A stretch of 64,000 bases of DNA from an uncultured delta proteobacterium (lineage in GTDB: Bacteria > Desulfobacterota > Binatia > JACPRU01): NCBI GenBank assembly GCA_963745025.1, contig CAVUWD010000016.1, forward strand, positions 512,001 to 576,000, in the 5' to 3' direction. The notes below the pieces were generated by a model, which searched no databases, had not been told where the DNA came from, and saw only the letters and a list, made by a program, of their open reading frames with translations. Position numbers and translations under genes: made by a program. Shown here in pieces: positions 1-64,000 of this stretch. Position 1 is the first letter of the stretch, and every line of letters begins with the position of its first letter.

Positions 1-13165: not shown

Positions 13166-14167
13166 TCAGGCAACGAGCGGCTTCGGATTCGAGGTGTCGA
13201 CACCCAAGGATTTCAGCAGTCGGTCCTTGATCCGTACCGCCGTCTTCTCCATCGCCACACCCCCTTCGTCAACGCGGATTCGGCCTCCCGCAATCATGTC
13301 GTGCCCACCTGCGGATTTTGCCCCGAGTACCTTCTGCAACAGGTCCCCCGCATTCATCTCGCGATTGGTCGTGCGCAGGGAGACGTGCAACCACTTGTTG
13401 TTGTAGAAGCCCATCGCTGCCGCCCACTCGATACCGTCGAGCCGAAGCAGAAAGTCCGCAACCTCCGCAACCATGTCGGGGTACTGCACGTCGTGGAGCA
13501 CTGAGATGACGATCTTGTCGTAGACCTTGGCCTCCTCGATGGCGTCTCGAAAGCCCTTGAAATACTCCATGGGAACGCGGGCATTCTCGATCTTCGCCAA
13601 CCGCCGCTTGTTCGTGTGCGGGTACAGGAATTGGCAGGCGGCCACGTCTGCGGCCGTCGCTTCGCGCCCTAGGTCCTGTGTCTCGGCGGTGATGCCGTAG
13701 AAGAGCGCGGTGGCGATCTTCCCCTCGATCGGGGCGCGCGATTCGCGGAGATACTCGGCGAGGATCGTCGACGTCGCCCCGTAGTCGGTTCGTAGGTCGG
13801 AAAACGACACGCCGCGATAGTCAGAATACGCTGGGTGATGATCGATGACGATCGTCGGTATCATGCCTTCGGGTAACGAATTGTTCGCGCGGCCCGGTTG
13901 GGTATCGACTAGCGCGACGATCGTTTCCGGCCCGAACGCGATCGACGAGACGCCGACGAGATTGATGTTGAGATAGGTCAACATCGCGCGGTTCTCGGCT
14001 CTGCCGACGATTCCGCCGAGAGCGATCGACGCCTCGCGCTTGGCGAGCTGTCGGAAGAGATACGCGAGCGTCGCCGCGCTTGCCAGAGCATCCGGGTCGG
14101 GATTGTCGTGTGGCAAGATTACGATCGGTGCCGGTCGTGCGATTGCCTGCAGCAGCGCCGGCAGCAT
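13166..14167 (-). CDS. DHH/DHHA1 family phosphoesterase (NrnA-like)
   Basis: HDNPDPDALAS, LVDT, IDHH, GATSTI, AGGHDMIAGG; alternative start 14194; TAGACA-N17-GATAAT promoter upstream. Confidence 0.88.
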   Translation of the reverse strand: MLPALLQAIARPAPIVILPHDNPDPDALASAATLAYLFRQLAKREASIALGGIVGRAENRAMLTYLNINLVGVSSIAFGPETIVALVDTQPGRANNSLPEGMIPTIVIDHHPAYSDYRGVSFSDLRTDYGATSTILAEYLRESRAPIEGKIATALFYGITAETQDLGREATAADVAACQFLYPHTNKRRLAKIENARVPMEYFKGFRDAIEEAKVYDKIVISVLHDVQYPDMVAEVADFLLRLDGIEWAAAMGFYNNKWLHVSLRTTNREMNAGDLLQKVLGAKSAGGHDMIAGGRIRVDEGGVAMEKTAVRIKDRLLKSLGVDTSNPKPLVA

Positions 14168-14282
14168 CGCTCGATTGTTTCCCGCTTGCCCCATGTGAGG
14201 AGAGTTCGGACCGCGGATTATCGCAGCGGCTGAAGAGCTTGTCTACGCTACACGGAAGGCTCGGCTCGGGATCGTTGTACCG

Positions 14283-15773
14283 GTGAGCCGATCTGCTACC
14301 CTCCCTGCCCACATGCCTGGAACCCCCGAGCCACGCCGCTTTTTCCTCGAGCGCTACGGCTTAACCGAAGGGGAACTCGAGCACGTGCTCGGACATGCCA
14401 TCGGCCGTCGCGCCGATCACGCCGACCTCTACTTCGAGTTCACCACGAGCGAAAGCCTGCAAATGGAGGAATCGCTGGTGAAGAAGGCGACTCGCAGCGT
14501 GTCGCAAGGAGTCGGTGTCCGGGTGGTCGCCGAGGATCGAACCGGCTATGCCTATTCCGACGAGCTGACGCTCGAGCGGCTGCGCATCGCGGCGACGACG
14601 GCCCGAGCGATCGCCGCCGACAGCGGCGTCCATACACCCGCCGCGGTCGCGACGGCGTGTCCCCGCCACGAGCTCTACCGACTCGAACATCCGCCGATCG
14701 AGACGGATCTTCGCGAGAGGATCGAGTTGCTGAACGCGATCGACGTCGAAGCGCGACGCTTCGACGCACGCATTCGCAACGTTCTCGCCACGCTATCGTG
14801 CGAGCAAAAGCTGGTGTTCCTCATGACGGCTGACGGTATCATTACGAGTGACGTGCAGCCGCTCGTGCGCCTGCAGGTCACCGCGATCGCGGACGACGGA
14901 TCCACGCGCCAGCAGGGAAGCTTCGGCGGCGGGGGCCGGACCGGCTTCGAGTTTCTCACCCAGCTCGATCCGCGATGGAGCCTGCCGCGATTCGTTCGGT
15001 TCACTCGCGAGGCGGCTCGGCAAGCGATCGTCAACCTCGACGCCATCGATGCCCCCGCCGGCAGCCTGATCGTAGTGTTGGCCCCGGGCTGGCCCGGCAT
15101 CCTGCTTCACGAGGCGGTGGGACACGGCCTCGAGGCGGACTTCAACCGCAAGGGCGTGTCGGCGTTCAGCGGCCGTCTGAACGAGCGTGTCGCATCCGAG
15201 CTCTGCACGGTCGTGGATGACGGGACGATCCCGAATCGTCGCGGCTCCCTCAACTTCGACGACGAGGGCACACCGACCTCGCGGACGGTCTTGATCGAGA
15301 ACGGCATCCTGCGAGGCTACTTGCAGGACCGGATGAACGCTCGCCTTCTCGGCATGCCGCTCACCGGCAATGGCCGTCGCGAGAGCTTCGCCCACATTCC
15401 GATGCCCCGTATGACGAACACGTTTCTCCTGGCCGGAGACGATGCTCCCGAGGACATCGTTCGCTCGGTCGATCGAGGTCTTTACGCCGCGTACTTCGGC
15501 GGCGGGCAGGTGGACATCACGAGCGGCAAGTTCGTCTTCTCCGCTGCGGAGGCATATCTCATCGAAGGCGGACGAGTGACGCGACCCGTGAAGGGAGCGA
15601 CATTGATCGGTAGCGGGCCCGAGGTGCTCAAGCGAGTCACGCGGGTCGGCAGCGATCTGCGGCTCGATGAAGGCATCGGCACGTGTGGAAAGGACGGCCA
15701 GCAGGTTCCCGTCGGCGTCGGCTTGCCTACCCTTCGCATCGACGGCCTGACCGTCGGAGGGACCCGCGCCTGA
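14283..15773 (+). CDS. tldD: Metalloprotease TldD
   Basis: GWPGILLHEAVGHGLEADFNRKG, PRMTNT, GTCGKDGQ; start GTG 14283 or ATG 14313. Confidence 0.95.
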   Translation: MSRSATLPAHMPGTPEPRRFFLERYGLTEGELEHVLGHAIGRRADHADLYFEFTTSESLQMEESLVKKATRSVSQGVGVRVVAEDRTGYAYSDELTLERLRIAATTARAIAADSGVHTPAAVATACPRHELYRLEHPPIETDLRERIELLNAIDVEARRFDARIRNVLATLSCEQKLVFLMTADGIITSDVQPLVRLQVTAIADDGSTRQQGSFGGGGRTGFEFLTQLDPRWSLPRFVRFTREAARQAIVNLDAIDAPAGSLIVVLAPGWPGILLHEAVGHGLEADFNRKGVSAFSGRLNERVASELCTVVDDGTIPNRRGSLNFDDEGTPTSRTVLIENGILRGYLQDRMNARLLGMPLTGNGRRESFAHIPMPRMTNTFLLAGDDAPEDIVRSVDRGLYAAYFGGGQVDITSGKFVFSAAEAYLIEGGRVTRPVKGATLIGSGPEVLKRVTRVGSDLRLDEGIGTCGKDGQQVPVGVGLPTLRIDGLTVGGTRA

Positions 15774-15774
15774 T

Positions 15775-17121
15775 ATGGATCTCGACGAGGCGGTCGACCT
15801 GACCTTACGGCGGGCGCGTAACCTCGACGGGCTCGAGGCCGAGGTAGTGGCGGTCGAGGGTGACCGTCTCGACGTCGGCGTACGCCTCGGCAAAACCGAG
15901 AAGCTGAAGCGATCGCGCGAGCGGCGGCTCGCGCTGCGTCTCTTCGCCGGCCAATCGAGCGCGGTAACGTCGACAGCGGATCTCAGCGCGGCATCCCTCG
16001 CAGCGCTCGTCGACGATTGCGTCGGCCTCGCGCGGGCGACGACCCCGGACCCCTTCAGCGGTCTTCCCGACTTGGACGGAGAGCCTCCCCTGCCCCTCGA
16101 CCTCGATCTGCTCGATCTCACCGCCGAGAGCTTCACCGCCGAGCAAGCCATCGCGATTGCGCGAGATGCAGAGGAAGCCGCGCTCGCCTTCGACCCTCGT
16201 CTCAGCAACTCCGAGGGTGCCGAGTTCTCCGCGGGGGCGCGGCGGCTGGTCTACGCAACGTCTCGCGGCTTCCAGGGCGAGCAACGCTCCTCATCCTTCT
16301 CGCTCACGGTCGTGCCCGTCGCCGTGGCCGGCGCCGCGATGCAGCGCGACTACTGGTATACCGCTGGCCGCAAGCGTGCCCACCTGGACGATCCTCGCGA
16401 GGTAGGCCGCAAGGCCGCCGGTCGGACGCTCCGACGACTAGGTGCGAGGTCGGTTGCGACTTGCGCGGTGCCGGTCGTCTTCGATCCGGAGACGGCAGCG
16501 TCACTCGTCGGCCATCTCGCATCGGCGGTCTCCGGTTCGGCCGTCTACCGCGGCATGTCCTTTCTCCGCGACCGGCTCGGAACGGTCATCGGTTCCGAAA
16601 TGCTGCGCATCGTCGACGATCCGCTGCGTGTGGGAGGACTCGCCTCGCGGCGGTTCGACGCCGAAGGGCTCACCAGTCGGAGAAACGTCGTCGTGGACGG
16701 CGGCGTCTTGAAGACGTTTCTCCTCGACACGTACTCCTCGCGGAAGCTCGGGCAGCGCTCGACCGCCAGCGCCGTGCGTTCGCTCGGCGAGCCGCCTATG
16801 GCGGGTTCGACCAATCTCTACCTCGAGCCCGGCTCCCATCCGCCTGAAGAGGTCATCGGCTCGGTCGCAAACGGGTTCTACGTGACCGAGCTCATCGGCC
16901 CGGGCGTCAACTCCGTCACCGGCGACTACTCGCGAGGGGCCGCCGGTTTGTGGATCGAAAACGGCAGGCTCACCTTCCCCGTCGAGGAGGTAACGATCGC
17001 CGGGAACCTCCTCGAGATGTTCGCCGGAATCGAAGCCATCGGCAGCGACCTCGCCTTCCGTTCGAGTGTTTCGGCGCCAACCGTCAAGATCGCCAAGATG
17101 ACGGTGGCAGGACAGGGCTGA
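15775..17121 (+). CDS. pmbA: TldE/PmbA protein
   Basis: MQRDYWY, FDAEG, GDYSRGAAGLWIENG, EVTIAGNL; follows tldD. Confidence 0.92.
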   Translation: MDLDEAVDLTLRRARNLDGLEAEVVAVEGDRLDVGVRLGKTEKLKRSRERRLALRLFAGQSSAVTSTADLSAASLAALVDDCVGLARATTPDPFSGLPDLDGEPPLPLDLDLLDLTAESFTAEQAIAIARDAEEAALAFDPRLSNSEGAEFSAGARRLVYATSRGFQGEQRSSSFSLTVVPVAVAGAAMQRDYWYTAGRKRAHLDDPREVGRKAAGRTLRRLGARSVATCAVPVVFDPETAASLVGHLASAVSGSAVYRGMSFLRDRLGTVIGSEMLRIVDDPLRVGGLASRRFDAEGLTSRRNVVVDGGVLKTFLLDTYSSRKLGQRSTASAVRSLGEPPMAGSTNLYLEPGSHPPEEVIGSVANGFYVTELIGPGVNSVTGDYSRGAAGLWIENGRLTFPVEEVTIAGNLLEMFAGIEAIGSDLAFRSSVSAPTVKIAKMTVAGQG

Positions 17122-17127
17122 AAGAGG

Positions 17128-18168
17128 CTACGGGCTGCGGGCTACGGATCCCGCCCCCTGCCCTACCTCGACGCCGGCTTCCACTTCGAAACCCATCTCT
17201 TCGATCATGCGGCGGGCTTCGTCGGGATTCTGGCCCGGCGTGGTCAGATAGCCCTGCACGAAGATTGAGTTCGCCGGGTAGAGTGCGAGCGCCTGCCACT
17301 CCCGGAGGTTCCGCTCGCGCCCGCCGGCGGCACGGATCTCGGCCTTCGGATTCGTGAAGCGAAATAGGCAGAGCGCCTTCAGCGCGCGTATCGGATCGAG
17401 AAAGCTCACCCCCTCGAGCGGCGTGCCGTCGATCGGATGGAGAAAGTTGACGGGCAGCGAGTCGACTTCGAGCTCGCGAAGCGAAAGCGCCAGATCGACG
17501 ACGTCCTCGTCGCCCTCGCCCATGCCGACGATGCCGCCGCAGCAGGTCGAAAGTCCCGCGGCCTTGACGTTCTTCACCGTACGCACGCGGTCCGCGAACG
17601 TGTGCGTCGTGCAGATCTCCGAATGGAAGCGCTCGCTGGTATTCAAGTTGTGGTTGACCCAGCCGACGCCCGACGCTTTCAGCTCGCGCGCCTGCTCCTC
17701 GCTCATCAAGCCGAGGCTCACGCAGATCTCGATGTCGGGAAACTCCTGCTTGATGCGACGCGCCGCACCGGCGAGGCGACCGATGTCGGGCTCACTCGGG
17801 CCGCGGCCACTCGTCACCATGCAGTAGCGTCGCGCGCCGCTCGCTGCGGCGTGGCGCGCGCCTTCGACCAACGCTTGCTCCGAGAGCAGACGGTAGCGCG
17901 GAATCTCGGCGGTGGAGACCGAGGACTGCGAGCAATAGTGGCAGTCTTCCGGACAAAGACCGCTTCGCGCGTTCTGGAGGATGCAAACCTTCACGCGCCG
18001 CCCGAAGCTCGCCTCGCGAATCCGGAATGCCTGCCAGAGCAGCGTCCGCAAATCCTCGTCCGGCGTCCGCAGCAGCGACAGCGCGGTCTCCCGCGACAAC
18101 TGCTCGCCGCAAAGCGAGGCGTCGGCCACGCTCGAGAGCGACGATTCCCGCTGCCCAACCTCGTTCAT
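17128..18168 (-). CDS. bioB: Biotin synthase (radical SAM)
   Basis: NARSGLCPEDCHYCSQS, NHNLNTS, CCGGIVGMGE, GYLTT; start MNEVGQ. Confidence 0.93.
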   Translation of the reverse strand: MNEVGQRESSLSSVADASLCGEQLSRETALSLLRTPDEDLRTLLWQAFRIREASFGRRVKVCILQNARSGLCPEDCHYCSQSSVSTAEIPRYRLLSEQALVEGARHAAASGARRYCMVTSGRGPSEPDIGRLAGAARRIKQEFPDIEICVSLGLMSEEQARELKASGVGWVNHNLNTSERFHSEICTTHTFADRVRTVKNVKAAGLSTCCGGIVGMGEGDEDVVDLALSLRELEVDSLPVNFLHPIDGTPLEGVSFLDPIRALKALCLFRFTNPKAEIRAAGGRERNLREWQALALYPANSIFVQGYLTTPGQNPDEARRMIEEMGFEVEAGVEVGQGAGSVARSP

Positions 18169-18236
18169 CCGTGCATGCTCCGCCTTCGATGTCGCGCGGT
18201 AAGCTATCAGACAGGCGTTACCGATCAAGCGCCGCC

Positions 18237-18280
18237 TTGACTGACCTCTCGACGTGGCTAGTATGTGTACGATGGACACA
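18237..18280 (+). promoter_or_regulatory. nadA promoter with NrtR-type operator
   Basis: TTGACT-N16-TAGTAT followed by the palindrome TGTGT-ACGATGG-ACACA (GT-N7-AC core) overlapping ATG 18272. Confidence 0.7.
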
Positions 18281-19279
18281 ACCGCTGCGGAACCGACGGT
18301 GGCAAGCGACCTTTGGACCCAGCTCCAACGGCTCGGCGACGAAGGATACGACCGCGCTCGGTGCGCCGAGATCGCCGCTCTAGCCGCCGAGATCCGCGAG
18401 CTCAAGGGGATGCGAAACGCCGTCGTGCTGGCTCACAACTACCAGCGCCCCGAGATCTTCGAGGTCGCCGACTTCATCGGTGATAGCCTCGAGCTCGCGC
18501 GCAAGGCCGCGACGGTGGATGCCGATGTGATCGTCTTTTGCGGCGTCCATTTCATGGCGGAGACGGCCAAGATCCTGAACCCGCAAAAGACGGTGTTGCT
18601 TCCAAACCTCGCCGCGGGCTGCAGCCTCGCCGACTCGATCACGGGCGACGCTCTCGCGGAGCGCCGCGAGGAGCTCCGCAGGCTCTATCCCGATCTCGCC
18701 GTCGTCTCCTACGTCAACACCACGGCCGAGGTGAAAGCGGAGTCCGACGTTTGCTGCACGTCGTCGAACGCGGTGAGGATCGTCGAGGCGCTGCCGAATC
18801 AGAACATTCTGTTCACGCCCGACGAGAATCTGGCTGCGTACGTACAATCGCAGACCAAGAAGAACATCGTCGCCTGGAACGGCAACTGTTACGTCCACCA
18901 CCAGATCCGGCCCGAGCACATTCAGCGAGTCCGCGAAGCGATGCCGCACGTGCAGGTGATCGCGCACCCGGAGTGCCGAGCAGACGTCCTGGCGCTCGCG
19001 GATGCCGTGCTCTCCACCAGCGGGATGATCGACTATGCGAAGAAGAGCGAGGCCCACGAGTTCCTGATCGTCACCGAGTGTGGCCTCTCCGATCGGCTGC
19101 TCCTCGAGCTGCCCGAGAAGAAGTTCTACAAGGCCTGCAAGCTCTGCCAGTACATGAAGATGATCACCCTCGAGGAGACCGCCGAGGCGCTGCGAAGCCT
19201 GCGCCACCCGATTCTCATCGAGGAAGACGTCCGCGCGCGCGCCGAACGAGCCATCCGTCGCATGCTCGAGCTCGGATGA
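18272..19279 (+). CDS. nadA: Quinolinate synthase
   Basis: VLAHNYQRPEI, FCGVHFMAETAKILNP, AGCSLA, CYVH, AHPEC, CQYMK. Confidence 0.95.
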   Translation: MDTTAAEPTVASDLWTQLQRLGDEGYDRARCAEIAALAAEIRELKGMRNAVVLAHNYQRPEIFEVADFIGDSLELARKAATVDADVIVFCGVHFMAETAKILNPQKTVLLPNLAAGCSLADSITGDALAERREELRRLYPDLAVVSYVNTTAEVKAESDVCCTSSNAVRIVEALPNQNILFTPDENLAAYVQSQTKKNIVAWNGNCYVHHQIRPEHIQRVREAMPHVQVIAHPECRADVLALADAVLSTSGMIDYAKKSEAHEFLIVTECGLSDRLLLELPEKKFYKACKLCQYMKMITLEETAEALRSLRHPILIEEDVRARAERAIRRMLELG

Positions 19280-19968
19280 GCCGAGCGAGGATGCGGCAGC
19301 GCCACCCCTGGGCAGCCGTTGACGTCGTGATCTTCCGCGTCGAAGGGCGGGCCCTCGAGGCGTTGCTCGTGAAGATCAAACACGGACCATTTCGCGGTCG
19401 ATGGGCCTTCCCCGGCGGGCTCGTGGTGCTCGGCGAGACCCTCGACGAGGCGGCGCGGCGGGAGCTTTTCGAAAAGACACCCATCCGCGACGTTTACCTC
19501 GAGCAGCTCTTCACGTTCGGCGATCCCGATCGCAATCCCGCCAGGCATGTCGTCTCGACGGCCTACTTCGCTCTTCTGCCCGCGTCGGCCGCCGCGCCGC
19601 GCGCAGGTACGAAATACGCCGAAGCCGGCTGGTTCGACGTCAAGCGTCTGCCCGTGCTCGCATACGACCACAACCGGGTCGCGGCAGTGGCCCTGGAGCG
19701 CTTACGAGCGAAGATTGCCTACACGAACGTCGCGTACGGGCTGCTTTCTCGCGCATTCACGCTCGGTGAGCTGCAGCGTGTCTACGAGGTGATTCGCGGG
19801 CGACCGCTCGACCGACGGAACTTTCGAAGGAAGATCCTGGAGACCGGGTTGGTCAAGCCGCTCCACCGCTATCGCCGCGGGGCGCATCGCCCCGCCGCCT
19901 TGTACGCGTTTCGTGAGCGGCGGCTTGCAGCCGCTCGGCGGACCTTCCGATGGTCCGATCTCGGTTAG
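19276..19968 (+). CDS. nrtR: NrtR-family regulator (Nudix + winged helix)
   Basis: AVDVVIF, WAFPGG...AARREL, YLEQLFTFG, LAYDH, FTLGELQRVYE, RRNFRRKIL, RPAALY; ATGA overlap with nadA. Confidence 0.88.
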   Translation: MSRARMRQRHPWAAVDVVIFRVEGRALEALLVKIKHGPFRGRWAFPGGLVVLGETLDEAARRELFEKTPIRDVYLEQLFTFGDPDRNPARHVVSTAYFALLPASAAAPRAGTKYAEAGWFDVKRLPVLAYDHNRVAAVALERLRAKIAYTNVAYGLLSRAFTLGELQRVYEVIRGRPLDRRNFRRKILETGLVKPLHRYRRGAHRPAALYAFRERRLAAARRTFRWSDLG

Positions 19969-20078
19969 CCACTGACAGACCGCTGCGAAACCTGCCACCT
20001 TCGCTACCCCGTAATCACACCTCTGGGAGAAATCCGGGAATCCCATGCGCGGTGTGCGCGGCGAACGCGCTCTCATTC

Positions 20079-22832
20079 TCAGAAGATGTTGCCGATAGTG
20101 AAGTCAACCTCACCGATGGATTCGCCGCGACCCCGGTCGATCTTGAAGCCATAGTCGAGGCCGATCGAGCCGATCGGCGTCTGGTAGCGGAGCCCGGGGC
20201 CGACGCCGACGCGGAAGTGGTCGTTCGAAGCCGCATCACCGTGAAGGAGGTAGAGCCCGCCGCCGTCGACGAACACGGCTCCGCCTAGGCCCAGGAAGAG
20301 CGGGAAGCGGAGCTCGGTGTTGGCGTTCACGAGCAGGTCGCCGCCGGTAGGATTCCCGTCACTGCCACGAGGCCCGATGCTGTTCTCTTTGTAGCCACGC
20401 ACGCTGGTTCGCCCGCCGAGGAAGAAGCGCTCGCCGAGATTGATCGTGTGGGTGAACCCGATCGGTTCCGCGAATCCGAATCGCCCGCCGTAGATCCACA
20501 AAAACTTCTCCCCCAGCGGAACGTACTGCGAATGCTGGCCGATGACCTTGAAGAAGTGGACCTGCGAGCCGAATGCAGGCGAGCCGTAGCGGAGTCGTAG
20601 CGACTCGAAGACGCCCCGCTTCGGGGCGAAGGCGTCGTCGCGGCCGTCGTAGAGGAGGATCGGGTCGAGGGTCACCGTCCGCAGTCGTCCGACGTCCTGG
20701 CCGGTGAGCACCGCATCGGGAGCCACGTCGTAGATGTCGCTGTCCTCGAATTCGTGCATGAGACTACCCCGAAGGCCGGGAAGGAACTCGCGCTCGAAAC
20801 CGGCGGCGACGCTGAACTTGCGGATCGAGAACTCGTCGATCGAGCGCTCGCTCTGCAGGCCGGCGACGTTCGCCTTGAGATCGTAGGGGCTGCCGCGAAA
20901 GTGCGGCTGCTTCCCTTCCAGCGATACGATGTACTCGTCCGGCACGAAATTGCTCGAGTCGAGATTGACGTCGCCACGGAGCGAAACCTGGTCCCCCGTT
21001 CCCCACAGGTTCTTGTGGCTGACCTGCATGAAGTTGCGGAGACCGGCTTGGGAGTCGTAGCCGAAGCCGTACAGAAACTCACCGCCCGGCCGCTCTCCGA
21101 CCTCCACCGCCACGTCGCGGACCGTGCCGCTCTGCCCGAGCGGACGAACGACGACGCTGCGAAACAGGCCGAGGCGGTAGATGTCGGTCTGGGCGGCCGC
21201 CAACTTCGCGGGATCGAGTGGGTCACCCGGTGCGAAGGGCAGCGTACGACGGACCACCGAATCATGGGTGTAGTAGTTTCCCTGGACGAGAATGCGGCCG
21301 ATGCGAACCTGCTCTCCCGGCTCGATCCGGTACTGCACCTCGACGACGTCTTCATCGCCTCGCACGCCGGCGGGAGTGACGTTGGACGTTACCTTGGCGT
21401 CTACGAATCCGCTTACGGCGAGGCGGGTCCGAAGCGCTCGCCGATCGGTTTCGAGCGCGTCGGGCCGAAATGGCTTTCCGGCTTCGAGCGTCAGATCCAC
21501 GTGCCGCTTGCCGAGTGCCGCCTCGCCGCCGGCCACATCGACCGAACCGACCCGCGTTTGCCGGCCCTCGGAGATCGTAATCGTCACCGTGACCCAGCGA
21601 TGGTCCGCCGAGAACTCGGTCTGGACGTCCGTCGCCTCCGTCTGCAGGTATCCGAGGTTCCGATAGCGCTTGCGGATTTGCTCGACGTCGTCGGCGAGAA
21701 CGTCGCGACGAAAAACGCCGCCGACCGCACCGGGAAAGCGCAGCCACGATTTTCTTTGCGTATGCATCTCCCGCAGGAGCTCGTGATCGGAAAGCGCATG
21801 ATTCCCGCGAAAGAGGATCTCTCGCACGTAGACGCGCTCCCCCTCGCGGACTTCGAACTGGACGCGCCGAGGATCATCCCCGAACGTTTCGACCCGAATC
21901 TCGGCAAAGTCGAATCCATTCTCCCGGTAGTACTCCTGCATGCGCAGCGCCATGAGTTGCCACGTCCCGCTGGTGACGATCGGACGGTTGGCGAGATCGG
22001 TCAGCGCCAGAAGCTCCGCCGTCGAGATCGAGTGGTTGCCGGTGACCTCGATCACAAACTGCGGGCCGAGGTGGATCTGATAGTGGAGCGAGCAGAGCGA
22101 TTCGCTGGTCGATTCGGAGGCCGCCACCTCGGCCTCGTAGAAGCCCCGGCCGCGCAGAAAGCGGAGGAGCGCCTTGCGGCTGGTGGACACGATGTCGGTG
22201 GCGGCGACGTCTCCCGGTTGCAGCGAGAGCGCAAGACGCGCTTCCCCGTCGAGATCGGAGGGGAGCCCGTCGAGCACGATCTCGCCCACTCTCACGGCCG
22301 TGCCTTCTTCCACTCGCACGGTCACACCAATCTGTCCGGGACGCACGACCCGCTGATCGATCTCGACCTTCGTCTGCCGGTAGCCACGTTCCGCGTAGAG
22401 GTCGGCGACGCGCCTCTTGGCCGCCTCGATCTTGTCCGAGGAGAGTGGCTCGTCTTCGCGGATGCGCGCGCTCCGCAGCAGCGTCTCTTCGTCCACGGCG
22501 TTCTCGCCCGAGGCTCCGACGGCGACCACGAACGGCAGCGGCTCGAGGTGGAACGTTACGTCTGCCCTGCCGTCATGGGCAGTGGCATCGACCTCCACGG
22601 ACGCGAATATCTTCTTCGCTCGGAGCCACCGAACGCTCTCGTCGAGGGCCTCGCGGGAGAGCGGCTGCCCCGCCTGCAGCGGCAGCTCTCGCAGATAGTC
22701 GCTGCGATCGATGTTGCCGGGTGCTACGAAGTCGATGGCGCCGACGATCGACCCGAGCGCTTCCGGCGCCACTTCGGCCTTGGCCAGACTCGCCACCAGC
22801 AGGGCTACGACCCAGCATTTCGTGAGCCTCAC
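20079..22832 (-). CDS. Omp85/BamA-TamA family outer-membrane protein with multiple POTRA domains
   Basis: Signal peptide, repeated POTRA-like GN motifs, ERFFLGGRTSVRGY, GLRYQTPIG, C-terminal Phe. Confidence 0.9.
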   Translation of the reverse strand: MRLTKCWVVALLVASLAKAEVAPEALGSIVGAIDFVAPGNIDRSDYLRELPLQAGQPLSREALDESVRWLRAKKIFASVEVDATAHDGRADVTFHLEPLPFVVAVGASGENAVDEETLLRSARIREDEPLSSDKIEAAKRRVADLYAERGYRQTKVEIDQRVVRPGQIGVTVRVEEGTAVRVGEIVLDGLPSDLDGEARLALSLQPGDVAATDIVSTSRKALLRFLRGRGFYEAEVAASESTSESLCSLHYQIHLGPQFVIEVTGNHSISTAELLALTDLANRPIVTSGTWQLMALRMQEYYRENGFDFAEIRVETFGDDPRRVQFEVREGERVYVREILFRGNHALSDHELLREMHTQRKSWLRFPGAVGGVFRRDVLADDVEQIRKRYRNLGYLQTEATDVQTEFSADHRWVTVTITISEGRQTRVGSVDVAGGEAALGKRHVDLTLEAGKPFRPDALETDRRALRTRLAVSGFVDAKVTSNVTPAGVRGDEDVVEVQYRIEPGEQVRIGRILVQGNYYTHDSVVRRTLPFAPGDPLDPAKLAAAQTDIYRLGLFRSVVVRPLGQSGTVRDVAVEVGERPGGEFLYGFGYDSQAGLRNFMQVSHKNLWGTGDQVSLRGDVNLDSSNFVPDEYIVSLEGKQPHFRGSPYDLKANVAGLQSERSIDEFSIRKFSVAAGFEREFLPGLRGSLMHEFEDSDIYDVAPDAVLTGQDVGRLRTVTLDPILLYDGRDDAFAPKRGVFESLRLRYGSPAFGSQVHFFKVIGQHSQYVPLGEKFLWIYGGRFGFAEPIGFTHTINLGERFFLGGRTSVRGYKENSIGPRGSDGNPTGGDLLVNANTELRFPLFLGLGGAVFVDGGGLYLLHGDAASNDHFRVGVGPGLRYQTPIGSIGLDYGFKIDRGRGESIGEVDFTIGNIF

Positions 22833-25800
22833 GGCTCTCCCGGATGGGATAGAGAGTACGGCGGCAACAGCGAAAACCTCGGCAGCGTGCGGAAGGGCAC
22901 ACGAAACTTCAGGTTTCCGCCGAACGCCCCTGCTCGGTCTTGCGTCTGCGACTCCCAGACCCCCTGGAGAGAGAAGCGACGCGTCACCTGGTACTCGAGG
23001 CCGACGTCTTGAGCACGCTCGCTGCCGAGACCGGTTCCCACGACCGCGCTCAGACGCTCGGTCAGGTCCTTGGCGACCCTCAACCTCGGCTCGTTGCCGC
23101 CGACCCGCGAAGAGTTGCCGCCGCCCCGCGAAGAGGAGGGCTCGACCTCGATCCGATCGACCGGGAAGAACGTACGGATGCGCTCTTCGACCTTCCCCGC
23201 TTGCGGCCCGGTCGTCAATGCCAACACGTCGCTCAGGTCGATTCCCGCCCCCTGACTTTGCAGCTGCGAGACTGTGCGTCCGAACGTAACGAGCGCGAGC
23301 ACGTCGTTTTCGGTGAGCGTCGGATCGTCGGCGGTGAATTGGATTCGCGGTTCATCGGCCGTGCCGCTGACGCGAACCTGGATCGCGTATTCTGCGTCGC
23401 GCGTGTCGACACGGGTCTCGCCGCTGAACTCGAGATCCGGGTTCGTCGGCCGCTCATCCTCGAACCGCACGTTTCCGGACGTGATCGTGAAGCGGCGGCG
23501 GCGGAACACGAACTCGCCGCTCAGCACCTCGATGGAGCCGTCCCAGGTCAAAGGCGTCTCACGGCCACCGTGTACTCGCACATCCGAGCGCATCTCCGCC
23601 TTGGCGAGATTATTGTCGACGAAGAGTCCCCCATCGGCGACCAGGTGAAGGTCCAAACCGACGGGCAGGGCGGTACCGGCGCGGGCTGGGCTCGCCTGCT
23701 TGCGAAACCACGGGAGGAATTCCGTCCACTCGATCCGCCGATCGTAGATCGCCTGCACGATCTCGATCTCGCCGCCGAGCTCCGGTGCGGTAATCGACCC
23801 GAGGAGGCGTCCGTTACCGCTCGCGCGATAATCGAGCCAACTCGGCACGCCGAGGCTGGCGTCGTGAATTGCCCAGCCGAGATCCCAGCCGCTGTCGAGG
23901 CCGAGGGTCCCGGCGACGAGGAACTCGCCGCCGCCGAGCTTACCGGTGAGCTCGCGGAGCTCGAGCTTCCGCTCCTCGAAATCGAGAGCACCGGCGAGAT
24001 CGGTCACACCGACGAGGAAGGCGAGATCGAGAGCTCCGCCGTCTAGCTTCGCTCGCCCCCGATATCGCCAAGGCTCCTCACCGCGGCGAGACGCACGGAC
24101 CTCGGCCTCGATCCGGCCGCGTGCGGATGCCACGGTCGCGCTCAGCGATTCGAGGAGCTCGAGATCGCCGTTCGCCGAGGCATGAACGTCGGCTTCCTCA
24201 GGCGCCCATCGGCCACTGGCGACGACGCGCTGACCGGCTCCAACGAGCTCCGCATCCGAAACATCCACCCTGCCGTTGGCGACGCGGATCACGATCGGCG
24301 CGGGGTTCTCGAGCTTGAGGGCGCCACGCTCGATCGTGATCGCGGCGATGCGCGCGCTTCCCTGCTCGAGGGGTTGCCGAACGTCACCGCCGAGCTCCGC
24401 ATCGCCGTCCATGCGGATCGCCACACCGGGCGCCGTCGGGACGAGTCGCGCCACATCGAAACCACGGCACTTCGCCCGCGCATGGAACTTGTACGGAAGA
24501 CCGACCTCCGCCTCGCCCGACACATGGAGCGTTTCCGCCAGCGTGGCTTCGATCGCCGCCCGATCTCTGTCGGTGTGCAGTCGCAGCGTGCCGTTGCCGA
24601 GCGCCTGACCCGAGAGCCGGAGATCCGAGAGCGCGAGCGAGACATCACCAAGGGGCCGCGACGCCGAGCCCGTCAAAGAGGCCTCGAGCGCAATTCCGCC
24701 GGCCAGATTCGGCACCCGACCATGGAGCGCTTCCAGATCCTCCAGTCGCCAACCGCTCGCCGCGGCATCAACCGAGAGCTTTCCATCCGGCTCGAGCGCC
24801 ATACGGAGCATGCTCACCGCGCCGTCCGGCCGTCGAAGAGTACCGCGGCCGGCCCATCGACCCCCGCTCAGCGTGACTTCGACCGTGCCCTCCCCGACTC
24901 GCTCGCCGACAACCGCTGCCTCGGTGAGTTGGGCGCGGCCGGCGAGCCGCAGGCTCGCCCACGGACCCGACGCCTGAACCGTGCCATCGACTCTACCGTC
25001 GAGATCCGGGAACGTCGGCCAGCGCAGCTTCAAGGCCGGCGCCGCTTGGGCGAGCGAGGCCCGGTGAATGGCCGCCGACCACTCGTTCTGCTGCGCCGCG
25101 TTCAACGCGATTCGCCCAGACATCTGGATTTGGCCATTCGCGAGATCGACCTTGGATGACTGGAAGCCGTCGCGGGAGAATTCGAACGGTCCGCGGACCG
25201 CACCGAAGGAAACACCCTGAACGGCGAGACTGACGAATTCCCCCTCGCCTCTGAAGACCGGGCGCTCCACCGTACCGAGGAACTCCGCGCGCGCTTGTCC
25301 AGCGCCCTCGAGCCGCAGGCCGACGAACGCGCCAAAGACCCCGAGTTGCCGGCTCTTGCCGTTGACCTCTCCGCTGATCTTGCTGTGGTCGACGACCTGA
25401 TATCGCGCACGTAACCGATCATCCGGTCCCGCCTCTGCGCTGCCCTCGACTTCGGTACTGTTCTTGCCGACCGAAAACGCGGCAGCGCCGTCGAGCTTGC
25501 GGCGGCCTTGCTCGAGCGTGAAGCGGCCGCTGCCGTGATAATCGTCCGCTCCGAACAGACTTCCGCCGATCTGCGCTTCGCCGCTCCAGGCGCCGCGGAG
25601 CGGGGTTCGCGTACCGAAGAGCGCTATGAACTCCGCCGGATCCCATCGGGTGAAGCGTGCTCGTCCCTCGAACGGGACTCGAATCGCGAGCTTCCCGTGG
25701 GCGCTCCCCTGGGCTTCTCCTCCGAAAATCTCCGCGCGCACCGGGTCGAGAGTCCATTCATCGCCCTTGCTGTTCAACCGCCCGCCGCCCGAGAACTCGA

Positions 25801-26683
25801 CCTTACCGATGCGAACCGCGCGCGCTTCGAGATCGGCGCTGATCTCCGGGCGGGCCGTCGTGCCTCCGACGGTCGCGCGAATCCGCGCAGCCCCGCGCAC
25901 CATTCCCGCTTCCGGCAGCAGGGCGAAAACAGGGTCGAGCGCGGCGTCCCAGTCGATTCGCCCGCGCAGCCGGTCCCCGTCGCGCTCGCCGCTCCAACGA
26001 ATGGACCCCGATTGTCCGTCGATCACTCCGGAATCGACGACGACGCTGCTTGCCGAGGTCCGGCCGCGCGCGGCGACCCGAGTGAGCTCCAGCCGCTTGC
26101 CATCGCGCTCGACCGTGACGCGGCCCGTGCCGTCGAATACGACGCGGTGGCGAAGCAGCCCGCTCAACGTGACCTCGAGAAAAATATCGGCAATCTCGGT
26201 GCGCAGGCGAGCCCGCGAGAGGTGAAGCTCGATCCGACCCGAGCGCACCGTCAGCCTGCGCGGCAAAAAAACCGGCTTCGCCAATGGCGTCCCCGTCGGC
26301 GAATGAACGGACGATTCGAGCGCGCGCCAAATCTCGCTCTGGTCACCCGTGACGACCTCAGGCTCGTCGACGGAAACGTCTGCGATCCAGGTCCCGTCCC
26401 AGAGAGAGCGCCATACCGAGAGATCGAGTTCCACCGTGCGCGCGGCCAGTAACCGTTCCCCGCCCTTCGACACCGTGACCTCGCGCGCCGCGACGCGCGG
26501 TGGCACTAGCGAGAGCTCGATCGCCCCGATCCTGAGGTCCACGCCCGCCGCTCGCGCGACTTCCCGTACCAACAGATCGCGGAGGAAGTCGGCACCGGCC
26601 CGGTGGCCGAAAACGATTCCCAACGTGACGACCAGGAGAAGCGCCGCGAGGCCGATGCGCCAGGCTGCTCTCCCGATCCCCAT
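22829..26683 (-). CDS. tamB: TamB/AsmA-like translocation and assembly module protein
   Basis: N-terminal TM anchor, long Gly-rich beta-taco composition, DUF490-type C-terminus (SGTADEPRI..DVLALVTFG); adjacent Omp85 gene. Confidence 0.85.
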   Translation of the reverse strand: MGIGRAAWRIGLAALLLVVTLGIVFGHRAGADFLRDLLVREVARAAGVDLRIGAIELSLVPPRVAAREVTVSKGGERLLAARTVELDLSVWRSLWDGTWIADVSVDEPEVVTGDQSEIWRALESSVHSPTGTPLAKPVFLPRRLTVRSGRIELHLSRARLRTEIADIFLEVTLSGLLRHRVVFDGTGRVTVERDGKRLELTRVAARGRTSASSVVVDSGVIDGQSGSIRWSGERDGDRLRGRIDWDAALDPVFALLPEAGMVRGAARIRATVGGTTARPEISADLEARAVRIGKVEFSGGGRLNSKGDEWTLDPVRAEIFGGEAQGSAHGKLAIRVPFEGRARFTRWDPAEFIALFGTRTPLRGAWSGEAQIGGSLFGADDYHGSGRFTLEQGRRKLDGAAAFSVGKNSTEVEGSAEAGPDDRLRARYQVVDHSKISGEVNGKSRQLGVFGAFVGLRLEGAGQARAEFLGTVERPVFRGEGEFVSLAVQGVSFGAVRGPFEFSRDGFQSSKVDLANGQIQMSGRIALNAAQQNEWSAAIHRASLAQAAPALKLRWPTFPDLDGRVDGTVQASGPWASLRLAGRAQLTEAAVVGERVGEGTVEVTLSGGRWAGRGTLRRPDGAVSMLRMALEPDGKLSVDAAASGWRLEDLEALHGRVPNLAGGIALEASLTGSASRPLGDVSLALSDLRLSGQALGNGTLRLHTDRDRAAIEATLAETLHVSGEAEVGLPYKFHARAKCRGFDVARLVPTAPGVAIRMDGDAELGGDVRQPLEQGSARIAAITIERGALKLENPAPIVIRVANGRVDVSDAELVGAGQRVVASGRWAPEEADVHASANGDLELLESLSATVASARGRIEAEVRASRRGEEPWRYRGRAKLDGGALDLAFLVGVTDLAGALDFEERKLELRELTGKLGGGEFLVAGTLGLDSGWDLGWAIHDASLGVPSWLDYRASGNGRLLGSITAPELGGEIEIVQAIYDRRIEWTEFLPWFRKQASPARAGTALPVGLDLHLVADGGLFVDNNLAKAEMRSDVRVHGGRETPLTWDGSIEVLSGEFVFRRRRFTITSGNVRFEDERPTNPDLEFSGETRVDTRDAEYAIQVRVSGTADEPRIQFTADDPTLTENDVLALVTFGRTVSQLQSQGAGIDLSDVLALTTGPQAGKVEERIRTFFPVDRIEVEPSSSRGGGNSSRVGGNEPRLRVAKDLTERLSAVVGTGLGSERAQDVGLEYQVTRRFSLQGVWESQTQDRAGAFGGNLKFRVPFRTLPRFSLLPPYSLSHPGEP

Positions 26684-26769
26684 TCCCGTCTCACGCGTCC
26701 AAAGACGGAATAAACAAAAAGCCGAGCGCTTCCAAGCGAGCCTCGGGTCTCCGCTCATGCGGCTCGGTG

Positions 26770-26798
26770 AATTGTCACCTCCGAACTCGCGTGTTAGG
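26770..26798 (+). promoter_or_regulatory. sigma70-like promoter
   Basis: TTGTCA-N17-TAGGGT with TG extended -10. Confidence 0.45.
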
Positions 26799-26832
26799 GT
26801 CCGCCCTCAGCGCTGCTCGTCCGGCGCGAACC

Positions 26833-27927
26833 ATGACCGAGCCGCGAGTATCCCCTGAAGCTCTGTCCCGCCGCGGCTCGCGCCGGTGGCTGCTGTTCGG
26901 TCTGGTGCTCGCCGTCGCGGCGATCGCCACGATCGTCATCGCCATCGACGCACGAGCGCTGGTGCGAGTAGCGGGAAGCATTCGACCGACCATGCTTCTG
27001 CTTCCGGTCCTCTGTACGGCGGGAAGCTACGCGGCCATGACGGCTTCCTATCAACGCATCGCGGACGCCGCCGGTTTGCGTCTGTCGTTTGGCGAGATGC
27101 TGAAGGTCACTCTCGCGTCCACCGCGGCGAACTACGTGTTTTCGACGGGCGGTCTTTCCGGGCTCGCGCTGCGCAGCTATTTTTTTTCTCAAACGCACGG
27201 CATGAGCTCGGGAAACGCCGTCAGTATCTCGCTGGCACAGACGTTTCTCACCAACTTCGTGCTGCTCGGGTTCCTCTTTTGGGGTCTCCTCAACCTGCTG
27301 TTCGAGGGGCAGCTCCGCGGGTCGTCCCAATTCATCGTTGCGTTCCTGTTTCTACTGTCGCTGCTGCTCTGCTCCGGGGCGGTGGCCATCGTTGCCTCGC
27401 GGACCGCTCGCCTGAAGTTGTTCGCTCTGCTCCTCCGCATCCCCGACCTGCTCTCACGCGCGCTACACCACCGCGGCGGCGCGATTCGCGCGCGCTTGAC
27501 GTTGTTCGAGGCCGAGGTTCACGAGGGCGTCGACTTTCTGATGGCACGCGGAATGCTGATGATCGCGCCGCTCGCCTACATCGGCATCGATTGGTTTCTC
27601 ATGCTCGTGACCTTGTACACCGCCTTCTATTGCGTCGAGCACCCCGTGCCGATGCATCTCGTCGTCATCGGCTTCTCCACGGGCGTCTTTCTTTCCATCA
27701 TCAATCTGGTTCCAGGCGGGCTTGGGATCATGGAGGGATCCATGGCGGCGGTATTCGCCGCCTTCGGTGTGCCGCTCGAGACCGCGGTCGTCGCGACGGT
27801 GATCTTCCGTGCGAGCTACTACGTGCTGCCGCTTGCGCTCACGCTGCTGTTCCTGCGCCCCATGCTCGCCCTGGGTCGTTCGCAAGCGAGCAGGCCTGCG
27901 GCGCCGGTCGAGCGTCCAGCGCAATGA
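26833..27927 (+). CDS. UPF0104/LPG_synthase_TM flippase-like membrane protein
   Basis: Multiple TM segments; PGGLGIMEG...VVATVIFR motif. Confidence 0.85.
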   Translation: MTEPRVSPEALSRRGSRRWLLFGLVLAVAAIATIVIAIDARALVRVAGSIRPTMLLLPVLCTAGSYAAMTASYQRIADAAGLRLSFGEMLKVTLASTAANYVFSTGGLSGLALRSYFFSQTHGMSSGNAVSISLAQTFLTNFVLLGFLFWGLLNLLFEGQLRGSSQFIVAFLFLLSLLLCSGAVAIVASRTARLKLFALLLRIPDLLSRALHHRGGAIRARLTLFEAEVHEGVDFLMARGMLMIAPLAYIGIDWFLMLVTLYTAFYCVEHPVPMHLVVIGFSTGVFLSIINLVPGGLGIMEGSMAAVFAAFGVPLETAVVATVIFRASYYVLPLALTLLFLRPMLALGRSQASRPAAPVERPAQ

Positions 27928-28949
27928 CGGCGGGGCGCCGCGACCGAAGCGCGCTCCGCCGGTCGAGTGCATTCGCGTTGCTTCTGTTCACGATCGCCGT
28001 TCCACGCGCGGCTCCCGGCGATTTGGCTCCGGCGCGATTCGCAGACCAGGGGCTGGAGGTCGGCGAACGGCTTCATCTGCTCGTCATCGCCCCTCACCCT
28101 GACGACGAGACGCTCGGCGCGGGCGGGCTCATGCAACGCGTTCAGAAGCAGCGCGGCCGAGTGACCGTGGCGTACTTGACGAGCGGAGATGGGTACCTCG
28201 ACGGTGTCGAGCTCGAAACCGGCAAGCTGAAGCCAAAGGCCAAAGACTTCGTCAATTACGGAGAAGAGCGGCTACATGAAGCGCTGCGCGCCCTGCAGGC
28301 GATCTCGATCAGTCAGAAGAGCCTCTTCGTGTTCGGATTTCCCGACGGCGGTCTTCTCGATCTCCTGACCACGTACTGGAGCTCTAAGGACGGCTTCATG
28401 TCTCCCTATACGCGCGACAGCCGGCCGCCCTACCCCGGCAGCCTCGACCCGGCCACGGCCTATTCCGGCGTCGCTCTCGAGCGCGAGCTAGCGCGCCTGA
28501 TCACACACATCAATCCGCAATGGATCGCGGTGACGGGGCCGTGGGACATTCATCCGGACCACTGCGCCGCTTTTCATTTCGTGGTGCGGGCACTCCGGCG
28601 CTTGAACGCTTCGAATCCAAAGTTCGCCGCGCCGCAAGTGCTCGCCTACACCGTGCACCGTCCGGACTGGCCGGACTTCAGCGAGGGAACGGCTCTCGGG
28701 CCGCCTCCGAACGTCTCGTGCGGCAGCGCGACCTGGCGGTCTCTCGATCTGAGCGCCGCCGAGTTGGAAGGCAAGGGCCGTGCCCTCGACCAGTATACCT
28801 CGCAGATGGACATCATGGCCGTGCTCTTCCGAGCCTTCGTGCGTCCGAACGAGGTGTTTGCCGTCTATTCGTCTCTGCCGATGGAGCCACCCGATGCGTG
28901 CGGCCGCCCTCTGCCTGTGCCGGTCGAACCGGCTCCGCAGTCTCGTTGA
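27924..28949 (+). CDS. PIG-L/LmbE family deacetylase, predicted exported
   Basis: IAPHPDDETLG, TSGDG, GFPDGGL, DIHPDH, YTSQ; signal-like N-terminus; ATGA overlap. Confidence 0.88.
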   Translation: MTAGRRDRSALRRSSAFALLLFTIAVPRAAPGDLAPARFADQGLEVGERLHLLVIAPHPDDETLGAGGLMQRVQKQRGRVTVAYLTSGDGYLDGVELETGKLKPKAKDFVNYGEERLHEALRALQAISISQKSLFVFGFPDGGLLDLLTTYWSSKDGFMSPYTRDSRPPYPGSLDPATAYSGVALERELARLITHINPQWIAVTGPWDIHPDHCAAFHFVVRALRRLNASNPKFAAPQVLAYTVHRPDWPDFSEGTALGPPPNVSCGSATWRSLDLSAAELEGKGRALDQYTSQMDIMAVLFRAFVRPNEVFAVYSSLPMEPPDACGRPLPVPVEPAPQSR

Positions 28950-29085
28950 CAGCAGAACTTTCGTCGGATAGCGCCCGGGTGAACACTCGATGGGAACGAG
29001 GAAGCAGATCCCCGCTCGGCCGAAGCGACCGGGAGCCGTAGTCTCGCCAACGCGATGGGCTCAGTCGCCCCCGATCTTCCGCGCC

Positions 29086-29973
29086 ATGATGCTCGAGGCG
29101 CTCGGGAGCTGGGTGGTTCCCACGCTCTCGCTCACGGCCGCCGCGCTATTCTGGTTGCTCTCGGCGATCGACGTCTGGTCAGAGCCCGTCGCCGTCGTAG
29201 GCGTGGCCGGGTCCCTGCTAGTGCTTGCGCTCTTCGCCTCGTTTCGTCAGCACGTGCTCGCCGAGGATACGTTCCGGCGGTATTCCTCGCTCGGCTTCGC
29301 CTGCGGCTGGGGCCTGCTACTCTTCCTCACGTTCTACCTTTGCAACTTCCCTGGCCCTCCGACCGTGGACGGCGTTTTACGCTCCGGAGGCGAGGCGATC
29401 TCTCTACCGGCGGGCACGCACGCGCTGGTTGTCGATGGCCGCTTCGTCGCAACCCAGGGCCAGGGCAACCGCCTCGGGCACTACCGACTGGAAATCGCGC
29501 CCGCTGGCGGCGCTCCACTGGCGATCGACGGCAACTTCGAGGACAGCTTCGCGCGCCAGCGCCTCGGACGTCGCGGCACGACGGTCGTAGAGATCCAGCA
29601 CACTTCGCAACGCCATTTCAGAACCCTGCCCGCCGCCGCGAGCGTGCGCCTCGTCGAGGTCGATCCCTCCCTCGAGCCCGAGCTGCGCATCGCGGTCTAC
29701 CCGGCGATGAACCCTTGGCTTTTTCCGGTGCTCGGGGTCGCCGGAATGATCGGTGCTCTGGCGTTGGAGAAATGGCTCGACGGCGACGGTTCGGTGACGA
29801 TGGCCGCGTGCGTGACGTTCTTCGTCGTCTACGAATATCTGTGGTGGGCGTCGCCGCACCCCCAGCTCCGGGCGCTGATCGGCGCCATACTCGTCGGCGG
29901 ATTCATCGGCGCGCCGCTCGCGGCAATCGTCTGGCGAGTGGTTCCACGCCGCTGGATCGTTCGTCGCCGCTGA
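29086..29973 (+). CDS. Hypothetical multi-pass membrane protein
   Basis: Three N-terminal and three C-terminal hydrophobic segments flanking a soluble beta-rich domain; alternative start 28990. Confidence 0.7.
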   Translation: MMLEALGSWVVPTLSLTAAALFWLLSAIDVWSEPVAVVGVAGSLLVLALFASFRQHVLAEDTFRRYSSLGFACGWGLLLFLTFYLCNFPGPPTVDGVLRSGGEAISLPAGTHALVVDGRFVATQGQGNRLGHYRLEIAPAGGAPLAIDGNFEDSFARQRLGRRGTTVVEIQHTSQRHFRTLPAAASVRLVEVDPSLEPELRIAVYPAMNPWLFPVLGVAGMIGALALEKWLDGDGSVTMAACVTFFVVYEYLWWASPHPQLRALIGAILVGGFIGAPLAAIVWRVVPRRWIVRRR

Positions 29974-30120
29974 AGGCGCGCGCAGGTTTTCAACGGCGGA
30001 GCTTTCCGGCAACTACCCGCAACATGGCCAACGGATCCAGGGACGACGCGGGCGCGATGGCTTCGTCGGCATCATCGCTTGCAAGCCACCCCCCCATTCT
30101 GCATTTTTGAAGCTGTAGCG

Positions 30121-30705
30121 ATGAGCGAACGCCTGCTGCGAACCACGCCCAAGGATTTTTTCCGCGGTCTCCTGCGCCAAGCGTGTGACGAGCAGAAGGT
30201 GTTGCCGAGCGAGAGCGCGGAGTTTTATCTCGTTCAGCTCCTCGAGCGGTTCGTACGACACGAGCAGGGCCTGCTCGATCGCCCGCTGGCGCTCGATTAT
30301 CTCGAATCTCTCGAAGGCGATCCCCCGGAACGCTACCAGAGGCTCAAGCATGTCGGCGACACCGCGCTCTTCGTATCCGGTGTGTTCACGGAAAGCCTCG
30401 AAGGCAAGGCGGTCGGCGCGGACTACTACACCTCGATCGGCGGTCTGGCATACGGGCACCTGGCTAGCCTGCACGGCACCGCGCTCGGGCGGGGGGTGAT
30501 CGCGCTCTTCACCGAGATGTCAACGCGTTTCTTGGATTTCGTCCGCGTGCTCTCACAGATGAGTCTCGACGAGCTCTACGCGAGCGATCGCGATACGCTA
30601 CGCATCTACCGGCGCTGGCTGCTCACTCGGGGCGCGCGCGACGCCGACACACTCGTCCGCCGCGGCATCATCCCCTTCGCGCCGAAGAAGCCGCTCGTGC
30701 AGTAG
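30121..30705 (+). CDS. Conserved-looking hypothetical protein
   Basis: 194 aa with YLVQLLERF and LKHVGDTALFVSGVF..YY..IGGLAY blocks; function unknown. Confidence 0.8.
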   Translation: MSERLLRTTPKDFFRGLLRQACDEQKVLPSESAEFYLVQLLERFVRHEQGLLDRPLALDYLESLEGDPPERYQRLKHVGDTALFVSGVFTESLEGKAVGADYYTSIGGLAYGHLASLHGTALGRGVIALFTEMSTRFLDFVRVLSQMSLDELYASDRDTLRIYRRWLLTRGARDADTLVRRGIIPFAPKKPLVQ

Positions 30706-30898
30706 CGCTCGCGAAAACAATTTCGGCCAAGAAGCGTGCCAGCCCGCACCCGACTGGGCCGCCACGAGCTTCTTACTAGTCGCCTCTCGCGCTTCCAAGG
30801 ACGGTTCCGCGACTCATCGGGCATTGGACGGTCGCGCCGCGTCCCGATCGGATGCGGGCTCGGTGCGCTCTACGCGTCCAAGTATTTTCGCTTCAACA

Positions 30899-31561
30899 CT
30901 AGGGCGCGGCGGTCACACAACAGGCAGCGCTATCGATCGGCTTTTTGGCGATGAGCACCGTGAAGAGCGAGCTTTGCGAGGTCTTGAATCGCCGTTCGAT
31001 GCGCAGCGGCACATGCGCAAACAACTCGGGCCACTGTAGCGTCGTCCGCCAGCCGAGCTTGCGAGTGATCGGATCGAGCTTGTCCACGACTTTGGCCAGC
31101 CAACGCCGGTCGCTGCGGAAGTGGTTGATCACCACCAGGGTACCGCCCGGCTTGCACACCCGCACCATCTCCCTCATCAGACCGCCGTGGTCGGGAACGA
31201 CGCTGACGACGTGGAATGCGGTCACGTAGTCGAATTCGCCGTCGGAGAACTTCAGGTCGAGCGCGTCCATCTGACAGAGACGGACGTGTCGCCAGCCTTC
31301 GCGACTCACCTTTCCCTGCGCTTGCTCGAGCATCTCGGGGGCCAAGTCGATGCCGGTGACCTCAGCGTGGCGCGGATACGCCGAGAGCGAGAGGCCCGTA
31401 CCGACGCCCACCTCGAGGACCGTCGCACCCGGCGGAATGTTTAGGCTACGCAGAGTGGAGACGATGCGCGGGAAGAAGAAGCGAGTGAAGATCCGATCGT
31501 AGAGATGCGAAAACTCGTAGTAGATCTTGCTCTCGTGCGGCTCGGCTCCGGCTAGCGCCAT
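30899..31561 (-). CDS. Class I SAM methyltransferase, PmtA (phospholipid N-methyltransferase)-like
   Basis: VLEVGVGTGLSL, GIDLAPEML, MDA, VVSVVPD, RVCKPGG..INHF. Confidence 0.8.
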   Translation of the reverse strand: MALAGAEPHESKIYYEFSHLYDRIFTRFFFPRIVSTLRSLNIPPGATVLEVGVGTGLSLSAYPRHAEVTGIDLAPEMLEQAQGKVSREGWRHVRLCQMDALDLKFSDGEFDYVTAFHVVSVVPDHGGLMREMVRVCKPGGTLVVINHFRSDRRWLAKVVDKLDPITRKLGWRTTLQWPELFAHVPLRIERRFKTSQSSLFTVLIAKKPIDSAACCVTAAP

Positions 31562-31672
31562 CTTCGACCCTCGGTTGCTTCCTGGCACAAACCGTCTCGC
31601 AAAGGAACCGCCAACAAGGCCCCGCTCGTCACTGGCTCTCGAAATCAAAGAGACACTGGAGCCGCTCGCTAT

Positions 31673-31864
31673 TTAAGCTGCCGTTGCTCCGTGCAACTGG
31701 CGCTTGAACGAGGCGACGTCCCGTCTGCGGAAGCGCCACTGCCTGCCCTTCTTGAACGCCGGAAGAACGCTCTTGCGCGCGAATTCGTTGACGGTGTCCG
31801 GACTCAGATCCAGCAGTCGCGCGACCTCTTTGCTGTTCAAAAGAACATCGTCTTTTTCGATCAT
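31673..31864 (-). CDS. Small HTH_17 (excisionase/BldC-like) DNA-binding protein
   Basis: LLNSKEVARLLDLSPDTV..LPAFKKGRQWRFRRRDV. Confidence 0.85.
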   Translation of the reverse strand: MIEKDDVLLNSKEVARLLDLSPDTVNEFARKSVLPAFKKGRQWRFRRRDVASFKRQLHGATAA

Positions 31865-31990
31865 CCGTCTATCCCCGCGGCGAATCTGGTCTACAAGCCG
31901 GGCTCCGGATGCAAGTCGACCGTCAAGCGAATTTTCTAACACTGCGTGTTACGACCGTCAAGAAACTCTCGACTCGGTTGGAAATTATTC

Positions 31991-33718
31991 TCAACCATTT
32001 GTTTTAGCGGATGAATTTCGTAGATCCTTGACGACCAACTGGAGCCGGTCGTAGCCGTCCCAGCGGCTGATCTCCGGGCTAAAGACGAGGTCGATGGACG
32101 TGCCGGCCGCCGGCTGTTGGTCCGCTCTGCCGAATGCGATCGCGTCGAGAGTTCTCCGGGCTCCACCGCCTCGCAAGCCGAGCTTGAGGTGGCGCTCGCC
32201 GACGATTCGGCTCGTGACGACCTCCAGCCCCTCAGCGAGAAACAACGGACGCGGGTTCGCTTGCCCGCAGGGCTCGAGCTTTTCGAGGTCTTCCATCGTC
32301 TCCGGGCCCAAATCCTCGGGGTCGAGTCGCGCGTCGACGAGAAGCTCGGGAACGAATCCCGCCTCCGGTGTCGTCGTCGCGATGGCGTCCTCGAATCGAT
32401 CGGCAAACTCCTTCAGGCGCTCGGTGCGGATCGTCATGCCGGCCGCCATGCGATGACCGCCGTAGCGCTCGAGCATATCCCCGCAGCGGCGGAGCGCCTC
32501 GAAGAGATGGACCGACGGGATTCCTCGTGCCGAGCCCCGCGCCACGTGGCCTTCGATGGCGAGTAGCACCACGGGTCGGAAATGACGCTCGACCACGCGA
32601 GAAGCGACGATCCCGACGACGCCCGCGTGCCACCCCTCGGAGGCGAGCACGAAGCTTCGGCGCCGGTCGCGGTCCTCCATCGCGGCAATCATCCGCTCGG
32701 CTTCCTCGACGATCGCTCCCTCGATGCCGCGTCGCTCGCGGTTCTGAGCGTCGAGCTCGCTCGCCAGTGGGCGGGCGACCGTCAGGTCGCGGCTGGTGAG
32801 CAATTCCACCGCCCGGGTAGCATCTGCCAGCCGCCCGCTTGCGTTCAGGCGCGGCCCGAGGCGGAAGCCGAGGGTGTCGATCGTCACCTCCTCGACGCCG
32901 CTCACCTCGAGGAGCGCCTGCAGTCCCGGCCGTTGGTTTCGGGCGATCTCTCGCAAGCCGTATTTCACCAGGACGCGATTCTCCTCGAGCAGGGGAACGA
33001 GATCGGCCACCGTACCGAGGGCAACCAGATCGAGATACCGCCTGAGGTCCGGTACGGCACCGCCCGTCTCGCGGAGCAGCATTCTCGTACCCATCAGCAG
33101 GTAGAAGACGACTCCCGCAGCGCTGAGGCCGGTGAACGGGAAGCCGGCGTCGGCGACGACTGGGTTGAGGACCGCCAGGGCGGGAGGCCGCACGGCCGGG
33201 TTCTGATGATGGTCGCAAACGATCAGCTCGAGACCGAGACGCCCCGCTTCGGCGATCTCCGGATGCGCCGCGGCGCCGCAGTCGGCGGTGATGACCAGCC
33301 GAGCCCCGCGTTCGCCGAGCTCGCGAAGCGCCGGCACCTTGAGCCCGTAGCCGTCGCGCATGCGGTGGGGAATGTGCAGCATCGGTTCGCACCCGAGCTC
33401 GCGCAGGAACAGCACGAGCTGCGTGCTCGCCGTGATTCCATCCACGTCGTAGTCGCCGTAAATCGCGATCCGCTCCCGGCGCCGTACGGCTTCGAGAATC
33501 CGACGCGCCGCCGTCTGCATGTCCCCGAAGAGCATCGGCGAGCGGAGACTTCGCGACAACGAGGCATCGAGGAAGTCCGCGGCGATCGCCGGCCCACGCA
33601 GACCGCGGTTCACGAGCAGCCGCGCCAGCAGAGGCCGGACGCCGAGCTCGCGCTCGAGCGCTCCCTCTGCGCCGGCGTCGGGCTCGATCAGCGACCAGCG
33701 GTTCGCCGTTCGCGCCAT
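31991..33718 (-). CDS. recJ: ssDNA-specific exonuclease RecJ
   Basis: YGDYDVDG, ITADCG, CDHH, GTVADLVPL, GPRLNASGR, GGHRMAAG. Confidence 0.95.
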   Translation of the reverse strand: MARTANRWSLIEPDAGAEGALERELGVRPLLARLLVNRGLRGPAIAADFLDASLSRSLRSPMLFGDMQTAARRILEAVRRRERIAIYGDYDVDGITASTQLVLFLRELGCEPMLHIPHRMRDGYGLKVPALRELGERGARLVITADCGAAAHPEIAEAGRLGLELIVCDHHQNPAVRPPALAVLNPVVADAGFPFTGLSAAGVVFYLLMGTRMLLRETGGAVPDLRRYLDLVALGTVADLVPLLEENRVLVKYGLREIARNQRPGLQALLEVSGVEEVTIDTLGFRLGPRLNASGRLADATRAVELLTSRDLTVARPLASELDAQNRERRGIEGAIVEEAERMIAAMEDRDRRRSFVLASEGWHAGVVGIVASRVVERHFRPVVLLAIEGHVARGSARGIPSVHLFEALRRCGDMLERYGGHRMAAGMTIRTERLKEFADRFEDAIATTTPEAGFVPELLVDARLDPEDLGPETMEDLEKLEPCGQANPRPLFLAEGLEVVTSRIVGERHLKLGLRGGGARRTLDAIAFGRADQQPAAGTSIDLVFSPEISRWDGYDRLQLVVKDLRNSSAKTNG

Positions 33719-33734
33719 CGAGCCTGTACGACGC

Positions 33735-34661
33735 CTACGCTGCGGCCTTGGCCCGCGGGCGCGGCTTGAAGTCCATGTAGAGCACGATCGGGCTCGCGAC
33801 GTAGATCGAGGAGTAGGTGCCCACGATGACGCCGACGAGAAGCGTAAAGGCGAAGCCGTGGATGATCTCGCCACCGAGGAAAAAGAGCGCGAGGACCACG
33901 AGCAGCACGGTGCCGCCCGTGAGGATCGTTCGGCTGAGTGTTTCGTTGATACTGCGGTTCATGACCGAGGCCAGCGGCTCGCGACGATTTTTCCGCATGT
34001 TCTCGCGGATTCGGTCGGACACGATCACGGTATCGTTCACGGAATAGCCGACGATCGTCAGCAGTGCCGCCACCGTGGTCAGGTCGAACTCCATCCGCAT
34101 GAACGAGAGCGCGCCGACCGCTACCATGACATCGTGTAGGAGGGCGACCGCGGCACCGATCCCGAATCGCGGCTCGAAACGCACGGCGATGTAGACTCCC
34201 ATCACCATCGTGGCGGCCAGAACGGCGAGCACCGCCCGCTGCCGGAGATCTTTCCCGACACGCGGGCCGACGCTTTCTACCCGCAGCACCTCGAAGTCGC
34301 TCTTCCCCTTGAAGCGCTCGCCGAGGGCGTTGCCGACCTGCTGCGGCAGCCCCCGCTTGAGCTCCGGATCGGATTCGAGCATCCGGACGATGAACTCGTT
34401 CGACCGTCCGCCGCCGAAGTCCTGCACGGTCACGTCCTTGGCGGAGATGCTCTCCACGGCGGAGCGGATGTCGGTGATCGAGACCGACTGCTGGAACTTC
34501 ACCTGCACCAGCGTGCCGCCCGCAAAGTCGATACCGTAGTTCACCCCGCGAAGAAACAGGGAGACGACGCCGAGCAAGATGACCACGATCGACGCGGTGA
34601 CGGCGTAGAAGCGGTAGCCGACGAAGTCGATGTTGGTTCCCGGTTTGATGAGCTCGAACAT
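33735..34661 (-). CDS. secF: Protein translocase subunit SecF
   Basis: GIDFAGGT, VGPRVG, ALLHD, GYSVNDTVIVSDRIREN. Confidence 0.97.
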   Translation of the reverse strand: MFELIKPGTNIDFVGYRFYAVTASIVVILLGVVSLFLRGVNYGIDFAGGTLVQVKFQQSVSITDIRSAVESISAKDVTVQDFGGGRSNEFIVRMLESDPELKRGLPQQVGNALGERFKGKSDFEVLRVESVGPRVGKDLRQRAVLAVLAATMVMGVYIAVRFEPRFGIGAAVALLHDVMVAVGALSFMRMEFDLTTVAALLTIVGYSVNDTVIVSDRIRENMRKNRREPLASVMNRSINETLSRTILTGGTVLLVVLALFFLGGEIIHGFAFTLLVGVIVGTYSSIYVASPIVLYMDFKPRPRAKAAA

Positions 34662-34672
34662 GCGGCGTGCCC

Positions 34673-36331
34673 TTAGATGGAGACAGTACGGATCTTGTAA
34701 ACTTGAACGCGAATGTCGTGCCAGACCCGTGTGCAGAAATACGCCGTGAAGATCGTAGTCACGAGCCCGATGCAGAGCATGACCGCGAAACCCTTCACCG
34801 GTCCGGAGCCGAACTGGAACAGGATCAATCCCGACAGAAACGTCGTCACGTGGGTGTCGACGATCGCCGGGAACGCACGCTCGTAGCCCGCCTCGACTGC
34901 GCCGCGGACCGTCTTGCCCGCGCGGAGCTCCTCGCGGATCCGTTCGTTGATCAGCACGTTCGCATCCACGGCCATGCCCATGGTGAGCACGATGCCGGCG
35001 ATGCCCGGCAACGTGAGCGTCGCGCCGAACGCCGCGAGCCCGGCGAGCATGTAGGCGACGTTGATCAGCATCGCGGCGTCCGCGAGCAGTCCGGCCCCTC
35101 GATAGTAGATCGCCATGAACACGACGACCAATCCGCCTCCGACCGCGAAAGAAAGCATCCCCTGATGGATCGAGTCACGGCCGAGGGATGGGCCCACGGT
35201 ACGCTCTTCGGCGATGGTCACCGGAGCCGGTAACGCCCCGGCCCGGAGCACGATCGTGAGATCGCGCGCTTCGCGAATGTCGAAGCTGCCAGTGATGATC
35301 GCGCGACCTCCGCCGATCCGTTCCTGGATGCGCGGCGCGGAGTACACCGTGTTGTCGAGCACGATCGCCATCCGGCGGCCCACGTTCTTCGAGGTGATGT
35401 CCTCGAAGAGATTCGCTCCGCGCGCATTGAACGTGAGCTCGACGAGGTAGTTGCCCGGCACGTTCGTGTCGGGCCGCGGCCGAGCGTCGGCGATCACCTC
35501 GCCGGTCATCAACGTCTTCTTCTCGACCAGATAGGCGATCGGCCGACTGTGCCCCGACAGCGGCTCGGTCTCCATGCCGCAGAGCACCTCCAGCCCGCCG
35601 CCCGCTCGGCTGCTCGCACGCGCGAGCGCTTGGCCGCGTTCCGGATCACGCAGCCGGCAAGGATCTTCACCGCCGAGCACGCTCTCCACGGTCTTGCTCT
35701 CGGCGAGGATCTTGAATTCGAGGATCGCCGTCTTGCCGATGATCCCCTTGGCGCGCTCGGGATCGGTCTCTCCCGGCAGCTGGACGAGAATCGAATCCGT
35801 TCCACTGCGCTGGATGATCGGCTCGGAGAGACCGAGCTGGTCGATGCGGTTGCGCACGGTCTCGAGCGATTGCTCGACCGCGAACTCCTGGATGCGCTCG
35901 ATCTCCTTCGACGTCAACGTGTACTTGAGTTGCCCTGCGGGTACGTCGGCGGTGACCCGCTGATAGGTGGGAAAGCGATCCTTCATGATCCCGGCGACCT
36001 GGTCGGCTTTCCCGTCCTCGGCGAGCTGGACGTCGATCGCCCGGCTTTGGTCACGGGCAATTCCCGCAACCGGCACGTGCGCGCTCTGAAGCTCGCGTTT
36101 GAGATCTTCGACGGTGCGCTCGACGCTGAACTCGAGCGCTTTCTCGGTCTGCACCTCGAGCACTAGATGCATGCCGCCCTGCAGATCGAGACCGAGGCGG
36201 ATCGCTTGATCCGGCAGGACGGACTTCCACCACGATGGCAGCGCGCTCACCAGCGACGGGAGGAGATAGATCGCGGCGGCAAAGGTCACCGCGGCCACGA
36301 TCAGCGTCCGATAGAGGAGGTTGCGGTTCAT
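34673..36331 (-). CDS. secD: Protein translocase subunit SecD
   Basis: LGLDLQGG, LRAGALPAP, VGPSLG, GMAVDANVLINERIREE. Confidence 0.97.
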   Translation of the reverse strand: MNRNLLYRTLIVAAVTFAAAIYLLPSLVSALPSWWKSVLPDQAIRLGLDLQGGMHLVLEVQTEKALEFSVERTVEDLKRELQSAHVPVAGIARDQSRAIDVQLAEDGKADQVAGIMKDRFPTYQRVTADVPAGQLKYTLTSKEIERIQEFAVEQSLETVRNRIDQLGLSEPIIQRSGTDSILVQLPGETDPERAKGIIGKTAILEFKILAESKTVESVLGGEDPCRLRDPERGQALARASSRAGGGLEVLCGMETEPLSGHSRPIAYLVEKKTLMTGEVIADARPRPDTNVPGNYLVELTFNARGANLFEDITSKNVGRRMAIVLDNTVYSAPRIQERIGGGRAIITGSFDIREARDLTIVLRAGALPAPVTIAEERTVGPSLGRDSIHQGMLSFAVGGGLVVVFMAIYYRGAGLLADAAMLINVAYMLAGLAAFGATLTLPGIAGIVLTMGMAVDANVLINERIREELRAGKTVRGAVEAGYERAFPAIVDTHVTTFLSGLILFQFGSGPVKGFAVMLCIGLVTTIFTAYFCTRVWHDIRVQVYKIRTVSI

Positions 36332-36666
36332 GATCCGCTGCTTTCCTTTTCCTCCGCCTTGGCAGGTCGCGCGGCCAACGGCTCGATGCTCTTGCGGTCC
36401 ACACGCACGCGGACGTTCGGAGCGATCTCGACCGAGATCACCGCTCCCTTGATGTCGACGACGCGCCCGTAGAGTCCGCCCGCCGCGAGCACCTCCTCGC
36501 CCTTCTTCAGCTTGCTGCGGAAATCATCCTTCTGGCGCTCTTTCGTCTGCTGCGGGCGGATCACCAGGAAGTAGAAGATGGCGAAGATCGCCGTCATCAT
36601 CACCGCCGGCCCGAAGGCCGAGGGTCCATCCCCACCCCCCAACTGGGCGAGTACCAGCTGATTCAT
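36328..36666 (-). CDS. yajC: Preprotein translocase subunit YajC
   Basis: IFYFLVIRPQQ, LKKGEEV..GGLYG; located between tgt and secD. Confidence 0.95.
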   Translation of the reverse strand: MNQLVLAQLGGGDGPSAFGPAVMMTAIFAIFYFLVIRPQQTKERQKDDFRSKLKKGEEVLAAGGLYGRVVDIKGAVISVEIAPNVRVRVDRKSIEPLAARPAKAEEKESSGS

Positions 36667-37796
36667 TCTCCCTCCTCACCCTCCCCCGACAGGTCGACGA
36701 GTATCCGCGATGTGTATTCCGGAAACCGCTCCTGCTCAAGTGCTCGGCGCATGTCGCCGAGCAGCTTCAGATAGAAGGCGAGATTATGAACCGTGTTGAG
36801 CACGGCCGAGAGGATTTCTCCGGCGACGGCCAAATGACGCAGATAGGCGCGGCTGAAGCGCCGGCAAACGGGACAGTCGCAGCGTGAATCGATGGGTGCG
36901 GGGTCGCGTGCGAAACGGGCGTTGCGGATGTTCAATCGGCCGATCGACGTGAAGAGCGTCCCGTTCCTCGCGTTGCGAGTCGGCAGCACGCAATCGAAGA
37001 GATCGTAACCCATCGACACCAGCCGGACGAGATCCTCGGGGGTCCCGGCTCCCATCAGATAGCGCGGCCGCTCGAACGGCAGGCGATCGATGGTCGTCGA
37101 AGCGACTTCGTAGAAGAGCGGGCGCGGCTCGCCGACCGACAAGCCGCCGACGGCGTAGCCGGGCAGATCGAGGCCAACCGCGAGCTCCGCGCTCCGTGCC
37201 CGAAGATTCTCGAACACGCCGCCTTGGACGATGCCGAAGAGCGCCCCCTCGCTCGTCCAAGCGGCTCGAGAGCGACCGAGCCAGCGGGCGGTGCGCGAAA
37301 CGGATTCCTCGACGCGACCCTGCTCGGAGGGATACGGCGGGCAGTCATCGAGCGGCATCAAGATGTCGACGCCGAGCGCCTCCTCGATCTCGACTACCCG
37401 AGCCGGGGTCAAGTCGTGGATCGAGCCATCGAGATGAGAGCGGATGCGCACGCCTTCGTCGCCGAGCCGCACGAGCCCTGCGAGGCTGAAGATCTGGAAT
37501 CCACCGCTGTCCGTGAGCACCGGCCCGTCCCAACCCATGAACTTGGAGAGGCCCCCGAGCTCTCGGATCACGTCCGCACCAGGCCGAAGAAACAGGTGAT
37601 ATGCGTTGGCGAGCACGATCTCGGCACCGAGGCGGCGCAGCTCGTCCGGCGTGATCCCCTTCACCGCCCCGACCGTCGCGACCGGCATGAACGCGGGCGT
37701 CTGCACGGTGCCTCGTGCGGTCACGATGCGGCCACTCCGCGCTCGGCTTTCCACGTCCCGCCGAAGCATCTCGAAACGAAACGGCCGCTCGGTCAT
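36663..37796 (-). CDS. tgt: Queuine tRNA-ribosyltransferase
   Basis: TPAFMPV, LTDSGGFQ, GIVQGG, DCVLPTRNARNG, CDCPVC, HNL. Confidence 0.97.
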   Translation of the reverse strand: MTERPFRFEMLRRDVESRARSGRIVTARGTVQTPAFMPVATVGAVKGITPDELRRLGAEIVLANAYHLFLRPGADVIRELGGLSKFMGWDGPVLTDSGGFQIFSLAGLVRLGDEGVRIRSHLDGSIHDLTPARVVEIEEALGVDILMPLDDCPPYPSEQGRVEESVSRTARWLGRSRAAWTSEGALFGIVQGGVFENLRARSAELAVGLDLPGYAVGGLSVGEPRPLFYEVASTTIDRLPFERPRYLMGAGTPEDLVRLVSMGYDLFDCVLPTRNARNGTLFTSIGRLNIRNARFARDPAPIDSRCDCPVCRRFSRAYLRHLAVAGEILSAVLNTVHNLAFYLKLLGDMRRALEQERFPEYTSRILVDLSGEGEEGE

Positions 37797-38830
37797 ACGA
37801 TCAGCATGGCGTCGCCGTAGCTGTAGAAACGATAGCGCTCGGCGACTGCTTCGCGGTAGGCATCGAGCACGAGCTCCTTGCCCGCGAACGCCGCCACGAG
37901 CATGAGCAGCGTCGAGCGCGGCAGATGGAAGTTCGTGATCAGCGCATCCACCACGTGGAAGCGAAAGCCCGGTACGATGAAAGCGTCGACTTCCGTCGAG
38001 CGCGCCCGAGGCGCGAGATCACCGAGTGCCCCCTCGAGAGCACGTACGGTCGTCGTACCCACGGCAATCACGCGGCGACCCTCTCGCTTGGCGGCTGCCA
38101 CTGCCTGCGCGGCTTGCACGGGGATCTCCACGCGCTCCGCCGCCATCCGATGCTCCTCGATCCGCTGGCCGCGGATCGGCAAGAACGTTCCCGGCCCGAC
38201 GTGAAGCGTCAGACTGACGACCTCGATACCATCGCGACCGAGCCCGTCGAGCATCGCCTCGGTGAAATGCAGTCCCGCGGTAGGGGCGGCCACCGCACCG
38301 AGCGCGCGGGCGTAGACCGTCTGATACGCGACGACGTCCTCTTCTCGCGGCGCTCGCCGAATGTAAGGCGGTAGCGGCACTTCGCCGATCTCTTCGAGCA
38401 ACGTGGCGATGGCGCGCGGCGCATCGAGACGGACGCGCCGGACGCCGTCGTCATCACCGTCGTCGAGCCAGGTCGCGACGATTCCGCCCTGGAGCTTCGC
38501 CGAGCTTCCGCGGCGCAGCCGACGTCCCGGCCGGGCGAGACAACACCATACTTCTCCGCCTTCGGCCTCACCCTCCGAACAAAGCAGCAGCAGCTCGACG
38601 TCGCCACCGCCTTCGCGCTTCCCCCGCAGACGCGCACGCATCACCCGCGTGTCGTTCCGAACGACAAGATCCCCCGCGGTGAGCCACTGCGGAAGCAGGC
38701 GAAACTCGGAATGCGTCCAGGTCCCGCGCGTGCGATCGAGGACCATCAGCCGCGACGCGCCACGTTCTCGGGGAGGAAACTGCGCGATCCGATCAACGGG
38801 CAGGTCGTAGTCGAACTCCTCGACGCGCAT
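37793..38830 (-). CDS. queA: SAM:tRNA ribosyltransferase-isomerase
   Basis: FDYDLP, PLPPYI, AAPTAGLHF, TNFHLPRSTL, YRFYSYGDAM. Confidence 0.97.
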   Translation of the reverse strand: MRVEEFDYDLPVDRIAQFPPRERGASRLMVLDRTRGTWTHSEFRLLPQWLTAGDLVVRNDTRVMRARLRGKREGGGDVELLLLCSEGEAEGGEVWCCLARPGRRLRRGSSAKLQGGIVATWLDDGDDDGVRRVRLDAPRAIATLLEEIGEVPLPPYIRRAPREEDVVAYQTVYARALGAVAAPTAGLHFTEAMLDGLGRDGIEVVSLTLHVGPGTFLPIRGQRIEEHRMAAERVEIPVQAAQAVAAAKREGRRVIAVGTTTVRALEGALGDLAPRARSTEVDAFIVPGFRFHVVDALITNFHLPRSTLLMLVAAFAGKELVLDAYREAVAERYRFYSYGDAMLIV

Positions 38831-38849
38831 GAAACCGACGAAGCCGCCC

Positions 38850-39602
38850 TCAGTCCCTGGCCTTCGGACTGCTCTTCGGCAGCGGTAGGCCGAGCTCCTG
38901 CATGACGGCCTGTATGTCCTCCCAGACGAGCTTCTTGTCGGCTGGATTGCGCAGCAGGTACGAGGGATGAAACGTGGGCATCAGGCGTCGGCCCCGAAAC
39001 GAAAACCAGCGGCCGCGTAGCTTGCTGATGGGGGTAGCGGTTTCGAGCAGCATCTGCGCGGCGAACTTGCCGAGCGCGACGACCACCTTGGGATCGACCG
39101 TGTCGATCTGCGCGAGCAGGAACGGCTGGCAGGCCGCGATCTCATCGGGCTCGGGATTGCGGTTCCCCGGCGGTCGGCATTTGACGACGTTGGCGATGTA
39201 GACGTCGCTGCGGCGAAGTCCCATACCCTTGGTGATGATCTCCGTCAGCAGCTGGCCGGCCCGGCCGACGAACGGCTCGCCCTGGCGGTCCTCCTCCTCT
39301 CCCGGTCCTTCGCCGATGAACATGAGCGCGGCGCCCGGGTTCCCCACGCCGAACACGATCTGCGTCCGCCGCTCGCAGAGCTTGCAGCGGCGGCAGTCGC
39401 CGAGCTGCTCGCGCACCGCGGCGAGCGCGGTGCCACCCGTGGCCGCGGCGGGCGCTTGCGGCGAGACTTCGATAGACGTTGGCCGCACGAAGCGCTGCCC
39501 CCGAGGAAAGCCGTCGACAAACGCGTCGCGTGCGTCCTCCACCCAGGCGCGGAAGCCGCCGATCACTGCGCGTAGTCTCTCTTGTCGGGTGATGTCCGCC
39601 AA
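38850..39602 (-). CDS. udg: Uracil-DNA glycosylase, family 4
   Basis: [39 protein letters not shown]; start TTG 39602 or GTG 39566 uncertain. Confidence 0.9.
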
Positions 39603-39620
39603 TATAGCTTCGGATCCAGG

Positions 39621-40514
39621 ATGCCTTGGCTTGCGCTCGTCGGCGCTGCCGTGATCCTTCTCGCTCTTCCGGACTCCGCTTGGGCGTGGGGTCCCGTCAC
39701 GCACCTCTATCACGGCGCCGAGGCGTTGCGGGACCTTACCAACCTCCCGGCAACGCTACAACGACTGCTCGGCGAGTACCGTTGGGAATACCTCTACGGT
39801 ACGATCGCCGCCGACATCGTCCAAGTGAAGCGCTACACGCGGTCGATGTACACCCACTGTCATAGCTGGCGCGTGGGTTGGAAGATGCTCGGTGCGGCGA
39901 CCGCACCTCCGGAGAGAGCGTTCGCCTACGGGTACCTGTCGCACCTCTGCTCGGATACGTATTCGCACAACTATTTCGTTCCGACCCAGCTGGTAACGAG
40001 CTTCCCGAGCGCCGCCCGGCGTCACGTCTACTGGGAGGCGCGCTTCGACGCGCAGCTAGAGGACGCGCACCGCGACCTGCTTCGCGGCGTCTCCAACCGC
40101 GACTTTTCCGAATGCGACGCGCTGGTCGAGCGCGTGGTGGGAAAGACCCTCTTCTCGTTTCGCACGAACAAGCGGATCTTCGAGTCGATGGTGACGCTCC
40201 AGCATCTCCGCCGCTGGCAGGCGACGCTGCGCCGGATCACCGCACGCTCTCGCTTCTCGCTGGCGGATAGCGAGATGAATCGTTACAACAGCCTGTGTAT
40301 CGTCGCGATCCGGGATCTGCTGAAGCACGGCGAGCAGGCGACGGTGTTGCGCTACGATCCGAACGGCCACGAGAGCCTGCGGCGCGCCAAGGAGATCCGT
40401 CGCAAGCTCCGCGAGCTGCGTCGTCGCCGCGTACCGATCGAAGACATCCGGCGGCGCTTTCTCGAAGCGTTCGACGAGGCGCGCCGCGAAGGTTGCGTGC
40501 CGGAGCGCGGCTAG
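39621..40514 (+). CDS. Zinc-dependent phospholipase C family protein
   Basis: Signal peptide then AWGPVTH (mature N-terminal Trp), G...[18 protein letters not shown]. Confidence 0.82.
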
Positions 40515-40535
40515 TGTCCTGAGTCCGGACACTAG
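40511..40535. repeat. CTAG-flanked mini inverted repeat
   Basis: CTAGTGTCC-TGAGTCC-GGACACTAG. Confidence 0.8.
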
Positions 40536-41791
40536 GACTCCAGCCGTTCCCCCCGCGCTCGTCCTTCGGCTTTGCCGTTTCCACGGGGCCGTGCCTTGCG
40601 CACGGCGGCAACCCGGTCCATCAGCCGTTCGGCGACCTCTTCCTTGTCCAGCAGCGGCCAGCCTTCCGCCTCGCCCTCCGCGCCGATGAGCCATACGCGA
40701 TTGGTGTCGACGTCGAAGCCGGCATCGGCCTGGCTCACGTCGTTCAGCACGATCAGGTCGAGCCGCTTTTCGCGCAGTTTCCGTCGCGCGTGCTCGATGC
40801 CGTGCTCGGTCTCGGCAGCGAAACCGACGAGCAGGCGATCGGCCCGACGTCGCGCGCCGACCTCGGAGAGGATGTCGCTCGTTTGCTCGAGGGTCAGCGG
40901 CAGCACGCCGGTCGCCTTCTTGATCTTCTGACGAGCTGGGTTGGCTACGCGGTAGTCGGCGACCGCGGCCGTCATCACGATGACCGTGGCCCACGACTCG
41001 CGCCCGAGAACTGAGTCACGCATTTCGGCGGCCGTGGTCACCGGAACGCACTCGACTCCGGGCGGCGCATCGAGGCTCGTCGGCCCGGTCACGAGCACGA
41101 CCGAAGCGCCGCGACGCCATGCCGACGCTGCCACGGCGAAGCCCATCTTCCCCGAAGAGCGATTGGAGACGAAGCGCACCGGGTCGATCGCCTCGCGAGT
41201 CGGACCTGCGGTCACCAACACCCGCTCGCCCGCGAGCGTCTGGGGCGTGAGCGCGGCTTTAAGGCCTTCGACCAGCGCTGCCGCGGAGGCGAGGCGACCC
41301 GGCCCCTCGTATCCACAGGCGAGGAAACCTTCGTCTGGGTCGACGATCCGCATGCCGCGTTCGCGCAGTTGCGCCAGATTCGCCTGTACGGCGGGATTGC
41401 GGAGCATGTTCACGTTCATGGCCGGCGCGACGACGATCGGTGCACGCGTCGCAAGCGCGACCGTGCTGAGCAGATCGTCGGCGATTCCGTGAGCGAGCTT
41501 GCCGATCACGTTGGCGGTGGCGGGAGCGATCACCAGCACGTCGGCCGAATCGGCGAGCCGGATGTGGCCGATCTCGGACTCCTGCGTGAGGTCGAACGCG
41601 TCGGTGGCGACCGGGTGTCCGGAGAGGGTCTGCAAGGTGAGCGGCGTGATGAACTCCTGCGCGGCTCGGGTCATGATCACGCGAACTCGGACATTCTCCT
41701 TGACGAGGGTACGTACGAGCTCCGCGCCCTTGTAACAGGCGATGCCTCCGGAGAGTCCGATGACCACCGTCTTTTCGCTGAGTGTCGGCAT
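40532..41791 (-). CDS. coaBC: Bifunctional phosphopantothenoylcysteine decarboxylase/synthase
   Basis: GGIACYK, HI.LAD, PAMNVNM, LACG..G.GR, TAGPTREAIDPVR, NRSSGKMG, GFAAET. Confidence 0.96.
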   Translation of the reverse strand: MPTLSEKTVVIGLSGGIACYKGAELVRTLVKENVRVRVIMTRAAQEFITPLTLQTLSGHPVATDAFDLTQESEIGHIRLADSADVLVIAPATANVIGKLAHGIADDLLSTVALATRAPIVVAPAMNVNMLRNPAVQANLAQLRERGMRIVDPDEGFLACGYEGPGRLASAAALVEGLKAALTPQTLAGERVLVTAGPTREAIDPVRFVSNRSSGKMGFAVAASAWRRGASVVLVTGPTSLDAPPGVECVPVTTAAEMRDSVLGRESWATVIVMTAAVADYRVANPARQKIKKATGVLPLTLEQTSDILSEVGARRRADRLLVGFAAETEHGIEHARRKLREKRLDLIVLNDVSQADAGFDVDTNRVWLIGAEGEAEGWPLLDKEEVAERLMDRVAAVRKARPRGNGKAEGRARGERLES

Positions 41792-42805
41792 CTACGGCCC
41801 ATCCGTGGACTCCGCGCCGGAGGCAGCGGAGGCCTCGGCGCGGATTTCCTTCAGGCTCAGATTCTCCCTGAGAAAGAAGTATAGACCAGGCAGAACGCTG
41901 CTGGCGAACTGCACGACGTGCTCGAGCACCGAATAACTGAAGGCGAGGCTCTTGGCGATCCCGTATACTCCGAGCGCCACCTCGCAGCCCACCTGGAACA
42001 TGCCGATGAATCCCGGTCCGCCCGGGACCGAGACCGCGATGGCGACGATCGCCGTCAGTGACAGTGCGCCGCGGACCCACGGCACCGGCAGATCGAAGGC
42101 CACGATCCCCAGGCCGAAGGCCCCCGCCACCCCAAGCCAGACCGCGAGCGAGTAGATCACGGCGAGCCCGATCGCCGCGGCGCTCTTCAGGCTGGCGAGT
42201 CCATCGGCGAACTGGTGGGCTGCTCGCAGCAACGGGGCGGAGATCTGCACCGGGAACGGCTGCAGGACCAGCTCGAGCACGGCGACGGTTCGGGAAGGAA
42301 GCCGCTGTAGCGCCACCAACAGGGCGAGAAATACGGCGAAGGTGGCGAGAAAGAACCAGCCGTATCGCTTCCACTCCGGTGGCAGCGGCAGCGTGAGCGT
42401 CGCCACACCGAAGAAGAGGAGCAGCACCGCCATGTCGAAGAGTCGCTCGACCGCCACCGTCGCCATCGTCGGCGCGAGCGGCAAATTCTCCTTCCGCGCG
42501 AGGAGCCAGGGGCGGAGCACTTCGCCCGCGCGGAGCGGGAGCAGCATGTTGGCGGCGAATCCCATCGCGGTCGCGGAGAACAGGGATTGCGGACTCACCT
42601 TGGCCATCGGTCGGAGCAGCACGCCCCAGCGCAGCGCCCGGAAATAGAGCGACACGACCCCGACGACGAAGATCAACGGCACGTATGCGACGTGCGCCGC
42701 GCCGAGCGCCGCCGCGGTCTCCTGCCACGAAACCCCGCGGACCGCGATCCACAGGAAGACGCCGGAGAGCCCGAGGCTCAGGGCGATGCGCAGGAAGTGT
42801 TTCAC
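41792..42805 (-). CDS. UPF0104/LPG_synthase_TM flippase-like membrane protein
   Basis: RALRW, GFAANMLLPLRAGEVLR, VERLFD, PGFIG; GTG start 42805. Confidence 0.88.
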   Translation of the reverse strand: MKHFLRIALSLGLSGVFLWIAVRGVSWQETAAALGAAHVAYVPLIFVVGVVSLYFRALRWGVLLRPMAKVSPQSLFSATAMGFAANMLLPLRAGEVLRPWLLARKENLPLAPTMATVAVERLFDMAVLLLFFGVATLTLPLPPEWKRYGWFFLATFAVFLALLVALQRLPSRTVAVLELVLQPFPVQISAPLLRAAHQFADGLASLKSAAAIGLAVIYSLAVWLGVAGAFGLGIVAFDLPVPWVRGALSLTAIVAIAVSVPGGPGFIGMFQVGCEVALGVYGIAKSLAFSYSVLEHVVQFASSVLPGLYFFLRENLSLKEIRAEASAASGAESTDGP

Positions 42806-42828
42806 GCCCAAGGAAATCGGGGCGTCGC

Positions 42829-43929
42829 CTAGGAGCCCTCGCCGCGGATGAAGCGCTCTACCTCTTCGCGGGCGACGTCGTCCGAGACCTGTCGCGGTGG
42901 GTGCTTCATGAAATAGGAGGAGACTCCGAGCAGCGGCCCACCGATGCCGCGGTCGCGCGCGAGCTTGCAGCAGCGGATCGCATCGATTGCCACGCCCGCC
43001 GAGTTCGGACTGTCCTCGACGGACAGCCGCGCCTCGAGCTCGATCTTCGCGCCGCCGAATCCCTTGCCTTCGATGCGCAGAAAGCACACCTTGTTGTCCT
43101 TCTGCCACGGCACGTAATCGCTCGGGCCGATGTGGACGTTTTGGCTGTCCATGCGCTCCGGGAGGTTCGACTGTACGGCCTCCGTCTTGGAAATCTTCTT
43201 GAAGTCGAGACGCTCGCGGTTGAGCATGTTGAGGAAGTCGGTATTCCCGCCGGTATTCAGTTGATACATGCGCTCGAGCTGAATGCCGCGATCGGCGAAG
43301 AGTTTGGCGAGCGAACGGTGGACGATGGTCGCGCCGAGCTGCGATTTGATGTCGTCGCCGACCACGGGGATCTTCTTGCGCGCGAATTCCTCGCCCCACT
43401 GAGGGTCGGAGACGATGAACGTCGGCATGCAGTTGATGAAGCTCACCCCTTCGTCCAGACACGCCCGCGCGTAGTGCTCGGCCGCCTTCTGACTGCCCAC
43501 CGGAAGGTAGCTGACGACCACATCCGGTTTCGTGGCCCTCAAGACTTGTGCGACGTCCACCGCCGGTGCCGAAGACGGGACGAATCGCTGCTCGGGCGGA
43601 TACTGCAGCATGTGGTCGGAAAACCCGTCGAGAATCGGACCCATCTCGACGCGAATCTTGTAATTGGGGAGCTTGGGGAAGAGCTGTTGGGTGCAATTGG
43701 GGGGCGCCAGGGCCGCCACCTCCAGGGGCTTGCCGACCTTCCGCTCGTCGATGTCGAAGGCGCACGCTACCTGAATGTCGCCCGGCCGATACCCGCCTAG
43801 ATCGAGGTGCATCAGCCCACCCGTCGTACCTTGCTTGGGCCCCTCGCCGTCCCGGTAATACTCGATCCCTTGGAGCAAGCTCGAGGCGCAGTTTCCCACC
43901 CCCACGATTCCGAGACGAACTCTAGGCAT
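42829..43929 (-). CDS. ino1: myo-Inositol-1-phosphate synthase
   Basis: GVGNCASSL, YLPVGS, GDDIKSQLGAT, QLNTGGNTDFLNM, KKISKT, EDSPNSAG, MKHPP. Confidence 0.95.
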   Translation of the reverse strand: MPRVRLGIVGVGNCASSLLQGIEYYRDGEGPKQGTTGGLMHLDLGGYRPGDIQVACAFDIDERKVGKPLEVAALAPPNCTQQLFPKLPNYKIRVEMGPILDGFSDHMLQYPPEQRFVPSSAPAVDVAQVLRATKPDVVVSYLPVGSQKAAEHYARACLDEGVSFINCMPTFIVSDPQWGEEFARKKIPVVGDDIKSQLGATIVHRSLAKLFADRGIQLERMYQLNTGGNTDFLNMLNRERLDFKKISKTEAVQSNLPERMDSQNVHIGPSDYVPWQKDNKVCFLRIEGKGFGGAKIELEARLSVEDSPNSAGVAIDAIRCCKLARDRGIGGPLLGVSSYFMKHPPRQVSDDVAREEVERFIRGEGS

Positions 43930-43976
43930 ATGCCGATCTCACCCCCGAGTTGGACAAAACGTAGTTAAAGTCAAAA

Positions 43977-44005
43977 TTTATAGGGAACGCCGCTGCCGTT
44001 GTAAA
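43977..44005 (-). promoter_or_regulatory. sigma70-like promoter of the ino1 operon
   Basis: TTTACA-N17-TATAAA in an AT-rich patch. Confidence 0.55.
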
Positions 44006-44049
44006 GCGACCGGGGAAGCTCGATTCGACCGGGCGTTCAGCCCACGCTA

Positions 44050-44098
44050 GCTCCGTAGGCTGCCTGGGCCGGAGCCGGTTCGCGACCAACGGGAGCGA
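44050..44098. repeat. Partial copy of the palindromic element at 57041-57117
   Basis: CCGGAGCcggtTCGCGACCAACGGGAGCGA matches one arm of the 57 kb hairpin. Confidence 0.65.
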
Positions 44099-44114
44099 TC
44101 TGTGACGCAACCTC

Positions 44115-45176
44115 CTAGCGCACCATCGCGAGCGCCTGATCGACCGAGCGGGCAAGCATCACAAACTGCTTGCTGACCGGGTGGTCGGGGTGAGTCACGG
44201 TGATCGGCCGGCCTACGTCCCCCCCCTCGCGCACGTCCGGCACAAGCGGAAGCTCAGCGAGCAGTGCGACTCCGAAGCGCCGGGCCAGGGCATCACCACC
44301 GCCCGATCCGAAGATTTCGTCTCGCTCGCCGCAGTCCGGACAAACGTAGTCGCTCATGTTTTCTACGATCCCGAGCAGCGGCACCTGCAGTTGGCGAAAC
44401 ATACCGATGCCGCGTTCGACGTCGGCGAGCGCGACCCCCTGGGGGGTGGTGACGATCACGGCCCCGGAGAGTGGCACCTGCTGCGCGAGCGTGAGCGCGG
44501 CATCGCCCGTGCCGGGCGGCATGTCGACGATCAGATAGTCCTGCTCGCCCCAGTCCACGTCGCGTAAGAATTGACGCACGAGCCCCATCACCATCGGACC
44601 GCGCCAGATCACCGGCGAGCTGTCGTCGAGAAAGAATCCCATCGACATGATGTCCACGCCGTAGCGCTCGATCGGCGCGATCTTGTTGCCGACCGAGTGC
44701 GGCCGGGCCTCCACACCCATCATGAGCGGCACGGACGGGCCATAGACGTCGCAATCCATCAGCGCGACCTTGGCGCCGGCTTGCTGGAGCGCGATGGCGA
44801 GATTCACCGCGACGGTCGACTTGCCCACCCCTCCCTTGGCGCTCGATACGGCTACGACGTGGCGCACCCCGGGAATTGCGATCTGGCTCTCCGCCGCCCG
44901 GGCGTGCGCGTGGAGGTTCTGGCCGCTGGTTTGCGCGGGAGCCGCAGTCGCAATCTCGACCGAGCGCACCCCGGGAAGCGTCGACAGGGCCTCGCGAATA
45001 CGCTCGGCGATCTCTTGCGCGACTTCGCGTCGCGTACTGACAGGCCGCAGCGTCACGGTGATGTCACCGCCCTCGGCGCGCGCGCCCTCGACGAGACCGT
45101 AACGGACGATGCTGTGCCGAAAGCCGGGAAACGCGACACGGTCGAGGCGCGAATCAATCTCTTCTTGGAGTGACAC
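44115..45176 (-). CDS. mrp: Mrp/ApbC/NBP35 Fe-S cluster carrier ATPase
   Basis: SAKGGVGKST, DVYGPS, WRGPM, DMPPGTGD, VENMS..CPDC; start GTG 45176 or 45194. Confidence 0.93.
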   Translation of the reverse strand: MSLQEEIDSRLDRVAFPGFRHSIVRYGLVEGARAEGGDITVTLRPVSTRREVAQEIAERIREALSTLPGVRSVEIATAAPAQTSGQNLHAHARAAESQIAIPGVRHVVAVSSAKGGVGKSTVAVNLAIALQQAGAKVALMDCDVYGPSVPLMMGVEARPHSVGNKIAPIERYGVDIMSMGFFLDDSSPVIWRGPMVMGLVRQFLRDVDWGEQDYLIVDMPPGTGDAALTLAQQVPLSGAVIVTTPQGVALADVERGIGMFRQLQVPLLGIVENMSDYVCPDCGERDEIFGSGGGDALARRFGVALLAELPLVPDVREGGDVGRPITVTHPDHPVSKQFVMLARSVDQALAMVR

Positions 45177-45308
45177 GGAGATGAGGGACAGCACTAGCCC
45201 GCGCTCGGCGAAAACTCAATCGGTGTCGCGGAAGATCGTTCGCGTCTTTCCCTTCGTTGACATTGACCACCCATTGGCCGATATCTCACGTCCTTCACGG
45301 ACCCTCCG

Positions 45309-46295
45309 GTGACGAGCGCGCCGAAATCCTCCCTCGCGGAAAGCCACGCCGCAGACGACCTACTCGCTGCGGACATGGCTTGCGTGGAGCGGAAGATCCA
45401 CGAGACGATCCGCTCCCGCGAGCCGCGCCTGATCGAGATCGCGCTCCATCTGATCGGTGCCGGCGGCAAGCGGATCCGCCCGCTCGTGGCGATGTCGGCG
45501 TTCCGGGCTTGCGGCGGCGAGGACCCGCGGGACATGATCGACCTCGGCGCCGCGCTCGAGCTGATCCACTCGGCCACGCTCCTTCACGACGACATCATCG
45601 ATGCCGCAGAAGTGCGCCGTGGGCGTGCCTCCGCCTATCTTCAGTTCGGCGCCGCCGACACCCTCGTGACCGGGGACTTCCTCTTCTCGAAAGCCTTCGA
45701 GATCTGCGGGCGCTTCGAGGAGACCATCGTGCGCTGGGCATCCGACGCGTGCATCGCGCTGACCGAGGGCGAGATCATGCAGGCGCGGCTTCGCCGCAAC
45801 CCCGCGGTCTCGGTCGCCGACTATCACGAGATCATCCGGCGCAAGACCGCATCTCTGTTCCAGGCCGGCGCGCGCATCGCCGCCCGCGTCGCCGGAGCCG
45901 AGCGCGGACTCGTCGAGGAACTCGCACGCTGCGGCAGCTCGATCGGCATGGCATTTCAAGTCATCGACGACCTTCTCGACGTGATCGGCGACCCGGTGCA
46001 GACGGGAAAGCCCGTTGGCATCGACCTCCGCGACGGCAATCCATCGCTGCCGATCGTGCTCGCCCTGCCACGGAGCCCGTCGCTCGCGCGCGTCTGGCGG
46101 CAGCTCGATGCGGACGACGACGACATCCAGGAGGGTCTCGGCGAAATCGGCCAAAGCGGAGTTCTCGAGCGTGTCCGACTCGAAGCGATCACCTACACGC
46201 GCAACGCCGCGGCCTCTCTTGCTTCACTTCCCGACACGCCGTACCGTGACTTTCTGGACGCCCTGATCCGCGAGCTGCGCGCCCGGGTGTTCTGA
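45309..46295 (+). CDS. Polyprenyl diphosphate synthase (IspB-like)
   Basis: GGKRIRP, LHDDIID..RRG, KTA, FQVIDDLLD. Confidence 0.92.
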   Translation: MTSAPKSSLAESHAADDLLAADMACVERKIHETIRSREPRLIEIALHLIGAGGKRIRPLVAMSAFRACGGEDPRDMIDLGAALELIHSATLLHDDIIDAAEVRRGRASAYLQFGAADTLVTGDFLFSKAFEICGRFEETIVRWASDACIALTEGEIMQARLRRNPAVSVADYHEIIRRKTASLFQAGARIAARVAGAERGLVEELARCGSSIGMAFQVIDDLLDVIGDPVQTGKPVGIDLRDGNPSLPIVLALPRSPSLARVWRQLDADDDDIQEGLGEIGQSGVLERVRLEAITYTRNAAASLASLPDTPYRDFLDALIRELRARVF

Positions 46296-46312
46296 GCGAA
46301 GGAACGGAGCCT

Positions 46313-47302
46313 ATGCCCACCGACCGCTTCGGACGCGAGATCGATTACCTGCGGATCTCCCTGATCGATCACTGCAATCTGCGCTGTGTGTACTGCATGC
46401 CGCTCACGGGGCTCTCGTTCGCGCCACCCGCAGAATTGCTGAGCGCGGCCGAGATCGAGACCGTCGGGCGCGCAGCCGTCGCCGCCGGCTTCCGGCGCGT
46501 GCGGCTAACGGGCGGCGAGCCGACCTTACGCTCCGATCTCGTCGAGATCGTCACCCGCCTCGCCTCCATCGTCGGCATGGGCGAGATCGCGATGACGACG
46601 AACGGTATCCTGTTGCCGAAGCTCGCCGAGCGTCTGAAGAGGGCTGGCCTCCGACGGGTCAACATCCACATCGACACGTTGAACGAAGAGCGAATTCGCC
46701 AGATCATGCGCTGGGGGGATTTGGCAAGGATCTGGCGGGGAATCGAGGCCGCGGAGAGCGCAGGACTCACGCCGCTCAAGTTGAATACCGTGGTGGCGCG
46801 CGACTACAACGACCGCGACGTCGTAGAGCTCGCGGCCCTCACCCGGACACGCGATTGGCACGTGCGCTTCATCGAGCTCATGCCACTCGGCCGCGACGAG
46901 ACCGCCGCGGTTGCGCGCAGCCAGTTCGTCTCGAATCATGATACGCGCCGCCGGATCGAAGACGCGCTCGGCCTGCTCGTACCGTTCCCGTCGCAGAACC
47001 CTACCGACGAGTCGAAGAACTTCTACCTCCCCGAGGCGCGCGGGATCATCGGCTTCATCAGCCCCGTCAGCGAACCGTATTGCGGCACTTGTAACCGCAT
47101 GCGCCTGACCGCCGACGGCAAGTTCCATCTCTGCTTGCTGAACGACGACGAGCTCGACGTGAAGCGCGCGATCCGGTCGGGCGGCGGCGTCGAAGCCGTG
47201 CGTGCGATCCTGCTACGCGCGGTCGCTGCCAAGCCGACCGGACACGCTCTCGATCGCGGCCGCTCCACCGAAAACCACGACATGTATCAGCTCGGCGGCT
47301 AG
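46313..47302 (+). CDS. moaA: GTP 3',8-cyclase
   Basis: YLRIS..CNLRCVYC, TGGEP, FIELMP, CGTCNRMRLTADG..CL, C-terminal GG. Confidence 0.95.
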   Translation: MPTDRFGREIDYLRISLIDHCNLRCVYCMPLTGLSFAPPAELLSAAEIETVGRAAVAAGFRRVRLTGGEPTLRSDLVEIVTRLASIVGMGEIAMTTNGILLPKLAERLKRAGLRRVNIHIDTLNEERIRQIMRWGDLARIWRGIEAAESAGLTPLKLNTVVARDYNDRDVVELAALTRTRDWHVRFIELMPLGRDETAAVARSQFVSNHDTRRRIEDALGLLVPFPSQNPTDESKNFYLPEARGIIGFISPVSEPYCGTCNRMRLTADGKFHLCLLNDDELDVKRAIRSGGGVEAVRAILLRAVAAKPTGHALDRGRSTENHDMYQLGG

Positions 47303-47694
47303 GAAGTCTCGAAGAGCGCGCGCACGTCGCTCGGCAAGCGCACGACCTTGCCGCGGCGATCGACGCACGCGTGCAGGGTGTGGCCGTCGGCAATCGGCAC
47401 CTCGGCAGAGGTCACCCGGTAGTCGAAGCGAAGGCTCGCGCCGCGCACTTCGACTCGATCGATCGCGACGTTCAGCAACATGTCGAAGCGCGCCAGGCCG
47501 CGGTAGCGGCAGGCGGCCTCCCGAACCGGGAAGAAGATGCCCGCACTCTCGAGCTCCTGGTAGGGGCGACCGAGCGCCCGCAGCAGCTCGGTCCGCGCCT
47601 CCTCGAACCAGAGATACACGCGCGAGTGATGCGCGGCCTGGAATTGGTCGGTATCGAAATACCGAACGCGGCGCTGGTATTCGAAGATCGCCAT
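47299..47694 (-). CDS. Acyl-CoA thioesterase, YbgC/4HBT family
   Basis: RVRYFDTD....HHS.Y..WFEEARTE hot-dog motif. Confidence 0.85.
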   Translation of the reverse strand: MAIFEYQRRVRYFDTDQFQAAHHSRVYLWFEEARTELLRALGRPYQELESAGIFFPVREAACRYRGLARFDMLLNVAIDRVEVRGASLRFDYRVTSAEVPIADGHTLHACVDRRGKVVRLPSDVRALFETS

Positions 47695-47732
47695 CGCAGC
47701 CGTTCCTAACCGACCGGTTGCCGCTTGGCAAC

Positions 47733-47764
47733 GTGGCGATCTCGGTTGTGGCGATCTCGGTTGT
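47733..47764. repeat. 15-bp tandem duplication
   Basis: GTGGCGATCTCGGTT x2 plus GT, immediately before a TTGTCT-N17-TAGGAT promoter-like motif. Confidence 0.85.
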
Positions 47765-47798
47765 CTGGATTCGGAGGATTCTTTAGGATGCGCTCCTC

Positions 47799-48473
47799 AT
47801 GGAGCACGCGCTCATCCCCGACGCACGGCGCGTCTTCGCTGGCGACTTCCTCGGCTGGAACGAAGTATCGCCGCTCGTCGGTGGAGACCCGCTGCCGGCG
47901 ATGTCGACCGCGAAGCGCGCCGCCCTCGAGCGATTGCCGTTCCGGCGTGATCAGCTGATGCGCGCCGCCGACGACGGGATGATGCTCGTTCTGCGCGTGG
48001 CGCGCACCGCCGCGGGCAAGCCGCTGACGATTGCCGAACTCGGAGCGCGCTTTCCCGGCCACGCCACCCCCCCGAAGTCTTCGTCGGACCCCTGGTACGC
48101 GCGCGAATCGTTCGCGACCGAGGAGACGTGCCGGCCGGGCTGGGCGCTCGTCGACAAGGGTCTGTTTTCGCGAAGCCGCAACCTGTCCTATCTCGAGCAA
48201 GACGAGGAGCTGCGAAACCGCAGTGACCTCCTCGGTTTATCGTTGCGGCGACGAACCGCGGTCGAGATCGTCTACGATACGTTTCTCTATGCTGCGGTTC
48301 GCGGCGAGCGGCTTCTCGCGACAGACTGGGACTGGTCGTCGAGCGCGACGAGCGACGGAGGATTCGTCACGGCCGGACAATTCGACGAACGGGGATTGCG
48401 CCTCCTCGGATACTCGCAGGCAGTGCGCTTCGACTCGCTCGGGGTGTGCGCCACGGCCGATGGAGAGATTTGA
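47799..48473 (+). CDS. Hypothetical protein (possible C-type-lectin-like fold)
   Basis: 224 aa ORF; C-terminal DWDWSSS..SDGG.V.AG.FD..GL....R...LGVC pattern. Confidence 0.7.
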   Translation: MEHALIPDARRVFAGDFLGWNEVSPLVGGDPLPAMSTAKRAALERLPFRRDQLMRAADDGMMLVLRVARTAAGKPLTIAELGARFPGHATPPKSSSDPWYARESFATEETCRPGWALVDKGLFSRSRNLSYLEQDEELRNRSDLLGLSLRRRTAVEIVYDTFLYAAVRGERLLATDWDWSSSATSDGGFVTAGQFDERGLRLLGYSQAVRFDSLGVCATADGEI

Positions 48474-48483
48474 GGAGACACCC

Positions 48484-48744
48484 ATGTACTTCGTCACCAC
48501 CAAGCGAGCGGGCTATGTCTTGTTCTCGACGACACCTAGCGGCCGGGTCGCCGTCGGTTTGACCGAGGATCAAAAGCGATTGCATCTTCTGTTCAAGGAA
48601 ACCGAGGACTGGACGCTCGTCCGCGAATGGCCGGTCGAGGAGTATTCGCACACCGACCTCATGCTGGCGCTCGGCAAGGTCGGCGAGCCCGCGAACCCGA
48701 AGGAAGTTCTAAAGTTGGTTCCCTCGCCGCGGGGCCTTCACTGA
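48484..48744 (+). CDS. Small hypothetical protein (86 aa)
   Basis: GAGGAG SD then MYFVTTKRAGY...; protein-like composition. Confidence 0.7.
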   Translation: MYFVTTKRAGYVLFSTTPSGRVAVGLTEDQKRLHLLFKETEDWTLVREWPVEEYSHTDLMLALGKVGEPANPKEVLKLVPSPRGLH

Positions 48745-48802
48745 GCACACGGCGCGACGGCCCCGTTTGGCGCGGGGTCGCGTGTGTGTTAAGGGGCGCG
48801 CG

Positions 48803-49987
48803 ATGAGCACTGGAGCCCTCTCGCATCTCCGCGTCGTCGAGGTGGGGTCCGGCGTTACCGCCGCGTATACCGCGAAGCTCCTCGGCGATCTTGGCGCCGA
48901 CGTCGTCAAGGTGGAACCTCCCCAAGGCGATCTCGCGCGTGAGGTCGGCCCGTTTCCCGGCGGCCGGGTCGACCGCGAAGCGAGCGGCCTTTTTCTGTAT
49001 CTCAACACCAACAAGCGCGGCATCGTTCTCGACCTCGATTCACCGGCGGATCGCGCCACCCTCGCCAAGCTCCTCGATCGTGCCGACCTGCTGATTCACG
49101 ACGTCGCGCCGGCGAAGCTCCCCGGCTACGGCCTTTCGCCCGACGTGGTGCTCCACGATCGTCGGCGACTCGTCGCCACGTCGATCACCCCGTTTGGGCT
49201 CTCCGGGCCTCATCGCGACTACAGCGCTTACGATCTGAACCTTTGGAACGCCGGCGGCCTCGCGTGCCTGAACGGAGGCGGGCCGGGAACCGATGACCTG
49301 CCGCCGCTTCGCACGTTTGGCCACCAGGCCGCATTCCAGGCGGGACTGAACGCGGCGATCGCATCGCTCGGCGCGATCTTCGCGCGCGAGTCGACGGGAA
49401 GGGGTCAGCACGTCGAGGTCTCCACGCAAGAGTGCCTGGTGACGATCCTCGAACTCACCTACCCCTTCTGGCCCTATTGCCAGCTCACGGCTTCCCGCCT
49501 CGGCAACAGGCCGATCCAGCCGCTCGACTTCTTCGAATGCAAAGACGGCTGGGTCTTCCTCTGCGCCGTCGAAGAGCGCCAATGGCAGACATTCGTCGAG
49601 GTCATGGGGAGTCCCGAGTGGGCGGCGCTCGACATCTTTTCCGATCGGCTGCAGCGTGGAGCCAACTGGGACGCATTGAAGCCGATGATCGCCGAGTGGA
49701 TGGCCGGGCAAACCGTCAAAGAGATCTACCACTATTTGCAGAGCCGCCGCGTGCCGATCGCTCCGGTGTCGACGATGGGGAGTCTGCTCTCCTCGAAGCA
49801 CTTGAACGCGCGCGGGTTCTTCGTTTCGTTCACCCTGCCCGGTGGCGCTCCGCTGCGCGGGCCCGGTGCGCCCTACCTGTTCTCGCGAACACCCTGGGAG
49901 CTTCGCCGCCCCGCCCCTCGGCTGGGCGAGCACACGGAAGAGGTCATGGCCGAGGTCGGTGGCGCAGCGCGAGGCGCAGAGCGATGA
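48803..49987 (+). CDS. CaiB/BaiF (family III) CoA-transferase, subunit 1
   Basis: LRVVE, LGADVVKVEPPQGD, NTNKRG, APRLGEHT; catalytic Asp apparently absent. Confidence 0.9.
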   Translation: MSTGALSHLRVVEVGSGVTAAYTAKLLGDLGADVVKVEPPQGDLAREVGPFPGGRVDREASGLFLYLNTNKRGIVLDLDSPADRATLAKLLDRADLLIHDVAPAKLPGYGLSPDVVLHDRRRLVATSITPFGLSGPHRDYSAYDLNLWNAGGLACLNGGGPGTDDLPPLRTFGHQAAFQAGLNAAIASLGAIFARESTGRGQHVEVSTQECLVTILELTYPFWPYCQLTASRLGNRPIQPLDFFECKDGWVFLCAVEERQWQTFVEVMGSPEWAALDIFSDRLQRGANWDALKPMIAEWMAGQTVKEIYHYLQSRRVPIAPVSTMGSLLSSKHLNARGFFVSFTLPGGAPLRGPGAPYLFSRTPWELRRPAPRLGEHTEEVMAEVGGAARGAER

Positions 49988-51198
49988 GCGGCAAACCACT
50001 ATCGGGAATTCGTGTCGCGGACTTCACGTGGGTTTGGGCGGGGCCTTTCTGCACTCTGCAGCTTGCCCACCTCGGCGCCGAAGTGATCCGCGTCGAGACG
50101 CGCGAGCGGCCCTGCGTGACCCGGCTTCTGCCCCCCTTCGCCGACCTTCAGCCGGGCCTGAACCGCAGCGGGTACTTCAACCAGTACAATCAAGGAAAGC
50201 GCTCGCTGACGCTCAATCTCAAGCATCCCCGCGGCCTCGAAGTCGCGCGCCGCCTGGTCTCCACGAGCGACGTCGTCGCCGAGAACTTCGCCAACGGCGT
50301 CATCGATCGGATGGGTCTCGGCTACCCGGAGGTGCGGCGGCTCAAGCCCGACGCCATCATGGTGTCGATCTCCGGGTACGGCCGCTCGGGCCCCGATCAG
50401 GACTTCGTTTCGTACGGACCGGCGACGGTGCCGCTGGCGGGCTTCTCGTCCGTGACGGGGTACAAGGGCGGGCCGCCGATGCACGTCGGCGTCTCCTACG
50501 GAGACCCGACCGCAGGCCTTCACGCCGCGTTGGCGGTGCTCGCGGCCCTGTGCCACCGACAACGGACCGGAGAAGGCCAATTCATCGACGTCTCCCTCTG
50601 GGAGGCGTCCGCGAGTCTGCTTCCCGACGCGATCTTCGAATACCAGATGAATGGGGCGCCACCACCGCGCGACGGGAATCGCCACCCGCAGATGGCGCCC
50701 CATGGGGTGTTCCGCTCGGCTGGACAGGATCGCTGGGTGTCGATTGCCGTCGGCACCGACGCGGAATGGCTCGCGCTGTGCTCGGTGATGAGAGCCGCCG
50801 ACCTCGCGGCTGACCCGCGGTTCGCCACCCCCGCCGAGCGCAAGCGGAACGAAGATGCGCTCGATGAACGGGTCACGCGCTGGACGACGACCCTTTCCGC
50901 CGAGGAGGCGACGGAGCGTCTGCAGACGGCGGGCGTGGCGGCGTTTCCGACGATGACGAATCAGGATCTCGCCGAGGATCCCCACCTGAACGCGCGCGGC
51001 TTCTTCGTCGATCTGCCACATCCGGAGGTAGGCGCTCGCCATCACGCCGGAATTCCGTGGACGCTTTCCGCCAATCCCTGCGCGGTCGCGGCACCGGCGC
51101 CGTGTCTCGGCGAGCACAACCGGCAGGTGCTCGGCGAGATCCTCGGCTACTCGGAAGCGGAGATCGAGGCTCTCTCCTCCGAAGGCGCGCTCGGCTGA
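49984..51198 (+). CDS. CaiB/BaiF (family III) CoA-transferase, subunit 2
   Basis: RVADFTWVWAGP, NQGKRS, ENF, SYGDPTAG (catalytic Asp), APCLGEHN; ATGA overlap. Confidence 0.92.
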   Translation: MSGKPLSGIRVADFTWVWAGPFCTLQLAHLGAEVIRVETRERPCVTRLLPPFADLQPGLNRSGYFNQYNQGKRSLTLNLKHPRGLEVARRLVSTSDVVAENFANGVIDRMGLGYPEVRRLKPDAIMVSISGYGRSGPDQDFVSYGPATVPLAGFSSVTGYKGGPPMHVGVSYGDPTAGLHAALAVLAALCHRQRTGEGQFIDVSLWEASASLLPDAIFEYQMNGAPPPRDGNRHPQMAPHGVFRSAGQDRWVSIAVGTDAEWLALCSVMRAADLAADPRFATPAERKRNEDALDERVTRWTTTLSAEEATERLQTAGVAAFPTMTNQDLAEDPHLNARGFFVDLPHPEVGARHHAGIPWTLSANPCAVAAPAPCLGEHNRQVLGEILGYSEAEIEALSSEGALG

Positions 51199-51207
51199 GC
51201 GCCGGGG

Positions 51208-52395
51208 TTACTCGCGGCGGCCGAAGATGAACGCCGGCAGCTCGCGGAACGCGCGTCGCTTCTCCGCTCCGCCGGCGGCGACGATGACGACGGTCATCAG
51301 CAGATAGAGTCCCGACAGGGCGTAGCGCGCGGCGGCATCCGTGAAGAGCAGCTGGCACGCGAACAGCGCGAGCAGCATCATCGCCTCGCGAATGCTGAAG
51401 CGAAGATCCGCGATGATCGACACCGCGTAGATCGACTGCGCGGTGGTGAGCAGCATCTCTTCGATCTGTCGCTCGTCGAGCGGCATCGCCAGCGGCGCGC
51501 CGGCCGAAACGCTGTAGACGATCGGCAGCATGCCGATCAAAAGCGTCCACTGATTGACGGCCGACGACACGAGCGCGCTGATACCGGCGTTCGATTTTCC
51601 CCCCCACGCGAAGAGGATGCAGACGATGAACTCCGGAGACTCGGAGGCGAGCGGCGCCAGCCACTGGACGAGCAGGAACTCTTCGATCCCGAACGCTCGT
51701 CCCGTCGCCACCAGCCCCTCGGCGAACGGTTCGGCCGCGAGCAAGATGGCGGTTGCCGAGTAGACGAACAGGAAGACGACCGCCAGGCGTCTCCTCCCGG
51801 TCGAAAGGGCGGCGATCGATTCGGCGGGGCCGCCGAGCTCCGGCTCCTGGTGTTCCGTGCGGCCCGCCAGCACCATGTAGGCGGCGAAGAGCCCGACAAG
51901 GATCAGCGAGTCCCAGAGGCTGATCGTCTGCTTCCAGGGAATCACGAAGGAGTAGAGCGTGGCGACGAGCAGAAAGAAGACTTCGACCGATTGCGATCGA
52001 TCGAGCACAAACGCGCGCGATCGCGTACGCAGCCACCCCGTCGCCACCACGGTCGCCCAGCCGAGCCCGATCAGCAGGCGGTTGGCACCCGTCATGTTGG
52101 CGGTGGCGAAGGCCGTATAGCCTTCGCGATGGGGTGCCTGCCACGCGAAATACATGTCGACCGCATACTCCGGCAGCACGGCAATGAGCGCCAGGAACGC
52201 CATCGCCAGCGCCCGTGGAATGTCGACCTGCGCGGCCTCCGCCGCCCACGAGAGCAGAAAGGCGGACCCGAAAATGGCGGCGCCCGCGGCGATGCTCTCG
52301 ACGAGGGGGTCGCCGTTCCCGAGGTGCAGAGCTCGCACGATGACCCACTGGAGGGCGAGCCCCGATGCAACCAGAATGTAGAGGAGATTACGCAA
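51208..52395 (-). CDS. Sodium/calcium (CaCA) cation antiporter
   Basis: Alpha repeats AVLPEYAV..NMTGANR and PLASESPEF..SSAVNQW; about 10 TM segments. Confidence 0.85.
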   Translation of the reverse strand: MRNLLYILVASGLALQWVIVRALHLGNGDPLVESIAAGAAIFGSAFLLSWAAEAAQVDIPRALAMAFLALIAVLPEYAVDMYFAWQAPHREGYTAFATANMTGANRLLIGLGWATVVATGWLRTRSRAFVLDRSQSVEVFFLLVATLYSFVIPWKQTISLWDSLILVGLFAAYMVLAGRTEHQEPELGGPAESIAALSTGRRRLAVVFLFVYSATAILLAAEPFAEGLVATGRAFGIEEFLLVQWLAPLASESPEFIVCILFAWGGKSNAGISALVSSAVNQWTLLIGMLPIVYSVSAGAPLAMPLDERQIEEMLLTTAQSIYAVSIIADLRFSIREAMMLLALFACQLLFTDAAARYALSGLYLLMTVVIVAAGGAEKRRAFRELPAFIFGRRE

Positions 52396-52552
52396 CGAGC
52401 TGCGGCCTCACACGGGTACGGGCCGGCAGCGGTCGGGCGCGGGCCGGGTCCAGCGCTCACGTCGGCCCGTTCCGCTCTGCCCGGCAGGCTCCGCCGGACA
52501 GTCGACAGGCCCAGCCGAGCGCGTGCTCCCGGCCAGCCTCGCGAAGAAGGAG

Positions 52553-52837
52553 CTACTTCTTCGCGCCGAGTACGGCTTCCTTGAAGCTCTTCGCGACGCT
52601 GAAGCGGACTTTCACGCGCGCGGGGATCTTGATCGGCTCGCCGGTTTGCGGGTTGCGCCCCATCCGGGCGCTCGTCTTCCGCTTCTTCCACCCGCCGAGG
52701 TTCGGGATCTTGACCACATCCCCTTTCTTCACGGCACCGATGATCATGTTGACCATCTCAGTCAGAACGGTGTCCGCCTGCTTCTTCGACAATCCCGACT
52801 GCTCCGCCAGCTTTGCCACGAATTGCGACTTGGTCAT
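52553..52837 (-). CDS. hup: HU-family nucleoid protein
   Basis: MTKSQFV..LAE, ARMGRNPQTGEPIKIPA, F..AKSFKEAV; GGAGG SD. Confidence 0.93.
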   Translation of the reverse strand: MTKSQFVAKLAEQSGLSKKQADTVLTEMVNMIIGAVKKGDVVKIPNLGGWKKRKTSARMGRNPQTGEPIKIPARVKVRFSVAKSFKEAVLGAKK

Positions 52838-52866
52838 GCCCCACCCTCCGTCCAAAAAGTTGCGCG

Positions 52867-52895
52867 ACATTAGGTAGCGGTAAAATCTTTGTCAA
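52867..52895 (-). promoter_or_regulatory. sigma70 promoter of hup
   Basis: TTGACA-N17-TAATGT. Confidence 0.65.
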
Positions 52896-52972
52896 GGAGT
52901 TTCTTTCCCTCGTCCTTGTCCCATGCGGCTCAGCGCAGCAGCGAAGCCTTGACTTCCGACCCGCTTTCAGGG

Positions 52973-53926
52973 TCACGCGCTGGCGCGCGGCGTCTGACGG
53001 TAGCCGAGATACACGGCCCCACCTGCGACGCCCGCGAGCATCACGACGGCGAACCAGGTGAGCGCGAACGCGATCGCCGACTCCCGGGAGATGCCGATGT
53101 GCGCGAGGAAGAATACGTATCCACCTTCGCGAACGCCGAGGCCGTTCATGCTCACGGGGATCGCCGCCATGATGTTCACCAACGGCCCGAGAATGAAACA
53201 GTAGGACCACGGCACGGCGAGTCCGAGCGCCCGCGTGAGGATCATCAAGACGCCGATCTGCGACAGGTGAAACATGAAGGACAACGCGCCGATGTCGATC
53301 AAGAGCCGACGGTCATTCCAGTACGGGTGAAGGTCCTGCTCGACGAGCCGACGCAGGCGGTTCTCTCGGGGCAACACCGCCGGCAGCACCCGCGGCAGCA
53401 GCCGCCAGCCGCCGAGCAGCGTGGAGGCCAGAACGATCACCCCCCAGTAAATCCAGGCCGGCAGGTCGTAGTGGTGAAACAGCACGAGCGCTCCGAGCGC
53501 GATTGCGAGCAGCACCGCGAGACCGCTCACGCGGTCCGCCACGACGGTATTGAGGGCGAGCCCGCGCCGACCGTCCTGGCCCGCGAGATAGAGGGCGCGC
53601 ACCACGTCCCCCCCCACCGTGCCGAAGCCGAACGCGTTGAAGAACATGCCGATGAAGTAATACGCGATGAAGCGCGGCAGACTCGCGCGGAAGCCGACCG
53701 CGGAAGCGAGCCGGCGCCACTTGATCGCCGAAAGCAACTGCCCGGCGAGGTAGAGCGCCAGCGCGGCGCAGAGCAGCGCGCCGTCGGCGTGAGCCAGGAA
53801 GCGGCCGATCTCCGCGAAGTCCACACGGCGAGAGAGATACACGAGCAGACCGGCGCTGACGGCGATCTTGATCCCGAGCTTCCAGGAAGTCGCCGCCGCG
53901 CGCGCCCCGAATTCTTGCGCAGGCAC
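52973..53926 (-). CDS. UPF0104/LPG_synthase_TM flippase-like membrane protein
   Basis: KIAVSAGLL, KWRRL, YFIGMFFN..VGGDVVR, DRVSGL, PVSMNGLGVRE. Confidence 0.88.
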   Translation of the reverse strand: MPAQEFGARAAATSWKLGIKIAVSAGLLVYLSRRVDFAEIGRFLAHADGALLCAALALYLAGQLLSAIKWRRLASAVGFRASLPRFIAYYFIGMFFNAFGFGTVGGDVVRALYLAGQDGRRGLALNTVVADRVSGLAVLLAIALGALVLFHHYDLPAWIYWGVIVLASTLLGGWRLLPRVLPAVLPRENRLRRLVEQDLHPYWNDRRLLIDIGALSFMFHLSQIGVLMILTRALGLAVPWSYCFILGPLVNIMAAIPVSMNGLGVREGGYVFFLAHIGISRESAIAFALTWFAVVMLAGVAGGAVYLGYRQTPRASA

Positions 53927-54037
53927 ACGCGGCTTCTATCGGGAACGCCGCGAAATGAAAACGTGCACTCCGCGTAAGGCCAGTGTAAGGCTTCAGTTTT
54001 TGCAAGAACTCACCAAGGCCGTCGCACAACGATCAGC

Positions 54038-54199
54038 GCGCGTGTTTGTGTTCGAGCCGTACTCGGATCGAACACAAACACGCGCCACCGCGCGAAGCGC
54101 GGAACGGTTCGAGCCGCGCCTTGGGTATCGCGTTCCGCGCTTCGCGCCGCGGCGTGGGTTGGCGGTCGACCCGAATACGGCTCGACCGCCAACCCACGC
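54038..54199. other. Triple perfect-hairpin element (candidate structured ncRNA or DNA element)
   Basis: Perfect stems of 18 bp (54038-55/54068-85), 17 bp (54090-106/54131-147) and 18 bp (54152-169/54182-199), separated by 4-nt linkers. Confidence 0.85.
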
Positions 54200-54313
54200 G
54201 CTCTTCCTTGTTCCGCACAGTGCGGTAGCCGTCCTCCGGCAGAAGCTGAGGCCCTACCACCCCGGCTCGCGCCGCGGCTTGGCAGTGCCCGCGAGTTGGC
54301 CTATAGCTCGCGC

Positions 54314-55810
54314 ATGAGCATGGGCCGGACGCTCCGGCGAATCGCGCTGGTCGAGCCTCCGTACGTCTTCTGGGATCGGAGAATGGATCGGCTGCGCCAG
54401 ACCGAGGAATCGATTCCGGGAATCGGCATGCTGGTGTTGGCGGCCGTCGCGCGGCGCAACGGATACGACGTCGCGATCTTCGACGCCAAGGGCAGCGGCG
54501 AGACGCCGGGCGGCGTCGCGGATCGCATTCTCGCGTTTCGACCGGACGTCGTCGGCTTCTCGGCGACCACGATCTCCATCACCAACGCGGCGCGGATCGC
54601 CGGGCTTCTCAAGCGCTCCGTACCCGAGCTCGTCACGGTCGTCGGCGGGCCGCACGTGAGCGCAGTTCCCGAACGCACGCTCGCCGCCTTCCCGAATCTC
54701 GACTATGCCATCATCGGCGAAGGCGAGATCTCCTTCTTCGAGCTTCTCGAACGTCTGCGCTGCGGGCGTGCGATCGAGGGGTGCCCAGGCCTCGTCCATC
54801 GAACGCCTGCGGGTGAGATCGTCGCCAATCCGCGGTCCCCCTACCTCACCGATCTCGACGCCTTGCCGCTCCCGGCCTGGGATCTCGTCCGCGGATTTCC
54901 GCACGGCTTCCATCCGTCGCTCTTCAGCTACCGGAGGTCGCCGGTCGCCACGCTGGTCACGAGCCGCGGTTGTCCCTTCTCGTGCTCGTTCTGCGACCGC
55001 TCCACGTCGGGCAAGCTCGGCCGTTACCACACCACGGAGTCGGTGCTCCGCCACTGCCAGCACCTCGTCGACTTCGGCGTGCGGCACATCATCTTCTACG
55101 ACGACCTCTTCACCGTGAAGAAGAAGCGCGTCGTCGAGCTCTGCGAGGCATTTCTCGCGTGTGGTTTCGATTTCACTTGGAGCTGCAACAGCCACCCGAA
55201 CCTTCTCGACCCGGACACGCTGCGGCTGATGAAGCGGGCGGGTTGCTGGCAGATCGCCTACGGAATCGAGTCCGGTTCACAGCGGATCCTCGACGTGGTC
55301 AAGCGCGAGGTGAGTTTGCCCCGAATGCGCGAGACGCTGCGCATGACCCGTGCCGCCGGCATTCGCGCCAAGGGCTACGTGATGATCGGTCACCCGACGG
55401 AGACGTTACAGACGCTCGAGGAGACCGCGGAGTTTCTCAAGATCGTCGAGCTCGACCTCTGCCAGGTGACGAAATTCACCCCGTACCCGGGCACTCCCGC
55501 CTACTCGACGATTCGCGAGTTCGGCCGCTTCGACGAAGATTGGGAGCGGATGAACGCCATGAACTTCGTGTTCATCCCGAGCGGTCTGAACGAGGAAATC
55601 CTCGAAACCTACTTCCATCGTCTCTATTCGATCTTCTACTGCCGGACCGACGTTCTGCGCGGCATCGCGCGACTGGTCGCGGAGGAGCCGCGCTTCCTCC
55701 GCCAGCTCGGCTCTTCGGCCTGGGTCTACTTGAAATCGCAGTTGCCGGATCGACGCTTCCGCCGCGCGATCTTCGGCAAGCGCGTCGCCCCCGAATCACT
55801 TGCCTCCTGA
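54314..55810 (+). CDS. Cobalamin-binding radical SAM protein
   Basis: PDVVGFS, VVGGPHVS, IGEGE, TSRGCPFSCSFC, FYDDLFT, GIESGSQRIL, PYPGT. Confidence 0.92.
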   Translation: MSMGRTLRRIALVEPPYVFWDRRMDRLRQTEESIPGIGMLVLAAVARRNGYDVAIFDAKGSGETPGGVADRILAFRPDVVGFSATTISITNAARIAGLLKRSVPELVTVVGGPHVSAVPERTLAAFPNLDYAIIGEGEISFFELLERLRCGRAIEGCPGLVHRTPAGEIVANPRSPYLTDLDALPLPAWDLVRGFPHGFHPSLFSYRRSPVATLVTSRGCPFSCSFCDRSTSGKLGRYHTTESVLRHCQHLVDFGVRHIIFYDDLFTVKKKRVVELCEAFLACGFDFTWSCNSHPNLLDPDTLRLMKRAGCWQIAYGIESGSQRILDVVKREVSLPRMRETLRMTRAAGIRAKGYVMIGHPTETLQTLEETAEFLKIVELDLCQVTKFTPYPGTPAYSTIREFGRFDEDWERMNAMNFVFIPSGLNEEILETYFHRLYSIFYCRTDVLRGIARLVAEEPRFLRQLGSSAWVYLKSQLPDRRFRRAIFGKRVAPESLAS

Positions 55811-55817
55811 TCGGACC

Positions 55818-56540
55818 GTGCGCCGCAAGCGAATCGCGATCTGGGTCCTCGGCGCGGGCGCGATGCTCGCCGCGCTCATGGTGGCGAGGGCCGCCGAATC
55901 GGACGCCGATCGCCGATCCGAGCGCGCCGCGATGGTGGAGCAACAGATCGTCGAGCGCGGCATCACCGAGCCCCGCTTGCTCGCGGCGCTGCTCGCGGTT
56001 CCCCGTCACCGCTTCATCCCGGACGCATGGCAGGCGCAGGCCTATGCGGATGGCCCGCTGCCGATCGGCGAAGGTCAAACGATCTCGCAGCCCTATATCG
56101 TCGCCAAGATGACCGAGCTGCTCGCGCTACGCCCCACGGACCGCGTGTTCGAGCTCGGCACCGGCTCGGGATATCAGGCCGCCGTCGCCTCGCGCCTCTG
56201 TGCGCACGTCTTCTCCGTCGAGATCCAGCCGCCACTCGCCGCGCGCGCCGCGCGCCTGCTTCGAGAGCTCGGTTACGACAACGTGAGCGTGCGCAGCGGC
56301 GACGGCTTTCGCGGCTGGCCCGAGGCCGCGCCGTTCGATGCGATGGTGATCACCGCCGCCGTCCCCGAAATCCCTGACGAGCTCTTGAAGCAGCTCAAGG
56401 CCGGCGGACGCGCGGTCCTGCCCGTCGGGCCGCCGCTCGGCATCCAGGACCTCGTGCTCGTCGAGAAAGGCGCCGGAGGCGAGGCGGTCACCCGGACGAT
56501 CTTCCCGGTGCGCTTCGTCCCGGCGACCGGAAGGCAATGA
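55818..56540 (+). CDS. pcm: Protein-L-isoaspartate O-methyltransferase with N-terminal signal-like segment
   Basis: VPRHRF, AYAD.PLPIGEGQTISQPYIVA, ELGTGSGYQAA, GWPEAAPFD, VRFVP. Confidence 0.93.
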   Translation: MRRKRIAIWVLGAGAMLAALMVARAAESDADRRSERAAMVEQQIVERGITEPRLLAALLAVPRHRFIPDAWQAQAYADGPLPIGEGQTISQPYIVAKMTELLALRPTDRVFELGTGSGYQAAVASRLCAHVFSVEIQPPLAARAARLLRELGYDNVSVRSGDGFRGWPEAAPFDAMVITAAVPEIPDELLKQLKAGGRAVLPVGPPLGIQDLVLVEKGAGGEAVTRTIFPVRFVPATGRQ

Positions 56541-56549
56541 TTCGCGGCT

Positions 56550-57002
56550 CTACGGCGCGCGGACGATCTCCACTTCCGCCCGTACGGCGCACGCCACCGA
56601 ATTGGCAATGAAGCAGCCGTCGTGGGCCGCCTCGACGAGCGAGCGCGCCTTCGCTTCATCGGCCGATCCCGAAATCGTGATGCGGGGATGAAGGACCACC
56701 TCGGTGACGCGCATCTTTCGATCGGCGATCGCGAGCGTCGCGTCCGCGCCGTCCTCGTAGGCGACGACCTCGATCCCGGCGCGCGAGGCGAGGGCGAGAT
56801 AGGTGAGCATCTGACAGGAAACCAACGAGGCCAAGAACAGCTCCTCGGGATTCAACTTGCTCGGATCCCCTCGGTACTGCGGCGCCGCGGACACTTCCAC
56901 CGCCGGTCGTCCCGCGAACTCGACCCGGTGATTCCCGGTCGCAACCCCCTCGCCGCCCTTCTTCCAGGTCAGATGCGCATGGAATGCATGCTGGATCGCC
57001 AT
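56550..57002 (-). CDS. OsmC/Ohr family protein
   Basis: NPEELFLASLVSCQML...AH..CFIANSV; GGAGG SD. Confidence 0.9.
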   Translation of the reverse strand: MAIQHAFHAHLTWKKGGEGVATGNHRVEFAGRPAVEVSAAPQYRGDPSKLNPEELFLASLVSCQMLTYLALASRAGIEVVAYEDGADATLAIADRKMRVTEVVLHPRITISGSADEAKARSLVEAAHDGCFIANSVACAVRAEVEIVRAP

Positions 57003-57040
57003 CGGCACCTCCCGTTGCGAGCAGCCTAGCGCCTGTCCTA

Positions 57041-57117
57041 CCTCGCTCCCGTTGGTCGCGAGGCTGCTCCGGTAGAATGTTCGGCCGGAGCTGACCTCGC
57101 GAGCAACGGGAGCAAGG
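57041..57117. repeat. Long imperfect palindrome (dispersed repeat family)
   Basis: GCTCCCGTTG-g-TCGCGAGG-ct-GCTCCGG / CCGGAGC-tga-CCTCGCGA-g-CAACGGGAGC. Confidence 0.75.
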
Positions 57118-57238
57118 CCCAACAATCGCTAAGCTTCGACCACTCAGCCTGGCACACTAGCATGTCCCGCGCTACGTCTCGACCAGCAGGCTCCGACGAC
57201 CTGTTGGCAAGCCGCAACACGCGAGATAGATCGAGCGC

Positions 57239-58342
57239 ATGAGCCTCGAGGTCTTCAAGAAGCTTCCGCTCGGCGGTCTCGACCGGCGCGCGCTCGCCAC
57301 TTCGCTCGCCGCGCAGGGCAAGACGATGGCAACCCAGCTCCTCGCCGAGCACCGTGCGACCGTTCGTCCCCAGGGCACGACGATCCGCCCGGACGCTGCC
57401 GTGCTGATTCTCGGCGGATCGAACGGAATCACGCGCGCGCTCGCCATTCAGCTGCTGTTCGGCGAGAAGGCGCCCGTCTACGGTGTTCACTACGACAGCG
57501 AGAAGCTGCAGATCGGCTTCTTCCACGTCCAGGCGCTCTGTCAAGCCGCGGCCGCGGCGGGTCTGACGGCTCGATTCTGGAACGACGACGCGACCCGGCC
57601 CGCGACCGTCGAGGCGGTCGTCGCCGAGCTTCGCCAACGTCACAAGGTCGTCCATCTCATCAATGGCATCGCCGCGGGCGCCACCAAGCGCTACGCGCAG
57701 CACGGACCCACTCGGGTGAAGGATCTCGACGTCGCGTTTCACCCCGTCCTGCAGGTGCCGGACTTCTCCCGCCCGGAGAACGTTCGCAGGCTCGGGCTCG
57801 TCGACGTGGAAGTCGCGACCGACGCCGACATCGAGCGCACCAATCGGTTCATGGGCACCTCGTCGCTGCTGTGGGCCGAGGCGTTGGCCGGCGCGGGGCT
57901 CCTGGCCGCGAATGAAAGCGTCGTGGCGTTCTGCGACTACGATTATCCGCCCGACGATCCCGTGTACGCGATGGGCCCGCTTGCGGGGGCCAAGAACCTC
58001 CAGCGCGAGACGATGGGCGAGATCGGCCGCCGCTTCGGAGCGCGCGCGGCGCGCCTGTGCTATCCGGCGATGGCGACGACCGCGCTCGGTGCGATCCCCG
58101 GCGGCCTCCTCATGTATGCGCTCACCGCCGAGCTTCTCAAGGAGCGTGGACAGTACAAGGACCTGCCCGAGCTCGCGGCCGAGTCGATGGAAATCTTCCG
58201 CGGCTCCTGGGACGGTCGAGAGCTCCGGCTCGATCGCGCCTACCAGGAGTGCTTGCCGGAATTCTTCGCGCGCAGCCGAGCGCTCGAGCCGGGCGATCTG
58301 CCGCAAGCGCTCCATCTGCTGCTCTCTCCTTCGCCGAAATAG
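57239..58342 (+). CDS. Divergent FabV / trans-2-enoyl-CoA reductase-like SDR
   Basis: VLILGGSNG..FG Rossmann start, EVATDADIERT..FMG, Y-X8-K motif (YAMGPLAGAK). Confidence 0.65.
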   Translation: MSLEVFKKLPLGGLDRRALATSLAAQGKTMATQLLAEHRATVRPQGTTIRPDAAVLILGGSNGITRALAIQLLFGEKAPVYGVHYDSEKLQIGFFHVQALCQAAAAAGLTARFWNDDATRPATVEAVVAELRQRHKVVHLINGIAAGATKRYAQHGPTRVKDLDVAFHPVLQVPDFSRPENVRRLGLVDVEVATDADIERTNRFMGTSSLLWAEALAGAGLLAANESVVAFCDYDYPPDDPVYAMGPLAGAKNLQRETMGEIGRRFGARAARLCYPAMATTALGAIPGGLLMYALTAELLKERGQYKDLPELAAESMEIFRGSWDGRELRLDRAYQECLPEFFARSRALEPGDLPQALHLLLSPSPK

Positions 58343-58408
58343 CGGAGCTGCGAGCCGCTCCGCAGCAGACTCGCTTGACTCGGCGCATCTGCGGAGGAAG
58401 TTTGGTCC

Positions 58409-61400
58409 ATGCGTTGCCTCACCTGCGGCACCGAGCTGATCGCCGGCGCGAAGTTCTGTCATGCCTGCGGCGCTGGCACGGCCCAGACGTGCCCGAGCTG
58501 CGGCTCGCCGATCCGCCCGGAATTTCGTTTCTGTCCGCAATGCGGCTTCGCCTTGGCGGCGACCACCGGCGGCCCCGCCACCGAGACTCCCGCGTCGACT
58601 TCCTCGCCGGCTCCCTCCGAGGACCGTTTGGGGCGCCTCGCGCGCCACATCCCGGAGGACCTGGCGCAAAAGATCCGCGGCATCCAGGGCACGATCGCGG
58701 GGGAGCGAAAGCTCGTCTCGGTGCTGTTCTGCGATCTCGTTGGCTCGACCGCGCTCGCGGAGCGCATGGATCCCGAGGAATACCGCGATCTGCTCGACCA
58801 GTACCTCGAGCTCGCGTTCCAGCAGATCTATCGCTTCGAGGGCATCGTCAACCAGCTCGCGGGCGACGGTCTGATGGCGCTGTTCGGAGCGCCCGTCGCG
58901 CACGAGGACGCGCCCTACCGCGCGGTGCGGGCCGCCTGCGAGATCCAGCTGGCGCTGACCGAGTTCAATCGAGCGCTTCCCGCCCGGCGCGGCTTCGAGC
59001 TGATGGCACGGATCGGGATCAACACCGGGCCTGTCGTCGTCGGCACGGTCGGGAACGATCTCAAGATGGACTACACGGCGATCGGCGACACCACGAATCT
59101 CGCGGCTCGCCTGCAGTCGCTCGCGGCTCCCGGATCGATCCTGGCAAGCGAATCCACCTATCGTCTGGTCCGCGGCTTCTTCCAGGTCCAGGCGACCGGT
59201 CCGTTCGCGATCCGCGGCAAGGCCGAGCCGGTCAACGCCTACGAGATTCTCGGCCGTAGCGAGATCACGACGTCGCTCGGCGCCGCGGAAGCCCGCGGCC
59301 TGACGCCGCTCGTCGGTCGCGACGAGGAGCTGTCGCAGCTCGCCGACTGCTTCGCGCGCGTGCACGGCAGCTTGCCGCAGGTCGTGACCGTCGTCGGCGA
59401 TGCGGGAAGCGGAAAGTCGCGTCTCCTCTTCGAGTTCCGGCAGAGTCTCGCCGTCGCGCCTGTCGTGTTCTTCGAGGGACGCTGCTCGGCCCTGAAGCAA
59501 AAGATCCCCTACGCGCCGTTTCTGCTCATGCTGAAGCAGTTCTTCGCCATCCGCGCTGCCGATTCGCCGACCCGCACCTGCGAGATGATTGCCGAACGGG
59601 TGCGCGACTTCGATCCGCGCCTCGACGAGATTTATCCCTTTCTCTGCCGGATGCTCTCCGTGAACACGGACGACCACACGGTCGCTCAGCGGCCGGCCGA
59701 TCTGCCCCCCGACGAGATCAAGCGCGAGACCTTTCAAGCGCTCGCCGACCTGGTGGTTCGCGTCAGCGAGCGCACTCCGGTCGTGCTCGTGATCGAGGAT
59801 CTCCACTGGATCGACGAAGCATCCCTCGAGCTTCTCGAGCTCGCCGTGGCGCAGCTCTCCCGCTCCCGCGTGATGATGATCTTCACGCATCGCCCGGACT
59901 TCCACACCACGTGGCGCTCGCAAGTATCGTTCACCCGCCTGTCGCTGCGCGCGCTCTCCGACGACGAGACGCTGGCGATCGTTCGGGCCGTCGCCGCCGG
60001 GCCTCTGCCGCCCGATCTGGAGGTTCGGATTCTCGCCAAAGCGGAAGGCAGTCCGTTCTTCGCCGAGGAGATCACGCGGGCGCTTTTCGAAGAGGGATAC
60101 GTCACGGTCGAGGGCGGACGGGCCCGACTCACGCGGCCAATCGAGGAGGTATCGCATCCCGGGAACCGTGCAGGAGGTGATCGCGGCGCGCCTCGACCGG
60201 CTCGGCGCGCAGGCCAAGCGCGTCGTCCAGGTCGCCTCGGTGCTCGGCCGCCAGTTTCACCGCCATCAGCTCGTGCGTTTGCTCGAGCGAGGGCGTCGAC
60301 GTGGCGACGATCCTCGCCTAGCTCGAGAGCCGTGGAATCCTGCATCGCAAGAACGTGCTCTCCAACGACGAGTTCCGGTTCGGCGAGAGCCTCACGCAGG
60401 AGGTGGCCTACGATGGTTTGCTGCTGAAGCGAGCGCCGGCAGATCCACGAGCGGATCGGTTTGCTTGCTCGAGGCCGATCCGAACGACGGGAACGCGGAG
60501 CGCGTCGCGCTGCTCGCGCATCATTTCTCGCGTAGCGACAATCGCCGAAAGGCGCTCGGCGCGCTGCTCGCGGCGGCGCGCGATGCCGAGCGTTTGCCGT
60601 CCTATCCCAGCGCGACCGACTTCTATCGTCAGGCCTGGCAACTCGGTTACGCGTCGCTCGCCGAGGGAGCCGACGTCGACGATGACTTTCGGCGCCTGAC
60701 GTTGAGCGCGGCGCTCGATCTGTGCCGCATGGCCGTCGTGTACGGCGCGACCCCCCAGTCCGTCGACGTCGAGAACGCGGCGCGGGTCGGGCGCGATCTC
60801 GCCGAGGCCCTCGGCGACACCGAGGCCGCTGCGGGCTTTCGCGCCTACCACGGCATGATCGCCATGAGCGGCAGCCGCGAGCGCTTCGCGGAGGGGCTCG
60901 CGCTGGTCGAGAGCGGATACACCCTCGCGCAAGACGGCGGCCTGCCTGGCGCCTCGCTGATCGCCCGGGCTCTCGGCTTGAGCTACCTGTACGACGGGCA
61001 GATCGAGCGCGCCCGGCGGGTCAGCGAGTGCGTGCTCCGCCGGCTCGACGAGACCGGGCACCGCGAGCGCCTCAGCGACCTCTACTTCTCCGCGCTGTGG
61101 ATGCAGAACGCCATGCTCGTGTACGGCGGCGACGACGTCGCCGCCGCCATCGCCGACGCGCAGGCCGGCTACGATCTGGCGGTGCGAGCCAATAACCGCA
61201 CCTTTCGCGGCGGCATGGCCTCGGTACTCGCCCAGCAGCATTTCATGCGGGGCGACTACGCCGAGGCGAAGCGATGCGCCGATCAGAGCCTCGAGATCGC
61301 CGAGGTGATCGGCAACGTGACGGCGATCCGCGCGTCGGCGGCGGTGGCGCTCGGTGCGCGGCGCGAACTGGGCGAGAGCGTGACCCCCGAGCGCTACCTC

Positions 61401-61862
61401 CGTCCGCTTGAAGACGGCTTCGCGATGGCGAGCAATCTCTCGCTCCAAGTCCGGCTGATCGTCGACGTGCTGCTCAGCGTCGGCGAGTTGGCACTCGCCG
61501 AGCGGGCCGCCCGCCTCGCGTACGAGCGGGCTGGCGGCCGCCTGCGCGACATGCTGGCGCGCCAGGCGCTCGGCGAGGTGCTCACGCACCTCGGCACGGC
61601 ACACCACGCCGAGGCGGCCGCTTGCTTCGAGCAGGTCGGAGAGGTGGCCGCCGAGATCGGCCTGCGGGCGATAGCCGCGCATGCGAAGCTCGGCCTCGGA
61701 CGCCTGGCACAGCTCGGCGGCGACCGCGCGGGCCGCGACCGTCACCTTCTCGATGCGCGGGCGACGTTCGCGGACCTGGGCCTGCGGCGCTACGCCGAGC
61801 GTGCCGAGCGCTGGCTCGCCGACCTCGAGCCGGTCGTCGGCGCGCTAGCCGAATCCGCCTGA
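58409..61862 (+). pseudogene. Zinc-ribbon / class III adenylate-guanylate cyclase / AAA ATPase / TPR-like protein, disrupted (or local assembly error)
   Basis: Double CxxC ribbons, ERKLVSVLFCDLVGST, GDGLMALFG, GDTTNLAARL, GDAGSGKS, IEDLHWID; frame breaks near 60151, 60287, 60430 and 60463 plus in-frame TAG 60319-60321. Confidence 0.8.
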
Positions 61863-61918
61863 GCCTGAGACCGACGCCGCCGCGCGTAAGTCCCGGCGTG
61901 GATGTCGTCCTTCGCCTT

Positions 61919-61942
61919 GGCACCGTTGGTACGTGCCTTTTT
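61919..61942 (+). terminator. Possible intrinsic terminator
   Basis: GGCAC-N9-GTGCC followed by TTTTT. Confidence 0.35.
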
Positions 61943-62002
61943 CGCCGGGTTCGCCACGTGGGGAGTCCATGCCATGGATGGGGATGGACATGGCACGGGC
62001 TT

Positions 62003-63892
62003 CTACTCCTCGATCGTGCTCACGTCGCCCGGATCGAGGCCGAGCTCTTGTGCCTTCAGGACGCGGCGCATGATCTTTCCGGAGCGTGTCTTCGGCAGCT
62101 TCGCTGCGAACTCGAGCTCCGCGGGGGTCGCAATCGGACCGAGCACTCGTCGAACGTGCTCGACGAGCTCCGCGCGCAACGCATCGCTCGGCTGCGAGCC
62201 GCTGCGCAGCAGCACGAAGGCCTTGATGGCCTCCCCTTTGATCGGATCCGGCTTGCCGATCACCGCGGCCTCGCCGACGGCGGGATGGCTGATCAGCGCC
62301 GACTCGACGTCCGCCGTGCCGATGCGGTGACCCGCCACGTTCAGCACGTCGTCGGCGCGGCCGAGCACGGAGACGTATCCGTCTTCGTCGACCGTGGCCA
62401 CGTCGCCCGCCACGTACACGTCGGGGATCTGCAGGAAGTATTCTTCGTAGCGGTCGTGCGCGCCCCACACCGTGCGAAACATCTGCGGCGAGGCGCCGCG
62501 GATGCACAAGAGGCCACCCGTGTTCGGCGGCACCGGCTTGCCTTCGCGGCTCAGCACCTCGACCCGGTATCCCGGAAACGGCTTTCCGACTTTGCCCGCC
62601 TTGGCGGTCATCGCCGGCCAGGTGCCGAGCACCGGAGCAGCCGTTTCGGTCTGCCACCAGTTGTCGAGCACCGGGCCGCGGCCCCTCATGACGTGCTCGT
62701 GCGCCCACCGAAGCGCCTCCGGATTCAGCGGCTCGCCGGCGCAGGCCAGGAGCTTCAAACTGGAGAGATCGTACTTGGCCGGCCATTCGGCGCCGAGGCG
62801 CATGAACATGCGCAGCGCCGTCGGCGCGGTGAACATCTTGGTGACGCCGTAGCGCTCGACGATCTCCCAGACGATCCCGGGGTGCGGATGATCCGGTGCT
62901 CCCTCGCGGACGACGATCGTGGATCCGTTGCACCACGGTCCGTACACCATCACCGAGTGGCCGACGATCCAGCCGATGTCGGAAGTGCACCAGTAGACGT
63001 CATCATCGCGGACGTCGCAGAGGAGCTTCCAGAGATGGGTCGCCCCGACCATGTAGCCGCCGTGAACGTACGCGCAGCCCTTCGGCTTGCCGGTCGACCC
63101 CGAGGTATAGAGGATGAACAGCCAGTCCTCGCTGTCCATCGATTCGGGCGGGCACTTGGCCGACCCGCCCTCGAGCAGCTCGTCGAAGTCCATCTCCCGC
63201 GCGCCGAGCGCGATTTTCGGTGCGGCTCTGCGTTGGACGATCACACGCTCGACCGATGGGATGTCCGTGAGCGCCTCGTCCAGGATCGACTTCAAAGCGA
63301 CGGTCTTGCCACGGCGGTAGCCGACGTCGCTCGCGATCACGAGCTTGGCGCCGACGTCGACGATGCGATCACGGATCGCGCCGGAGCCGAGCCCGGCGTA
63401 GATCACGCTGTGCACGGCGCCGATCCGCGCGCAGGCGAGCATCGCGATGATGCCTTCGGGAGTGAGCGGCATGTAGATCGCAACCCGGTCGCCCTTGCGA
63501 ACGCCGATCCCACGCAGCGCCGAGCCGAGCTTCGACACCCGGCGGTGAAGCGCGCCGAAGGTGAGGATCCGCTCCTCGCCGTTCTCGCCGAGCCAGAGGA
63601 GCGCAACCTTGTTCTTTCGTTCGCCTGCGACGTGGCGGTCGAGACAGTTATGGGTGATGTTGCAGCGCGCGCCCGTAAACCACTTGGCATTCGGGTAGCT
63701 CCCGTCGAGCACCCTCTTCCACGGCGCGAACCATTCGAAATCTCGGGCCACGTTCGCCCAGTAGGCCTCGACGTCGGCAATGCTCGTTCGATAGTGGCCG
63801 TCGAAATCCCGCACCGACGTGTCGGCGAGGAACTCCGCCGACGGCTCGAACCGACGCTCTTCCCGTAGCAGCGCGTCGATGCGTTCGGTCAT
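62003..63892 (-). CDS. acs: Acetyl-CoA synthetase (AMP-forming)
   Basis: YTSGSTGKPKG, DIGWIVGHS, WWQTET, GRADDV..GHRIG, LPKTRSGKIMRR; GGAGG SD. Confidence 0.95.
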   Translation of the reverse strand: MTERIDALLREERRFEPSAEFLADTSVRDFDGHYRTSIADVEAYWANVARDFEWFAPWKRVLDGSYPNAKWFTGARCNITHNCLDRHVAGERKNKVALLWLGENGEERILTFGALHRRVSKLGSALRGIGVRKGDRVAIYMPLTPEGIIAMLACARIGAVHSVIYAGLGSGAIRDRIVDVGAKLVIASDVGYRRGKTVALKSILDEALTDIPSVERVIVQRRAAPKIALGAREMDFDELLEGGSAKCPPESMDSEDWLFILYTSGSTGKPKGCAYVHGGYMVGATHLWKLLCDVRDDDVYWCTSDIGWIVGHSVMVYGPWCNGSTIVVREGAPDHPHPGIVWEIVERYGVTKMFTAPTALRMFMRLGAEWPAKYDLSSLKLLACAGEPLNPEALRWAHEHVMRGRGPVLDNWWQTETAAPVLGTWPAMTAKAGKVGKPFPGYRVEVLSREGKPVPPNTGGLLCIRGASPQMFRTVWGAHDRYEEYFLQIPDVYVAGDVATVDEDGYVSVLGRADDVLNVAGHRIGTADVESALISHPAVGEAAVIGKPDPIKGEAIKAFVLLRSGSQPSDALRAELVEHVRRVLGPIATPAELEFAAKLPKTRSGKIMRRVLKAQELGLDPGDVSTIEE

Positions 63893-64000
63893 TGTCCTCC
63901 GTTCCCGCTTTCGGCCTGGCCGCCGATAAACGCTTAGCGCGCAAGGAGCGTGGATTCTAGTGTTTCGCGTGCTTCGTGGGCTCGGCTTGGTCAGAGCGCG

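Follow-up and report, generated by a model that had tools for sequence, protein, structure and literature searches.

Three long, mismatch-free hairpins lie one after another between two divergent genes in the 64,000-nucleotide stretch of DNA that we analyzed (the window). Do they belong to a structured RNA, or are they part of a mobile element? The initial annotation favored either a free-standing, self-assembling or switching non-coding RNA with kissing loops, or a non-autonomous mobile unit acted on, as cruciform or single-stranded DNA, by a nuclease or recombinase supplied in trans. From the evidence described below, we are confident that the triple hairpin is the core of an IS66-type MITE, likely moved in trans by a resident IS66-family transposase. 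As a MITE, the element is ordinary in kind. The feature of note is the concerted change of its hairpin arms, which also occurs at resident copies.

The hairpins and their predicted fold

Direct reading of the sequence bore out the geometry given in the initial annotation, with three perfect stems of 18, 17 and 18 bp, 4-nt linkers (CACC between H1 and H2, CGCG between H2 and H3) and an AGC/GCT closing pair around all three hairpins (54035-54202). The stem arms are GCGCGTGTTTGTGTTCGA in H1, GCGCGAAGCGCGGAACG in H2 and GCGTGGGTTGGCGGTCGA in H3, and each opposite arm is the exact complement. As also claimed, H1 and H3 combine the same geometry with different stems, which are identical at 13 of 18 positions, and their loops are near reverse complements, matching at 10 of 12 positions. 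The sequence GTTCGAGCCG, said to recur in the H2 loop, is indeed present there as a second copy (Table 1). A repeat finder paired 54026-54106 with 54131-54211 as 81-nt arms that are 79% complementary. Thus, the whole element is an imperfect palindrome with the H2 loop at its center, in which H3 repeats H1 in inverted and diverged form.

Other details of the locus read differently. The motif CCAAGGC (54013-54019) and its complement GCCTTGG in the H2 loop are both present, but their complementarity is not conserved, as sister copies carry GCAAAGC. The 12-nt tops of H1 and H3, described as loops, are partly paired in the predicted folds: each forms a CCG/CGG helix of 3-4 bp, with TACT or the complement of TACT as its cap. 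The further hairpin proposed at 54224-54258 corresponds to the right subterminal region plus the terminal inverted repeat (TIR), and the predicted single-strand fold joins both TIRs as a basal helix.

Table 1. Features of the element and its flanking genes, in window positions (G001, genome of the sister species; X1, contig from an independent DNA run)
Feature	Position	Strand	Basis
Whole MITE, non-coding, imperfect two-fold palindrome (284 nt)	53974..54257		Sister-copy alignment, G001 empty site, family HMM
Left target-site duplication copy, 8 bp, CACTCCGC	53966..53973		G001 empty site
Right target-site duplication copy, CACCCCGG	54258..54265		G001 empty site
Left TIR, GTAAGGCCAGT (53974-53984) then GTAAGGCTTCAGTTTTTGC (53985-54003)	53974..54003	+	Sequence read, TIR motif scan; matches IS end GTAAGGCCTCAGTCTCCGT
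Right TIR, minus-strand reading GTAGGGCCTCAGCTTCTGC	54239..54257	-	Sequence, sister alignment, TIR-pair scan
H1, perfect 18-bp lower stem, 12-nt top; conserved top TCGA-GCCGTACTCGGA-TCGA	54038..54085		Sequence read directly; one of 144 such units in the genome
Direct repeat GTTCGAGCCG, copy 1	54050..54059	+	X1 contig joins 54049 to 54107
H2, perfect 17-bp stem, 24-nt loop; stem GCGCGRAGCGCGGAA... conserved across the family	54090..54147		Sequence, fold, family alignment
Direct repeat GTTCGAGCCG, copy 2, in H2 loop	54107..54116	+	End point of natural 57-nt deletion
H3, perfect 18-bp stem, 12-nt top; inverted, diverged H1 copy	54152..54199		Sequence, fold, inverted-repeat finder
LPG_synthase_TM family membrane protein gene, flanking, outside the element, transcribed away	52973..53926	-	PF03706, 7.8e-42
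B12-binding radical SAM protein gene, flanking, outside the element, transcribed away	54296..55810	+	PF04055 and PF02310

The predicted fold is very stable on both strands. As plus-strand RNA, 54000-54270 folds at -155.2 kcal/mol, compared to -108.9 +/- 4.7 for shuffled sequences (z = -9.96; 0 of 200 as stable), and the minus strand of the element gives z = -9.80. Such stability would suit a structured RNA that acts as a stabilizer, terminator or regulator in neighboring transcripts, or as a small RNA, with host selection keeping the pairing. The available text of the 2024 MITE review likewise reports stable transcript structures for bacterial MITEs in general. We nevertheless consider an RNA role improbable. 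At gathering thresholds, Rfam matched only rRNA and tRNA in the window; at E values up to 10, the best matches to the element were mir-4520 (23.6 bits, threshold 90) and BTH_s1 (22 bits, threshold 74). Within 53850-54400, a consensus scan found no sigma-70-like promoter, and there was no real T-tract terminator, the four terminator-like matches being hairpin fragments plus T-rich stem sequence. The element is also symmetric and occurs in both orientations. Its only ORFs are frames of 60-75 aa running through the palindromes. Contigs from two RNA libraries cover 54214-54545 (X16) and 54338-54590 (X15) and none includes the hairpin core; as contigs break at repeats and the libraries may contain DNA, this weighs neither for nor against a transcript.

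A dispersed family with transposon ends

The element is not free-standing, as had been supposed, nor is it unique, but one of 91 loci. With the 181-nt core as query, we obtained 79 matches in the window's own genome (G000, 5.65 Mb), the best of which were 90-92% identical over their full length. The hairpin-top pattern, allowing up to 2 mismatches, occurred 101 times in forward and 98 times in reverse orientation, compared to 2 and 2 for a reversed control pattern. A family profile made from the five closest full-length copies (nhmmer) gave 180 hits that merged into the 91 loci. These loci contain 75 of the 84 perfect hairpins in G000 with stems of at least 17 bp; among the nine outside, at least one is a family unit that the profile overlooked.

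The layout of the copies accounts for the complementary loops. Two H1/H3-type units are present in 52 of the 91 loci, one in 29 and none in 10, and the full three-hairpin layout (two units plus the H2 motif on both arms) is found in 41. Of the 52 two-unit loci, 48 share one fixed inverted orientation of the facing loops, and 40 of these 48 have a spacing of 110-119 nt between units. Since the two units are fixed in inverted orientation, the loop-loop complementarity that had been read as kissing follows from the palindromic design. This design, together with the Rfam result and the absence of a clear G-T excess in the stems (below), speaks against a self-assembling or switching RNA.

In an alignment that includes the flanks, sister copies resemble one another from GTAAGG through YTTAC, but their flanks are unrelated. 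The ends are inverted repeats of about 19 nt (GTAAGG...CCCTAC), which in the window copy are GTAAGGCTTCAGTTTTTGC on the left and, as reverse complement, GTAGGGCCTCAGCTTCTGC on the right; the left end of this copy also has a small internal duplication, GTAAGGCCAGT followed by GTAAGGCTTCAGT. We examined the 8-mers flanking 27 TIR pairs that lie 90-400 nt apart. They matched at 8 of 8 positions in seven pairs, 7 of 8 in four and 6 of 8 in four, whereas in a control displaced outward by 10 nt none of the 27 exceeded 4 of 8. The duplication at the window copy has decayed (6 of 8 positions match), and a 142-nt copy that lacks H1 and H3 (C11:110943-111084) has a perfect 8-bp duplication, GCTGCTTG, on both sides. 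Seventeen of the 27 TIR pairs are 240-280 nt long and within family loci; an alignment of these full-length copies shows sequence conservation at the ends, in the hairpin tops and along the H2 stem, but not in the H2 loop or in the lower H1 and H3 stems.

The comparison of filled and empty sites that the initial annotation recommended was possible in the sister species (G001, 82% complete), the sole other genome of the genus. G001 aligns to window positions 52900-53970 and 54267-55400 in blocks 2 nt apart and therefore has an empty site with one target copy. It reads ...AAAACGCGTACTCGGTCGCGCC..., while G000 reads ...AAAACGTGCACTCCGC, then 284 nt, then CACCCCGGCTCGCGCC...; the target is a single TACTCGGT in G001, and in G000 the element stands between CACTCCGC and CACCCCGG. 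This comparison sets the limits of the element at 53974-54257 and reveals the flanking 8-bp duplication. G001 itself holds about 13 copies, of which five are at sites that are empty in G000 and one is at a site common to both genomes. We give little weight to this one clear shared site (L066 and C11:119173), as n = 1 and independent insertion at the same site is possible; there, the lower stems of H1 are wholly different yet paired, and H2 is identical at 26 of 26 positions.

Insertion polymorphism was also apparent closer to the window's genome. Two sites at which G000 has no insertion, C13:381240 and C11:311020, are occupied in metagenome contigs that share 95-98% identity with G000; at one of them, the copy is a one-hairpin form of the window's subfamily with CGCGGCC on both flanks. 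One-hairpin forms (L235) are insertion-polymorphic as well. The mobility of the family is recent.

The hairpin-top search proposed in the initial annotation succeeded in G000 and in metagenomes, but not in other genomes of the phylum. Exact matches to the pattern number 32 and 30 in G000, and none of 400 other phylum genomes contains it; the element was not found in six other genomes of the same family (65-84% complete) or in 33 of the same class. Among JGI metagenome contigs, at least 120 stretches contain the top pattern. We fetched and analyzed 80 of these, in which 86 pattern matches comprised 36 true units, 47 chance-like matches and three at contig ends. The true units have at least 13 of 17 stem pairs (22 are perfect), compared to 4-10 of 17 for the chance-like ones, and they lie in 30 loci; the family profile matches all 30 as well. 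A fold-back assembly artefact, for which we found nothing in favor and which we regard as having a negligible chance of being correct, is refuted by the 91 loci, by the copies seen in G001 as well as at 30 of 80 fetched metagenome loci, and by the independent X1 contig, whose 6948 nt, about 2% diverged, bridge both junctions of the window element.

A partner for the MITE is present in the same genome. Scanning G000 for the end motif, we found three end pairs exactly 1882 bp apart (C19:80230-82111, C6:484414-486295 and C6:486304-488185). These insertion sequence (IS) copies differ from one another at 0-1 positions, have identical 19-nt TIRs, GTAAGGCCTCAGTCTCCGT, and are flanked by 8-bp duplications, AACGATCG and CTTCTGGA. 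Their 468-aa ORF matches NF033517 (IS66 family transposase; 218.5 bits, cut-off 180), PF03050 (DDE_Tnp_IS66; 6e-38, 131.3 bits) and zf-IS66 (29.4 bits). No other full IS66 transposase gene was found in G000, which has one fragment besides; MAGs from many phyla encode relatives of the 468-aa protein with identities of up to 61%. In G001, we found three IS66-type genes that are only 31-32% identical to those of G000 and lack the end motif; as that genome is 82% complete, the partner IS may simply be unassembled there.

Ends that start with GTAAG and 8-bp repeats are typical of IS66, and classical IS66 elements carry the accessory genes tnpA and tnpB. The partner IS resembles single-ORF forms of the family, in that it passes the NF033517 and PF03050 models, has 8-bp duplications and has ends starting GTAAG. 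Unlike classical IS66, it has neither tnpA nor tnpB upstream of its transposase, where we found only one small ORF, as fits the single-ORF subgroup; this 105-aa ORF is DUF6788-like (27.0 bits, just below the 27.2 cut-off). The window MITE differs from these forms in having only the 19-nt end in common with the partner IS, and MITE ends match that of the IS at about 15-17 of 19 positions rather than exactly. The interior of the IS has no nhmmer match with the family model and contains neither the hairpin-top nor the H2 motif. Since the interiors share no similarity, we rejected an origin of the hairpin core by internal deletion from the 1882-bp IS.

Short (284 nt) and free of a transposase gene, bounded by TIRs and by a target duplication of fixed length, matching at its ends an autonomous IS with an IS66 transposase, and dispersed over 91 loci with filled and empty sites in both directions, the element has every testable defining feature of a bacterial MITE. 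As MITE and IS have the end sequence and the 8-bp duplication in common, we infer that they are paired and that the 468-aa IS66-family transposase most likely moves the element in trans. In this scheme, the DDE transposase would bind the 19-nt TIRs (GTAAGGCCTCAG...), and an 8-bp staggered cut at insertion would give rise to the 8-bp target duplication. The window copy inserted between its two divergent neighbors once the sister species had diverged. Its three hairpins are the palindromic core of the MITE, with H1 and H3 as inverted copies of one unit and H2 on the symmetry axis. The conserved hairpin tops (TCGR-NCCGTACTCGGN-YCGA) and the H2 stem are probably protein binding sites. Thus, the earlier proposal of a non-autonomous unit served by an enzyme in trans is upheld by the TIRs, duplications, 91 loci, empty sites and matching IS; as to the type of enzyme, a DDE transposase acting on the terminal repeats is indicated, and nothing points to a hairpin-acting single-strand nuclease or recombinase.

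Inverted palindromes of this kind also recall REPINs, which, as described in the available text of PMC3116915, are inverted palindromic doublets of high copy number with conserved parts beside a part whose compensatory changes keep the hairpin. The family shares the inverted doublets of a palindromic unit, the conserved parts and the compensatory changes, and G000 contains two Y1_Tnp matches, so one could imagine REP/REPIN sequences moved as single-stranded DNA by a RAYT (Y1 HUH transposase). We judged this very unlikely and rejected it. One Y1_Tnp gene lies about 5 kb from the closest family hairpin and the other has none within 8 kb, so that, unlike REPINs, the repeats have no adjoining RAYT, and in place of insertions free of TIRs and duplications we found TIRs of the DDE-IS type and 8-bp target duplications. 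Membership in a known Rfam or REP family, which the initial annotation would have counted against its own reading, therefore applies in spirit only: the element belongs to a dispersed MITE family, Rfam gave no match and REP is rejected.

Paired change in the hairpin arms

To follow the stems across copies, we gathered 144 units of the H1/H3 type, each 48 nt long and anchored by its loop core. Their 2592 stem cells comprise 2365 Watson-Crick pairs, 125 G-T, 40 A-C and 62 other combinations. A conserved G-T at stem position 18, beside the top (TCGG...TCGA), is present in 72 of the 144 units. Outside this position, the mismatches are 53 G-T, 38 A-C and 55 other; wobble is thus not clearly favored, unlike what single-strand selection on an RNA would produce. 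Pairing over the outer 17 bp is perfect in 66 units, and 78 have at least one mismatch there. Among the 66 perfect units, there are 35 distinct stems, which differ on average at 6.3 of 17 positions.

The arms covary strongly. In the 122 distinct units, 93.3% of pairs are Watson-Crick, compared to 59.4 +/- 0.7% when partners are shuffled (none of 500 shuffles gets as high) and 20-30% paired when partners are slid. A minimum spanning tree of these units contains 121 compensated and 131 one-sided pair changes, with 18.9 compensated changes expected from independent hits; its 84 shortest edges contain 19 compensated and 83 one-sided changes. Covariation in the stems, raised as a check in the initial annotation, is therefore present, while the pairing between loops follows the fixed inverted design. 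In H1 and H3, the sequence of the lower stems drifts, yet the two arms remain complementary.

Many of the 30 metagenome loci come from a population 94-98% identical to G000, and we used these to look for changes in place. The comparison covered 11 copies with both flanks mapped to the two sides of one G000 copy; copies with one mapped flank, or with flanks on different contigs, were left out. In helices of at least 8 bp, 348 pairs were unchanged, 18 had one-sided changes and six had changed on both sides while keeping Watson-Crick pairing, with 61 further pairs lying in deletions. The six compensated changes among 372 stem pairs compare to 0.55-0.82 expected from independent hits (P = 2e-5 to 2e-4). 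Unpaired and flanking positions of the same 11 pairs differ at 179 of 2694 (6.6%), and the per-base change in stems is 4.0%. One compensated change, C-G to T-A in H1 of the C2:28806 copy, was checked by eye. Another is at the window locus itself: in the X1 contig, T>G at 54160 and A>C at 54191 turn a T-A pair of the H3 stem into G-C.

The same contig revealed that hairpins are also lost. It lacks the 57 nt between the two copies of GTTCGAGCCG, which provide 10 nt of common sequence, so that half of H1 and half of H2 are gone. In the metagenome population, the C19:140263 copy has lost 115 nt between its two hairpin tops. Hairpins are thus both corrected and deleted in nature, a pattern more in keeping with unstable palindromic DNA than with a function at each locus that the host cannot do without.

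These observations bear again on the RNA reading. The strong covariation and the compensated changes in place at orthologous loci would be expected if host selection maintained a structured RNA, and compensatory changes are described for bcr1 (below). Against this, wobble is not clearly favored in the stems, and natural deletion variants remove hairpins at the same loci, including the strain variant of the window locus that lacks H1 and H2. By a gene call made with a crude GC3 filter that covers only 53% of the genome, moreover, the neighboring gene pairs (62 tandem, 17 convergent and 10 divergent) are distributed much as around all intergenic regions, with no marked orientation bias; the same call puts 89 of the 91 loci outside genes.

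What, then, keeps the arms paired? The cause that we prefer, with about even confidence, is templated correction of one arm from the other, which would occur by intrastrand template switching at quasipalindromes during replication. In this replication error, one arm is copied from the other, perfecting the palindrome (PMC7202029, available text), and paired changes would result without selection. The mechanism is known as a source of mutational hotspots in reporter genes, and we infer its action on the window element. Templated correction is preferred because the compensated changes arise at resident copies, because the rate of change in stems is near that at unpaired positions (4.0% compared to 6.6%) and because the pairing is Watson-Crick rather than wobble-tolerant. 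The excess of one-sided over compensated changes in the orthologous pairs (18 compared to six) counts against it, and the mismatches in 78 of 144 units, together with the G-T that persists at position 18 in 72 of 144, indicate that any correction is incomplete. Gene conversion from other copies may also produce paired changes.

A more tentative explanation is that the hairpins are needed for transposition and that pairing is kept by selection among element lineages. All subfamilies keep the sequence of the tops and of the H2 stem, with lower stems that vary yet stay paired; the orientation of the units is fixed in 48 of 52 two-unit loci; and the folded single strand joins the TIRs as a basal helix, all of which would be consistent with such a need. 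One conceivable version, to which we give limited credence, is that the transposase or an accessory protein, such as the product of the DUF6788-like ORF, recognizes the extruded hairpin tops; another, held just as loosely, is that extrusion shortens and bends the element of about 280 bp so that its ends meet. However, copies without H1 and H3 can have a perfect 8-bp duplication (C11:110943-111084) and the one-hairpin form L235 is insertion-polymorphic, so hairpin-poor forms appear to move too. The autonomous IS lacks such hairpins, and selection of this kind cannot explain compensated changes at resident orthologous copies. That the hairpins form as extruded DNA that the element needs, whether as protein sites or to let the ends of a short transposon meet, is less likely than not; if true, it would define an IS66-type DDE transposon family dependent on cruciform or hairpin DNA, with pairing kept at resident copies. 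Templated correction, in a bolder variant in which it is efficient enough to homogenize the arms, would instead make the family a set of about 90 built-in reporters of the process, measurable in natural populations.

Precedents and consequences

In the available text of the literature, bacterial MITEs such as MITEPsy1 of Pseudomonas syringae and QMITE2 of Coxiella are, like the window element, small, non-coding, multi-copy and mostly intergenic, with TIRs as in an IS of the same genome, a target-site duplication and stable predicted folds. Unlike these MITEs, the window element combines IS66-type ends and an 8-bp duplication with three separate long hairpins, a fixed two-fold layout and covarying lower stems. 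A described IS66-derived MITE was not found in the papers that we searched, the available text of PMC3189936 among them, and the term IS66 does not occur in the available text of the 2024 MITE review, although such an element may be described elsewhere. The window element clearly exemplifies a MITE with ends of the IS66 type.

For hairpins that covary in small mobile DNA, the compensatory changes of REPINs and of bcr1 are precedents. The latter, a mobile repeat of about 155 bp in the Bacillus cereus group, lies between direct repeats and retains a cruciform-like structure through compensatory base-pair changes (PMC3184786, available text). Compared by description, bcr1 differs from the window element in its 5-bp direct repeats, its structure at the RNA level and its unrelated host.

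With about 91 loci in G000 and more in relatives, these sequences should be masked as a MITE family rather than annotated as RNA genes, terminators or regulatory sites. Since the window copy sits in the promoter region between the membrane protein and radical SAM genes, it may affect the expression of both. The 144 units, 35 distinct perfect stems and orthologous copies also form a natural data set with which to ask whether long hairpins are kept perfect by selection or by templated correction.

The IS66-family insertion sequence and a mini form of the MITE

The three copies of the 1882-bp IS66-family insertion sequence, the presumed transposase source for the MITE, differ from one another at 0-1 positions. 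Each carries one transposase ORF and, upstream of it, a 105-aa DUF6788-like ORF. Two of the copies are arranged head to tail, separated by a single 8-bp copy of the target, CTTCTGGA, and nothing more.

A 142-nt mini form of the MITE is flanked by a perfect 8-bp duplication, GCTGCTTG. It retains the central hairpin, H2, without H1 and H3; one of these two inverted units is reduced to both end pieces of its stem, as if the interior of the palindrome had been deleted.

Coordinates of features in the window and in its genome, G000 (C, contig)
Feature	Location	Strand
Complete rRNA operon (16S, two tRNAs, 23S, 5S)	window 4897-10330	-
MITE mini form, 142 nt	G000:C11:110943-111084	
Y1_Tnp (IS200/RAYT-like) match	G000:C13:188500-188823	
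Y1_Tnp (IS200/RAYT-like) match	G000:C11:419866-420189	
1882-bp IS66-family IS, copy 1	G000:C19:80230-82111 (101-1982 of L057, the locus stretch carrying it)	
1882-bp IS66-family IS, copy 2	G000:C6:484414-486295	
1882-bp IS66-family IS, copy 3	G000:C6:486304-488185	

Y1_Tnp genes and RNA-family matches

Both Y1_Tnp matches in G000 lie within long open frames (342 and 398 aa), and the MITE family showed no association with either. The Rfam family BTH_s1 (Burkholderia sRNA 1) matches the - strand of window 54029-54227 weakly but over its full length; the score is 22 bits (E = 0.003), where the threshold is 74. This match at the MITE may reflect a shared multi-hairpin shape and perhaps nothing more.

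Other repeats

A second repeat type in G000, the heptamer GGCTACN, occurs in runs at 148 places genome-wide, frequently as inverted pairs that form hairpins of 15-17 bp; examples lie at G000:C2:268068 and beside the MITE-family copy at G000:C16:1135639-1135887. A further imperfect palindrome at window 57023-57135 (41-nt arms, 78% complementary, 31-nt spacing) has about four partial relatives elsewhere in G000 and may be an additional low-copy repeat.
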